Origin: a virus
Taxonomy: Duplodnaviria; Caudoviricetes
Direction: 5' to 3' (one strand)
IMG/VR virus record: IMGVR_UViG_3300021976_000019
Span: 1-53,071 of that record
DNA: 53,071 nt
Of this stretch, positions 1 to 53,071 are shown piece after piece. Made by a program: the position numbers and the translations under genes. The first letter of the stretch is position 1, and every line of letters starts with the position of its first letter. The notes beneath the pieces are model-generated. The model saw only the letters and a program-made list of their open reading frames with translations, ran no database searches and was not told where the DNA came from.

Positions 1-27
1 CCTTCCGCCGCGGAGGAGGCATCGGGC

Positions 28-552
28 CTACAACGTGATCTCGTACGTGGCCGCCCCCACGACCGACCCGTCTCCCTCGGGGATCTCCAACAGAGTGAGC
101 GCACTGCCCCCCACCGTGCTGATGATGGGCATGATGTCGAACTTGTGCACCACGTTGGCGGCGTCGTGGAACAGAGGCTTGATCAACTTGTAGACCTGGT
201 CGATCTTGTCCTCGGCGTTGTGCTTGGTCGGAGCTGAGTTCTCGTCACGGTCCGGGTCGGCGTAGATGTTCACCCGGAGCAGCGGGAACTCAGTGGTGTG
301 ATTCCGAGATGGTGACGACCAGGGTCCGTTGCAGAACAGGACTATGCAGACTTTGCCAGTGCCTTCGACCACGCGGTACGGGCGGCCCTCGGTGTCGCCA
401 GCGAAAACCCATCCATTCGGCCACTGGAGATCAGCACCGATGATCTTCTCCGGGTCACGCGGAACATCGGGGTCAGGGTTGTCGACCAGGTCGGTGAGCA
501 CACCGGAGTCCAGTAGGTGCTGGCGAGCGGCGTACACCATAGGGATGGGCAC
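28..552 (-). CDS. putative tail terminator/completion protein
   Basis: 174 aa; last gene of the head-tail joining block in the window; called from position and size only. Confidence 0.45.
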   Translation of the reverse strand: MPIPMVYAARQHLLDSGVLTDLVDNPDPDVPRDPEKIIGADLQWPNGWVFAGDTEGRPYRVVEGTGKVCIVLFCNGPWSSPSRNHTTEFPLLRVNIYADPDRDENSAPTKHNAEDKIDQVYKLIKPLFHDAANVVHKFDIMPIISTVGGSALTLLEIPEGDGSVVGAATYEITL

Positions 553-553
553 C

Positions 554-955
554 TCAGCCTCCCTTCAGTGGGGAGTAGTGGGTGTCGATCGCGCTCTCAA
601 AGTCGTTTTCGAACTCGTCGAAGTCCATCCAGTGCTTGTGGGGGGTGAACGGCGGGACGTTGCGGTCGCCAGCTCGGGCGTACTCATATACCGCGTACGG
701 CGCCTCAGAGGTCTCGCCACCGTAGATGATCTCTCCGGACCAGGCGTTGCCCTTCAGGTCGCTCTGGGTGTGCCCAGAGGCCTGCAATCGGCCACTGATG
801 ACGTGCACCCGCTCCTGGGATGCACCGAACGCCTTGGCCAGCACCGCTTCCAGCTTGGCGGTGGTGACGAAGCTGACCTTCCCGACCTCGGCCATAGCCT
901 TGATCATCGCGTCCAGACCCTTGTTCTCGACGAAGATCGCGATTCGTTCAGCCAT
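554..955 (-). CDS. putative neck protein (HK97 gp10-like)
   Basis: V-x-SGRL-x-xS and PYAVYE motifs typical of the family; likely start MAERI at 955 after GGAGG. Confidence 0.6.
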   Translation of the reverse strand: MAERIAIFVENKGLDAMIKAMAEVGKVSFVTTAKLEAVLAKAFGASQERVHVISGRLQASGHTQSDLKGNAWSGEIIYGGETSEAPYAVYEYARAGDRNVPPFTPHKHWMDFDEFENDFESAIDTHYSPLKGG

Positions 956-1355
956 CGCTGCCACCTCCTGTGAATCGAGCCCGCGGAGGTGGCACCTCCT
1001 GCACGCCGATCTCCAGGTGATGCAGGTCGGTAGGCCGCCACGCCTCGTCCAGCGCACCCTCCACCTTGAAGGTACCGGTCGGGCCCTTGACCATCTTGAT
1101 CCGGTCGCCGGACTTGATCGGCGCGTCGTTCAGGGCGAACCAGACACCGGATCGATCCTGCGGGCGCCCGGCCTCCTGGGTCCAGATCGGGTCCTTGCCC
1201 TTGCGGATGAAGTTCAGGTCCAGGAAGCACCGGATCGCGGTCTCGGTGACAGTCTCCCAGCTGTGCACCGGGCTGCCGTCATTGGTGGTCTCGACCAGCC
1301 GCAGGATGTGACAGCGGTGGCGCAGCATCCCTCTGAAGCTCAATGACTCCACCAC
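948..1355 (-). CDS. putative head-closure/stopper protein
   Basis: 135 aa with IKSGDRI and HHLEI motifs, between connector and neck genes; true start may be TTG at 1343. Confidence 0.55.
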   Translation of the reverse strand: MVESLSFRGMLRHRCHILRLVETTNDGSPVHSWETVTETAIRCFLDLNFIRKGKDPIWTQEAGRPQDRSGVWFALNDAPIKSGDRIKMVKGPTGTFKVEGALDEAWRPTDLHHLEIGVQEVPPPRARFTGGGSDG

Positions 1356-1810
1356 CCGTAGGAGGGGTCGTGGCCGATGTGGTCCTCATGCCGTCCGTTG
1401 TAGCCGGGCTTGAACACCCACTCCGACGCCACAGCGTGCCCGTAATCGCCGTTGATCGCCTTGCTGAGGAAGTAGGCCACCGCCTCGTCGAAGGCGCTGA
1501 CACCGGTCTTCTCGCCCTCGCTGACAGCCTTCTGGGCCTTGCTATACGAATAACTTCCGATGCGCTCGGAGTTGAACGGAGAGAAGCTGGCCTCGGCGTC
1601 CTCATGACGCTCGGTAATCGCCCAGGCCATCTCCAGGACGGCCTGCTGCCAAATCCGGACCTCCAGGGGTCCGTCCAGTTCTTCCTGCTTGTCGATCCCC
1701 GTGGCCATGGTGAAAAGATCAGCGGCTCGCTGGATCGCCGTAGCGTCATCCGGAGGCTCGCGATACTTCTCCAGGTCCAACGGAGACGGGAGGATCAGAT
1801 CCGCCATCAT
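1340..1810 (-). CDS. putative head-tail adaptor/connector
   Basis: SERIGSYSYS motif typical of phage head-tail adaptors; GGAGG RBS upstream. Confidence 0.6.
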   Translation of the reverse strand: MMADLILPSPLDLEKYREPPDDATAIQRAADLFTMATGIDKQEELDGPLEVRIWQQAVLEMAWAITERHEDAEASFSPFNSERIGSYSYSKAQKAVSEGEKTGVSAFDEAVAYFLSKAINGDYGHAVASEWVFKPGYNGRHEDHIGHDPSYGWWSH

Positions 1811-1835
1811 CCCCACCTCCCGTCTTCGTCAGTGA

Positions 1836-2510
1836 CTAGCGCTGAGCCTGCTGCTCCATCACCGCGCGGAGCTTCTCCTTGTCCTCTTCGCTGAGGGCCG
1901 GATCTTCCAGGTCGAACGTGTCGCCGGTCCACGGACCGTGGCTGAACATCATCCGGCCGTAGCGCACCCGCTGCTGAGTCGGCGTCAGGCGAGCCCAGTG
2001 GTCGTCCTCCTTCGGGACGTACTCCTGGCCGCGGTAGAAGACGTAGGCGCCGACCGTGAAGCCGTCGTCGACGAAGTGCACCACCGCGGGGAGCGGGCCT
2101 CGGTTCTGGATCTGGCCACCGGTTGCGAAGCCGCGGCCGTCCCGGTAGAGCTTGCCCAGCTCAGAGTTGGCGCGGTTGTCGTCGGGATTGTTGGTGCTGA
2201 CGTTGACGACCGTGTGGGCCTGGTTCTTCAGTGCCTCGGCCCGGACCTCAGCCTCGATCTCCGCACGAACCTGCGCCCGGATGTCCGCCATCGAGATCTC
2301 AGAGGCGGGATCGTGCTCGATCTTGGCCGCGACGCCAGAGACTTCGGAGACTTCCTCCGGCTCAGGGTCGGGAACCGACTCCGCCTTCTTCGCGGTCTTC
2401 TTGGCTGCGGTCTTCTTCACCGGAGCCGGTTCCTGCTTCTCGTCGTCGACCTCGCCCAGAGCGTCCTTCAGCAGGTCGTCCAGGTCATCGTGATCGTTCT
2501 CTGCGTTCAT
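1836..2510 (-). CDS. hypothetical protein (capsid module)
   Basis: 224 aa, AAGGAAG RBS-like sequence, acidic and KKTAAKK low-complexity N-terminus. Confidence 0.6.
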   Translation of the reverse strand: MNAENDHDDLDDLLKDALGEVDDEKQEPAPVKKTAAKKTAKKAESVPDPEPEEVSEVSGVAAKIEHDPASEISMADIRAQVRAEIEAEVRAEALKNQAHTVVNVSTNNPDDNRANSELGKLYRDGRGFATGGQIQNRGPLPAVVHFVDDGFTVGAYVFYRGQEYVPKEDDHWARLTPTQQRVRYGRMMFSHGPWTGDTFDLEDPALSEEDKEKLRAVMEQQAQR

Positions 2511-2530
2511 GACGCTTCCTTCGTTGTTGG

Positions 2531-2824
2531 TCAGCGGCCGTAGGACCGCGGGTCCGGGTTGACGTTGCTGACCGGGTTCTCCCCATCGATCCCGATCGGG
2601 CGTCCCTTGTCATCGGTCTCGACGGTGTCGCTCTGCACCTTCTTGACCTCTTCCTCACGCTTCTTGCGAGCGTCCTCCTGCTCCTTCTCCAACGCCTGGT
2701 CGGCCTTCAGGCGGGCCTCAGCGGCCTCCTGGGAAGCCTTCTCCACGTCGGTCAGGGTCCCGCTGTCGTCGCTGCTCTTGGGCTCGCTCGAAGCAGCCTT
2801 CTTCGCGGGCGTCGTCTCTGCCAT
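2531..2824 (-). CDS. hypothetical charged protein
   Basis: 97 aa, GAGGGAG RBS, directly after the major capsid gene. Confidence 0.6.
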   Translation of the reverse strand: MAETTPAKKAASSEPKSSDDSGTLTDVEKASQEAAEARLKADQALEKEQEDARKKREEEVKKVQSDTVETDDKGRPIGIDGENPVSNVNPDPRSYGR

Positions 2825-2847
2825 GTCTCCCTCTCACTCCAATGAAC

Positions 2848-2880
2848 TGGACCCCGACCCGCCGGAGCGGACGGGGTCCA
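2848..2880 (-). terminator. GC-rich stem-loop after the major capsid gene
   Basis: TGGACCCCG...CGGGGTCCA inverted repeat; only a weak U tail. Confidence 0.55.
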
Positions 2881-2918
2881 ATGCCTTTTGCCTATGAAGT
2901 TGTGCTCAGCCTAAACGA

Positions 2919-3920
2919 TCAGGCCTTGACCGTGGCCACGACGATCTGCTCGGGGCGGGTCAGGACGGGAAGGGCCTGCTCCTCCAGGAGGTACTGGCGG
3001 GCGCTCGGGTCCTTCTCCTTCCAGGTCTTGGCGAAGCGACCGATGAAGTTGTCCGGCGCCTCGTCGTCAGCCGACGGACCGCGGACCAGCTCCAGCGGGT
3101 TGTTCTGGTTCAGCTCGGCGAAGAGCACCACGTTGTTCGGCAGGAAGCCCGTCGAGATGTGGGAACCGTCGGTCTGGCGGATGTCATACATCGTGTCGAC
3201 GACCCGCCAATCCATCCCCATGAAGCCGCGGAGGGTGCCGGACGCGAAGTACTCGTCCTTCATCCGATCGCTCATCAGGGAGATGCCATCACGAGTGAAG
3301 GAGGTGACGATGTAGTTCAGCGTGTCGCTGGTCGCGTACGCCGTCTTCACCTCGACATGGCCGTCGCGGAGGATGATCTTCTTCCACGCCTGGATGTTGG
3401 CCACGATCTCCTGCGGAGTGGCAACGTCCCACTCCTCGGCCGCGGTGACCTTGTGCGAAGCCGGGATCTTGTAGTCGATCGAGGCCTGCACGTCCGGAGA
3501 GTCGATGACCAGGGAGCCCTGGAGGCACTGCCAGAGTGCCCACTCCCAGAAGTTGTCGAATCGGGCGTTGAGGTCGCGAACCTCCTTGAGGACCTCTTCC
3601 TCAGCGTTGCGCAGGTTCTGGGCAGAACCTGGGGCCTTCAGCCAGTGGAGCGTGGTCGGCTTGAAGACCTTCTTCTCGCGGAGGTAGACGAGGTTCGCGC
3701 TCTCCATCGAGATACCGAGCCGCGGCACGACGTGCGCCTCGGAGTTCGGCACGTTCGGGGTCGCCATCGTCCGTGCACCGCGACGAACCTCCCACTGAAC
3801 GAACGGGTAAGGGGTGGTCCCCTTGGGCGTCCCGTTGAACAGCATCAGGTTCGCGGCTGGCGCGATCTTGGAGACGACGTTGCGAAAAACGTTCGGCTCC
3901 AGGAGGCTCGGCTCGGGCAT
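2919..3920 (-). CDS. major capsid protein (lambda E-like)
   Basis: 333 aa after protease and decoration genes; IDYKIPASH, W-x-EKDP and ALPVL-x-RP motifs typical of the Phage_cap_E family. Confidence 0.8.
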   Translation of the reverse strand: MPEPSLLEPNVFRNVVSKIAPAANLMLFNGTPKGTTPYPFVQWEVRRGARTMATPNVPNSEAHVVPRLGISMESANLVYLREKKVFKPTTLHWLKAPGSAQNLRNAEEEVLKEVRDLNARFDNFWEWALWQCLQGSLVIDSPDVQASIDYKIPASHKVTAAEEWDVATPQEIVANIQAWKKIILRDGHVEVKTAYATSDTLNYIVTSFTRDGISLMSDRMKDEYFASGTLRGFMGMDWRVVDTMYDIRQTDGSHISTGFLPNNVVLFAELNQNNPLELVRGPSADDEAPDNFIGRFAKTWKEKDPSARQYLLEEQALPVLTRPEQIVVATVKA

Positions 3921-3962
3921 TTCGTTTCCTTCCTTTTCTGATCAGCGAAGCGAATGCCCGCT

Positions 3963-4352
3963 CTAGAACGAGATGTAGTCGAAACCCGGGATGTACTTAC
4001 CCTTGAGCGCGGTAGCCAGAGCCGCCGCGTTGGTGGCGGTGATCGCTGCAACCTTCGCGTTGATCACACCTCCGAAGAGCAAGTTGATCTGGTGGGCCTC
4101 GGCGGTGGCGTTGCACGCGGTCTCGTTGACGGCCGTGGCGTCGGCGAAAGCTGCCTTGACCCAGGTCTTCCCGTCGACGGAACGCTTCATCGGCTCACCC
4201 GCGCGGACGATTCCAACGCCTGCCAGAACCGTCCCGCCCTTCTTGAGCGGCGGGGGGTTGTAGGACGCGATGATCTCTTCCGGTGCGGTGACCACACGCT
4301 CCGGGCCCACACCAGGTGGCCGGAGGACATCACCCTCAAACTCGGCTGCCAT
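3963..4352 (-). CDS. head decoration protein (lambda D-like)
   Basis: 129 aa between scaffold and capsid genes; GTVLAGVGIVRAG motif. Confidence 0.65.
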   Translation of the reverse strand: MAAEFEGDVLRPPGVGPERVVTAPEEIIASYNPPPLKKGGTVLAGVGIVRAGEPMKRSVDGKTWVKAAFADATAVNETACNATAEAHQINLLFGGVINAKVAAITATNAAALATALKGKYIPGFDYISF

Positions 4353-4379
4353 GATTCTTCCTCTCCTGCTACTGGGGGG

Positions 4380-4844
4380 TTACTTCTTGTTGCCGTTGGC
4401 GATATCCGCCAGACGATCGATCTCGGCCTGCTGGGCCTCGCTCTGGCTGGACGTGTGAGTGGTCACGCCGTCCTCGGAGAGGGAGACGATCGGCTCCTCG
4501 GGGAGAAGCGCCTCGAACTGGTCACGGTTGCTGAGCGAAAGCTCCAGCATCGTGTCGCGCTGCTTGGGAAGGATGCGACCGGCATGCACCAGGTCATCGA
4601 TCTCCTTCTCGGCGTTCTTCCGGGTCAGCTCGACCACGGTCTCCTCCGAGGTGGAGAGCTTGCTGGACAGCTCGACCACCGCGTCGGCGACATCCTGGAG
4701 AGTCATCTCCTGGCCATCGGCGCCGAGCGCGTTGGACAGCGCGGTCAGATCCGCGGGCTCATCCTTCTTGGCCTGAAGAGCCTCAACATCGATGCCGTGC
4801 TCGTCCTTCAGGGCGGCGATCAACTCTTCCTTGGTCTTGGGCAT
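4380..4844 (-). CDS. nested in-frame scaffolding protein (internal start)
   Basis: ATG at 4844 is in frame with the protease gene, has GGAGG 5 nt upstream and the GCCGATACT motif at 4899-4907. Confidence 0.55.
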   Translation of the reverse strand: MPKTKEELIAALKDEHGIDVEALQAKKDEPADLTALSNALGADGQEMTLQDVADAVVELSSKLSTSEETVVELTRKNAEKEIDDLVHAGRILPKQRDTMLELSLSNRDQFEALLPEEPIVSLSEDGVTTHTSSQSEAQQAEIDRLADIANGNKK

Positions 4845-5423
4845 CTCGTCCTCCAGGGGGTTCTCGGTCACCGCTCCGAGAAGAACGGTTTCTCCGGGAG
4901 TATCGGCGGAAGCCGCGATGACCTCTTCATAGCCGTCGAGGTTGGTGATGTAGGGCCGATTCGTCACTGCCATGTGCAGGAGAGTCGGGCCGACCTTCGC
5001 ACCGGTCTTGGTGTCGGTGTAGTCGAGGTTGAGCATCGCGGAGGCGCCGATCAGGGTCTTACCCAGCTGCTCGGCGTGCTCGGCGTTACGGGCGTCGAGG
5101 TAGGCGTAGACGCCCTTCCCCGCCTCGTAGTCGAGGTCGATCACCTGGCCGGTGTTTCGCAGTGGGTCCTCAGTGTGCTTGTTCTCGCCATCCACGATCG
5201 GGGCCTGGACGATGTCACACATGCCGTTGGAGAAGTTGGTCACCAGCTTCTCGGCGAAGTCCTCGTCGACGGTGATCTTCTTGCCAGGGAGCTTTGGGTG
5301 CTCGAAATCGCCGAAGTGGAGAATTTGCTTGCGGAACAGGCGTCCCTTGGGGGTGACGCCGTTGCGGCGCGCCAACTCGACGAAGCCTTCGTTGCCATCG
5401 CCCGCCATTACGACGTTGGTCAC
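4380..5423 (-). CDS. capsid maturation protease/scaffold (Mu I-like)
   Basis: N-terminal protease-like domain (HTEDP, GASA, L-x-HMAVTNRPY) and C-terminal coiled coil with GRILPKQ. Confidence 0.75.
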   Translation of the reverse strand: MTNVVMAGDGNEGFVELARRNGVTPKGRLFRKQILHFGDFEHPKLPGKKITVDEDFAEKLVTNFSNGMCDIVQAPIVDGENKHTEDPLRNTGQVIDLDYEAGKGVYAYLDARNAEHAEQLGKTLIGASAMLNLDYTDTKTGAKVGPTLLHMAVTNRPYITNLDGYEEVIAASADTPGETVLLGAVTENPLEDEMPKTKEELIAALKDEHGIDVEALQAKKDEPADLTALSNALGADGQEMTLQDVADAVVELSSKLSTSEETVVELTRKNAEKEIDDLVHAGRILPKQRDTMLELSLSNRDQFEALLPEEPIVSLSEDGVTTHTSSQSEAQQAEIDRLADIANGNKK

Positions 5424-5454
5424 GGGAACCTCCTAGATCGCTGTTCGATCCAGG

Positions 5455-5463
5455 AGTATCGGC
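5455..5463 (-). promoter_or_regulatory. recurrent GCCGATACT motif, candidate late promoter -10
   Basis: Also at 4899, 14738, 15574 (GTCGATACT), 23721, 31125 and 43494, each a short distance upstream of a gene start. Confidence 0.55.
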
Positions 5464-5480
5464 GCAAGGCGCCGCGGCGT

Positions 5481-5753
5481 TCAGATGGGCAGCTGGTCGG
5501 TGTCCCGCACGTCGTCCCAGGACCACACCGCGAGAGGGTTGGCTGAGCCCGCCAGCACATCAGTGATGTAGTTCCACTGAGCCGACTTGACCACCGACGT
5601 GGGAGTCAGGTTGAAGTTCAGAAGAACCGCTCGGGCTCCCTCGGGGTACTTGGACTCGTCAGCGTAGGCCGACCGCAGCACGCTCTGGTGGTGGACGAGC
5701 CACCAGATGCCCAGAACCTGGCCGTCGGCGCCGCGGTGCGTCAGGACCCTCAC
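5481..5753 (-). CDS. hypothetical protein
   Basis: 90 aa; GTGA overlap with the upstream gene. Confidence 0.55.
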   Translation of the reverse strand: MRVLTHRGADGQVLGIWWLVHHQSVLRSAYADESKYPEGARAVLLNFNLTPTSVVKSAQWNYITDVLAGSANPLAVWSWDDVRDTDQLPI

Positions 5754-6091
5754 TCGTCCCCCTCAGAGCTGGCGATGATCTGCAGCCAGCGGTCGCGCCA
5801 TTCCTTCACGCTCGCACGGCCCTGGGGATTGCCGGAGCCGAGCGGGTAGAGAAACATCGCGTTGCCATCGGCGTCGGTGAGTTCCAAGCCGTCATCGCGC
5901 TTCTCGTAGCTGACGATGCGGACGGTCAACGGCATGGGGAAGTCGCCCGCGGGGAAGATCTCGGTGTCACCTTCAGCCGATTTGACCAGGAGATGGGCGG
6001 CCGGGTAGGACGATTCCTTGCGAGTGAACCTCGCCCCCGTGTCCTCCATGATCTTGTCGATCGCCGCCTGCAGGCCCATCAGCTCAGCCAC
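5750..6091 (-). CDS. hypothetical protein coupled to the giant ORF
   Basis: 113 aa; start overlaps the end of the 2641-aa gene. Confidence 0.6.
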   Translation of the reverse strand: MAELMGLQAAIDKIMEDTGARFTRKESSYPAAHLLVKSAEGDTEIFPAGDFPMPLTVRIVSYEKRDDGLELTDADGNAMFLYPLGSGNPQGRASVKEWRDRWLQIIASSEGDE

Positions 6092-9000
6092 TCTTCTTCA
6101 CCTCCGTGGTGCCCACCGGGACCCACTGCCCGTTGGCGCGCTTGATGTACTGCTTGCCTTCCCAGGTCTTCACCGTGCCGATCGCCGCTCCTCGATTCTT
6201 CTTCTGCAACTCCTGGGAGATCTTGGCGAAGTCCCAGACCTTGTCCAGCGTCTTCCGGACCTGTTCCTTGCCGTGGACGATCCGCTCTTCGATCGGAAGG
6301 CCCCGGATCTCGTTGACGCCACGGTCCTTGAAGAACTTGATCAACTGCTGGCGGGTGCCCTCATCGCCCGTCTTCACTACGGCGATGTCGTCGAAAAGAG
6401 AGGCTGAGTACTTGACCATCAGCTCATTGCTGGAGTTCTGGTAACCGCCTCCTCCTCCGGAGCCCTGGTTGTAGGAGTCCTCCAGGTCGAACGGAGCGTT
6501 CCCGGCCCGCTTGGAGGCGCGACCGTAACTGTCCTCGGCGAAGGCGTAGTTGGTGGTGCGAGCGAGCACATGTGGCTCCGCGTAGATGCCGCTGTAGCCC
6601 TGCTCGACACCCTGACGGAAGAACGCGAACTGGCCAGAGCCACCATCACGGTCCGAGTCGGGCGAGTTGGAGTCCTTGCCCCAGAGACCGGTGAACCGGA
6701 TCTTCTCCTCGTTGGCGGAGTAGACGCCCGCGGTCAGGTAGATCGAAGACCCATCCGTGCGCGAAGGTGTGAATCCTCCGTTGGCGTCTTTGGCCGTTTC
6801 CACGTCGAAGTCCGGTCGCATCCAGTACGGGCGGCCAGAGAGCGTGCTGTCGTTGCTGGACAGGTGGTTGCGGTGCTCGGAGAACTTTGGCGTCCAGTCG
6901 GCGTTGTCGACCGTCTCCTTGCCCCACCCCCCGGCGAAGGCCTCCCTGAGCTGCACAATTCGGGTGTCATCAGGAACGTTGGGGTCCAGCTGATTAATCG
7001 CATCACGGACCTTGGTCCACTTCGCCTTCAGCTTGCGACTGCCCAGCACCCCCGCCATCTGCTCCCAGTAGGTCCGCTCCAGCGAGGTCTCATCCGCGGG
7101 GGAGAGATCCACCCCCATGTCGCGGACCAGCTCCATTGCCTTGTCCATCTGGTCGGTGGAGCCATCCCAGTCCCGGACCTCAACCTGCAGCCGTCCGGCG
7201 TTGGTGAAGTTGCTGCCGTTGTCGGTCGCCGAATGCGGCGTGTAGTGCAACCGGACCCCAGGGTGGTCGGGAGAGGTGATCTCGTAGGAGTTGCTGCCGT
7301 ATGCAGCGGTGCTCAACTGGTCGGTGGAGTTGCCTTCGGCGTCGGCGCCGGAGGTGTGGGGCGTGCTGAACCCGGTCGCCACCACCTCGTACTTCTTGCC
7401 GGTGTGGTTGGTGACGGACTCCTGGGTGTCGGGCTTCTGCGCCGTCCAGCCAGAGGACTTCTTAGTGGACTCGTACAGGTCCTCCGTGACTGCCTTGTCA
7501 CTACTGTCAGTGAACCCCCAGTTGGAGTACTTACTCAGGGTTGACCCGTCCGGCCCGGTGATCGTTTCGACCACCTTGGGCTTGCCTTGGAGATCGATCC
7601 CCTTGGGTGGGTCGTACTTCGGCGCGGTCGACGGAACCTGAGGCGCGGCGGTGTAGGAGTTCATCGCCTCGGTGACCTTCTCGAAGTGCCCGATCATCTC
7701 CCCAGACCACCGCAGCCATGCCTGCTGCTCGTGCGGGGACTGGAAGGTCGGGACTCCGGCGCCACCTCCCTTCTGGACGAACATCGGGTCCTTGCTCAAC
7801 GAGTTCAGGATCGCGGCCTGGGTCAGCTTGAGGTCGTTCATCTGCTCGGTGGCGGTGTTGACCGTCGATTGGGTGTACTTGCCGTCGGCCGCGTGCACCG
7901 AGACAGTCTTGGCGAAGGCGACCAGGGCGTTCTGAGCGTTGGTGGTGTAGGTCAGCGTGCCGCCGTAGGTCGGCGTCGTGGCCGTGCTGGTCTTCGGCTT
8001 CTGAGCCTTGAGCCAGCTCTCCACGTCGGAGTCAGCCTGACCGCGGAGCTTCAGCTCACCGCGGAGAGTGTCGGTCTTCTTCGCGCTCTGAGTGGTGTAG
8101 AAGAACGCGTGTGCATCCTCGATCTGGTTGGAGGAGAAGAACAGCGACTTGCCGTAAGCCTTGTTCTGCTTGACCTCAGAAGCGAACTCTTCCGAAAGAT
8201 CGAGGTGGGCGTCCGTCTCGGTCTTGGAGGTCCGGAACGATGCGTCCTCGAACGGGAAGTCGTAGCCACCGTCGCTGTAGAGGTCCTCATAGAACTTGAG
8301 GAAGTCGTCGAAGGTGTCCTGCTTGCGCTGCATCGCGAGGTCGGTGAAAGTCTCGCGAGTCATCCCCGGTGGGTAGTAGGGCCGGTTCTTGAAGGCGAAT
8401 TCGAGGTTCTCACGCCAGGTGTCGTCGTGCCGGTTGGAAATGGCGTAGGCACGCTTCAGAGCAGCCTTGGCGACCTTGTCCAGGGTCTCCTTGTCGACCT
8501 TGCCCGCCTGGACCGACTTGTAGAAGTCCTCGTACCAGTTGGCTCCGAAGTTGCCCTTCAGGTAGTAGCCAACCTCCAGCTTGTCGCTACCCAGCGCCTT
8601 CCACGCCTGGCCCAAGTCAATCTTGACCACGTCGCCGTCCTTGGTCAGCAGGAACTGACCGGCGTGGGTGTCGTGGTTGGAGATGGCCCAATCGATCGTG
8701 TGCGAGGACATCGCCTCGACCAGCTGGTCCTCGGTCAGATCGGAGTAGCTCTTGCCGGTGAAGTCCGTGCTCGCATCGATCATCGACTGGACGTGGGAGT
8801 ACTCGCCGTCGATGTCGCGGACCGAGGATTGTGGGGTGTTCGGCATGAACAGCCGGGCGACCTCCATCGCCGCGTGCTCGGTGTCCGGCCGGAACGGGTC
8901 GAAGGGGTCAGGCTTCACCATGTAACGGATGCCATCAGCGTCGGTGTAGAACGCCTTCGGCCGCCCGCCTCCGAGATTCAGATACGGGATCTGGATCAGG

Positions 9001-12000
9001 TCACCGTTGATCCCGGTTTTCACCGCGGTCGGCTTGGAGGTCTTCTTCTGCTCCGTGCTACCAGGCGGAGTGATCAGGCTCATCATGTACTCGCCGACCT
9101 TCAGAGCTACGTCGGCGTTGGAGAGCCACTGCATCGCGTCCCACTCGATCGTCCCCTCGGGGAGGATGTCGAAGGCGTGATCCTTGAGAACCGACGGGTC
9201 TGAGGCGTACTCCGAGTCGTACCAATCCACCATCTCGTTGGCGAGATTCTCAGCTGTTGGGTTCTCCTCCGTTTTGATAGCGAGGTAACCCATCCACTGA
9301 GGGACGCCATTCCAAAGCCCGGCCTTGATGGCGCCGATCGGGTCCTCGGGCAGGCCGTCCCCGGTCTCCGAAGCGGTCGGCGTGCGGTACTGACCCTGCT
9401 GGTCCTTGAAGATGATCAGGTCCGCGGCGTCGGGCATCTCCTGCAGCAGCGTCTTGGCCTTGTTGGAGACTTCGGAGACTTTGACCGGATGCCCCTGCAG
9501 GATCTTGTTCAGGTCGACCAGCTCCTGGCCGCTGAAGCTCTCCTTGGGCGGGATCGATCCCTCGTTGTTCTCCAGCTGCTCCCACAGCGAATCGGCGAAG
9601 GTGAGTCCGGCCTTCTTAGCGTCGGCCTTGGTCACGAAATACGGCGCCTTGTAGACCTTGCCCCAACCCTGGTTCGCATCGGCCAGAGCGCCCTTGATGC
9701 CGAAAACCTGGAGCCCCATGAACTGACTGTCCGCAGTCTTGTAGAGCGGAACCTTCATCGTGCCCGCCAAGTCCTCCCAGCCCTTTGGCACGAACAGGTA
9801 GCCGAGATTCGACTGGTAGACCTCCATCCCCGGCGTCAGGGGGAACTGGCCCTCGGGGGCATCGAAGGTGAGCGCGCTCTCATTCCAGATCCCGCTCTTG
9901 ACCAGGTGGCCGACGACCGCGGGCAAGTCCAGCTCGTCGTAGTTCTCGTTGAGCTTGGCCAGGACCTTCTGGGCCTCGGGTGGGATGGTCTCGGCCATCG
10001 GGCCGTAGATGGCCTGAATTTGTGGCGAGAGGAGCGTGTCCTTGTCCCCCACGTCGACCACAGACTCGGTGCTCAGAGCCTGTTGGACGGCATTCCAGAG
10101 CGTCTGAGAGGTGTTCGGAGGCGGATCATCGGGGAACGGTGCCGGATTGACCGAGTTGGCCGGGGTCCAGGGATCACCGTTCTTGGCCGCGACCGCGTCG
10201 GAGACCTTGGACAGCAGCTGGCCCTTGATCGCCTGCTTCTTGTAGGCCTCAACCGCCCAAGAGTTGAGCTGCTTGTTGGGCGCGCCGAGCTTGTGCAGGG
10301 CGTACTTCTTCATGGCGTCCACGTCGAGGAAGGCCGCCCAGTCATCGCCCTGCTTCTCCAGGTACTGCTGGTACTCCTCCTTGGTGGCGTTGAACGGATC
10401 GCCACCGAAATCCGACTCTGACTCGACCGCGAACTTCCGCTCGCCCAGCGCCTTCGTCAGATGGTTCTGCAGGTACTTCATGTCGAAGTCCCAGGTCACC
10501 TTCTTGCCCCAGATGAAGCCGTGGTTCACGACGTAGTCGGGGTTGCCCCCCGCGTTGTACTCCTTGGCCGCGAGGACCATCCCCTGCAGCTCCTTGAGCC
10601 TGCTCACCATCTTGGTGATCTTGCTCTTCTGAGCCGTGGGCAGACCCAGAGTCTTGTCCTTCTTGGCATTCTCCAGCGTGGCGATGCCGTTGCTCACCGC
10701 GTCCAACATCTCGTCGGAGCCGAGAAAGCCCATCGCGGTCTGGCCATCTGGAAGGTTGTAGTAGCCGGGCAGCAGGCTGTACTGGTGACCCTCCATCGTC
10801 ACGTGCATCGCCTTGGCGATGTCGGCGAAGATGCCCTCGTTGTTGGTGTGCCAGCTCGAAGTCTTGATGTACGCCTCGACCGCATCCTCGTCGCCGAAGA
10901 GCTTGCCGACCTTTCCCGCAGGCACGTCCTTGGCGGTTTCCTTAGGGGCGGACTTCTTCGGTTCCTCCTTGGGCGGGGCAATGACGACGGACGAAGTCTT
11001 CTTCTTGGCGTCGGAGGAGTGGTGGGAGAAGTGGATCTCGAAGACTCCCAATCCCAGCTCGGGGACTGTGTTGATCTTGGTGGTGGCACCAGTCTCATCG
11101 ACCTCGCTGAGCGTGTACTCACCGTCGAGCTTGGAGTAGACCAGCTGCTTGGTCGCGAAGTCCGACGGAACGGTGACGACGGTCCCATCAGGCTGACCCT
11201 TGAGCCACTGACGGAACTCCTTCGGGCCAATTGGCACACCACTGTCGGACTTCGCATCAGTGGTGGAGTAGGCCACGTAGAGCTGCTTGATGTTGTGCGT
11301 TTCGAGCCCATCGCCCAGGATGTCATCACTAGCCCACGTGCCATCACTCTGCTTGCTCACCAGCTCGAAGGCACCACCCCCCACCGGGACATTGAGGTAG
11401 TCACCCGGCTTGGCCGCGGTCATCGCCTCGTCGAACTCGGCGAGGTTCAGCGTGGACAGATCCTTGTCTGTCACCTTGAACTTGACCTGCTCCGACTTCG
11501 GCGCGCCGTCGAAGACCTCGTGGTAGTTCGAGGGCTTGAGGTTGGTGCCTGCCTTCTGCTTCTTGCCCTTCACGTCGATCTTGTAGAGCATGTCGCCCTG
11601 GTCATTGACCACCAGGTAGGAGTGCGCCGTGAAGTTGTGCTGGAGCAGCTTCTCGTTCTCGCCGATCGTCACCTTCAGACCAGACGCCGGGTGGGTGAAC
11701 GTGTTGCCCTTCAGGAAGTCGTTGACATCGGGCAGCGCCTCGGCCGCCGGGTCGAAGGTCTCGGAGTTCAGCTCAGTGGTGTAGATCGTCTTGTAGTTGG
11801 ACTTCGGGATGTGCGGCGACCACTTGTACTTCTTGCCATGCTTGTTGACCTGGAACTTCTTGTTTCCTTGGGAATCAAGGATTGCGAACGACTCGGACGT
11901 GATCTTGTGCTGGAGGACCTGGTCACCCTTCTCCAACGGGAAGACAGTCTTGCTGACGGGATGGGTGAATCCCTCAGGGGAGATCAGCTGGCTGATCGCA

Positions 12001-14009
12001 TCCTTGCCCGCGACCGAGGTCAGCTCGCCATTGGGTTCGGGAGCGTCCAGCGGGTTGGCCGCGGTCAGCTTGTTCTTCTTGCCCGGCACGGAGACAGGCT
12101 CCGCCTTGATCGGAGTGAACTCCGGCTTCTCGCCCAGCTCGGTGATCTTGAGCCCAGTGGGAGGGTTGACCTCGTACCCCGCCTTCTCGTGCCACCAGAC
12201 CTTCGGGCCGGTCTTCTTGAGCTTGGAACCCATCTGGCTCTCAATGACGGTGCCGACCGGGAGCGCGTCCAGCTCCTCCTGTGTCTGGGGCTTGTCGCCG
12301 ACCTGGAGACCCTTAGGCTCGTCCTTCTTCGTGGACTCACCGAACTGCTTCTTGAGCAGATCCATCGTCTCGTCGAAGAGCTTCTTGGACTGCTCCTTGA
12401 GCGGAGGCGTGGGCTCGTCCACGACATCGTTGAAGTCGAACGGGTCTGGCTTGTCCTCGTCCTTCGGCTGCTGGACCTGGAAGAACTCACCGTCGTCCAA
12501 GAAGTCGAGCAGACTCAGGGAGGTGTCAGTGATCCCGTTGGGGCCATTATCGAGCCACTTCCCACTGTCTTGCTTGGTCCAGCTCTTGTCGAGATCCTCC
12601 TGCCGGACAACAGTGCCCACCGGGAAGGCGTCCAAACCCTGGGCACTGTCAACCTTGCGGGCCGCGGCCGCCGATGGTGCAGGCGGCGGAGTTGTGTCGG
12701 GTGCCTTCTTCCAGGGGTCCTCGGTCGGATTTGCCCAAGGATCAAGCCACGGGTCGACGCCCGTGTAACTGTGTGGATGGGCCGCTGGCGAGTCCGCGTC
12801 ATCCAGGCCGGTCTGGACCGGAGCAGGGTCGACCGTGCCTGGAGGTGGCGTTGCCCAAGGGTCGTCCAGCAGTTGCTTCTCCCAGTCCTCCATCGGCTCC
12901 GGCTGGGTCTCCACCGCCTCGACGTACTTGTCGGCTTCCTCGATCTCCTTCTCGGTCGGCTCGTCCTCGGACTTCTCACCGTCAGTTGGGTTGATCTGCC
13001 AGATGCCCTCGGAACCGTCGGAATCGGCTACAAGATCAGCGCTGGTGACCGTGAAGTCCTTGGCGTGTGTGCTCTTCCACAGGCCGTTCTCACCCTTGGT
13101 GTACTCAGCGCCCAGCCCGTACTCAGAGTCCTCGTAGACCACCTTGGTGCCCTCGGGGAGCCGGTCTGCGACCGCGGTGTTGAACTCGGCATCGGTGTAG
13201 GTCTTAGGCATCGGCGTGTCTTGGGACTTTGCCTTGCCCCAGATCGACACCGCGGGCGTCTCGGGGGCGTCCTTGCTGGAGGTGACCAGCGGCTTCTTGC
13301 TGAGGGGCTTCTTCTCCTGGTCAGGCGCGTCGGGGGCCGCGGTCTCCTTCTTGCCACCGACCTTGAGCAACTTCAGGTCGGCCGCGGCCCAGACACCTGC
13401 ATCAACACCGCCAGCGGAGACCCAGTGCCCGTCGCCGTTCTTGGTGAGGGTGTCTCCGCTCACCGCCTGAGTCTGTGAACCGGCGGGGAGGAAGGCCATC
13501 TGCTGTGCGGTGACCGGGTCGCCGACTTTGGCGCTGGTCAGGCCTTTCTTAGCCTGAGCCTCATCGTTGCCGGGAACCTCCACCGCGGGGGCGGAGTCGA
13601 CCTGGACCCAGGTCTTGTTGTTGAAGTACTTGTCGGCGTACTTGGCTGCCGTAGTGGTCGGCTGGTACTTGGTCTTCGACGGGTAAGTGGTCCAGCTGCC
13701 GTCGGGGTGTCGAACGTAGAGGTTCCCTACAGGAGTCTTCACCGCAATATCGCCGGGCTCCAGCTCGTAGTCGATCTCGACCTTGCCGGGGGAGGTGAAC
13801 TTCGCCTTCTTGTTGTGCCCGAACAGGAAGAGGCCGAAGCCCTTCTTGACGAAGTGCCCCTTCTGATTCCGCGGGTGAAGGATGGGGTCCCAGATCTCCC
13901 CTTCCTTGGTGTAGACGATCCCGGCCAGCTTGACCTCGTCCTTATCAGTACCGTTGTGGGACGCGTGCTTGGAGAGCTTGGTCAAAGTCTCCAAAGTCTT
14001 CGCGTTCAC
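6084..14009 (-). CDS. giant multidomain protein with HipA/PI3-PI4-kinase-like domain, probably virion-associated
   Basis: 2641 aa; N-terminal WDPILHPRNQKGHF motif; kinase motifs GGG-x-K, YMVK, EHAA, DWAISNHDTH and IDLG at about 8590-8980; repeated LPxGT...KxxxGxW modules. Confidence 0.7.
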   Translation of the reverse strand: MNAKTLETLTKLSKHASHNGTDKDEVKLAGIVYTKEGEIWDPILHPRNQKGHFVKKGFGLFLFGHNKKAKFTSPGKVEIDYELEPGDIAVKTPVGNLYVRHPDGSWTTYPSKTKYQPTTTAAKYADKYFNNKTWVQVDSAPAVEVPGNDEAQAKKGLTSAKVGDPVTAQQMAFLPAGSQTQAVSGDTLTKNGDGHWVSAGGVDAGVWAAADLKLLKVGGKKETAAPDAPDQEKKPLSKKPLVTSSKDAPETPAVSIWGKAKSQDTPMPKTYTDAEFNTAVADRLPEGTKVVYEDSEYGLGAEYTKGENGLWKSTHAKDFTVTSADLVADSDGSEGIWQINPTDGEKSEDEPTEKEIEEADKYVEAVETQPEPMEDWEKQLLDDPWATPPPGTVDPAPVQTGLDDADSPAAHPHSYTGVDPWLDPWANPTEDPWKKAPDTTPPPAPSAAAARKVDSAQGLDAFPVGTVVRQEDLDKSWTKQDSGKWLDNGPNGITDTSLSLLDFLDDGEFFQVQQPKDEDKPDPFDFNDVVDEPTPPLKEQSKKLFDETMDLLKKQFGESTKKDEPKGLQVGDKPQTQEELDALPVGTVIESQMGSKLKKTGPKVWWHEKAGYEVNPPTGLKITELGEKPEFTPIKAEPVSVPGKKNKLTAANPLDAPEPNGELTSVAGKDAISQLISPEGFTHPVSKTVFPLEKGDQVLQHKITSESFAILDSQGNKKFQVNKHGKKYKWSPHIPKSNYKTIYTTELNSETFDPAAEALPDVNDFLKGNTFTHPASGLKVTIGENEKLLQHNFTAHSYLVVNDQGDMLYKIDVKGKKQKAGTNLKPSNYHEVFDGAPKSEQVKFKVTDKDLSTLNLAEFDEAMTAAKPGDYLNVPVGGGAFELVSKQSDGTWASDDILGDGLETHNIKQLYVAYSTTDAKSDSGVPIGPKEFRQWLKGQPDGTVVTVPSDFATKQLVYSKLDGEYTLSEVDETGATTKINTVPELGLGVFEIHFSHHSSDAKKKTSSVVIAPPKEEPKKSAPKETAKDVPAGKVGKLFGDEDAVEAYIKTSSWHTNNEGIFADIAKAMHVTMEGHQYSLLPGYYNLPDGQTAMGFLGSDEMLDAVSNGIATLENAKKDKTLGLPTAQKSKITKMVSRLKELQGMVLAAKEYNAGGNPDYVVNHGFIWGKKVTWDFDMKYLQNHLTKALGERKFAVESESDFGGDPFNATKEEYQQYLEKQGDDWAAFLDVDAMKKYALHKLGAPNKQLNSWAVEAYKKQAIKGQLLSKVSDAVAAKNGDPWTPANSVNPAPFPDDPPPNTSQTLWNAVQQALSTESVVDVGDKDTLLSPQIQAIYGPMAETIPPEAQKVLAKLNENYDELDLPAVVGHLVKSGIWNESALTFDAPEGQFPLTPGMEVYQSNLGYLFVPKGWEDLAGTMKVPLYKTADSQFMGLQVFGIKGALADANQGWGKVYKAPYFVTKADAKKAGLTFADSLWEQLENNEGSIPPKESFSGQELVDLNKILQGHPVKVSEVSNKAKTLLQEMPDAADLIIFKDQQGQYRTPTASETGDGLPEDPIGAIKAGLWNGVPQWMGYLAIKTEENPTAENLANEMVDWYDSEYASDPSVLKDHAFDILPEGTIEWDAMQWLSNADVALKVGEYMMSLITPPGSTEQKKTSKPTAVKTGINGDLIQIPYLNLGGGRPKAFYTDADGIRYMVKPDPFDPFRPDTEHAAMEVARLFMPNTPQSSVRDIDGEYSHVQSMIDASTDFTGKSYSDLTEDQLVEAMSSHTIDWAISNHDTHAGQFLLTKDGDVVKIDLGQAWKALGSDKLEVGYYLKGNFGANWYEDFYKSVQAGKVDKETLDKVAKAALKRAYAISNRHDDTWRENLEFAFKNRPYYPPGMTRETFTDLAMQRKQDTFDDFLKFYEDLYSDGGYDFPFEDASFRTSKTETDAHLDLSEEFASEVKQNKAYGKSLFFSSNQIEDAHAFFYTTQSAKKTDTLRGELKLRGQADSDVESWLKAQKPKTSTATTPTYGGTLTYTTNAQNALVAFAKTVSVHAADGKYTQSTVNTATEQMNDLKLTQAAILNSLSKDPMFVQKGGGAGVPTFQSPHEQQAWLRWSGEMIGHFEKVTEAMNSYTAAPQVPSTAPKYDPPKGIDLQGKPKVVETITGPDGSTLSKYSNWGFTDSSDKAVTEDLYESTKKSSGWTAQKPDTQESVTNHTGKKYEVVATGFSTPHTSGADAEGNSTDQLSTAAYGSNSYEITSPDHPGVRLHYTPHSATDNGSNFTNAGRLQVEVRDWDGSTDQMDKAMELVRDMGVDLSPADETSLERTYWEQMAGVLGSRKLKAKWTKVRDAINQLDPNVPDDTRIVQLREAFAGGWGKETVDNADWTPKFSEHRNHLSSNDSTLSGRPYWMRPDFDVETAKDANGGFTPSRTDGSSIYLTAGVYSANEEKIRFTGLWGKDSNSPDSDRDGGSGQFAFFRQGVEQGYSGIYAEPHVLARTTNYAFAEDSYGRASKRAGNAPFDLEDSYNQGSGGGGGYQNSSNELMVKYSASLFDDIAVVKTGDEGTRQQLIKFFKDRGVNEIRGLPIEERIVHGKEQVRKTLDKVWDFAKISQELQKKNRGAAIGTVKTWEGKQYIKRANGQWVPVGTTEVKKSG

Positions 14010-14422
14010 GCGCTCACCTTAGCAGCGCGGGACTGAAAATCCTGGTACAACCGGGGGACCGCCAGGACGCAGGCAGTGACCAGAGCCAGTGCCATGATCC
14101 CAGCGAAGGCTCCAGTCTTGTCGGCGTCCGGGCCAGCCAGTGCCTCGTACAGCGGACCGATGGAGAAGACACCCCAGGAACCAGCCGCAAAGATCAGGGC
14201 GACCGCTCGCACGTAGACGTGCCAGGAGACCAGGACGAAGACCCCCACGACGAGAAAGACGACCCCCCAGGCCTGCTGACCGTTAAGTCCTGGCGCCCAC
14301 GCCATCAGCTGGAACGCGCCGGTCAGGGCCCGGCTGACAAGCTGATAGGTCTCACCCAGGAACGAAAGGCCGACCAGGAGGCTGATGATGCCGACGAAGT
14401 GGTGGACCCGGAACTTCTCCAT
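14006..14422 (-). CDS. four-TM membrane protein (holin-like candidate)
   Basis: 138 aa with four hydrophobic segments, next to a peptidoglycan-binding protein. Confidence 0.5.
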   Translation of the reverse strand: MEKFRVHHFVGIISLLVGLSFLGETYQLVSRALTGAFQLMAWAPGLNGQQAWGVVFLVVGVFVLVSWHVYVRAVALIFAAGSWGVFSIGPLYEALAGPDADKTGAFAGIMALALVTACVLAVPRLYQDFQSRAAKVSA

Positions 14423-14424
14423 GG

Positions 14425-14679
14425 TTACTCTTCCAGCTGGATGTGGAGCTTGGCCGCAGTGAGTGGGCCGACGAAGCCGTCAGCCTTGAGGTTCAGCTTG
14501 ATGTCCTGGTAGCTGCGGACCGCGGCGATCGTCTCAGCGTCGTAGACACCGGTCTCCTTGACCTGGATTCCGTAGTGTCTGGCTCGACGATTCAAGACGC
14601 GCTGGAACTCCATGATGTCCGTTCCGCTGGTGCCTTCCGCCTGCAGTCGATGTGCCACGAATCTCCTCCACCAGAACAT
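14425..14679 (-). CDS. stand-alone peptidoglycan-binding domain protein
   Basis: GTSGTDI...FQ-x-xL, TGVYD-x-xT-x-xAV-x-xYQ and ADG-x-VGP-x-T match the PG_binding_1 pattern. Confidence 0.75.
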   Translation of the reverse strand: MFWWRRFVAHRLQAEGTSGTDIMEFQRVLNRRARHYGIQVKETGVYDAETIAAVRSYQDIKLNLKADGFVGPLTAAKLHIQLEE

Positions 14680-14735
14680 CCCGCTCCTTCCGACCCAGAG
14701 CGGAATCTTTGCCTCCCGAGCCCGCCCTCACCGGA

Positions 14736-15203
14736 TCAGTATCGGCGGCTGGAACGTTTCTGCGAGACCCGTCGGTGTGGCCTGAAACGGATTTCCAGGT
14801 CAGGAATGACGCTGACCTTCAGCTCCCGGAGAACGGTATCCGGGAACAGCGCGGCACCGAGTCCCTCGACCCTGCCCCAGTCATCGACCGCGAAGTGGGA
14901 ACTGGCCCAGAACCGGGCGCTCTCCTCGTGGTAGTTCTTCTCGGTCACCGAGGTAGCGACCCAGGTCTTGTTGCCGCGGTGCCAGGCCGGAGCCTCGGGA
15001 TCGGTCTTGTGGCCGGGCCGGATGACCTGCCAGTGACCGGGGTAGGCGCCACGGGCCGGGAGCCACTCGATGTAGACGCTGAGCAAACCGCGCTTGCGCG
15101 CCCAGAGCGCCAGGTCCGCAGGCATCACGATTCCACGGGACATCAGCGCCTGACGGTTCGCCTTGTCGCGGAACCGCTCCCTGACCGGCCGGAACTCAGA
15201 CAT
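14736..15203 (-). CDS. hypothetical protein
   Basis: Likely start ATG at 15203, overlapping the upstream TGA; Trp-rich. Confidence 0.55.
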   Translation of the reverse strand: MSEFRPVRERFRDKANRQALMSRGIVMPADLALWARKRGLLSVYIEWLPARGAYPGHWQVIRPGHKTDPEAPAWHRGNKTWVATSVTEKNYHEESARFWASSHFAVDDWGRVEGLGAALFPDTVLRELKVSVIPDLEIRFRPHRRVSQKRSSRRY

Positions 15204-15553
15204 CAATCCTTCTTGCGGGCCTTGTTCTTCGCCTTCAAGGCTTCCCAAGAAATCAACGCAGCCTGGGCCTTCGCTCGGGTGTCCGGGTCAACGTCTCCCC
15301 TGCCGGAGGCCCAGCGCTTAATAGCTCCAATCGCGAGCGCGATAGCCCGTGACAGCGGGACGCCCCGCTTCTTCTCAATCGATCGCGCGATCTCGCGGAC
15401 GTATCCGGGCAGCTCACCGCTCTCTTCAACCCAGTTCTTTTTGGGTGAGCGGTCCAAGCTGGCTCGGCTGCCCAGCTCGACGATCAGGTCGCGGTCGTCC
15501 TGGGTCAGTGAGAGCAGGTCTTCCAGCTGCTCAACTGCACTGTTCTCGGTCAT
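15203..15553 (-). CDS. hypothetical phage protein
   Basis: 116 aa, GAGGAGG RBS; NWVE-x-xG-x-LP and AI-x-xWA-x-G motifs. Confidence 0.65.
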   Translation of the reverse strand: MTENSAVEQLEDLLSLTQDDRDLIVELGSRASLDRSPKKNWVEESGELPGYVREIARSIEKKRGVPLSRAIALAIGAIKRWASGRGDVDPDTRAKAQAALISWEALKAKNKARKKD

Positions 15554-16221
15554 GGGGCCCTCCTCGTTCCAGCAGTATCGACCAGCGCGTCGTACTCCTC
15601 CTGTGTGAAAGCTTCAAGCCAGCACTGACACGAAGGATGAAGGGGTGGCCCAAAAAGACCGCCATAGATGCGGGTCCAGCCGACCTTGCGGGCCTCGGCC
15701 GCAAACGACCTTCCAACGGGCAGAACGACCCCGTGGAGGGCTCGGCAGTAGCTGCAGGTATTCGGGGCCAGCTGGGACACCCAGCGCTTGTACGAAGCTC
15801 TCAGGCCCATCCACTCGACCTGGCGACGGAGCCAGTCGAGGAACCACTGAATCCGCAGCACGATTCGAGATCCCCAGACCTCATGTGGGGTCGGGTCCTC
15901 ACGCCACTCGCCGATCCGCGCATCGTTGAAGGTGATGTCCTCGCGGAACTTGGTCAGCGTCAGCGCGGTGTCACGACGCATCGCGCGGCCAGCTGCAACC
16001 GGGAGCGCTCCGGCGACCACGATCACCGCAGCGGAGGCGTCGGCCAGCCACAGTTCGACCGCGGCGATGGCGTCACGCACGTCGGATCGCTCACGCAGCT
16101 CGGTGGCCGTCTTCTCGGGGTTGTTGATCACCACCAGCCGGAGCAGTGCAAGCGCGTCGGGGAGACTCTGGCCTTCTGGTTCGAGCGAATCCACCAGGGC
16201 CAGCAGCTCTTGGGGGTCCAC
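15550..16221 (-). CDS. MuF-like minor head morphogenesis protein
   Basis: CSYCRALHG and PPLHPSCQC, the MuF/SPP1 gp7 signature. Confidence 0.75.
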   Translation of the reverse strand: MDPQELLALVDSLEPEGQSLPDALALLRLVVINNPEKTATELRERSDVRDAIAAVELWLADASAAVIVVAGALPVAAGRAMRRDTALTLTKFREDITFNDARIGEWREDPTPHEVWGSRIVLRIQWFLDWLRRQVEWMGLRASYKRWVSQLAPNTCSYCRALHGVVLPVGRSFAAEARKVGWTRIYGGLFGPPLHPSCQCWLEAFTQEEYDALVDTAGTRRAP

Positions 16222-16445
16222 TACAGCGCCTTGCTCCCCAGAGCCTCACGGAACTTGTCGAAAGCGTCCCGCTCCAGCGCCTTGCGGCTATCGAACTCGT
16301 AGACCAGATCGTTCTCCTGGTCCGGCCGCGGCTCATCATGGCGCTCCGCCCGCATGGCGTTCAGCGGGATCTCCTCGGGAAAGGCGGCGCAAGTCGCCGG
16401 GCTCATCCTCAGCGCGCACGAATCGCAGATCATCGGAAGCTGCAT
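16221..16445 (-). CDS. small Cys-rich protein
   Basis: 74 aa, CxxC...CxAFPxxIP...H..P; translationally coupled to the 1076-aa gene. Confidence 0.65.
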   Translation of the reverse strand: MQLPMICDSCALRMSPATCAAFPEEIPLNAMRAERHDEPRPDQENDLVYEFDSRKALERDAFDKFREALGSKAL

Positions 16446-19400
16446 CAGTCCTCCTTCAGATCCTGGGCGACGCTACGGTCGAACTCCTCGGCCAGCTCGT
16501 CCAACATCTCCTGGATCGTAGAGCCGAAGATGAGGGCGATGCGACGTGGCGTCTCAGCGCCGATGTACTCGGCCCAGGCCTCGGCGATCACCTCGCGCTC
16601 GTTGGTGGCGCTGTAGCTGGACAGGCCGGAGCTGAAGCTGGTCCGGGCCTTGTCGAACATGACCGCAAACCGCAGCCGAGCGTCGTTGGAGAAGTCGGGA
16701 GACAGACCGAACTCATTGGCGATCGCCGTGGCCAGCCGTGAGTAGAACCTGTCCTGAAGCTCAGCGCTGCCCTGGGACAGCATCATGTTCTCCCAGATGT
16801 GGCCGGTCTCGTGGTTGACGATCGCCTGGTAGGGAGTGGCCGCGGATGGGACCATCCAACCCGTCGACTGGGAAGCCAGGACGACGCCAGGGAAGTCGTC
16901 TCCGTCCAGCGTGTCGGGCAGATGGAGGGTCTGGTTACGACCGTCATTGTCGTCAGAGCGAACGAAGGCCAGAGTGCCGGGACTCATCTGCGCCAGGCTC
17001 TTATTGGTCTGGGAGTGGCCACCGACATACGTCACCGGGAACCGCTTGGCCACTGACTCAGGCACGAACTTCGCCGCGTCCCGGATGGCGTTACGGGCCT
17101 TGGACTTGATGTCCTTGGTGCCACCAACCGCGGCTGGGAACCCAGACAGACCGTGCTCGTCGGGGTCCCGGATGGCGGCATGGGTGTAGGTCTTCGGCGG
17201 GTTGCCGGACGGGGCCTGGCGGGCGTTGAACAGGACCTCGGCCGGGGAGAGACCGGGGAAGAATCCCTTGGCCAGACGCGCGGACAGCTGGAGGGAGTTG
17301 ATTGGGGTGCCGTCGGAGCGGCGCCACCCGGAGCTGGTGGCGCGGAAGCTCTCGTGGCCGACCTGCAGGGTCATGCCCTCAGGCGGGTCCTCAAGCTCAG
17401 GCTGCAGCTGGCTCAGCAGATCGGCGATCGACGCCTTCTTCTTGTGCGTCCACACCGGGGTGAGGAAGGCATCAGGCTTGAGGATTCCGTCCGGCCACAG
17501 CTCCTCGCCGATGTCCTCAGGCTCCTGCCGATTGTCATAGTCGAAAGCACGCTGGGCGTCGAGAATCAGATAGCCGAGAGCACTGTTGACATCCTCGCCA
17601 ACCACAGTGCTGGAGCCGTTGAAGCTGTCCTTGATCAGCGCGACCCGCTCGCCCTCGGCGTTCTCCACCAGGTACCCCTGGTCATCGCCGTAGCCGTGGA
17701 CCTGGAAGACCTTGTCGCCGGGGCTGAGCCGGTAGTCCTGGCCCTTGAACGAGAGCAGGCCGGATGCGGTGACCAGGTACTCATCACCGAGCTTGGGCGG
17801 CGTCTTGGAGCCCTCACGGACGGCGGGAGGAGGTGGTCGAGTGTCGGTCAGGGGACGACCAGTGGTCTCGGTGAGGTAGCGGCGCATCGCCGACTCGATC
17901 GGCTTGGGGTTCATGTCCGACCGGGTCTGCACCGTGGTCGGGTTGAGCCTCTCGCCTTGATCTTGGAAGTAGCCGTAGCCGATGACTTCGCCCTCTTCAT
18001 CGGTGGCCCAGACATCGAAGCCACCTCCAGTGACCGCGGCCTTGCCCACCGTGACGCCGTTGTAGGTCTTCTCCTCGCCCTCCATGCCACCGCGGTTCAT
18101 GATCGTGCGACGGTGCATCTTCTGGAAGTTCCAGCGACGCTGCTCTTCGTTGGAGAGCAGGTCGCCGGGGGGCGCGATCATTGGAGTGATCTTCTTGGTG
18201 TCCTTGGTCGGACCCCAGTAGCCCCACTCGATCAGGTCGTTGCCGCCGTTGCGGACGGTCTTGGCCGGGACCTGCGTCTCGATCACATCGAAGTCGCCGC
18301 CGTCTGGCATGGCCCCGATGGCGTGCTGCTGGGCGTAGGCCTTGGAGATGGAGACCCAATCGCCCTCGCGGAACTCGCTGACGCCCTTCGGGACCGCTCG
18401 GTAGACCGTGATCGGGGTGTTGTCCGGCTTCCCGCGAAGGCTCTGGACGGTGTCGACCGACTCCTTCTGGATGCCGCCTTCGCCGAAGGAGTACAGGTCG
18501 GGCCGGTCGTAGACATCGTCGGGGAAGACCGTGCCGTTGGCCAGGTTGTTGATCTGCGGGCCCTCTTCATCGGGCCGGTGCGAGCCCCAGGTGGCCTCTG
18601 CAGCCTCGTTCAACGCGTCCTTGACCTTACCCCTGGCCTCCTCGCCCGTGAGCCCTGCATCGGGCGTAGGGCGATCCTCGGGCGGGGCGTTGGTCAGAGA
18701 CTTCTCGGAGTCCTCGTGGGCAGCCAACTTCTCGATCTTGTCGCGGCCGAGCAGCTCCAACGCCTTCTCGTCGGTGACGGTGGTGCCGACCTCGTCGGGC
18801 TGGTCCTTGCTGTAGTCGATCGTCCAGCCGTCCTCCTGCTTGGTCAGGAGACGGTTCGGGCCGCGGCTGGTCTTGCCGACGGGGCGGTTGGCCAGGAAGT
18901 CGATCAGCCGCTGCATCGCGGCGTCGGTGGTCTTCTCGGGAGCGTCTGGAGACTTCTCGCCATCGCGGAGAGGCTTGACCTGCTGCTTGTGCTCTGGGGC
19001 GTCCCCCTCATGCAATCGATCGAAGGAGCGCTTCGGGCGCGGCAGGGCTGGCCGGTCGGGCTGATCGAAGGAGCGCTTCGGCGCCTCGGGCATGGCCGCG
19101 GCGAAGATCTGGGTGGTGATCCCCTTCTGGGCGGCCAGCTGGGGACCACCGAGCGCGCTGACCAGATCCCGCAGCTGGACGTAGGAGCGGACATCGACCA
19201 GCTTGCCGGTCTTGTTGCTCCGACGCTTGTAGGAGGAGATCTTGACCGGGCTGGCCAGCTCGATCGTCTGAGCGCTGATCTTCTGAGCGGCCGCGATCAC
19301 CTTGGCCGTCTTGTCGGAGACGGAGGGCTTCGGCAGAGTCTTGTGCTGCAGCGCTCTGAGCGCCCGGACGGCGGCCTCGGAGCCGGGGACACCGTCCAGG

Positions 19401-19675
19401 CTCGCCAGGAGCTTGTCGGCGACACCCAAGGCCTCCGGCGACACCTCATCGTCCGGGGACTCCATCTCCAGCTCTTCGACTGGCTCGATCCAGACGTTGG
19501 GGATGGACCGGCCGTTGGCGAAAGTGCCTGGCTTGGCCGCGATCGGCGGACGGCCGGGCAGCGTCAGGACCGAGTCGGCCGCCTCCTGGTTGCCGCGCTG
19601 GTGCGGCTTGACGTTGACGACCTGGCCGGTCGAGGTGCGGCGCTGGTAGCCGGGGATCTCCTCCTCGTTGGCCAT
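16445..19675 (-). CDS. large multidomain protein with ART-like domain and C-terminal zincin metallopeptidase
   Basis: 1076 aa; TVYRAVP...GDWVS...EWGY at about 18210-18415; HETGH at 16799-16813 followed by SYSATNEREVIAEA. Confidence 0.65.
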   Translation of the reverse strand: MANEEEIPGYQRRTSTGQVVNVKPHQRGNQEAADSVLTLPGRPPIAAKPGTFANGRSIPNVWIEPVEELEMESPDDEVSPEALGVADKLLASLDGVPGSEAAVRALRALQHKTLPKPSVSDKTAKVIAAAQKISAQTIELASPVKISSYKRRSNKTGKLVDVRSYVQLRDLVSALGGPQLAAQKGITTQIFAAAMPEAPKRSFDQPDRPALPRPKRSFDRLHEGDAPEHKQQVKPLRDGEKSPDAPEKTTDAAMQRLIDFLANRPVGKTSRGPNRLLTKQEDGWTIDYSKDQPDEVGTTVTDEKALELLGRDKIEKLAAHEDSEKSLTNAPPEDRPTPDAGLTGEEARGKVKDALNEAAEATWGSHRPDEEGPQINNLANGTVFPDDVYDRPDLYSFGEGGIQKESVDTVQSLRGKPDNTPITVYRAVPKGVSEFREGDWVSISKAYAQQHAIGAMPDGGDFDVIETQVPAKTVRNGGNDLIEWGYWGPTKDTKKITPMIAPPGDLLSNEEQRRWNFQKMHRRTIMNRGGMEGEEKTYNGVTVGKAAVTGGGFDVWATDEEGEVIGYGYFQDQGERLNPTTVQTRSDMNPKPIESAMRRYLTETTGRPLTDTRPPPPAVREGSKTPPKLGDEYLVTASGLLSFKGQDYRLSPGDKVFQVHGYGDDQGYLVENAEGERVALIKDSFNGSSTVVGEDVNSALGYLILDAQRAFDYDNRQEPEDIGEELWPDGILKPDAFLTPVWTHKKKASIADLLSQLQPELEDPPEGMTLQVGHESFRATSSGWRRSDGTPINSLQLSARLAKGFFPGLSPAEVLFNARQAPSGNPPKTYTHAAIRDPDEHGLSGFPAAVGGTKDIKSKARNAIRDAAKFVPESVAKRFPVTYVGGHSQTNKSLAQMSPGTLAFVRSDDNDGRNQTLHLPDTLDGDDFPGVVLASQSTGWMVPSAATPYQAIVNHETGHIWENMMLSQGSAELQDRFYSRLATAIANEFGLSPDFSNDARLRFAVMFDKARTSFSSGLSSYSATNEREVIAEAWAEYIGAETPRRIALIFGSTIQEMLDELAEEFDRSVAQDLKED

Positions 19676-21225
19676 CAGATCCCTGCATCCACAGGGTTCA
19701 GCTTCATGTCCGGTCGGGAGAGGAACAACTCGTTGGCCTTGGCCACCAGCTCGTCCATCGCCGCGGTCATCGCGGCCACGTCACCAGGAGGCTTGGACGG
19801 ACCTGGAGGACCAGCAGGGGGACCGCCGGGGCCTGGCGGAGCGCCTTCCTCGCCGAGCGGACCGGCCATGGCCTGCATCTTGGCCTGCTCCTCGGCCATC
19901 GCAGCCTGCTGCTCCGCGGCCTCCTTCTCGCGCTTCTCGATCTCCTCGTAGTCGATGTCCAGACCGAGGTCCTCGGTGACCTTCTTCTCCAGCTCACGGA
20001 CGAACTCCGGCGTGCTGTTGAGGATCGAGCTGACCACCACGGTGTTGAACATCTCCTTGATCGCCTCACGGGCGTGGTCGGAGAGCTTCCCCGGCTTGAA
20101 CACGGGGTACTTCTTGGAGTCGAAGTTGAAATTGATGAACTGGGGCATCAGGTGGTGCGTCAGCGTCTCACCGACATCGGTCGCCATCGTCTCCAGGCAG
20201 AGCAGGAACATGTCGGCCTTGGCGTCCTGACCGGTGTTCTCGATCAGCACCGTCCGGCTCTCGTTGTCGAAGAAGCTGGCCAGGATCGACTTGCTCATCT
20301 GCAGGTTGTGGTGATCGATCAGCTTCATGAAGTCGAAGTTGGCCGAGCCGCTGAAGTTGTCCACCTCGTAGCCGGGGAGCAGGGCCATCGAGGTGTTGAA
20401 GGCGAACTCCTGCAGGGAGCGGACGAAGGCCAACACCTCGCTTGGCCGGGCGCCCGGTGGGATCTTGCCGATTCGTCCTGGAACCGCGGCGAACTGGGCC
20501 GCCAGGTGGGCGATGTAGTAGAGCTTCCGCTTGGCGTCGAAATGCGGGTAGGCCGACTCGAACGCGCTCACCCCGTAGAACGGGTTCATCTCGTCGTGGT
20601 GAACGAAGGTGAGCGTCTTGGCTGGCTCAAACGTCTCGTCGATCGCGGTGCCATCGGGGGACATAGCGACCTGTCGGAAGCCTGCGTAGCCACCGTGCTT
20701 GTCGGTCTTGAAGGTGATCGTCCGCGGGTCCCGGTAGGCGAGCTTGCGCAGCACGTACTTGCCCTTGAGTGGGCCGTCGGTCGGGCACGTCCGGACGATC
20801 TCGAAGGCAGCGAACCCGTCGGTGAGGGAGAGCAGGATCTGCCGGATCAGCTTGCCACGCGGGACACTCATGCCACCGGAGGAGGGAGGCAGCGTCCACA
20901 TCTGATTGGCGAACTCAGTCTCCTTCGCCGCGTCACCATCCTCGGGCTCAATCCACTCCCCCGTCTGGAGAGCAAGCCGCAGAGGGAGGGTGACGAGCTG
21001 GGTGAGCGCCTTGGACTGACCGTCGCGACGACGCATCTCGACCAGCTGGTCGAGGGTGACCAGCGGCTTGTTCAGGATCAGGGCAGTGCCATCACCCATC
21101 CAGTCGAGCCAGGAGGCTCCACCAGGGATCAGGGGCCCCGTGCCCAACTCAACGTTCAGCTCCAGCGGGACCGCCTTCTCGTCCTGCTGGCTCCCGTTGA
21201 TCGGAGCGTTCTCGGGCAGTGCCAT
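19675..21225 (-). CDS. portal protein (DUF935/Mu gp29-like)
   Basis: About 516 aa directly after terminase; DGFAAFEI, PFYGVS and HNLQMSKSIL motifs; likely start MALPE at 21225. Confidence 0.8.
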   Translation of the reverse strand: MALPENAPINGSQQDEKAVPLELNVELGTGPLIPGGASWLDWMGDGTALILNKPLVTLDQLVEMRRRDGQSKALTQLVTLPLRLALQTGEWIEPEDGDAAKETEFANQMWTLPPSSGGMSVPRGKLIRQILLSLTDGFAAFEIVRTCPTDGPLKGKYVLRKLAYRDPRTITFKTDKHGGYAGFRQVAMSPDGTAIDETFEPAKTLTFVHHDEMNPFYGVSAFESAYPHFDAKRKLYYIAHLAAQFAAVPGRIGKIPPGARPSEVLAFVRSLQEFAFNTSMALLPGYEVDNFSGSANFDFMKLIDHHNLQMSKSILASFFDNESRTVLIENTGQDAKADMFLLCLETMATDVGETLTHHLMPQFINFNFDSKKYPVFKPGKLSDHAREAIKEMFNTVVVSSILNSTPEFVRELEKKVTEDLGLDIDYEEIEKREKEAAEQQAAMAEEQAKMQAMAGPLGEEGAPPGPGGPPAGPPGPSKPPGDVAAMTAAMDELVAKANELFLSRPDMKLNPVDAGI

Positions 21226-21235
21226 GTACTTCCCC

Positions 21236-23170
21236 TCACCCACCGAAACCAAGTTCTGTCAGGCTCTCACGTGAGGCCAGTCCCAGGGACAGGGAACCGC
21301 CGAAGCCGAGCCCGCTGGAGTGATTGTTCGCCATCACCGCGTAGTGGGACAGCTGGTCCTCGATCTTGAGCTTCTCCAGGTTGGAGCCTTCGTCGCCGCC
21401 CATCTCCAGCGCTCCGCAGACCGATCCGGCCAAGGCATCGGACTCGTCCTTGCTGCCGGGGATCGGGTGGTCGATCTTGCCGTTGGGGAGCTTGCGCAGG
21501 GAGGAGATCTCACGGATTAGCAGCGGCCGGAAGTAGCCCTCCAGCCGGTTGTCCTCGATCACGTCCCGGAGCGCGAAGTAGCCGTCAGGCTTGCGGTCGA
21601 GGGAAAGGAGCTTGGATTCGATCTCGCGGCTGAGCAGGATCTGCATCATGTCCAGCGACTGCCAGCCGTCGAAGGTAGCTGAGGCCACGTAGAACTCCCT
21701 GGAGATCAGCTCCCAGATCAGCTGGCGGTACCAACGGATCTGCACCTCACGGGCGGCGATCTCACCCGTGTCAGGGTTCACCGCCTTGAGGTCGGCCTCG
21801 AAGCTGAAGGTGAAGTCGTTCTTGACGATCGGTCGCCGCTCGAACACGTCAGTCGCATCGTTGGGCTGGGTCTCGATCCAGGTCCGGACGTGTGACATGG
21901 CTACGCCAGCGCGGTCGCCGTTCTTGGCCAGGTCCCCGTGCAGACAGTAGGCCGAACCCGGCATTGCCACAAGATCGTGGTGGAAGTGGAACCGCACCTG
22001 CCAGCCACGGATCTCGGGCGGAGCACCTTCCTCCAGGGGCATCTTGTCCGGCAGGCCCCAGAAGTACTCCACGGCGATCGGGTCGGGGATGACATCGGAG
22101 AAAGCGTGGGCGATCGCGAGGTCGTTTCGCATGAAGCGGTTGACGGCGCCGGACGGCTTGCACTCATACATCGCCGCGGCCATCTCGGGATCTTCGTCGT
22201 AGTCGTCCTGGAACTTCTCCCGAACCACGTCCCTACGCGGATTCACATCCCAGGTGGAGTACGGCCCCGAGAGGTAGTACTGCGACTCGGTACCGATCGC
22301 CTTGGCCTTGATGATGCTCTGCTCGCCGCTGTACATCGCCTGCTGGATCGCGTCGCCCTTGAACCGCGGGTAGCTGATCTGGGCCACCTTGAAGCTGGTG
22401 GGGAACCGGGAGCGGGCGGAAGAACGGAGCATCTTGACGATGCCCTCGGCGGTCTTCTTGGCCCGACCCTCGGCGACGATGCCTGCGCGCGCCAGCTCGT
22501 CGTTGGTCTTGAACGCGCTCACCTCGTCGGCGATCCCAACCAGGATGTTCAGGCCCTCCTGGGTGTCCACCTCGGAGTGACCGGAGATCAGCTCGATGTT
22601 CTTCTCCAGCCGGATGGTGGTGGCCATCTCGCCGGGGACCACACCGTCACGCAGCATGTGGCTCAGGTGCTTGTTGGTGGCGAACAGCCGCCGCATCGGG
22701 GAGAAGAAGGCTCGCCGGGCCTGGTCGCCTGACGCTGCGATGTTGAGCAGGTGGATGTCGTCGGTCCGGGGGAAGCCGAAGTAGTCCTGCGGGCTGCGCA
22801 GGCAGCTCAGCAGGTCCGCGGCTCGGGTCACGCCCAGGCGGCAGCAGGAGTCCTTACCGGCACCCTTGCCCCATTCGGCCACCAGCATGTGCTTCATCGG
22901 TCCGACCGCCCAGTGAGCGCCGAACTCCTCGACCATGGCGATGTAGGTCTCGGGCAGGTAGATCTGCTCCAGCTTGTGGACGAAGTCGAATTGGATTCCG
23001 GAGAGCCGCGGGTTGCCCAGGTACGCGTTGTCAGCGATGAACGCCGTCAACGGGACTGGCTCACGCTCGAAGATGTCCGACAGCGCCGACGCAGGCGTGC
23101 CGTCCATCTGCAGATCATCACGGAGCATGTCCGCGATGATCCGGTTGTGATAGGAGGAAGAAGCAGTCAT
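21236..23170 (-). CDS. terL: terminase large subunit
   Basis: Walker A GKGAGKD, Walker B IVGIADE, nuclease motifs HGDLA, TFDGWQS and DHP...KDESDALAG. Confidence 0.9.
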   Translation of the reverse strand: MTASSSYHNRIIADMLRDDLQMDGTPASALSDIFEREPVPLTAFIADNAYLGNPRLSGIQFDFVHKLEQIYLPETYIAMVEEFGAHWAVGPMKHMLVAEWGKGAGKDSCCRLGVTRAADLLSCLRSPQDYFGFPRTDDIHLLNIAASGDQARRAFFSPMRRLFATNKHLSHMLRDGVVPGEMATTIRLEKNIELISGHSEVDTQEGLNILVGIADEVSAFKTNDELARAGIVAEGRAKKTAEGIVKMLRSSARSRFPTSFKVAQISYPRFKGDAIQQAMYSGEQSIIKAKAIGTESQYYLSGPYSTWDVNPRRDVVREKFQDDYDEDPEMAAAMYECKPSGAVNRFMRNDLAIAHAFSDVIPDPIAVEYFWGLPDKMPLEEGAPPEIRGWQVRFHFHHDLVAMPGSAYCLHGDLAKNGDRAGVAMSHVRTWIETQPNDATDVFERRPIVKNDFTFSFEADLKAVNPDTGEIAAREVQIRWYRQLIWELISREFYVASATFDGWQSLDMMQILLSREIESKLLSLDRKPDGYFALRDVIEDNRLEGYFRPLLIREISSLRKLPNGKIDHPIPGSKDESDALAGSVCGALEMGGDEGSNLEKLKIEDQLSHYAVMANNHSSGLGFGGSLSLGLASRESLTELGFGG

Positions 23171-23616
23171 TACGACCCCGACGCGCCGATGCTCTCCACC
23201 AGCCGCTTGCGGACCGTCTGAGCCACCTCGGGCTCCATTCCACGAACCGCGTTCTTGATCCCGCGGACCACGTCGGCGTAGATCCCCTCGCGGATCTTGC
23301 TCTCGTCGGCGACGCCGATCCGGGTCTTGCGCAGATCAGCGGCCATCGTGACCCAGAGCTGCATCATGGCCTTGTAGGCCTGGTCGCGACCCATGGCGCC
23401 TGCGGACTCCCGGTCACGCATGTAGAAGAACAGGCTGGTGACCCGCTCGATCGCCATCAGCTCCAGCGTGTCGGCGTCCGGGTTCTCCTGCCGGAGCCGC
23501 GCACAGACGATCGAATGCAGCAGCCGGAGGTTCTCGTCCTTGATGAAACTCTCGGGAACGCTCCAGAAGTCGTCGGGAACGCCACCATCAGCCAGTGAGT
23601 TGGTCTGGTCGCTCAT
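23170..23616 (-). CDS. putative terminase small subunit
   Basis: 148 aa helical protein coupled to terL (TAATG overlap). Confidence 0.55.
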   Translation of the reverse strand: MSDQTNSLADGGVPDDFWSVPESFIKDENLRLLHSIVCARLRQENPDADTLELMAIERVTSLFFYMRDRESAGAMGRDQAYKAMMQLWVTMAADLRKTRIGVADESKIREGIYADVVRGIKNAVRGMEPEVAQTVRKRLVESIGASGS

Positions 23617-24736
23617 CGGTTACCTCCAGCTCGTCGAACATCTCCGCGAAGGTCAACCTCCCTGGCTCCTGGAGCGCCAAAGACTTTGGAGACTTTTTCG
23701 CGGTCTCTTCCTGCACCTGGAGTATCGGCGCTGACGTAGAAGTCTCTCGAAACTGCGAGATGAGCACGATCATCATGGCCTCGACCTGGGCCCGGAGGTA
23801 ACGCGGGGAGCCTGACAGCGTCCGGGAATCCCAGAGGATCTTCATCACCGCGATCAGCTTGTCGGTACTGAGGGCGTTCTGGTCGAACCGGGTGTGGAAC
23901 TCCTCGATCAGCCCGGCAATCAGGTCGGAGATGTCGGAGGAAGTGACCAGGAACTCGCTCAACAGCTGATGGGCCTTGGCTGGGTCACCCGCCAGCAGAG
24001 CGGAGACGATCCGCGGGGGGAGATCGCTGCGGCCAGTAAGCACCCGCAGCTGATCCAGGGTGTCGATCCGGGAGAGGTTCGCCTGGTCGAGAAGGATCAA
24101 CGACTCCCGCAGGCCACCCTCACTCGCGTGGGCGATGGCCGTGAGGATCTCATCCGACATTGCCAGCTGCTCCGCGGTGTTGACCTGACGGATGCGAGCC
24201 AGCACGTCGGTGATCGCGATGGTGCGGAAGTCGATCGGCATCGAGCGGGTTGCCACCGTTGCCAGGATCTTCTCCGGCTGCGTGGTGAGCAGGACGAAGA
24301 CCACCAGCGGAGGCGGCTCCTCCAGCATCTTCAGCAAGGCGTTGAAAGCGGCTGTGCTGAGCGCGTGGGCTTCGTCCAGTAGAAACACCTGCCAGTTCCC
24401 TGGAACCGCCATGAGCGCCATCTCACGCAGGGCCCGGATGTCGTCAATCCCGTTGCTGGTTGCAGCGTCAACCTCGTGTACGAGAAGGGAGGCGCCTTGC
24501 TGGACCTCCAGGCAAGACTCACACGTTGCGCAGGCGTCACCGAGGTGGGGCTGGGAGCAGTTGAGGGCGGCCGCGAGGATGCGAGCAGCACTCGTTTTTC
24601 CTACCCCACTCGGTCCGCGGAAGAGCATGGCGGCTGGGATACGGCCGCTGTGCACCATCGCCTGCAAGACAACGCGCGCGGAGGGCTGACCGACCAGGTC
24701 CGCGAAACGGTGTGGTCGGTACCGAAGGGTCAGCAT
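23588..24736 (-). CDS. dnaX: DNA polymerase III gamma/tau-like clamp-loader ATPase
   Basis: YRPHRFADLVGQ, GPSGVGKTS, four-Cys zinc site, DEAH, FNALLKMLEEPP. Confidence 0.92.
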   Translation of the reverse strand: MLTLRYRPHRFADLVGQPSARVVLQAMVHSGRIPAAMLFRGPSGVGKTSAARILAAALNCSQPHLGDACATCESCLEVQQGASLLVHEVDAATSNGIDDIRALREMALMAVPGNWQVFLLDEAHALSTAAFNALLKMLEEPPPLVVFVLLTTQPEKILATVATRSMPIDFRTIAITDVLARIRQVNTAEQLAMSDEILTAIAHASEGGLRESLILLDQANLSRIDTLDQLRVLTGRSDLPPRIVSALLAGDPAKAHQLLSEFLVTSSDISDLIAGLIEEFHTRFDQNALSTDKLIAVMKILWDSRTLSGSPRYLRAQVEAMMIVLISQFRETSTSAPILQVQEETAKKSPKSLALQEPGRLTFAEMFDELEVTDERPDQLTG

Positions 24737-25017
24737 CAGAAGAAGCTTCCCGAAGAGCTGACGACAAGGGCAAAGTACAAGAAGACCGCGAACAGCAGAC
24801 CGAGAGCGATCGTCACCCCCAGAATGATGATCATCACGAGTCGGATCGAAGCAAGCTGATCCTCCAACCGACCGAAGTGGGACTCCAGGCGACCGAAATG
24901 ATCTTCCAGCCGACCGAAGTGGTTCTCCAACCGACCAAAGTGATCCTCCAGCCGACCAAGCGGAGCCGATACCCCGGTGGAGGTTTTCTCGGAATCGACG
25001 TTCTCCGGGTCACTCAT
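24736..25017 (-). CDS. heptad-repeat coiled-coil membrane protein
   Basis: 93 aa; five (F/L)GRLE(D/N/S)(H/Q) repeats followed by a C-terminal TM helix. Confidence 0.7.
   Translation of the reverse strand: MSDPENVDSEKTSTGVSAPLGRLEDHFGRLENHFGRLEDHFGRLESHFGRLEDQLASIRLVMIIILGVTIALGLLFAVFLYFALVVSSSGSFF
24856..24960. repeat. 5 x 21-bp tandem repeat
   Basis: Imperfect units such as gtgatcctccagccgaccaag; they encode the heptads. Confidence 0.9.
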
Positions 25018-25646
25018 GACACCTCCTGCACGGTCGTGACACCATCTGTCTGGGTGAAGCGGTAGACCTGGTCAGCATCCTCTCCAAAAACCTCCGAGTG
25101 TGAAACCAGCACCACCTGGAGATCCGAACGATCGACCAGCTCCTTGATGAAGGCACTAAGGCCGGGTTGGTAATCCAGGGAAACCTGGCTGAAGCTCTCG
25201 TCCAGGAACAGGACCGGCCGCAGGCCAGGGGTGAGCAGGACGAGTACAGCCTGGATGAGGAATCCGGCCACCGCGGCCACGCCGCCACCTCGGGCATCCA
25301 TGATCGAAGTCTCCAGGGTCTCGGCGCCGTTCTTCGACACCAGCACGAAGTCGATCTCGGAGCGCTTGCCGACCAGCTTGGTCTCCAGCCGGAGGTAGAG
25401 GTCCTCCCCGAAGATGGTCTGCAGACCCTTGGAGACGATCGCCTCGATCTTGCCTTGAACCTCGGCCTGGCGCTCGTCGGCGTAGAGGTTGAGCAGCGAC
25501 GCGATCTGCTCCAGGTCGTCCACTCGTTCGGTCAGGTCCTCGGCCTGCTGGACGGCGTCTCGGTATTGGGTAATCAGCAACCGGGCCTGGCCAGAGCGGC
25601 GCTCGTAGTCGGCGCGGGCCGCGGCCACCTCGGCCTGGATGCTCAC
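25014..25646 (-). CDS. SbcC/Rad50-like ATPase, C-terminal half
   Basis: Coiled coil, signature-like ARGGG, Walker B LFLDE, H-loop VSH; no Walker A. Confidence 0.8.
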   Translation of the reverse strand: MSIQAEVAAARADYERRSGQARLLITQYRDAVQQAEDLTERVDDLEQIASLLNLYADERQAEVQGKIEAIVSKGLQTIFGEDLYLRLETKLVGKRSEIDFVLVSKNGAETLETSIMDARGGGVAAVAGFLIQAVLVLLTPGLRPVLFLDESFSQVSLDYQPGLSAFIKELVDRSDLQVVLVSHSEVFGEDADQVYRFTQTDGVTTVQEVS

Positions 25647-25882
25647 CGGTACCTCGTCTCGCGGTACTGGTTGACCTCGCCGCGACGGAGCTTGGTCAGC
25701 TCGTAGTAGCGAAGCCTGTTGTGATGCTGGGCCACCTGCTCCTCGATCGAGACCGTGTCAGCGTCGGCCCAGGCGGGACGGCCAAGGTCATGAAGGATGA
25801 AGGTGCCACCGATCGTGGGACGGAAGTTCTCGTCGCCAGGAAGGTCTGGGCCGGGATCTCGTTCAGTCACTTCCGCCACCAA
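25643..25882 (-). CDS. hypothetical protein
   Basis: 79 aa filling the gap between the clamp and SbcC-C genes, overlapping both. Confidence 0.5.
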   Translation of the reverse strand: MVAEVTERDPGPDLPGDENFRPTIGGTFILHDLGRPAWADADTVSIEEQVAQHHNRLRYYELTKLRRGEVNQYRETRYR

Positions 25883-26985
25883 TCCACCCGAACCTGCTGG
25901 AGTACCCCGGCTCGGTCGTCGGACCGGATCAGCACCGAGCTGGGGTTGAACTTCGCGTCCTCACCGAACTTCAGGACCAGCTTCTCGTCCTCGAACAGCT
26001 GCAGCAAGCTGCTCAGGTGCTCGTGGTTGAACATCATCGTGCGAGCCCCACCCGGCCAGCTGGCCGTCACCCGCTCCTGGGCCCAGTCGCCGGGCTGCTG
26101 TCGGGTGGACACGTCGACCGAGTCGTACTGGGTCTCACCGAGCGTCAGCCGGATCGCCTTGGTGCTGGGGTCCGCGGAGATCCGGAGCCTCCGGATCGCT
26201 CCCAAAAGATCGGTGCGGGTGATCTTCAGCTCGGTGTTGTTCGCCATCGCCGGGATCAGGTAGGCGTGCGCGATGTCGGGGAAGACCTGCTGGCTCTTCC
26301 GGGTCGCCACCATCACGTCGCCCGCGCGGACCGAGATCGTGGTCTCGTCGGGGACGCCCAGCTCGATCGTGTCGGCGTCACTACGCTCCAGCAGCGGCAT
26401 AACCTCATCGACGAAGCGAACCGGGAGCGCCACGTCCAGCATGTCGGAGTTGGGCAGGTTCGCCTCGTGATAGCGGCGGCCGTCGGAGGCCTGGACCTTG
26501 CCCTTGCGGATGCCGATCTGCTCCAGCCGCGGGTGGAAGGTGCCTCGGGCCGCGGCCGACTTCACCGCGCTGAGAGCACGGAGCAGGTGCTCGCGATCGA
26601 GCAGGTAGACCACCGACTCCTGGAGCGCGTCGATCTTGGGGAACTGGCTCAGCGAGGGCGTCTTCCACGACCACCGGGCCTGGCCGACGGCGAGGGCCTT
26701 GCAGATCCCGTCCTCGCCCCAGATCACGAAGACGGGAGAGCTGCTCGACGCCAGACAGGCAATCAGGTCGTGCACCGGGATCAGGATGGTCCCCGGCTCG
26801 GATACCCGCTTGGGCGGAGCGGTCACCTCGACCGAGGTGATCTGGTCAGTGGCGCTGATCTTGAGCAAATCCTCGGTGACCTCAAGCTTGGCGTGACCGA
26901 GGATCGGCACGTCCTTCTTGGGCACGATCTTGCCGACCACGTCCAGGGCCTGCTTGAGGATCACCCGATCGAACGCCGCCTTCAC
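25867..26985 (-). CDS. dnaN: DNA polymerase III beta sliding clamp
   Basis: 372 aa; ISATD, FPKI, ASDGRR and FPD motifs, three-domain length. Confidence 0.85.
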   Translation of the reverse strand: MKAAFDRVILKQALDVVGKIVPKKDVPILGHAKLEVTEDLLKISATDQITSVEVTAPPKRVSEPGTILIPVHDLIACLASSSSPVFVIWGEDGICKALAVGQARWSWKTPSLSQFPKIDALQESVVYLLDREHLLRALSAVKSAAARGTFHPRLEQIGIRKGKVQASDGRRYHEANLPNSDMLDVALPVRFVDEVMPLLERSDADTIELGVPDETTISVRAGDVMVATRKSQQVFPDIAHAYLIPAMANNTELKITRTDLLGAIRRLRISADPSTKAIRLTLGETQYDSVDVSTRQQPGDWAQERVTASWPGGARTMMFNHEHLSSLLQLFEDEKLVLKFGEDAKFNPSSVLIRSDDRAGVLQQVRVDWWRK

Positions 26986-27218
26986 AGCAGCGCTCGGATC
27001 TCGTCGACCTTGGCCTGGATCTGATCTTGCAGCTTCTTCTCCAGCTCCACGGCCTGGTCAAGATCATCACACCCCAGCTCGACCAGCTCAGTCATCCGAG
27101 CGTCGTACTGCTCCTTGCGGTGCCGGATGTCGGCCATCGTGCGGTGGTACTCAGCGTCCAGCTTCTCGCGCTGGCGCTTCAGCGAGACCAGGACTTCCTC
27201 GTTCGACTCACTGCTCAC
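26982..27218 (-). CDS. small coiled-coil protein
   Basis: 78 aa with GTGA overlaps at both ends. Confidence 0.6.
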   Translation of the reverse strand: MSSESNEEVLVSLKRQREKLDAEYHRTMADIRHRKEQYDARMTELVELGCDDLDQAVELEKKLQDQIQAKVDEIRALL

Positions 27219-28126
27219 AGCTGTACCTCGTTCGACTTCTCGGCCTCCTCGACCTGCATCAGGTCGAAGTCAGCACGGTCGAAGGTGACGCGGTTCCGAC
27301 CCTGGGTGTCCTTGGAGATCGGGTTCACGAACCGCGGACACGCCGCCTTGGTCGGGCAGTTCCAGCACTCGTTCTTGTCTTCGGTCAGCTCCCAGTGACC
27401 CGCCCAGACGTTGTGGCAGTAGCCAATGATCCGGGAGATCATCTCGCGACGATCGTCGTTGGTGACGGTCAGGTTGATCTCGGTCTCGTCCAGCAACGGG
27501 CACCAGAAGGCATGCTCGACCGGTCGGACTCCGGTGTGGCCGCGGAAGGCCAGATCGTAAAAGATCAGCTGAGCAAGGGTGGACTTGATGTAGGAGTCCC
27601 GCCGGGTGATCTTGAGGTCGTAGAGCCCGTACTGGCCCTGCTCGAAGTGAGTCGCCACGTCGACAGCACCGAAGATCTCGATCTGAACCGTCTCGCCGTT
27701 CAGGCCTGGGATGCCGACCACCGAGGTGAACCGGAACTCCGGCTTGAAGGCGAACGGGGTGACCTTCTTCAGCAGAATCGGCTCCAGCGTCTTCAGCGCG
27801 GTCCGCACGTCCTCCAGCACTGTGAGCTGGTCGGTATTGTGGTTGCCCTTCCATTTGATCACGTACTCGGCGTCCGGACCGGTGTGGCGTTCCCACTCCT
27901 CATCGAGGTACTCCAGCATCCCGCCGGAATTGAACCTGCCAGCGCTGAGCCAACTGCGCATGCACCGGTCAGCCAAAGTTCCTGGGAGAAAGTTGCGGCC
28001 GTCTGTGACCGGGCTCTTCTTGCCCTGCATCAACAGCTTGGTCCGCTGCCTGCACTTCTCGTAGTTCTGCAGCCGGGACCAGGACAGCCGGATGCGTTGC
28101 GGAGCGTCCACGCAGACCGCAGTCAT
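27215..28126 (-). CDS. PD-(D/E)XK Cas4/RecB-like exonuclease
   Basis: SWSRL...C, PE...GAVD...YDLK, QL-x-xY and C-terminal CWNC-x5-C. Confidence 0.8.
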   Translation of the reverse strand: MTAVCVDAPQRIRLSWSRLQNYEKCRQRTKLLMQGKKSPVTDGRNFLPGTLADRCMRSWLSAGRFNSGGMLEYLDEEWERHTGPDAEYVIKWKGNHNTDQLTVLEDVRTALKTLEPILLKKVTPFAFKPEFRFTSVVGIPGLNGETVQIEIFGAVDVATHFEQGQYGLYDLKITRRDSYIKSTLAQLIFYDLAFRGHTGVRPVEHAFWCPLLDETEINLTVTNDDRREMISRIIGYCHNVWAGHWELTEDKNECWNCPTKAACPRFVNPISKDTQGRNRVTFDRADFDLMQVEEAEKSNEVQL

Positions 28127-29403
28127 TCCACTCTCCTGACACGCAGTTGGATCAGAGGGATGTGCTCTGCCTCTTTCTCAATGACCACCGTCTTGAATCC
28201 CTCCAGCAGTGCGGCCTCAGCCGTCGTACCGGACCCAGCGAACGGGTCGAGCACGAACCCATCGGGAGGGGTGACCAGCCGGACCAGCCACCGCATCAGC
28301 GCCAGCGGCTTGACGGTCGGATGGGCTACACCATCGACCACCGGGCGTTCCTTCTTCGGGGCCTTCGCCACGTACATGAATCGGGACGCGCCGCCGGTGT
28401 CGTCGTGCCCGGTCCGGGGGAGATCCTTCGCTGTCCACGCGTCATCGTTCATGATCCCGAGTGCCTTGGTGCTCTTGCCGCCGGACTTGCTGACGGTTCG
28501 CCCCGACTGCTCGTCGAGCGCGGCCGCCTGGTCCTCGTCCAAGATCACGTTCGCGGGCCAGCGGCCTGACGGCATAGGCCCGCCCATGGTTGCCTGATTC
28601 GCCTTGGTCCACTCGTCGTCGGCGTAGACACCGTTCGTGCCTCCGCCATGGCGGACCCGGCCAGGCTCGGCCCCTTGCCCCTCAATCCGGCACCCATCGA
28701 TGTTCAGTGCCCCAGTGCCGTGCTCCAGCACGTTCGCCACGACCGTGCCCCGGATCGGCTTGCGAGCCACGATGATCGGTTCGAACGCGGGCTTGAGCGC
28801 GGTGCCCCAGCCCTGCCACTGCTCGGCCTCGGGCGTCGCCGGGGTGGTCTCGACGGACGGAGGACGCGCTACCACGTTGCCCATATGGCCTGCGCTGCGA
28901 CCTGATGCCGGGCCTTGGTTGAAGGTCCCTCCGTCGCCGTACGTCTTGAGCCCGATCACTTCCCGCGTCGCCCCGGCCGCCTTGTCGATCGCCTTCGACA
29001 CGTCCATCGACTTCGGGAATCCCGACCCGTACAGCCACGCGATTGAGTCGCGGATCTCGAACCCACCCAGGCGGATCGCCAGCGTCATCAGGTCGAAAGT
29101 GCGTGATCCGGCGAAGCTCAACAGGTACCCACCCGGCTTGAGCACCCGCAAGCACTCCTTCCAGACGGCGGGACCGGGAACGAAGCTGTCCCAGGACTTG
29201 CCCATGAACCCGTTGCCCTTGTGGACGTAGTCATCACCCGCCAGCCAGTGCTTCATCACCTCGACCATGTCGGGCTCCCTGCTCAGACCGTACGGAGGGT
29301 CAGTGACGATCGCGTGGATGGTCTCCGCCTTCAGTTTCCGCAGCACGTCGAGACAGTCGCCTTCGATGATGGCCACACGCTCAGACTTCTCGACCACCCG
29401 CAT
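28123..29403 (-). CDS. DNA N6-adenine/N4-cytosine methyltransferase (beta class)
   Basis: TDPPY motif before HPTVKP and LDPFAGSGTT. Confidence 0.9.
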   Translation of the reverse strand: MRVVEKSERVAIIEGDCLDVLRKLKAETIHAIVTDPPYGLSREPDMVEVMKHWLAGDDYVHKGNGFMGKSWDSFVPGPAVWKECLRVLKPGGYLLSFAGSRTFDLMTLAIRLGGFEIRDSIAWLYGSGFPKSMDVSKAIDKAAGATREVIGLKTYGDGGTFNQGPASGRSAGHMGNVVARPPSVETTPATPEAEQWQGWGTALKPAFEPIIVARKPIRGTVVANVLEHGTGALNIDGCRIEGQGAEPGRVRHGGGTNGVYADDEWTKANQATMGGPMPSGRWPANVILDEDQAAALDEQSGRTVSKSGGKSTKALGIMNDDAWTAKDLPRTGHDDTGGASRFMYVAKAPKKERPVVDGVAHPTVKPLALMRWLVRLVTPPDGFVLDPFAGSGTTAEAALLEGFKTVVIEKEAEHIPLIQLRVRRVE

Positions 29404-29870
29404 CAGTACCGCAGCTCAAGAGCCTCGGGCGCGTACGCCCGGACGACCAGGGTGGGGATGCCCAGCTCCTGCTCGACCGCGGTCCGGATGTTCCAGGAGT
29501 CCTCCAGCAGAAGCTTGATGTCGTACTCCACCATCAGCGCACGCAGCCCGGTCAGCTTGTAGCCAACGGTTCCCAGTCCTGAGTTCCCGTCCATCACAAG
29601 CCGATCGAAGCGAACATCGTGCCTGGCCATCCAGGCTTCGGTCTCAGGCCGTGATTCCTCCGGCCGAGAGGTCAAAAGAATGATCTTGTAGTGGGGCTTC
29701 AAAAGACTCAGCAGTGGGACCGTGGCGGTGGGAAGATCGTCAGCGCACGCCTTGGCGTAAGCGGTCCAGTCGGTGTTCTCCCGCTCTTCCCCCTGGAGGA
29801 TCAGACCCTGTCGGTGCAAGGTGTCAGCCAAGGTGCTGTCGATGTCGGCCACGACGGCTGCAGGCTTCAT
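29403..29870 (-). CDS. HAD-family phosphatase (PNKP 3'-phosphatase-like)
   Basis: DIDSTLA motif I, LTSR motif II, K and LED motifs. Confidence 0.8.
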   Translation of the reverse strand: MKPAAVVADIDSTLADTLHRQGLILQGEERENTDWTAYAKACADDLPTATVPLLSLLKPHYKIILLTSRPEESRPETEAWMARHDVRFDRLVMDGNSGLGTVGYKLTGLRALMVEYDIKLLLEDSWNIRTAVEQELGIPTLVVRAYAPEALELRY

Positions 29871-29932
29871 AGAGTGACCCTTCGGCAGATTGAATTGGTC
29901 CTCGGGAGCCTAGCCGTCTGTGTGTCGGATCG

Positions 29933-30560
29933 TCAACTAACCAGGGAGCCGAGACGACCCTTCAGAGCCTGCTTCATGCTGGCGCTGCGACCGGGCCCGG
30001 AGACCTGGTCGCGCCAGGCCGTCCAGGTCCAGGATCGACCCTGCTCGAAGACCTCCTGGCGGCCTTGGTTGGCCCGCTGAGCGACGTTCTCGGCCTGTCG
30101 GCGACCCAGCTCCGTCTCCAGCCTGGTCCACGCCACACGGCGATTCTCATGCTGGGAGCGGGACTCCACCGCGGTGACCACCACACCGGTTGGCTTGTGG
30201 GTGAGCCGGACCGCAGAATCAGTCTTGTTCCGGTGCTGTCCACCCGGCCCGGTGTCGCGATAGGTGTGCACCAGCACGTCGCCCTTATCGAGCTGGAGAG
30301 ACTTCGGAGACTTCTCGTCCAGGGCGACCACGGTCACGATGCTGGAATGACGCCGCCCGCGCTTCTCGGTGTCAGGGACCCGCTGGATGCGGTGCGTCCC
30401 GGCCAGGGTTGCGAGGGAGCGGTCAAAGACGGTGGAGAACCAGGACCCGGCCGTCGACCTCGACGGGACGGCCGGAGAAGGTACTGATGGCGGAGGCCAG
30501 CTCGGCCGCGAACTGCTCAGCGTCCGCTCCGCCATCGCCTGCATGGATCTCCAGTCTCAT
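29933..30560 (-). CDS. class I peptide release factor homologue (RF1-like PxT, GGQ), predicted +1 frameshift
   Basis: ORF1 30560-30423 (MRLEIHAGDGGADAEQFA...HRL*) ends in CTT TGA C; the +1 frame continues DRSLATLAGTHRIQRVPDTE...GPGGQHRNKTDSAVR. Confidence 0.85.
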
Positions 30561-30570
30561 GCCGGAGAGG

Positions 30571-31116
30571 TTACCGCCGATACGACCGGAACGCTTCCTC
30601 CAGCATGGGGTAGATCCGGTTCAGCCGGGCGAAGGCGTCATTCTCCGAGTAGCTGTCGTCAGCCGACACCAGGAAGTCGTTGCCTTCGAAGCGGTTGTCG
30701 AAGTTGACTGAGATACCCGAGAAACCACCCTCCCGGCGCTCGACAGATCCAGGCGTGCCGGATTTAGTCCGAGTGGCGCGGTAGTGCGGCTGGTCGGGAA
30801 TCAAGAAGTCGTCGTTGTACCAAACCTGAGCCAGCGTCCGGTAATGCAGCCCGATCAGGTTCTGGGCGACGACCTGAGCGGTGTCGGGATTCAGGCCGCG
30901 GGACTCGATCATCAGGTGACCGGACTGACCGACCACGATCAGGTGAGCCCCACACTCAGGGAAGGGGGAGCTGGGAAGTTCGCCCTCCGAGGAGGTGGCC
31001 TTCGTCAACGGGTCACCCCAAAAGATCGGGCTGATGCAGGCCGGGTGGTGGAGCCGGATGACGTAGGAGTGGATGGTGACCTTGGCCGTGTCGACGGCGA
31101 CGCTGTCTGCGCTCAT
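30571..31116 (-). CDS. hypothetical protein (probably leaderless)
   Basis: 181 aa; GCCGATACT ends 8 nt before the ATG, no Shine-Dalgarno. Confidence 0.55.
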   Translation of the reverse strand: MSADSVAVDTAKVTIHSYVIRLHHPACISPIFWGDPLTKATSSEGELPSSPFPECGAHLIVVGQSGHLMIESRGLNPDTAQVVAQNLIGLHYRTLAQVWYNDDFLIPDQPHYRATRTKSGTPGSVERREGGFSGISVNFDNRFEGNDFLVSADDSYSENDAFARLNRIYPMLEEAFRSYRR

Positions 31117-31134
31117 GCCCGATCAGTATCGGCG

Positions 31135-32073
31135 CTACAGGACCGACTCGATGATCTCGCGCAACTCAGCCTTAGCCCGTGGTGACAGCTCAGTGCTCTC
31201 AGCGTGGGCGATGACCTGCTCCATGCTGAGGCTGGTCAGGGAGACCTTGCCGACCGACTCCAGGAACTCGTCGAGCTTCTCCTCACGCTCCTGCTTCTGA
31301 GCCACCTCAGCCAGCCGGAAGACTTCCGCGGCCGGGCGATGCGGAACGTCCACCGAGGTGAATGGGCAACCAGTGGCGTCTGGATCGAACAGGGTGATCT
31401 TGGGCTCTCGCTTCAGCGTCTCCTCGTGCAAGGAGCCACGGGAGATCGCGCCGTTGTTGCAGACCCAGGCATCGTGGCTACGGAAGAACCCGTAGCTGTC
31501 GTGGATATGCCCCATAGCCACTGGGACGCCCTCCGTGACGATCTGAGAGGCGTCCAGGTGCGGGTACGGGGGATTGATGCCAGAGGGGAAAATCGCGGCG
31601 TGGACGGCGATCAAGGCCGGACGGGTCCCGACCAGGGTCTCGTCACAGGCCACGTTCATGTGCGTCTGGAGATCCTCCAGGTCATCGGTGTAGGGAATGC
31701 CGTAGATCCCAGTCTCGGTGTCCAGACCCTGCAGCAGGGTGATGTTCGAGCTGAGCGCCAGCGTGCCGAGCGGCTGAGTCGGGATGGACTCCAGCCGGTC
31801 CTGCTGCAGGTCATGGTTGCCGGGGACGATCAGGACCCGGCCGCGGAAGGCGGCGAGGATCTCCGCGGTCCGGCGAACTAGGCCGTGGCTCGTCCGATGT
31901 GGGACCTTCACGTGGAAAACGTCACCAAGTTGAGTGATTGACTCAGCATTCACCTGGTTGGCGTAGTCGACGATCCACTCCAGCTTGGTGAGGATGTCAT
32001 CGGAGTAATCATCGGTCCTCGAACTGGGTGGGTTGTCCGAAAGATGCAGATCGCCGACCAACACGTGCACCAT
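31135..32073 (-). CDS. SbcD/Mre11-like metallophosphoesterase nuclease
   Basis: GDLH, GDVFH, GNHD and GHIH motifs. Confidence 0.85.
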   Translation of the reverse strand: MVHVLVGDLHLSDNPPSSRTDDYSDDILTKLEWIVDYANQVNAESITQLGDVFHVKVPHRTSHGLVRRTAEILAAFRGRVLIVPGNHDLQQDRLESIPTQPLGTLALSSNITLLQGLDTETGIYGIPYTDDLEDLQTHMNVACDETLVGTRPALIAVHAAIFPSGINPPYPHLDASQIVTEGVPVAMGHIHDSYGFFRSHDAWVCNNGAISRGSLHEETLKREPKITLFDPDATGCPFTSVDVPHRPAAEVFRLAEVAQKQEREEKLDEFLESVGKVSLTSLSMEQVIAHAESTELSPRAKAELREIIESVL

Positions 32074-32696
32074 CAGGCATCTTCTTTCAGCAGCTGACTC
32101 AAGCGATTTTTGCGGGTGGACTCCGACTTACACGTGCGGCACCACCGACTAATCCCAGTTTTGGTCTTCCTGATCATGTCGTAGGGATGTCCCCGTGGGC
32201 AACGACTCTTGATCTGGTTGTGGTGCCTCCCCTTTGCCACTTTGTCCTGCATGTTCTTGGTTCGAGTACCCAGCACGAGATGGGCGGGGTTGCAACAAGA
32301 CGGGTTGTCACAGGTGTGCATGGACTCCTCAACCGAGGTCAGCGGCCGACCAAGCTTCAACCGCAGGGCGAACCGATGAGCGGTGGTTGTCTTCTCGCCG
32401 TCGTAGAAGACTCCGTACCCAGCGTTCTTCTTGGACTTGGTCCACTCCCAGCAGTCATCCTCGCCGCGGATCTCTACCTTGGGCCAGAACCTCTCCTCAG
32501 GTGGAAGAGCTGGAGCCCCATTCCTCTTGGGTCCGAACAACTCCCGCTTCCGCCGAGCCTCCTCACGATTCCTCCGATTCTGCTGATCCCGCATGCAGAT
32601 CCGGCACATCCTGGCGCCATCACTCTTGCGGACGAAGGTGGTCTCGGGAACCCACTCATGTCCGTGGGCGCAGTGGGTCTTCTTCACGAACGTCAC
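32073..32696 (-). CDS. HNH homing endonuclease
   Basis: RFWPKV..CWEW, AHR, HTCDNPSCCNPAHL...N, flanked by CxxGH...CxxC zinc-finger-like modules. Confidence 0.85.
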   Translation of the reverse strand: MTFVKKTHCAHGHEWVPETTFVRKSDGARMCRICMRDQQNRRNREEARRKRELFGPKRNGAPALPPEERFWPKVEIRGEDDCWEWTKSKKNAGYGVFYDGEKTTTAHRFALRLKLGRPLTSVEESMHTCDNPSCCNPAHLVLGTRTKNMQDKVAKGRHHNQIKSRCPRGHPYDMIRKTKTGISRWCRTCKSESTRKNRLSQLLKEDA

Positions 32697-32723
32697 AGTT
32701 GCACACTACATGATGACGACGCG

Positions 32724-32924
32724 TTACCGTGGCAAGGTGCTACGCACAATCTTGGCTATCAGCTCCGGGCTGCACCCGATGATCCGAGCCAGGCGTTTGT
32801 AGGTCCAGTAGTGGGAGTCTTCTCGCCGTAGTTGACGCAGCAGCTCATCCCTACGCTCCCGATGACGTGCAGCGGCGAGGGACGCTTCGTGCTCGTCCCT
32901 CGCCGCCGCGGCCCTGACATCCAT
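32724..32924 (-). CDS. small helix-turn-helix protein
   Basis: 66 aa, WTYKRLARIIGCSPELIAKI; directly downstream of the Ro gene. Confidence 0.6.
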   Translation of the reverse strand: MDVRAAAARDEHEASLAAARHRERRDELLRQLRREDSHYWTYKRLARIIGCSPELIAKIVRSTLPR

Positions 32925-32933
32925 CGTGGACTT

Positions 32934-34529
32934 CTAGATCCGTCCAGCCGAAAAATCGGCCAACAGCTGTGGCGCAGCGCTGTCGAGCCCGGCCAGGTCC
33001 ATCGATCCCGGATCGTTCGGATCGGCGATGGAGAACTTCGTTGCCGTCATCCCCCACACCACGTTCCGAGCCGGAATTCCGGTCTTGTCGCGGTACTTCT
33101 TCAGCGCCTGGTGCGGGTGGATTCCGCCGTACCACGTCTCGTTATCGGTCAGGGTCGAGAAAGTGTCAACCTCCAGCCCCTGACGAAGTGCCTCGACCAT
33201 TGGCAAAGCGCAGTCGGTTCCGGCGAACGGCAGGTTCGACACCGACCGGATCACATCGTCCAGCCGCTGGCGCGGGCTGATCGACAGCTCCCGGAAGGTG
33301 GTCGAGAAGCCGTAGACCGCGACCTCGGGCTCGGTGGCCACCGTGATCAGCGCCATCGCGGCCGAAGCCTCCCGCGGCGTAACCGGGCTGTCCGACATGT
33401 AGCTCGCCCCCATCGATCCTGAGACATCCAGGCCGATCAGGGTCCGCTTGTTGGCGGGCCGGACGTTGCCGAAGGACAGGTAGAACGCCTTGTCCAGCGC
33501 ATCAGCGATCTGCCGCACGGGAGCCCACGAGGTCTGGCCCCGGAAGCTCTGGCCCGACGCGTAGGTCCGCTGAGCGACCAGCACGTTGAACGGGTGCACC
33601 CGGCCCTTGGTCAGGTACTCCTGGTTGCCCAGCTGCTCGACGATCGCCGCCGTCCGGTTGCCCTTCTTCAGGCCGCTGGCCACGACCTCCAGCCGGGTCA
33701 GCCGCGGGAGCTGACGAATCAGCGCCGTCATTGGCAGACCCTGGTCGACCAGAGCCTCCCAGACCTTGCGCTCCTTGAGCGCCTCATCCGGCAGCATCTC
33801 CCAGCTCAGACCAAAGTCAGTGACCAGTCCAGCCCAGGTGTCGACCGTGGTCGCCTCCTGCGCCTTCAGGTAGCCGTGGACGATCCGTGGCAGGTTCTCC
33901 GAGACCGTGCCCTGGGTCACCCACTTGTAGAGCGCGTTGCGCTGCTCGTTGTCGGTCTTCGGGTGGAAGAGCCGAAGCAGGTCACGCTGGGTGAAACCTT
34001 CGCGGCTGCGGTACTTCACCAACTGGTAGGCCAGAGCGTCGGGACGCTTGACCTCGTACCAACGCCGAGCGGCCTTCTTCAGGCCGGTGCCACCGAGACC
34101 ACGGAACTGCTTGAGGTACTTGGCGAACATGGCGAAGTGCGTGCCGATGCGAAGGACTTCTGGCATGGCGTCGAAGGCGGCCTTGCGTCCGGCCTCGTTC
34201 TTCGAAGCCGCGGCTGCGGCGAGGGCGAAGATGGTGGCGTTCTGCTTGGGAGCGCGACCCTCGATCGAGATCTCCTTGATGATCTCCACCAGACGCTCGG
34301 GGCTGTGCTCGGCCCAGGCGAGGATCTCGGCTGCGTTCTCCTTGGTCAGTTCCTGCACGCCCTGGTAGAACGATGCGGCCGAACCGAGAATGAGGAACCG
34401 GCGGATGCGGTCCTCGGGCGAGATCTCAAAGACGAATCCGCCAGCGTTGTTCACGACCTGGCGAGGATCGGCCTGCTCGCGCTGAGGAGTCTGCCGGGTA
34501 CGGATGGCGGTGAGTGGATCGTTGGTCAT
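32934..34529 (-). CDS. rsr: Ro60/Rsr TROVE-domain RNA-binding protein
   Basis: NNAGGFVF, RFLILG, LVKYRSREG..RDLLRL-x-HP, MTALIRQL, vWA MIDAS DVSGSM, TDNETW; start at 34529 after GGAG. Confidence 0.95.
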   Translation of the reverse strand: MTNDPLTAIRTRQTPQREQADPRQVVNNAGGFVFEISPEDRIRRFLILGSAASFYQGVQELTKENAAEILAWAEHSPERLVEIIKEISIEGRAPKQNATIFALAAAAASKNEAGRKAAFDAMPEVLRIGTHFAMFAKYLKQFRGLGGTGLKKAARRWYEVKRPDALAYQLVKYRSREGFTQRDLLRLFHPKTDNEQRNALYKWVTQGTVSENLPRIVHGYLKAQEATTVDTWAGLVTDFGLSWEMLPDEALKERKVWEALVDQGLPMTALIRQLPRLTRLEVVASGLKKGNRTAAIVEQLGNQEYLTKGRVHPFNVLVAQRTYASGQSFRGQTSWAPVRQIADALDKAFYLSFGNVRPANKRTLIGLDVSGSMGASYMSDSPVTPREASAAMALITVATEPEVAVYGFSTTFRELSISPRQRLDDVIRSVSNLPFAGTDCALPMVEALRQGLEVDTFSTLTDNETWYGGIHPHQALKKYRDKTGIPARNVVWGMTATKFSIADPNDPGSMDLAGLDSAAPQLLADFSAGRI

Positions 34530-34546
34530 GGTGGTCTCCGTTCTTT

Positions 34547-34579
34547 TCGGTCTACGCAAGGATGGTCCTCGCAGACAAG
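34547..34579 (-). promoter_or_regulatory. 5'-UTR hairpin with a strand-swapped Ro-binding helix (candidate operator)
   Basis: CTTGTCT-GCGAGGA-CCA-TCCTTGCGT-AGACCGA, ending 17 nt before the rsr ATG. Confidence 0.55.
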
Positions 34580-34586
34580 TGGGGGT

Positions 34587-34720
34587 CCCAGACAAGGGAG
34601 TGAGGACTCGAAATTTTACGGTTGCTCTACCACTGAGCTACGCGCCCGAAGTTGTCGGGCGGGCAGGATTCGAACCTGCGACCCACTGTTTCCTTGGTAA
34701 CGAATCTTCGTCGGTCTGGG
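34587..34720 (-). ncRNA. yrlA: Y RNA unit 1, YrlA-type circularly permuted tRNA mimic
   Basis: CCCAGACCGA...CTTGTCTGGG terminal helix enclosing T arm GCAGG-TTCGAAT-CCTGC, loop-closed acceptor CGCCCG..CGGGCG and D arm TA-GCTC-AGTGGTA-GAGC. Confidence 0.88.
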
Positions 34721-34724
34721 GTTA

Positions 34725-34883
34725 CACCCATCAGGAACTACAGACGAGGGGTTGCGTCCCGATCAAAGCTCTTTCGCGGAGGGATTCGAACCCCCGACAT
34801 CCGGAGGTTTAGGTCCGGCGTTCTGCCTCTGAACTATGCGAAAATAACGGAAAGTCGCTTCGGTCTGTAGATCCTGAAGGATG
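34725..34883 (-). ncRNA. Y RNA unit 2, carrying a complete canonical-order tRNA-like domain (34771-34843)
   Basis: CTACAGACCGA...CTCGTCTGTAG helix; acceptor TTTCGCA/CGCGAAA, D arm GTTC-AGAGGCA-GAAC, anticodon arm CCGGA-CCTAAACC-TCCGG, T arm GGGGG-TTCGAAT-CCCTC. Confidence 0.8.
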
Positions 34884-35012
34884 CACCTGAGAGGGAGAGA
34901 CAAGAGATGAGCAGTCGAGGTTCACCCCCGCCTACCAGGCTCTGAACCTGGCGGCCAGGGACTCTGTAATCACAGGGTTAACGACCGCTCCGCGGTCTCT
35001 CCTTCGAAGGTG
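34884..35012 (-). ncRNA. Y RNA unit 3
   Basis: GGAGAGACCG...CTTGTCTCTCC helix, second helix GAGCGGTCG/CGACTGCTC, T-arm-like CCAGG-TTCAGAG-CCTGG. Confidence 0.75.
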
Positions 35013-35015
35013 AAG

Positions 35016-35166
35016 CACCCATCAGGACCACCAGACAAAGGGGCGAGGACCCGAAATGCCGCTCTACCAGGTACTGCTGCGGCGAACACGGGAGCCTTGA
35101 CCACCGTATCGGATTCGAACCAATTAGTTAACGGATCGCTCATCGGTCTGGAAATCCTGAAGGGTG
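35016..35166 (-). ncRNA. Y RNA unit 4, degenerate permuted tRNA mimic
   Basis: CCAGACCGA...TTTGTCTGG helix; T arm ATTGG-TTCGAAT-CCGAT, then a D-like hairpin containing TGGTAGAGC. Confidence 0.78.
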
Positions 35167-35246
35167 GAGAGATGGAGACAAGGAAACGAATGCCGGGGAT
35201 TCTCTGCAATGGTAAGATAACCGACTTTCAGCGGTCTCCACCTCTC
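35167..35246 (-). ncRNA. Y RNA unit 5, minimal (80 nt)
   Basis: GAGAGGTGGAGACCG...CTTGTCTCCATCTCTC helix with a short insert and no T loop. Confidence 0.72.
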
Positions 35247-35264
35247 AACCTTCAGTTGCTAAGA

Positions 35265-35372
35265 CAGAGACAAGGAATGCCAACCGGGGTTTAATCTGGG
35301 ACCACCCAACGACGGGATCGAACCGCCCGACTCTCATTCAAAGGGAGTTAACCGATTATGCTTCGGTCTCTG
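35265..35372 (-). ncRNA. Y RNA unit 6
   Basis: CAGAGACCGA...CTTGTCTCTG helix; anticodon-arm-like hairpin, T arm GGCGG-TTCGATC-CCGTC and short TGGG-TGGT-CCCA hairpin. Confidence 0.78.
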
Positions 35373-35413
35373 CTTCAGCGTTCACTGTTGAGTTGTTTGG
35401 TGGTGCAGACGTT

Positions 35414-35443
35414 ACTCTAGTACTGCCAGTTGTCAGGTGTCAA
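35414..35443 (-). promoter_or_regulatory. sigma-A/sigma70-type promoter of the Y RNA-rsr operon
   Basis: TTGACA-18 nt-TAGAGT, about 40 nt upstream of unit 6. Confidence 0.75.
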
Positions 35444-35456
35444 GAAGGTTTTCTGG

Positions 35457-36053
35457 TCAGATCACTTCGGCTTCGAGGCCAGCACCGACGGCGAAGGTTG
35501 CGGCCTCACGCGGGGTCTCGAAGGTCGTGACCCAGTTGGTGCCTCGGACGTAGTACTTGTACCGGGTTCCCTCCATCTTGCCCAGGAAATCTCCCAGGAG
35601 CGTATCGACCTGGGCCAGGCAATCGTCCTTGATCACGTAGAGGCCCGCAGTCTGGGCGTCGTCGTTCTGGAAGTCGCCACCGCTGGCGCAGTCACCCTCC
35701 TTCTCGGACACAGCCATGGGGTAGGCACCGACGAATCCCTCACGTGCCTCGGCGTAGGTCAGGTAGGTGGATGGCGGCTGCGGCGACGGCGTCTCGGGAA
35801 TCGGGGTCTCAGCGACTGGCGTCTCGGGCGGGGGCACATACGGAGTGGGGGAAGCCGCGGGGGCGATGGGCACCGTGGTCCTCGACTGAGCCACCTGGAG
35901 AGCGAGATAGGAAACCAGAGCGACGAGGAGGAGAGCGGCCACCGCGATCACGATGATCTTCGCCACGGGACTCTTCTTCGGCGGGACCGGCGGCTGCTGT
36001 GGGTACTGCGGCTGTACGGGCGGCTGGGGCGCCCCGTACTGGGGCTGGGACAT
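35457..36053 (-). CDS. membrane-anchored protein, Pro/Gln-rich N-terminus
   Basis: 198 aa, single TM helix, Pro/Thr linker, AAGGAGG RBS. Confidence 0.75.
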   Translation of the reverse strand: MSQPQYGAPQPPVQPQYPQQPPVPPKKSPVAKIIVIAVAALLLVALVSYLALQVAQSRTTVPIAPAASPTPYVPPPETPVAETPIPETPSPQPPSTYLTYAEAREGFVGAYPMAVSEKEGDCASGGDFQNDDAQTAGLYVIKDDCLAQVDTLLGDFLGKMEGTRYKYYVRGTNWVTTFETPREAATFAVGAGLEAEVI

Positions 36054-36097
36054 GTGATTGGCCTCCTTGGGAAGCTCACGCGATGTGGGCTACCTGC

Positions 36098-36126
36098 AGG
36101 ATGAGCTTCTAATTTCGGTTTGTCAA
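36098..36126 (-). promoter_or_regulatory. sigma-A-like promoter
   Basis: TTGACA-AACCGAAATTAGAAGCT-CATCCT (17-nt spacer). Confidence 0.6.
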
Positions 36127-36135
36127 CTACAACGG

Positions 36136-36180
36136 AAAAACAGAGTGGGCCGAGAGAAATTTCCACTCGACCCACTCTGT
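36136..36180 (-). terminator. intrinsic terminator
   Basis: ACAGAGTGGGTCGAG/CTCGGCCCACTCTGT stem followed by TTTT. Confidence 0.8.
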
Positions 36181-36192
36181 GTCAAGGCACGA

Positions 36193-37242
36193 TCAGAAGT
36201 AGGGAAGCCAGCGGTTCCGCTCTCCGTCGGACTTGCAGATGTAGGTGTTCCCGTTCCGCGGGTCGAGGCCGCGCTTGCCGACATCAGAGGCCTTGCAGAA
36301 GGCACCACCACGGATCGGACCGTCGACCAGCTCGGGCTCCTTCTCCGGCTTGGGCTCCTTGGTCTTCTTCGGCTTGGGTGCGGACTCCTCGGTGTCAGAG
36401 TCCGGATCGGGAACCTTGGCATCATCCGCGGTTGGCGGACGCTGGCCCTCACACCCGCCCAGGATCTCAGCCATCTTGTCGTGCTCGGCCTTGGTAACCC
36501 ACAGCTCGAACTCGGCCTTCACCGCGATCTGTCGGGATACGTAATCACAACGGATGCCCTTCGCCGGGGGAAGCCACGTGGCGGCGTCTCCGTCGCCCTT
36601 GGACGCGTTGGTAGGGCCGTCGACGGCGAGCAGGTTCAGGAACGAGTTAGCGAACTCCTCACGCCTGCCCTCGTCCCACTGCTGAGCGCCCTTCTGCCAG
36701 GCATCAGAGAGGGCCACCACGTGATCGATCTGGACCTCGCTGGCGTCGGCCTTCTCGAAGTCGATCTCCTCACCTGTGTACGGGTCCTTCAGCGTGCCCT
36801 CGATCACGACGCAGCCGTCAGAGTTGTATCGCGTGACGATGTCAGTCAGGTCCCGGCGGAGCACATCATCACGCTGCCCACAGCCGTTGCGGTCGATGTC
36901 CTTCCAGCTCTGACCGAACTCGTTCCGATCGTAACCAGTCTTCGGGGCGCGTCCCTTGACCTCAAGGCTCGCCAGCTGTGCCAACGAAGTGCCGGGCTCA
37001 GGATCAGGCTCCGTCGGTGTAGGAGTTGGTGTCGCGCTAGGAGCCGCGATGGTCTCTGTGGGCGTCGGCGTGGGAGTAGGCGCCGCGGAGATGGTCGTCA
37101 CAGGCGCGTTCGAAGTCAACGAACCGATCACGAGGGCGGTACACCCCCCGAACAAGAGCAGCAGAGCCCCACCAACCACGACCAGAACGATCAGCCAAGT
37201 GGGCCACTTATTCTTGGGCGGAGCCGGGACAGGGTGCGACAT
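36193..37242 (-). CDS. membrane-anchored HNH/DUF1524-family nuclease
   Basis: TM helix, PT linker, GYDRNEFG-x-xW, IDHVVALSDAW and NLLAVDGPTNASKGD; start after AAAGGAG. Confidence 0.85.
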   Translation of the reverse strand: MSHPVPAPPKNKWPTWLIVLVVVGGALLLLFGGCTALVIGSLTSNAPVTTISAAPTPTPTPTETIAAPSATPTPTPTEPDPEPGTSLAQLASLEVKGRAPKTGYDRNEFGQSWKDIDRNGCGQRDDVLRRDLTDIVTRYNSDGCVVIEGTLKDPYTGEEIDFEKADASEVQIDHVVALSDAWQKGAQQWDEGRREEFANSFLNLLAVDGPTNASKGDGDAATWLPPAKGIRCDYVSRQIAVKAEFELWVTKAEHDKMAEILGGCEGQRPPTADDAKVPDPDSDTEESAPKPKKTKEPKPEKEPELVDGPIRGGAFCKASDVGKRGLDPRNGNTYICKSDGERNRWLPYF

Positions 37243-37285
37243 GGATTGGTCTCCTTTGGGTGGTGTCGCTCTCTGCGACTCCAAA

Positions 37286-37315
37286 AGGATGACATATCTA
37301 GTTTCGGTGTGTCAA
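37286..37315 (-). promoter_or_regulatory. sigma-A-like promoter, near copy of 36098-36126
   Basis: TTGACA-CACCGAAACTAGATATGT-CATCCT (18-nt spacer). Confidence 0.6.
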
Positions 37316-38257
37316 GTCCGACGTGTCGGCTCCGCAGACTGGGCACTTCCCCGCGGCCCGCAGGTGCTCGTCGTACTCAATCTCCATCACCGCGATCTGC
37401 TCCTTGAGGCTCCGCACGGTGCCAGCCTGCTCCTGGATCGACCGCTTCAAGCTCTGGGCTGAGCTACGGGCCAGCTCGACCTTCTTCAGCACGGCGTTCA
37501 AGATCACGACCTCTTCCAGCAGCTTCGACACGTCAGGGGGCTCCACGGCTTCCAGCTCAGCCAGCGCGGTGCTGGCCTTCGCGATCTCTCCTACGGTACG
37601 CCGAAGACTTCGGAGACTTTCCTCCAGCTGCGACAACTCAGCCAGCTGCTCCTCCGCGGCGATGACCTGTTTCTTGCGGGCCGGGAGGTCGGCGAACTCC
37701 TTGATCCGGCCACGGTAGGACTCCACATCGACCTTGCGGACCCGGAGGGTGGAGGAGGCTTCACCACGGCGCCGGTTGGCCTCTCTGACGGCGGCGTGCA
37801 GCAGGGAGACGTTGGTGAGGGAGCCGATCACCTGAGCGGCCTGAGAGCCTGTCTCGGCCAGCAGGAAGGGTCTGTCGAACTGGAAGCTGAAGGTCACGTC
37901 GGTGTCGGCGATGAGGGGAACTCGTGCGATTTTCGCAACACCGTCCGGAACCGTCCGGCCGGACTTAGTGAAGGTCTCCTCGGTCTCGCCGTTGATCAGA
38001 CGGTAGGTACTCAGTGACTTCCCACGCTCGATCCGCACCGTGGGCCCGTCGTCGAACTCCACGTCGATCACAGCCTTGGCCGACCCCTGGCGGACGTTGG
38101 CCGGGACGATCGTGTTCCGCAGGCACGCGCGCAGGGCGCGCAGGAAGGCACTCTTACCGCTGCTGCTTCTGCCTACCAGGACCGTAAAAGATCCGAACGA
38201 GACCTTGGCGTCCTTGATCGACTGGAAGTCGCGGACGTGCGCTGATGAAACCTTCAC
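37298..38257 (-). CDS. SbcC/Rad50-like ATPase, N-terminal half
   Basis: DFQSI, Walker A GRSSSGKS, Q-loop FQFD, coiled coil ending in zinc hook CPVCG. Confidence 0.82.
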   Translation of the reverse strand: MKVSSAHVRDFQSIKDAKVSFGSFTVLVGRSSSGKSAFLRALRACLRNTIVPANVRQGSAKAVIDVEFDDGPTVRIERGKSLSTYRLINGETEETFTKSGRTVPDGVAKIARVPLIADTDVTFSFQFDRPFLLAETGSQAAQVIGSLTNVSLLHAAVREANRRRGEASSTLRVRKVDVESYRGRIKEFADLPARKKQVIAAEEQLAELSQLEESLRSLRRTVGEIAKASTALAELEAVEPPDVSKLLEEVVILNAVLKKVELARSSAQSLKRSIQEQAGTVRSLKEQIAVMEIEYDEHLRAAGKCPVCGADTSDLTHRN

Positions 38258-38261
38258 ACCC

Positions 38262-38289
38262 TGTATCCGGGTGGTTGGGGGTGGATCAG
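38262..38289 (-). promoter_or_regulatory. CTGATCC-N10-ACCCGGATACA motif (candidate promoter)
   Basis: Same 28-nt pattern at 47989-48016; both copies precede DNA-metabolism genes. Confidence 0.5.
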
Positions 38290-41200
38290 GCGATGATGAC
38301 CAAGGTCCCGTCGTCGTAGACGTTGTCCTCGAAGAGGTTGCCGTTAGCGTCGAGCCAGCCAGTGGTCGTCCCGATCACTCCGGTGAACCCACCCACATTC
38401 TTTTGGAAGACGTTACGGCGGACAATCACGTTGGTCGGGTTGGACCCGAACGGCTTGGCTGGGTTGTAGCCCAAGCTGATTCCGTAGGCGCCAGGCGTGG
38501 CCTTGAGGAAGGAATCCTCAACCAACACATTGGCGATGGGTCCGAAATCGCCGAAGAACGAACAGTCGGTGGAGACACCACCGCCGAAGCCGTTGTCCTC
38601 CTGGTTGGCGTGCATGACGCAGCGGCGGACGGTGATCCCGTCACCACCGTTGGACAGGAACGCGTTCTCATGCCAGTCGGACTCGGGACCGAGATACTGG
38701 TCGTACATCCAGGTGTCTTCGACGAGAGTGTTGCTGCCGCCGATAACGGTGTTCGCGCCTCCGTGCAAGTTGCACCAACGGATGGTGATGTTGCCATATC
38801 CGACGCAGGGGACGTTGGCATTCCCGGCGTAGATCTCGCTGTACTCGATGACACAGTCACGGTCGAGCCCAATCGGGTCGCAGTCGATCCGGCCGATGAT
38901 GTTGCAGCGGGTGATCGTAATGTGGGCACCCGCGGCGACCTGGTAATGGCCAACCATCGTCTTGCTGTCGATGGTCTGGGTGCCGGTCAGGGTGGTGCCA
39001 CCGACATACGGGGTGAGGGAAACTCCCGTAGGCTGCCAACCGACCTGGGACAGCGCAGGCCATGGAGTCTTGATCCGGAACGCCGCACCGACCATCCGCC
39101 GGGTATCGGCCACCTTGGAACCGACGACAGCGAGCGCGGTACCGGACACTGTCTTCAACTTGATGGTGCCGAGCTGGCGCTCGTAGCTGGCTCGAACCTC
39201 TCCCGTGGCGCCGTTGACGGCTTCCCACGTCACATGGACAGTGTCTCCGGAATCAGCGAACTTCAGACGGCTGTAGGAGGCTCCACCGTCACCTGTAGTG
39301 ATCGAAGCGATGTCCCAGTTGCCAGTGTCCCAGAGGGTGTTGGAGCCCTGGTCGAAGCCAGACGCGTTGAGGGTGGGGACACCGATGAAGTTGTGGTGTG
39401 GTGAACCGTCCTCGGGACGACCGACCGTGCGGGTGCCGGAGTCGGCTTTGATGTCGTGGGAATCGCCGCCGACCATGATCAATCGCTTACGGATGCCGGG
39501 CTTGGTGGAGATCCACGCGTCCAGTGCCGCGGTCTCGTCCTCGAAGCTGTTCCAGCGGCCGTTGTGAGCGTTGTGGTTGGGGAAGCTGCAGAACCAGACG
39601 ATCACCGGTTCGGTGGCTGCCTCCAGGGTGTCCTTGATCCACTCGATCTGGGTCGGACCAAACATATCTCCCGTGTCGGGGGCGATATCGGGGTCGTCGC
39701 GCAAGGTCCAGGCGTCGGTGTGGATGAAGCGCACCCGACCGATCCGCCAGGTCCGGTACTGGGCGTCGGAGACGGGGTAGGCCGCGGTCCCCGCCAACTC
39801 CCGGAACCGGGTGACGGTCAGTGCGTTGGTGGTGCCGTTGTTGACCTCGTCGGTGTCCACGTCGTCGTTGGAGATCCGGTCGTGGTTGTCCCAGATGTAG
39901 TCCATCGGGAGGTCCTTCATCAGCGTCTTCATGTTCGCCGTGGTGAGCGAGGAGAGCATGCCTGCACGCCAGGCGGTCTCGTCCAGCGCATCGGCGTAGT
40001 GGATGTCTCCCATGTGACAGAGGAACCGCGCGTTCTCGGTGGCGACCCGCGCCAAGGAGGCGTGGTTCGATCCGGTCTGCTGGCAGGACCCGGCGATCAC
40101 GGTGAAGTTGGGGACATCCGGGCCGGTGGTGTAGCCGGTGAGTTGGTAGTCGGTCTGCAGGACACCGTCGATCTCGAAGCCAATGAAGTACTTGGTGTTG
40201 GCCGTCAGACCAGTGGCGCGTGCGGTAGCCCAGTTGCTGGAAGCGATCGTGCCATCGAAGTAGTCCGGGTCGGTCAGCGCCGAATCGGTCGCCACGGCGA
40301 TCCGCAAAGCGTCCCCCTGGGTGAGGATCGCACCGACCTGGATGTTGGTGTCGTCGAAGCTCGGCATGAAGGCTGTAGTGACGATCCCCGCGTCGGCGGC
40401 CTGATAGGGCTTCAGCGTCAACGTCAAAGCGAGCGCGTTACCGGAGGCACCGTTGAAGGTGGTGGTGACCGCGGGGATCGAGGTCGACGGAATGGCACTC
40501 GTGGAACAGATGTTCGAGCAGACGTTGCCCGCGTCGGCCGACTTGCCGTAGGCGTCGAGGAAGAAGTCGAAGCCGGTGGCGGCGATCGAAGCGACCGCGG
40601 AGGCTGCCGCGGCCCGGCAGGTCGCCAGGTGCATTGAGTAGCGCGGGAGGGCGTCGGCGGTCATCGCAGCGGCGGTGACAAAGGTCTGGGAGACACCACC
40701 ACGGGTGCCGTAGGTGCCGATGTCTTCGATCCCGGAGATCATCGTGCCGTCGAGGAAGTACATCCCGACCCAGAGCTTGGAGTAGGTCCCGTTACCGATG
40801 TCGATATTGACCGTGGAGCCGCCGGTGTACTGCTTGGCCAGCACGCAGGTCCACATGTTGTTGGCCTGGGTCTCGGTCAGGACGGTCTGCCAGCCAGTCC
40901 TGGTCAACGTGGTGGTCGCGCCTGTGGACCACGAGATGTTGGCAACGATCCAGTCGCCTACCTCGATTCCGGCCGGGACAGTGATCGGAACCGTGTACTG
41001 GCCGGGGGCAGCAGCATCCGGGTTCTGGCCGTAGGCGGAAGCCAGGAACGGGGTCTTGCGGGTCTCGATGTCCACCCAGTACTGACCTTGGTTGAACTGG
41101 GCGTTGGGGAATCCGATGGACGCTCCGTAAAAGAACGAGCCCTGATCGGAGATGGAATCGGGGGAAGAAGGAGCAGTCAGGTACTCATTGGTGATGCCAG

Positions 41201-41567
41201 AACCACCAGGTCCGGAGGAGAAGTAGCTACCGGTAGCGACGTATCCAGCCGCGGGGTGGAAAACAGCCGCCTTATAGCGCTTGGCTGGGTCAAGCAGGAC
41301 CGTGTCGAGGATCTTGTGGCGTTGCCATCCGGAGCCGGACGGGGTGAGAGACCCGGAGTAAAGCAAGGTGCCGGTGTTGCCGTCGCCAGTGATCTCATAG
41401 ATCGCACAGGTGCGGGCAGACGAGGAGACAGTTCCAGTGGTGGGTTGGAAGTACCAGACGCCAGCGGCCTCGGACCGCTCGGTGACGAAGAACTCCAGGC
41501 CAAGGGTGACCGGATCGTCCACCTCACCAACTGTCGGAGGAGACGCCCCGGCGAAGAGACGTACCAC
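38286..41567 (-). CDS. multidomain tail-associated protein: DUF4082-like, PhoD-like phosphoesterase and beta-helix
   Basis: VTLGLEF...YWVD N-domain; GSC, MGDIHYAD, WDNHD and GDSH metal motifs; C-terminal parallel beta-helix-like repeats. Confidence 0.72.
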   Translation of the reverse strand: MVRLFAGASPPTVGEVDDPVTLGLEFFVTERSEAAGVWYFQPTTGTVSSSARTCAIYEITGDGNTGTLLYSGSLTPSGSGWQRHKILDTVLLDPAKRYKAAVFHPAAGYVATGSYFSSGPGGSGITNEYLTAPSSPDSISDQGSFFYGASIGFPNAQFNQGQYWVDIETRKTPFLASAYGQNPDAAAPGQYTVPITVPAGIEVGDWIVANISWSTGATTTLTRTGWQTVLTETQANNMWTCVLAKQYTGGSTVNIDIGNGTYSKLWVGMYFLDGTMISGIEDIGTYGTRGGVSQTFVTAAAMTADALPRYSMHLATCRAAAASAVASIAATGFDFFLDAYGKSADAGNVCSNICSTSAIPSTSIPAVTTTFNGASGNALALTLTLKPYQAADAGIVTTAFMPSFDDTNIQVGAILTQGDALRIAVATDSALTDPDYFDGTIASSNWATARATGLTANTKYFIGFEIDGVLQTDYQLTGYTTGPDVPNFTVIAGSCQQTGSNHASLARVATENARFLCHMGDIHYADALDETAWRAGMLSSLTTANMKTLMKDLPMDYIWDNHDRISNDDVDTDEVNNGTTNALTVTRFRELAGTAAYPVSDAQYRTWRIGRVRFIHTDAWTLRDDPDIAPDTGDMFGPTQIEWIKDTLEAATEPVIVWFCSFPNHNAHNGRWNSFEDETAALDAWISTKPGIRKRLIMVGGDSHDIKADSGTRTVGRPEDGSPHHNFIGVPTLNASGFDQGSNTLWDTGNWDIASITTGDGGASYSRLKFADSGDTVHVTWEAVNGATGEVRASYERQLGTIKLKTVSGTALAVVGSKVADTRRMVGAAFRIKTPWPALSQVGWQPTGVSLTPYVGGTTLTGTQTIDSKTMVGHYQVAAGAHITITRCNIIGRIDCDPIGLDRDCVIEYSEIYAGNANVPCVGYGNITIRWCNLHGGANTVIGGSNTLVEDTWMYDQYLGPESDWHENAFLSNGGDGITVRRCVMHANQEDNGFGGGVSTDCSFFGDFGPIANVLVEDSFLKATPGAYGISLGYNPAKPFGSNPTNVIVRRNVFQKNVGGFTGVIGTTTGWLDANGNLFEDNVYDDGTLVIIA

Positions 41568-41569
41568 AG

Positions 41570-43075
41570 CTACACCAGCCTCTGGATGATGATTCCTCCG
41601 GTGGGCACGCCGGAATCGTCGTCCTCAGGCCCCAGCACGTAGAAGTTGATCGCCTCCTGGGCTTCGGCGAAGTCGGCACCTGCAGCGATCACCACCGGCT
41701 TGTTTTCAATCTCATCCCAGTCGGAGGCTCCGGACGCACCGGTTGCACCCGTGGCTCCGGTAGCGCCGGTGGGGCCAGCCGGGCCGGTCTCACCTTGCTC
41801 ACCGGCTGGACCAGTTGCTCCGGTCGCACCGGTGGCTCCAGGTGCTCCGTCTTCGCCGTCGGCACCGTCAGCTCCGGCCGGACCAGTCGATCCGGTAGCG
41901 CCAGTCGAACCAGTTGCTCCGGTAGGGCCAGTTGCGCCAGTCGCTCCGGCAACGCCTTGCTCACCGGCTGGACCAGTTGCTCCGGTAGGGCCAACAATGG
42001 ACCCGAGATCGATGAAGGCCGGGTTGGACCAAACGTGCAAATGGTCGTCGTCCTCGGTCTTCCACGCCTTGCCGTTGTCGTCCGCGTCAAGACCACCAGG
42101 CAGGGAGGCAGCGTCGGCAACTGTGCCGACCACGGTGAAGCCCGTGCCCGCGGGTCCCTCAGGACCGGTAGCTCCGGTCGAGCCCGTGGGTCCAGTCGGT
42201 CCTGCGGGGCCGTCTACGCCCTGTGGGCCCTGGATACCGGGGTCACCCTTGATTCCCTGAGGACCCGTGGGTCCAGTCGGTCCAGTGGCACCTGTAGATC
42301 CTGCAGGGCCAGTGGAGCCGGTGGCACCAGTAGCCCCCGTAGTGCCAGTGGGGCCAGCGACTCCCTGGGGACCAGCCGGGCCGGTCGATCCGGTGGCACC
42401 AGTCGTGCCGGTGGGGCCGGTAGGACCAGTTGGTCCCGTGGGACCTTCCGGGCCCTGCACCTGACCGATGGAGATGAAGTGATCGCCGTTCACCCAGATG
42501 TACAGCTCCAGGTCGGCCTCAACCATGTAGCCGAATCCGTTGTCGTCCGCGGTGAGGTCGTCAGGCAGATCGTCGACAGTGGCGACCGTGTCGATCACCT
42601 GGATCGGTGGGCCGGGTACTCCTTGAGGACCGGTGAGGCCAGTGGGACCGGTGGGGCCCGCGATGACGACCAGGCCCTGGGTGGAACCCTCCACGGCCAG
42701 TGCATCACCAATGTTGAGGGGAGATCCGTCACCCAACGGAACGGCGATGACCACCCCACCACCCGGCAGGACCGAGTGGTTGATCCTGATCGAGACATCG
42801 CCGACCAGGTCGGGGTCGTTGTAAACGATGACCTCGGCCCACCACTTACCCTGCGTTCCCTCGCCAACATCGCCCGTAGTCAGGATGGCCGGGCGGTCCT
42901 TAGCAAACAGCGTCGCCTTCTGAGTCACCGCGTAGTAGGGCGTGCCCAGGTGGGTGACTGTTGGTGGAGACGTGATCGGGTCGCCATAGACATCGATCCA
43001 CTGAGCCCAGATGATCCGAGTGGAGACTGAAGGAACACCAGGGACATTAGGAGTCGGGTCAGGCGGGATGGTCAC
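41570..43075 (-). CDS. collagen-like (Gly-X-Y) minor tail fibre
   Basis: Long GPT/GAT triplet runs interrupted by two copies of a V-x-xTVA...LP...ADDNG...L-x-xW domain. Confidence 0.85.
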
Positions 43076-43101
43076 GACGTGCTCCCTATGTCAGTGATGG
43101 C

Positions 43102-43152
43102 GTCTCACCAGCCCGCTGCCGGGGTTGTTGGCCAGGAGCGGGCTTGTGAGAC
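43102..43152 (-). terminator. long intergenic stem-loop
   Basis: GTCTCAC-x-AGCCCGCT...AGCGGGCT-x-GTGAGAC inverted repeat; no U tail. Confidence 0.45.
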
Positions 43153-43174
43153 TCCAAAAGATTGAAGAGGGACC

Positions 43175-43450
43175 TCAGTCCCGCTTCAGGTACCCGAAGG
43201 ACTCCCCGCCGAGATTCGGATTGGCCTCACGAGTCACAGCCTTGGTCTGGTCCTCGTCCCGCTTCCGCTGGTCCTCGCGGGCCTGCTTGATCGCATCCTC
43301 GGAAGGGCCGTCGGAGTTCGAGCTGGACTCCGCCTGAGCCTGCTGAGCCTCGGTCGGATTGGCCGACGGCTCGGCCATCGGGTTCGCCTGACCGGAGACC
43401 TCCGACTCAGGAGTCACGTCAGACGGGGCTTCGTTGGTTCCTCTTGCCAT
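43175..43450 (-). CDS. hypothetical low-complexity protein
   Basis: ATG at 43450 after GAGGAGG; preceded by GCCGATACT at 43494. Confidence 0.6.
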   Translation of the reverse strand: MARGTNEAPSDVTPESEVSGQANPMAEPSANPTEAQQAQAESSSNSDGPSEDAIKQAREDQRKRDEDQTKAVTREANPNLGGESFGYLKRD

Positions 43451-43748
43451 GGGTGGCCTCCTCAGTCGGCTGGAGTTGCTCGTCTGATGAGGGAGTATCG
43501 GCGGTCGGCTGCTCGTCCTCAGAAGTCTCTGGAGTCTCTTCCTCAGGTTCGGGCTCCGCGGGTTCTGGCTCACGCTCGACGCTGAAGGCCTTCCAGTCCC
43601 GGATTCCGGCGATGGTCCTCGGGTAAGCACCATCCTGCTGCCGGGAGACGATCAGCCCCAGGGAGTTAACGCTGACCTCGTTGCCGTCGGGAAAGACCCA
43701 GGATGGAGCCTCATGAAGATCATCATCGACCCAGACCTTGACCACCAC
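43419..43748 (-). CDS. hypothetical protein
   Basis: 109 aa, GGAGG RBS, acidic tail. Confidence 0.55.
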   Translation of the reverse strand: MVVKVWVDDDLHEAPSWVFPDGNEVSVNSLGLIVSRQQDGAYPRTIAGIRDWKAFSVEREPEPAEPEPEEETPETSEDEQPTADTPSSDEQLQPTEEATHGKRNQRSPV

Positions 43749-43750
43749 AG

Positions 43751-44044
43751 TTACCTCCCAAACGCATCGGCGAGGATCGCGTCGATGTCACTCTCCTCGC
43801 CGGAGTTGAACATGATCTTACGGGCCGGATCGAAGTGGGTGATCTTCTGACACGCCACAACGTGAGCGCACCGCGGGATTCGCGCCTCGCAGCTGCACAT
43901 CCACTCGCCCTCGAACAGCACGGTGTACGGCATCGCGGACGACCCCGCCACCTGGAACTCTCCGCGGGCGGCCGAGACCTCGACCACAGAGACGCGTCCC
44001 TGGGCGAGGTAGTTCTCGGCCTTTCGCTCGATCGATTCGGACAT
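43751..44044 (-). CDS. SWIM zinc-finger protein
   Basis: Y-x-V...WMCSC...CAHV pattern. Confidence 0.7.
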   Translation of the reverse strand: MSESIERKAENYLAQGRVSVVEVSAARGEFQVAGSSAMPYTVLFEGEWMCSCEARIPRCAHVVACQKITHFDPARKIMFNSGEESDIDAILADAFGR

Positions 44045-44046
44045 GA

Positions 44047-45177
44047 CTACCGCAGGTTGAGCCTGTGGCAGGAGTCGCAGCGATCGCTCATGGTGTGAGG
44101 GATGACGCCGCCGACCCGCATCGTGGTCTCGGCCACCTTGTCCGACAGCCGCGGGTCGTTGGCCGCCTGGGTCACGGCCTGCATCAGGCCGTAGGCAGTC
44201 AGGTCGTCGGACTCGACCAGAGAGTCCACGACGTTCTGGCGCGCGGGCGCGGGGACGCCCATGGAGCGGAACACGTCCTTGACCACGTCGTTCAGCTCAC
44301 CCTCCAGTGAGACCTGGGTGAGGGCCTGAACATCGTCCAGCTCCCGCTCCAGGTCGCCCAGGACAGACGTGGTGGACATCCCGGCCCAGTCGAGTACGTC
44401 GTCATAGTCCTGGCCCTGCACGCGGCGGTTGTAGTCCCCGGAGGTGGCGTGCTGGCTGATCGCTCCGTTGGTGCACCACCAGGAGAACAGGTAGCCACTG
44501 ACGTTGAGCTTGGTGTCCGCGGACGACATCAAGCTGTTGGTCAGCTGGATGCCAACGCTCCAATCGTCCGGGACCTCGACGGAATGCCGCGCGGTGTCCA
44601 AGGTCCGCTTGAACGCCGGGATGATGATCCGCAGCGCGGTGCGCTCCAGGCTGTGGAACATCTTGTAATCCACATAGAGCTGCTCGTCGCCGTACTTCTC
44701 CCGGATCGATCCGACCACACGCTCCACCAGTGGCAGGTTGGGGAAGCTGAACAGGCTGTTCTTCATGAACGCGACGCCGACGCCGTCCTTGCTCAGCATC
44801 CGCATCCCGTTGGCCTGCTTGACTCCGTTGTGGCGGACCCACCAGTTGAGGTTGGCCTGGATCAGTGGGCCTGGCGAGCGCAGGACATAGTCCTTGGTCA
44901 GGCCGATGCTGGAGGTCATCTTCAGCAAGGCTTCCTTGGTCAGCCGGACCTCGTCACCGCCCTTGACCTTGACCGTGCAGTTGGTCTCGGTGTCCGGGGC
45001 GGCCTCCTTCATGCCGTTGTCGGTCCACCCGTGTGGGAGCTTGAACTCGACATCGTCGGAGCCATCAAGGTTGAACTCGCTGTCGTCCAGCGGCTCAGTC
45101 TCGCGGAGGATGCTCATCGCATCGTCGAGGGTGAGGAGGTGCCCTTCCTCCTTCACAGCTTCAAGATCAACAGTCAT
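44047..45177 (-). CDS. DUF932-like protein
   Basis: GIQLTNS...CTNG motif and TAYGLMQAVT-x-xA helix. Confidence 0.6.
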   Translation of the reverse strand: MTVDLEAVKEEGHLLTLDDAMSILRETEPLDDSEFNLDGSDDVEFKLPHGWTDNGMKEAAPDTETNCTVKVKGGDEVRLTKEALLKMTSSIGLTKDYVLRSPGPLIQANLNWWVRHNGVKQANGMRMLSKDGVGVAFMKNSLFSFPNLPLVERVVGSIREKYGDEQLYVDYKMFHSLERTALRIIIPAFKRTLDTARHSVEVPDDWSVGIQLTNSLMSSADTKLNVSGYLFSWWCTNGAISQHATSGDYNRRVQGQDYDDVLDWAGMSTTSVLGDLERELDDVQALTQVSLEGELNDVVKDVFRSMGVPAPARQNVVDSLVESDDLTAYGLMQAVTQAANDPRLSDKVAETTMRVGGVIPHTMSDRCDSCHRLNLR

Positions 45178-45204
45178 GCGATCAGCTCTCCTTCCAGTTG
45201 ACGT

Positions 45205-46353
45205 TCAGTCATCGCGGACCTCCCCCGTGTCTGGGTCGATGTCGGGGTTGAAGTCAACGTCATCGGTGACCTTGTCATCGGTCCAGTTGTCGATCAGTTC
45301 CTTGGCCTTGGCCACCCACTTATCCAGCGTCTCGGAGTCGGTCTCCAACAGCCTGATGACGTTCTCCGTTTTGACGATGAGAGTCTCCTCCCCCGTCGGC
45401 GACAGATCCGCGGGGATGGTATGCCGACCTCCCGTTTGGGTGACCTTGATCCCCCTGTGCGCCTTGACCGCGTGGTAGGCGCTGTACGGCTGGCTGAACC
45501 CCTTGCCAAACCTGACCTGCATGTGGGCCAGCCGCTGCGGGAGGGCGACCTTGTTCTTGGTCACCTTGGCCCGGATGTTCGCCGCGGTCTGGATGTTCTC
45601 CTCTTCCTGAGTGACGCTGTTGAGCTGCTTGGCGCCCACGCTCGTTCCGATCATGAACTGAATCCGCATGTCGGAGTAGAACGCGATCCCGGAACCACCT
45701 GGCGTGTACGTCTTCTTCACCCGGCTGTAGCTCGGACCCGTCTCGATGTAGTCGAGGATGTGATTCACCAGGATCAGCGAACTCTGGGTGCGGTGCAGCA
45801 TCCCCTTGGAAGTGCGCAGAAGCTGGGTGATCAGCTTGGCCCGCTCCCCCACGGAGACCGATCCGGAGACAGCCTCGATCTCCTTCTTGGTGGCCATCGC
45901 CGCGACCGAATCGACGATCCCGAACGCCAGGTGCCCGGCCTTGGTCAGATCCCGGAAGATCTGGGCACCCTGCTCCAGGTTGTCCGGCTGGACGTAGATG
46001 AACGTGCTGGCATCGTTCACGTCCAGACCGAGCGTCGCACAGTAGTTCTCGTCCAGGCTGTACTCATAGTCCAGGTAGAGGATCGCACCCTCGTCCAGAC
46101 CGGCCAGCACACGCTTCTGGTGCGTCGCCGCAGTGCCGAGAGCCGCGGTGGTCTTTCCTGACTGGGAAACCCCGAACAGCTCGATCACTCGGCCGCGGGG
46201 GAGTCCTCCGATTCCGGTGGCGGAGTCCAATGAGAGGTTCCCGGTGCTGAACGCCTTCACGTTCATATCGAAGTCGGCCAGACTCCCCACCCGCAGGTCG
46301 GAGTCCTTCTTCCGGAGCGCGGCCAACGTCTGAGCCAGGGTCTTCTCAGCCAT
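45205..46353 (-). CDS. recA: RecA-family recombinase
   Basis: TGNLSLD...GGLPRGRVIELFG-x-xQSGKTT, VDSVAA, TPGG-x-xI-x-FYS, KNKV; start MAEKT at 46353. Confidence 0.92.
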   Translation of the reverse strand: MAEKTLAQTLAALRKKDSDLRVGSLADFDMNVKAFSTGNLSLDSATGIGGLPRGRVIELFGVSQSGKTTAALGTAATHQKRVLAGLDEGAILYLDYEYSLDENYCATLGLDVNDASTFIYVQPDNLEQGAQIFRDLTKAGHLAFGIVDSVAAMATKKEIEAVSGSVSVGERAKLITQLLRTSKGMLHRTQSSLILVNHILDYIETGPSYSRVKKTYTPGGSGIAFYSDMRIQFMIGTSVGAKQLNSVTQEEENIQTAANIRAKVTKNKVALPQRLAHMQVRFGKGFSQPYSAYHAVKAHRGIKVTQTGGRHTIPADLSPTGEETLIVKTENVIRLLETDSETLDKWVAKAKELIDNWTDDKVTDDVDFNPDIDPDTGEVRDD

Positions 46354-46918
46354 CGTCCTCACCCCATCGGACGGAGTCCAGCGACTCCAGGTTCTTCTTC
46401 GGCAGCTCCACCAGATGATGGCCGAGATGGGCCGCTCCGATCCCGGCAAGGGCCAGGGCGTCGGACTCGTCATTGTTCTTGAACTCGACCGCGGCGTAGC
46501 GCCGGGTCATCGCGATCAGGATCTCGTCCTTGGAGGCGTTGCCCTTGCCGGTGGCGTACTTCTTCACCGACTGGATCGGCACCTCGACGACCCGGAACCT
46601 ACGCTCGGCCAGGCTGTGAACGACCAGCCACCAGAGACCAGAACGGTCGTGGGGGTGGCCGTTGCGGGAGTTGAACGCGGGCGACTCCACCAAGATCAAG
46701 TCCGGCTTGGTGTCGATCACCTGGTTGACGATCCGAGTGGCCAGCAGCTTAAGCCGATCGTGCCGCTCGACCAAGGTGGCGGTGTCCTTGCCCTTGGTCC
46801 CGTAGGAGGAGACCTTGATCTCGGACTCGGTTCCGGCGGCACCGTCCTTGAGGTAGACCTCAGCCACACCCGTGGAGGTGAGGCTGAGGTCCAACCCGAC
46901 AATCGTGAGAGGAGACAA
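46346..46918 (-). CDS. ruvC: RuvC-like Holliday junction resolvase
   Basis: GLDLSLTSTG, VE, VKKYATGKGNASK and ESDAL motifs. Confidence 0.85.
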   Translation of the reverse strand: MSPLTIVGLDLSLTSTGVAEVYLKDGAAGTESEIKVSSYGTKGKDTATLVERHDRLKLLATRIVNQVIDTKPDLILVESPAFNSRNGHPHDRSGLWWLVVHSLAERRFRVVEVPIQSVKKYATGKGNASKDEILIAMTRRYAAVEFKNNDESDALALAGIGAAHLGHHLVELPKKNLESLDSVRWGEDDG

Positions 46919-46920
46919 GA

Positions 46921-47913
46921 TCAGGCCTCAAGATCAGCCAGGAGGTCGTCCAGGTCCTCGACACCGGACTTCGGCGTCTTCGGCTCTTCCTTGACCTCTT
47001 CCTTCGGCTCCTCCCTGGAGGCAGCGAACTCCTCCAACCCGGAAAGATCATCCGGAGCCTTCTCAGCCTTCGGCTCCTCCTTGGGAGTGGTGGAACCGCT
47101 GAGGAGATCCTCGATGTCATCGGCCGCGGTGCTGGTGTTGGTGTTCACCGGGGAGGACGGCATCGAGCCGGGATGACCGAAGGCGCGGTTGTAGGTATCG
47201 ACGATGTCCTGGACCACGCTCTTCAGCTCGTAGGCCTCGACCCGGCGACCCAGCAGGGGGGAGAGATCCTCAGCGCGCTGGGCCTTGATGATCGCGACCG
47301 TCTGCTTCATCCGCTCCTCACTGGAACGCCACTCGCAGGAGGCACCAGGAGTGATTTCGTACTTCTGGAAGGTCTTGTTCTCGCACGGACCGAGGTTCAG
47401 ATCCTTCTCGTTGAGCTTGCCGTGCTCGACCCGGATGTCCACCAGGCTGGAGAAGCGGGACTCGGCGAACTCCCAGGCCAGCAACTTGGCGCCATAAGGC
47501 TCCAGGAGGTTGAAGCTGTTCTTTTTGGTCTCGTACTTCAACACATGGACCACGAAGCGGCGCTTGGCCACCTCCACCGCGGCGCCGTTCTCGGCCGCGA
47601 GCTGACAGGCCGGGCAGTTCTCCTTGTCGACGCCCTTGTCCTTCAGGACCTCGATCTCGCCCAGGCAGATGTACTTGCCGACGAAATCGTTCTTCGGGAC
47701 CTCGCGAGTCTTCTCGAAGGCCTTGCCGTACTTCTCGGTCACCATGATCGGCTGACCGTTCTCAGTGATGATCTTCCGCAGGGTGTGGACGTACTCCATG
47801 ATCGGCTGGTCGATCACGCAGACGCGGGCCTTCTCCTGGGACTCCAGCGTGAGCTTGTCGTAGTCGAACATGCCCTTCCGCTTGTAGCCCTCGTCGAAAT
47901 CGATCTGTGGCAT
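46921..47913 (-). CDS. ssDNA-binding protein (gp32-like)
   Basis: 330 aa with H...C...CPAC metal site and acidic tail DDLLADLEA; next to recA and ruvC. Confidence 0.65.
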   Translation of the reverse strand: MPQIDFDEGYKRKGMFDYDKLTLESQEKARVCVIDQPIMEYVHTLRKIITENGQPIMVTEKYGKAFEKTREVPKNDFVGKYICLGEIEVLKDKGVDKENCPACQLAAENGAAVEVAKRRFVVHVLKYETKKNSFNLLEPYGAKLLAWEFAESRFSSLVDIRVEHGKLNEKDLNLGPCENKTFQKYEITPGASCEWRSSEERMKQTVAIIKAQRAEDLSPLLGRRVEAYELKSVVQDIVDTYNRAFGHPGSMPSSPVNTNTSTAADDIEDLLSGSTTPKEEPKAEKAPDDLSGLEEFAASREEPKEEVKEEPKTPKSGVEDLDDLLADLEA

Positions 47914-48012
47914 GTAGAACCTCCATCGTGTGAGCCTCCCCCACAGGGGCTGGCTCGGACCTTTGTTGGGGAGAAGCTCCCCTCACTATGTATCCGGGTC
48001 AGTGGGTGCGGA

Positions 48013-48516
48013 TCAGCCGGTATTTGGTTCCCAGTTCAACAACCGGACGCGGATCTCGACATCGCGCACCGCGCGGTCCAGCTCACGGTGCTTGATCCGG
48101 CCGTACTCCAGCGCTGCTTCGAGGTCGGCGAGCCGTTTCTCGATCTGGCGGACCTTGGTCCGCTCCTCCATCGTGGCCGCGGCCAGCCGGGAGTTCTTCT
48201 CCTGGGCGGAGGAGTAGTCCTCCAGCGGGAACCGCTTGGAGCCGGTGGTGACCGCGGTGGCATTGGCCGTCTCCAGCTCCCCCTTGCGATCGACCAGGAT
48301 GCCCTGTAGTCGACCGCGGATGCGGACCAGCTCGGCGATCAACTCAGAGATGCGAGACATCGCCGAGCGGGTGATCAAGAGCCGGTTGTGCAGGTCCTGG
48401 TGGGTCTCGCCCAGGTTGGGCGGATCAAGATCATTGACCAGCTCGGCGGCACGGGAGACCTCGGAGACATTGCGCTGGATGACCGCCAGCACCTGGTCTT
48501 CCTGGGTCTGGGTCAC
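48013..48516 (-). CDS. coiled-coil protein, possible UvsY-like recombination mediator
   Basis: 167 aa, helical; called from context beside SSB and RecA. Confidence 0.35.
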   Translation of the reverse strand: MTQTQEDQVLAVIQRNVSEVSRAAELVNDLDPPNLGETHQDLHNRLLITRSAMSRISELIAELVRIRGRLQGILVDRKGELETANATAVTTGSKRFPLEDYSSAQEKNSRLAAATMEERTKVRQIEKRLADLEAALEYGRIKHRELDRAVRDVEIRVRLLNWEPNTG

Positions 48517-48752
48517 TTCTCGAAGGCCTGCTTCAGCACCGTGAGCCGCTCCGAGGCCCGCTCCTTGGAGATCGCGTTGGCTCGGTAGAGGTAGTCCACC
48601 ACCATCATGTCGGCCTTGGCGGCCAGCTTGCGGAACTGAGCCACACTGGTCAGCTGGTTCCAGCCCTCGACCTCTTCCTTGATGTCCAGGTCGTACAGCT
48701 CGACCGAGATCGTCCGGCCTCCACCGAGGGAGGCGCCAGTCTTCACCTTCAT
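48513..48752 (-). CDS. hypothetical protein
   Basis: 79 aa; ATGA and GTGA overlaps with neighbours. Confidence 0.6.
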   Translation of the reverse strand: MKVKTGASLGGGRTISVELYDLDIKEEVEGWNQLTSVAQFRKLAAKADMMVVDYLYRANAISKERASERLTVLKQAFEK

Positions 48753-51700
48753 GCGGTACTCACTTCCACGACGTATTCTTCCGACGCGTCCTGGATCGCA
48801 CCCATCAGATCGCCATCGACGCTCACAGTGATCGGCGTCGGCTTCTGGTCCTCGCCCAAGGCGATGACCACGGGAACCTCACCAGGGTGGGACTTCAGGA
48901 CCTTGATCAACTCCTGGAAACGGTCCCGTGCCGGGGGCTCCAAGAATCGCAGTGTCAACTTACTCGGTTTTTCAAAAGATTGCACTTGGGGGTCCTCTTC
49001 GCCCCACGGGATGCACGATCCCCACCGCGGTCCGTACTCCCAGTCGACGGCGAAGGGTGGGAAGTCACCGAGGTGCTCGGGGATGGGGAAGGACACCTGA
49101 GGCTCCAGCGCGTCCTTGACCTCGGCCAGGTCCAGCTCATCGGAGACCTCGAAGATCAGCGCGTCGTGCTGGTTCATCAGCAGCCGAACCTTGGTGTTCC
49201 ACCAACCACGCTTCACCATCGCCCGCTTCGCGCGCACCATGGCCAGCTTGGTGATGTCAGCGCCGCCACCCTGCACCGGGATGTTGACGAACATGCGCTC
49301 GGCCTTGGACCGGATCGCGCGGTTGTCGCTGAGAAGCTCCCAGATCCGGGACCGGCGACCGAGAAAGGAGTAGACCATCCCCTTGTCGAATCCTTCCCGC
49401 TTCACCCTGGTGAACCACTCCGCCACCTTGGTGAACTTGCCGAAGTAGAGGTTGTAGAGCTTCTCGGCCTCGTCCTTGGAGATCCCCAGCTGGGTACTCA
49501 TCCCCTTCGGCGACTGGCCGTAGACGTTGCCGAAGCCGATCGTCTTACCCTTCTGCCGCTGCTCGTCGGTGACCTCCTCGATCGGGACCCCGAACATCAA
49601 TGCCGCGGTGGCGCGGTGAACGTCGATGCCGTCCCTGAAGGCGCCGATCAGGTAGGGCTCCTGGGACAGCCCGGCCAGCACACGCATCTCCTGCGCCCGG
49701 TAGTCGAAGCTCAGCAGGGTGTAGCCAGGCGAGGCCACCAGGTAGTCCCGCGCGTTGCCCGCCCAGTAGTCGTGGCCGTTGGTGCCGATGGCCTTGACGT
49801 GCTTGACGAAGGCCGCATCTCCCTCCTTGCCGGGCGGAAACTCGGTGTAGTCACGAGTGACCGTGGTGAACCACCACTTCTTGGTGATGTTCTGCACGTT
49901 CGGAGCGTCGGAGGCGAACCGGCCGGACTGGACCCTGACCTGGTTGAAGCTGGGATGCACCTTGCCGTCGTAGGAGGTGTTGATCTTGCTCCAGAGCTGG
50001 AACCACTCGCCCATCTTCTTGGTCTTGCGGTAGTTGATCAGCTGCTCGACCGCAGGGTGTTGGTGTCGGATGGCCTCCAACGACGCCTCCGAGGTCGACG
50101 GCTGGGGGTTGGACTCATGCTTGGTCATCATCGCCGGGACCAGGCCAAGACCTTCGTCCTGGTTGAACAGCAGACTGCGCAGCTGGGGGACGGAGCGGAA
50201 GTTGAAGCCGGGGAGTTCGCGACCGGCGCCCTCCTCGAACAGGCGTCGGGTCTCGGCCTCCATCCGGTCGTAGAACCGCTCGAAGTCCTCCACACCGCGG
50301 TCGATGCCCTCCCAGTCCACCGCGACACCGGTCTCGGCCATGTCGAGCAGGACACCGATGATCTCCCGCTCCAGCTGGTAGATGAAGCCGAGCGACGGCG
50401 GCTTCACACCGTCGGCCAGGAGCAACGGACGCTGATGTTGATCAAGCCGCAGTCCCCAGGTCACGTCGTCACACACGTAGTTGATCACTTCGGGGGTGAG
50501 CGGGAGCACGTTGTAGCGGATGGCCTCCATCTGGGCCTGGGTGAGCTTCTTCCCGTCGACCTCGAACAGGTGCATGATCTCGGTCTGGGCGTAGTTGAAC
50601 CAGAAGCCGGACAGGTACTTCAGGGCGTGAAACTGGCTCTCACCCAAGACGTAGGACTGGACCACGGTGTCCTGGAGGTGGTCCCACGGCGGGTGGATGG
50701 CGGGGCCGTGTCCCTTGCGCTCCAGGGCGGCCAGGTTACGCAGCTCGAAGACGCTGTTCCCAGTCAGGACCCCTCCCGCCAAGGTGAACCGCTCAGGACC
50801 GTCGTGAACGGTCGCGCAAAACACCTCCACATTGCTACTCGAAGGACCAACCGAAACCACACGCCACGAGAGTGCTGGGTCCTTGCTGAGCACGATGTGG
50901 TGCATCCAGACACCTTCGGGCTGATAGCCAGAAGGCTCAAACCTCCGTGACGACCCTGCAACCACCCAGCCACCCCGAACAGCATTCCTCTCCAACCACG
51001 CAACACCCTCACTGCTGGTTGTAGTCAGGCTCCGAGTGTGATCCTTCGGCTGGTACCCGCCCGACCGCGAACCGTCCAGAAGCTGCCAACCCTCGATGAA
51101 GTCGGCCACGTACTGGTCACCCACATCGTCAGAGGGAAGCTGCTTCATGTTGGTCTGGGAAGTGTGCAGGGCCACCGGATCGCCGTGAGACGAAGGAGGG
51201 TAGGTGTAGGAGTCGAACCGATCCTTGAACTCCTCCTTCCAGCCACAAAGACGAATCTGGTGACAGTAGTGCTGGGCGTGCTTCGGCTGCTTACTACACA
51301 AGGACCCGTCCGCGAAGATCAACCCGTGGATGAAGGCCTCAGAGTGCTTGTCCACGGACACAATCGGAACCGCGGCCTTGACCGCATCCTTGATTCGCTT
51401 CCTACCGACGTAGTAGATCAGCGAGGTGGAGAGTTCGTCAGTGGTCAAGATCCGACCACTGACCATCTCCCACCGATGGTTGTCAGTGGCTCTAAAGACG
51501 TGGCGGATGAACGAACGGGACCGACCGTTAGGGGCGAGCACCACTTCCCTGACAGGGGCGGTACCGAAAGATCGGATGTCGGCCTTCATCCAAGCGGAGC
51601 CGTTCCAGACCTCCTGAACGGTTCCGGCCAGCTCATCCAGACGACTCAGACCGCGGTCACGGGTAAGGAACTCCGCATCACCACTGAAGCAGTTGTGGTT

Positions 51701-52036
51701 GGTCATCTCCAACGTCTCCAGGACCGGCTTCATGATCGGCCAGACCTTCTCCGGATCGAGGTTCTCGCCGAAGTCGTGCAGCAGTGGGACGTAGCGGGCC
51801 CAACGCACGTCGTTAGTGATCGAGAACCCGACCACAAACTGGAGCGGCCAGTAGATGTCCAGCGATCCCTTCCGCCGGTCCGGGCCGGTGTATCCGGTCT
51901 CCACGTCGAAGGAGATCGTTTTGCCTTGGCTCATCAGCAGGTCGGCGAGTTTCTTCACCCCGTCCAGGGATCTCACCATCCCGTAGTTTCCGACGAAGTC
52001 GGACAGGTCAGGAGTTTCGATCATCTGCATCCCCAC
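48749..52036 (-). CDS. polA: family A DNA polymerase with 3'-5' exonuclease and intein
   Basis: ExoI FDVET, ExoIII YVCDD, GRFAS-x-xPNVQNI, motif A DYRAQEMR, motif B RQKGKTIGFGNVYG, motif C QHDAL; no 5'-3' exonuclease domain. Confidence 0.93.
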   Translation of the reverse strand: MGMQMIETPDLSDFVGNYGMVRSLDGVKKLADLLMSQGKTISFDVETGYTGPDRRKGSLDIYWPLQFVVGFSITNDVRWARYVPLLHDFGENLDPEKVWPIMKPVLETLEMTNHNCFSGDAEFLTRDRGLSRLDELAGTVQEVWNGSAWMKADIRSFGTAPVREVVLAPNGRSRSFIRHVFRATDNHRWEMVSGRILTTDELSTSLIYYVGRKRIKDAVKAAVPIVSVDKHSEAFIHGLIFADGSLCSKQPKHAQHYCHQIRLCGWKEEFKDRFDSYTYPPSSHGDPVALHTSQTNMKQLPSDDVGDQYVADFIEGWQLLDGSRSGGYQPKDHTRSLTTTSSEGVAWLERNAVRGGWVVAGSSRRFEPSGYQPEGVWMHHIVLSKDPALSWRVVSVGPSSSNVEVFCATVHDGPERFTLAGGVLTGNSVFELRNLAALERKGHGPAIHPPWDHLQDTVVQSYVLGESQFHALKYLSGFWFNYAQTEIMHLFEVDGKKLTQAQMEAIRYNVLPLTPEVINYVCDDVTWGLRLDQHQRPLLLADGVKPPSLGFIYQLEREIIGVLLDMAETGVAVDWEGIDRGVEDFERFYDRMEAETRRLFEEGAGRELPGFNFRSVPQLRSLLFNQDEGLGLVPAMMTKHESNPQPSTSEASLEAIRHQHPAVEQLINYRKTKKMGEWFQLWSKINTSYDGKVHPSFNQVRVQSGRFASDAPNVQNITKKWWFTTVTRDYTEFPPGKEGDAAFVKHVKAIGTNGHDYWAGNARDYLVASPGYTLLSFDYRAQEMRVLAGLSQEPYLIGAFRDGIDVHRATAALMFGVPIEEVTDEQRQKGKTIGFGNVYGQSPKGMSTQLGISKDEAEKLYNLYFGKFTKVAEWFTRVKREGFDKGMVYSFLGRRSRIWELLSDNRAIRSKAERMFVNIPVQGGGADITKLAMVRAKRAMVKRGWWNTKVRLLMNQHDALIFEVSDELDLAEVKDALEPQVSFPIPEHLGDFPPFAVDWEYGPRWGSCIPWGEEDPQVQSFEKPSKLTLRFLEPPARDRFQELIKVLKSHPGEVPVVIALGEDQKPTPITVSVDGDLMGAIQDASEEYVVEVSTA
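50756..51691 (-). mobile_element. intein with LAGLIDADG-type endonuclease (312 aa)
   Basis: HN|CFSGDAEFLT...ATDNHRW...GVLTGN|SVFE; blocks IHGLIFADGS and FIEGWQLLDGS. Confidence 0.9.
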
Positions 52037-52950
52037 AATCTCGATACGGTCGGCACAACTTCGGGCTGGTAGAGCCGTTCAAAGCCCACGCTCAACGCCC
52101 GGCGACAGCGCTGGACAGTCTCGTTCGGGTAGTGCACGAGGAGTGGCTTCAGCTCGATCACCCGATAGGGCTTCAGACCAGCCTTGCTGGCCAGCTGCTT
52201 GGGTCCTGGCTTTCCGGCCAGATGCGGCCGGATCAGGGAAAGGTCGAACAGGGCGGTCTCCAGCCGCTTGAACAGCGATCGCGCTTGGTCAGCCGAGAGT
52301 GCGGCCGGGGTCCGGCGCCGGGCCAGGAAGTTCCGGTAGACCGACTCCACCTCCGACATCGGCACAACGATGTCGATGATCTGTCGGACTCGACGATCAC
52401 GCATCGGCAAACCTCCCGTCATCCCGAGGTAGGGCAGCCGCGCCCAGAAGAGTGGCTCGATCCGGTAGCCCGCTCGCTTGCAGGCGTACTCGGCATCAAC
52501 CTCGACGATATGGAAGGTCTCTGACACCCACCGGATCAGATTTCCCCGGCCGACCTCGCCGGGCGGATCGGCGACGCTGAGGTAGGTACCCTGGCGGCCA
52601 GCTTTCACCTTCACAGCCTTGGCCTGATCGGTGTCGGGCACCGCGGTGCCGGTGAGCACCAGTGACTGGCCGGGCGCCTTGTGTGCAGTGAGGTAGAGGT
52701 CGATTAGGCTCCAGTCGTCATCACTCATCGACTCGACCCCGCGGACGATCAGCACCTGGGACTCCGTCCCCACACCTACCAGGGTCGAAAGATCGTCGTA
52801 GGAGAGTGGAGGGCGAAGGTTGATCTGATGGTCAGCCTTGGCGGTTACCACGGCGACGAGAAGGTCGACGACGGCGCCGACCGAGCCCACCAGCAGGTAG
52901 ACCTTCCGACCTGGGACCACCTTGTCCCAAGAAGCGAGCCAGTCAGCCAC
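52021..52950 (-). CDS. putative clamp-loader delta (HolA-like) subunit
   Basis: 309 aa; N-terminal VYLLVG, degenerate AAA+-like layout and LKPYRV C-terminal motif; dnaX and dnaN are in the same window. Confidence 0.5.
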   Translation of the reverse strand: MADWLASWDKVVPGRKVYLLVGSVGAVVDLLVAVVTAKADHQINLRPPLSYDDLSTLVGVGTESQVLIVRGVESMSDDDWSLIDLYLTAHKAPGQSLVLTGTAVPDTDQAKAVKVKAGRQGTYLSVADPPGEVGRGNLIRWVSETFHIVEVDAEYACKRAGYRIEPLFWARLPYLGMTGGLPMRDRRVRQIIDIVVPMSEVESVYRNFLARRRTPAALSADQARSLFKRLETALFDLSLIRPHLAGKPGPKQLASKAGLKPYRVIELKPLLVHYPNETVQRCRRALSVGFERLYQPEVVPTVSRLWGCR

Positions 52951-53071
52951 GAAGCGCCCCCAGGAAGAGCTGGATCAGGTTGCGGGCCTGGTGCTCGTTG
53001 CGCGGATCGGGCTCGGGATGGCGGAGGAAGGACGCGGCCAGCGCCTGCGGGATCTGGGAAAGGACGTTGTC
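52943..53071 (-). CDS. 3' end of an upstream gene (partial)
   Basis: Open frame DNVLSQIPQ...GALRG* runs off the window edge. Confidence 0.45.
   Translation of the reverse strand, partial: DNVLSQIPQALAASFLRHPEPDPRNEHQARNLIQLFLGALRG

Follow-up and report, generated by a model that had tools for sequence, protein, structure and literature searches.

A strand-swapped copy of the Ro-binding helix of Y RNAs lies in the leader of a phage-borne rsr gene, directly ahead of the ribosome-binding site. This seventh, reversed-order pair of Ro-helix motifs ahead of rsr is confirmed as a real feature, and from sequence comparison the same design recurs in about 15 separate clades of bacteria and phages. 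In the preferred reading, the hairpin is a mimic in cis of the Rsr site of Y RNAs, through which Rsr may repress its own translation while Y RNAs compete for the protein. A probability of roughly 0.5 is assigned to this reading.

The stretch of DNA analyzed (the window) comprises the 53,071 bases of an IMG/VR virus record, in which phage-type genes flank an rsr gene on the minus strand. The features of the rsr region are the following, in the direction of transcription.

35414..35443, minus strand: promoter-like site TTGACA-18-TAGAGT upstream of module 1, a consensus match only
34894..35373, minus strand: Y RNA-like modules 1-4 (approximately 35373-35264, 35246-35167, 35151-35031 and 35002-34894), defined by motif pairs
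34738..34870, minus strand: Y RNA-like module 5 with a tRNA-like domain (Rfam tRNA, 49 bits at 34771-34843; ARAGORN)
34587..34720, minus strand: Y RNA-like module 6 (CCAGACCGAC ... CCTTGTCTGG), directly 5' of the leader hairpin
34573..34579, minus strand: 5' arm of the leader hairpin, CTTGTCT, equal in sequence to the 3' strand of the Ro-binding helix of the six Y RNAs
34554..34572, minus strand: capping hairpin GCGAGGA-CCA-TCCTTGC plus GU, closing the helix on the side of the Y RNA termini
34547..34553, minus strand: 3' arm of the leader hairpin, AGACCGA, equal to the 5' strand of the Y RNA helix (the Ro-contact strand with the bulged C)
34536..34539, minus strand: Shine-Dalgarno (SD) sequence GGAG of rsr, 7 nt past the helix and 6 nt ahead of the ATG
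32934..34529, minus strand: rsr, encoding a Ro60 ortholog of 531 aa (P0001; Pfam vWA_Ro60 1e-57, TROVE 3e-41)

P0001 is identified from its domains and protein matches as a full-length Ro60 ortholog. The matches comprise Rsr of D. radiodurans (2NVO, 3e-112) and Ro60 (1YVP, 3e-93; ~1e-93 for the Xenopus and human proteins). The best relative overall is encoded by an Actinomycetota MAG (L275, 64% identity), the next ones reach about 56%, and the best relative from a cultured phage is that of Gordonia phage BearBQ (54.5% protein identity). The ATG at 34529-34527 is likely the start codon, because the matches of relatives begin at residues 1-4 of the protein. A TTG start at 34595 was rejected, as it falls within module 6 (Y6) and an extended N-terminus is not seen in any relative. 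Translation from further upstream, which the earlier note had regarded as fatal to an operator at this place, is thus not indicated.

Six forward modules precede rsr, with AGACCG at 35369, 35237, 35149, 34998, 34866 and 34717. In each module, AGACCG is followed 57-123 nt on by YTYGTCT, and both motifs are pairable around a bulged C. Module 6 gave a weak Rfam match to YrlA (34.2 bits, under the gathering score of 69). The promoter-like site upstream of module 1 is the sole one in 32700-35700, and no terminator-like site was found between it and rsr. A single Y1-Y6-rsr transcript is therefore plausible. A giant Y RNA enclosing the rsr ORF, formed by the 5' motif of the leader and a 3' motif past the stop codon, was considered and rejected, since no YTYGTCT occurs near 32900.

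The leader reads, on the minus strand, CCTTGTCTGGGACCCCCA CTTGTCT, GCGAGGA-CCA-TCCTTGC, GU, AGACCGA, AAAGAAC, GGAG, ACCACC, ATG. The earlier note had described a seventh motif pair in reversed order, CTTGTCT before AGACCGA, joined by a hairpin; it is found exactly so at 34579-34547, and the spacing given there, 7 nt from the helix end to GGAG and 17 nt to the ATG, is correct to the nucleotide. Letter for letter, the arms equal the core of the helix in all six Y RNAs that the phage encodes. In the leader, 5'-AGA-C-CGA pairs with UUG-UCU, the strand order being swapped in comparison to the Y RNA. RNAfold placed GUCU/AGAC and the 7-bp stem GCGAGGA/UCCUUGC in both the MFE and the centroid structure, with an unpaired SD in the centroid. 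The cap lies on the side of the Y RNA termini, as the earlier note had described. In an alternative register of the capping hairpin, UCUGCG/CGUAGA forms 6 contiguous pairs with a 13-nt loop.

AGACCG occurs 71 times in the window (50.7 expected) and YTYGTCT 17 times (30.9 expected); the minus strand outside the array holds 43 AGACCG and 6 YTYGTCT in 53 kb. The distinctive observation is the alternation of the motifs in the array together with the seventh, reversed pair, not the hexamer or heptamer alone. From the array-external minus-strand densities, the chance of such a reversed pair in a 60-nt leader was estimated at ~2e-4. With the E-value limit relaxed to 10, Rfam still gave no match in 34545-34580, and the hairpin was likewise unmatched in 7 other loci carrying it. 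Because the short motifs are common and the folding z-scores of the window hairpin against shuffles are weak (-1.2 and -1.5), the case from the window alone is weak, and related sequences are therefore decisive.

The comparison drew on 342 rsr loci, taken from collections of viral, metagenome and genome sequences, from phage records and from Nocardia-family genomes. Of these, 316 included the N-terminus and at least 150 nt upstream, resulting in 275 distinct leaders. To count as a canonical reversed helix, a sequence had to show [TC]G-YYY, four or more contiguous stem pairs (three if the loop was no longer than 5 nt), a loop of 3-13 nt, and RRR-CCG[AG]. A search upstream of other rsr genes, as suggested in the earlier note, was positive: the helix ends at -60..0 in 28 of the 275 distinct leaders, a density of 1.67e-3 per nt, in a sample that is phylogenetically non-independent (13 of the 28 positives are from Nocardia). 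The plus strand downstream of the start contained 133 matches in 812,018 nt (1.64e-4 per nt), and the minus strand contained 106 in 1,218,451 nt (8.7e-5 per nt). At the downstream rate, the Poisson probability of 28 or more leader matches is 5e-19. To guard against an effect of purine-rich ribosome-binding sites, 488 leaders belonging to other ORFs of the same loci, all with SD-like sites, were scanned as controls. Six of these control leaders were positive (Fisher odds ratio 9.1, p = 2e-8).

In an earlier, independent version of the scan, with the purine triplet (X3) limited to the YrlA-type 5' motif of the locus itself, 7 matches were obtained in 4,508 leader nt, against backgrounds of 29 in 290,705 nt and 31 in 437,422 nt. 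A generic pattern, YG-stem-loop-stem-CCGR with a stem of at least 3 pairs, was not enriched (0.0025 per nt in leaders, ~0.002 elsewhere). Support from the 5- and 6-mers of the own locus did not discriminate, being present for 5 of 15 matches in leaders, 190 of 829 in coding regions and 270 of 1076 on the minus strand. A covariance model (R1) built from 8 sequences and 24 positions recovered the training sequences and mostly Y RNA junctions on the plus strand, with no new leader elements. Its E-values were weak, ranging from 0.0017 to 0.33 in the training set; the window element scored 20.6 bits (E = 0.26).

Besides the window, the positives comprise 13 Nocardia loci, three metagenome loci (L045, L081, L106), five IMG/VR contigs (L205, L207, L215, L216, L218), and MAGs assigned to Abditibacteriaceae (L295), Myxococcales (L330) and Myxococcota (L332). 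Three cultured phages complete the set, Microbacterium phage Zooman and the Streptomyces phages Stigma and Coruscant. By-eye variants outside the canonical set were seen in L085 (UAG in place of UUG) and L088 (CCAA/UCG). Within the Nocardia family, 14 of 301 sampled genomes encode Rsr. Together with the genome of L112, 15 were inspected; the hairpin lies between the last Y RNA and the SD in nine and is absent in six. Among nine Streptomyces phage leaders read, eight have the canonical form (Stigma, Gilson, Evy, Spelly, Sollertia, Riptide, Tomas and Coruscant), and EGole has a variant reversed helix (GGGUCGA). The elements of all nine sit in short intergenic spacers. Their stems are CCCA/UGGG, CCUU/AAGG, CCCU/AGGG or CCC/GGG, and their loops AUU, GAA, AGAA, AAGA, AAA or AAAA. 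No YrlA-like module was found in the 640-700 nt upstream of rsr in Stigma, EGole and Coruscant, so the element is not a by-product of an adjacent array in these phages.

The distribution is patchy. A canonical match is absent in 247 of the 275 leaders. Groups without the element include the Bxz1-like mycobacteriophage/prophage group, the Gordonia phages BearBQ, Cashline and BlueNGold, Kribbella and most Mycolicibacterium; BearBQ and Cashline are the closest cultured relatives of the window phage. The closest relative, L275, has the same AGACCGA/CUUGUCU Y helix as the window but no clean copy in its leader, where a weak CCG...CGG-CCGA lacking the G-C pair stands at the corresponding place. This result is the main point against conservation in the lineage of the window itself. 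The earlier note had held that absence from related rsr leaders would speak against an operator. The hairpin is present in nine of the 15 Nocardia-family genomes and eight of the nine Streptomyces phages; L275 has no clean copy, and most rsr leaders lack it. In a FastTree phylogeny of 270 Rsr proteins, from which L216 was left out (short ORF), 29 positives formed 15 all-positive clades. The tree required 15 state changes, compared to a mean of 27.9 and a minimum of 24 after shuffling.

The arms in the leader follow the Y RNA helix variant of each lineage. In the window, the own Y RNAs carry AGACCG/YGUCU and the leader AGACCGA/CUUGUCU. The Y RNAs of Nocardia L185 carry CGGACCGGA / ACACGUCCG and its leader CGGGACCGGA / CAUGUCCCG, a GGA/UCC type in both; its relatives have GGG in their own Y RNAs and GGG in the leader. 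L088 combines GAGCCAA/AUCGCUC in the Y RNAs with GGGCCAA/AUCGCCU in the leader. Lineages with UUG keep UUG in the leader, and actinobacterial (A)CAYG lineages keep CAUG or CACG. In an alignment of 15 sequences (A2), 89.7% of the cells were paired, compared to 30-54% with the partner slid, four of eight pairs changed on both sides, and 0 of 500 shuffles reached the covariation score; these values overstate independence, because the elements were selected by pattern and many are related. The covariation at the three bulge-side pairs is in part ascertained, since the selection pattern demands pairing. Over the 28 elements, counted by script without rows L085 and L088, inner pair 4 was GC in 11, CG in 10, TA in 3, AT in 2 and GT in 1, and inner pair 5 was GC in 11, CG in 6, AT in 2 and TA in 1. 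A fifth pair is present in 20 of the 27 four-pair elements. Loops of 3-7 nt occur in 26 of the 28 elements.

A purely structural role would require no binding of Rsr. The hairpin may insulate the SD from mispairing with the Y6 strand, serve as a nuclease site or act as a weak attenuator, with a likeness to Y RNAs that stems from its origin in the array only. Consistent with this, all ten leaders folded are predicted to form the hairpin in the MFE or centroid structure, and the inner stem and loop vary freely. Folding z-scores against shuffles were mostly between -0.7 and -1.5, two were positive, and most were not significant. The parts that are conserved, however, are specific to Ro: YG...CCGR, the bulged C and a purine triplet matching the own Y RNAs of the lineage. 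Attenuation or termination would call for a G+C-rich hairpin followed by a U tract. The leader hairpin continues into AAAAGAAC, not into a U tract, and no terminator-like site was found in 32700-35700. The element also occurs without an adjacent Y array. A structural hairpin independent of Rsr is hence considered improbable.

Tandem Y RNAs offer an easy origin by repeat rearrangement, since each junction automatically places a 3' strand ahead of a 5' strand. In the upstream zone, 104 reversed-order matches fell on such junctions, and 48 in an earlier set. The element of this phage could accordingly be a neutral leftover of recombination in the tandem array, composed of a 3' strand and the 5' strand of a lost module, and without function. 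The lack of a clean copy in the nearest relative, L275, would fit a relic, as would the scarcity of close relatives in which lineage conservation could be seen (best identities 64%, then about 56%). Against it, two separate deletions would be required to leave an orphan 3' strand and an orphan 5' strand, and the GGTTA motif of the Y body, expected past the 5' motif, is absent in all 28 leader elements. The same compact design on the side of the SD is found in about 15 clades, compared to 6 of 488 control leaders. There is little likelihood that the element is a functionless relic.

The position relative to the ribosome-binding site gives further evidence for the mimicry of a Y RNA site as a means of translational control. 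The helix ends 12-21 nt before the start codon in 19 of the 28 leaders. The SD core follows CCGR within 2 nt in 11 leaders and after 3-10 nt in nine, including the window (7 nt). It is thus within 10 nt of the helix in 20 of the 28 leaders, and inside the hairpin in two more. Evy, Riptide and Coruscant have no SD-like tract other than one enclosed by the hairpin, whose 5' arm in Coruscant overlaps the upstream CDS at its end. A Nocardia subclade with 7 of the 28 positives deviates: a further hairpin separates the helix end from the start codon, at a distance of 34-37 nt, and the element adjoins the Y RNA, with 23-24 nt to the SD. Across lineages, the constant neighbor of the element is the ribosome-binding site, not the Y RNA. 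In most predicted leader folds, the hairpin alone leaves the SD unpaired, and any control would therefore need a bound protein. According to Chen et al. (2014; PMC4201824), the 5'-strand motif GNCGAAN0-1G is the likely Rsr recognition element, and the contacts of Ro60 are mainly with the 5' strand, for which they cite Stein et al. (2005). In many leaders, a GNCGAA-type motif continues directly into the SD (GGGCCGAAAGGAG).

An Rsr-bound hairpin may also act at the 5' end of the message. Once the Y RNAs have been excised from a Y1-Y6-rsr precursor, it could form a cap or roadblock of the rsr mRNA that shields it from 5'-end-dependent decay or sets the processing site; feedback would then be positive, or a mere coupling to Y RNA processing. 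Such a role agrees with the placement immediately behind the 3' strand of the final Y RNA, as seen in the window and 13 Nocardia leaders, with the Nocardia subclade that keeps the element beside the Y RNA at a distance from the SD, and with the sole promoter-like site upstream of Y1. Three Mycolicibacterium loci (L117, L119, L158) have an orphan reversed helix ~300 nt upstream, before the first Y RNA and far from the SD. In the Streptomyces phages, by contrast, the element follows an upstream CDS with no Y RNA nearby. The SD-like tracts inside the hairpins of Coruscant, Evy and Riptide, and the overlap of the Coruscant arm with the upstream CDS, also speak against a 5' cap, and a pure 5'-end stabilizer would not need the spacing of 12-21 nt to the start. 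This role is regarded as unlikely.

The mechanism preferred here is translational repression by Rsr at a cis-acting mimic of its Y RNA site within the rsr 5' UTR. The two strands of the bulged helix are retained but swapped and capped, so that they exit on the CGA/UUG side, and the ribosome-binding site takes the position where a Y RNA would carry its effector module. Rsr free of Y RNA is predicted to bind the leader helix. Bound Rsr would exclude the 30S subunit from the rsr mRNA, as proposed from the short distances of the helix end to the SD (7 nt) and to the ATG (17 nt). The Y RNAs are proposed to compete for Rsr, and its synthesis would therefore track the supply of free Y RNA. The analysis itself establishes the sequence of the element, its place, its predicted fold, its recurrence at rsr starts, its agreement with the helix variants of the lineages and the covariation; we infer the co-transcription with the Y array, the binding of Rsr, the repression and the competition by Y RNAs. 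A more general reading is put forward tentatively: Ro60/Rsr may be autogenously regulated in many bacteria and phages, with the rsr mRNA serving as a 'Y RNA in cis' and its ribosome-binding site taking the part of the effector module. Free Rsr would shut off its own mRNA or hand it to a nuclease, and Y RNAs would relieve this effect. The hairpin would then be the first cis-regulatory target of Ro60, and the minimal Ro determinant would comprise ~3+3 bp around the bulged C, independent of RNA termini.

Ro60 is a major human autoantigen and an RNA quality-control protein, and at stake is how cells match the amounts of Ro60 and Y RNA. The recurrence of the hairpin before rsr in about 15 clades makes this question directly testable. 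Simple gel shifts, toeprints and reporter fusions would be practicable, because Nocardia and cultured phages of Streptomyces and Microbacterium carry the element. If the hairpin binds Rsr, the connectivity of the helix and free RNA termini would be dispensable for recognition, and a minimal tag for tethering Ro60 would be available. Binding would also imply that phages with Ro60 and up to six Y RNAs regulate the ratio of protein to RNA.

To our knowledge, Ro60 is not known to autoregulate. The impression of the earlier note that such an element had not been described for Ro60 agrees with full-text literature searches on Rsr/Ro60, Y RNAs, autoregulation and leaders, which yielded no cis-acting Ro60 target (reviews and supplementary phage Y RNA tables were outside their scope). 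Term searches within Chen et al. (2014; PMC4201824) and within a 2025 paper on Ro60 of a Thermus phage gave no mention of a UTR, a leader or autoregulation.

The leader element shares its duplex with the Y RNAs bound by Ro60/Rsr (YrlA/YrlB, Yrn1 of D. radiodurans and those of animals; Chen et al., 2014, PMC4201824), that is, XXX-C-CGA(A) with a bulged C opposite YUG-X'X'X'. Its AGACCGA/CTTGTCT arms are the cores of modules 1-6. It is nevertheless not a Y RNA. A Y RNA helix begins with the 5' strand and is open at the termini; the leader helix is strand-swapped, with the terminus side capped by a loop of 3-13 nt or a small hairpin (GCGAGGA-CCA-UCCUUGC in the window). Past the CGA side, AAAGAAC-GGAG-ATG stands in place of an internal loop or tRNA-like module. 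Y RNAs are stable small RNAs, whereas the leader element is part of an mRNA and its CGA side leads into the SD and the ORF.

Operators that imitate the RNA ligand of a protein are a parallel. The thrS operator of E. coli mimics the anticodon arm of tRNA-Thr just upstream of the SD, and the leaders for the ribosomal proteins S8, S15, L1 and L20 are autogenous operators that mimic the RNA ligand of the respective protein. The rsr element is likewise situated in the 5' UTR of a gene that encodes an RNA-binding protein (17 nt upstream of the rsr ATG), copies the primary RNA ligand site of this protein (by identity in the window and with the lineage variants AGA, GGA and CCAA/UCG), and abuts the ribosome-binding site (7 nt from GGAG in the window). 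The predicted logic is also the same, a competition between an abundant ligand RNA and the mRNA. Unlike these operators, the candidate rsr operator concerns a protein of another family and is a strand-swapped rather than colinear copy. Translational repressor sites of phages include the hairpin between the coat protein and replicase genes of MS2 and the RegA and gp32 operators of T4. In common with them, the rsr element is a small hairpin at a ribosome-binding site of phage mRNA, with a phage-encoded RNA-binding protein as the predicted ligand. The MS2 and T4 sites, in contrast, are not copies of a separate non-coding RNA ligand, and the rsr element is present in bacterial chromosomes as well.

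The window carries, in a single phage, an array of modules resembling Y RNAs, the noncoding RNAs bound by proteins of the Ro60 family:

34587-35373, minus strand: six Y-RNA-like modules

All six modules share an AGACCG/YGUCU helix. This type is unusual; in most bacteria the helix is GGGCCG/YGCCC. Module 5 reaches 49 bits when scored as a tRNA; ARAGORN likewise classes it as a tRNA, with the type undetermined.

Helices in the normal strand order also occur close to the Shine-Dalgarno sequence (SD) of rsr, the Ro60-family gene. In Microbacterium phages SM23 (locus L025) and FuzzBuster (L027) and in the rsr loci L068, L161, L014, L136, L150, L157, L159 and L160, a mini Y helix in forward orientation, or else the last Y RNA, has its end at the SD. 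In SM23 and FuzzBuster, the SD lies inside the 3′ strand CACAUCUGAAAGG itself. At these loci, the normal strand order may carry the same control logic as the reversed Ro-helix mimic. An additional copy of the 3′-strand motif, e.g. CAUGCCCG or UUUGCCC, follows the last Y RNA and precedes the SD in Kribbella (L133, L134, L140, L149, L172) and in L003 and L031, each time without a matching 5′ motif.

Three Mycolicibacterium loci (L117, L119, L158) harbor an orphan reversed helix, UUUGCCCGC ... GCGGGCCGG, at positions of roughly -320 to -295 relative to the rsr start. It is situated directly 5′ of the first Y RNA, with no SD close by, and might represent a further element of the mimic type, positioned where the operon transcript begins. 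A Nocardia subclade (L183-L185, L328, L338, L342) has a second conserved hairpin at -34 to -1, downstream of the Ro-helix mimic and ahead of the start, e.g. CCGAUA-CGAG-UAUCGG. Its 3′ arm continues into the SD GGAGGGGG.

The Ro homolog of SM23 (1467-3041) is annotated as two coding sequences; in this record, the gene is possibly split or broken:

SM23 1467-2288: coding sequence, RNA-binding protein (annotation)
SM23 2565-3041: coding sequence, hypothetical protein (annotation)

Downstream of rsr in the window, the neighbors resemble phage genes for replication and modification, as judged from ORF translations only:

within 28123-32696, minus strand: DNA methyltransferase-like ORF
within 28123-32696, minus strand: metallophosphoesterase/SbcD-like ORF
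within 28123-32696, minus strand: HNH-like ORF

At the rsr locus L081, a bacterial RNase P RNA gene, truncated at the locus end and represented by its 3′ part (1-164, 54 bits), adjoins the Y RNA array preceding rsr on its upstream side. Bacterial Y RNA modules in L081 (171-281 and 2221-2293) and in another rsr locus, L109 (1262-1367), give matches to ceN72-3_ceN74-2, an Rfam family of nematode stem-bulge RNAs. One match of this family to a bacterial Y RNA module exceeds the Rfam gathering score (50.2 versus 38 bits).
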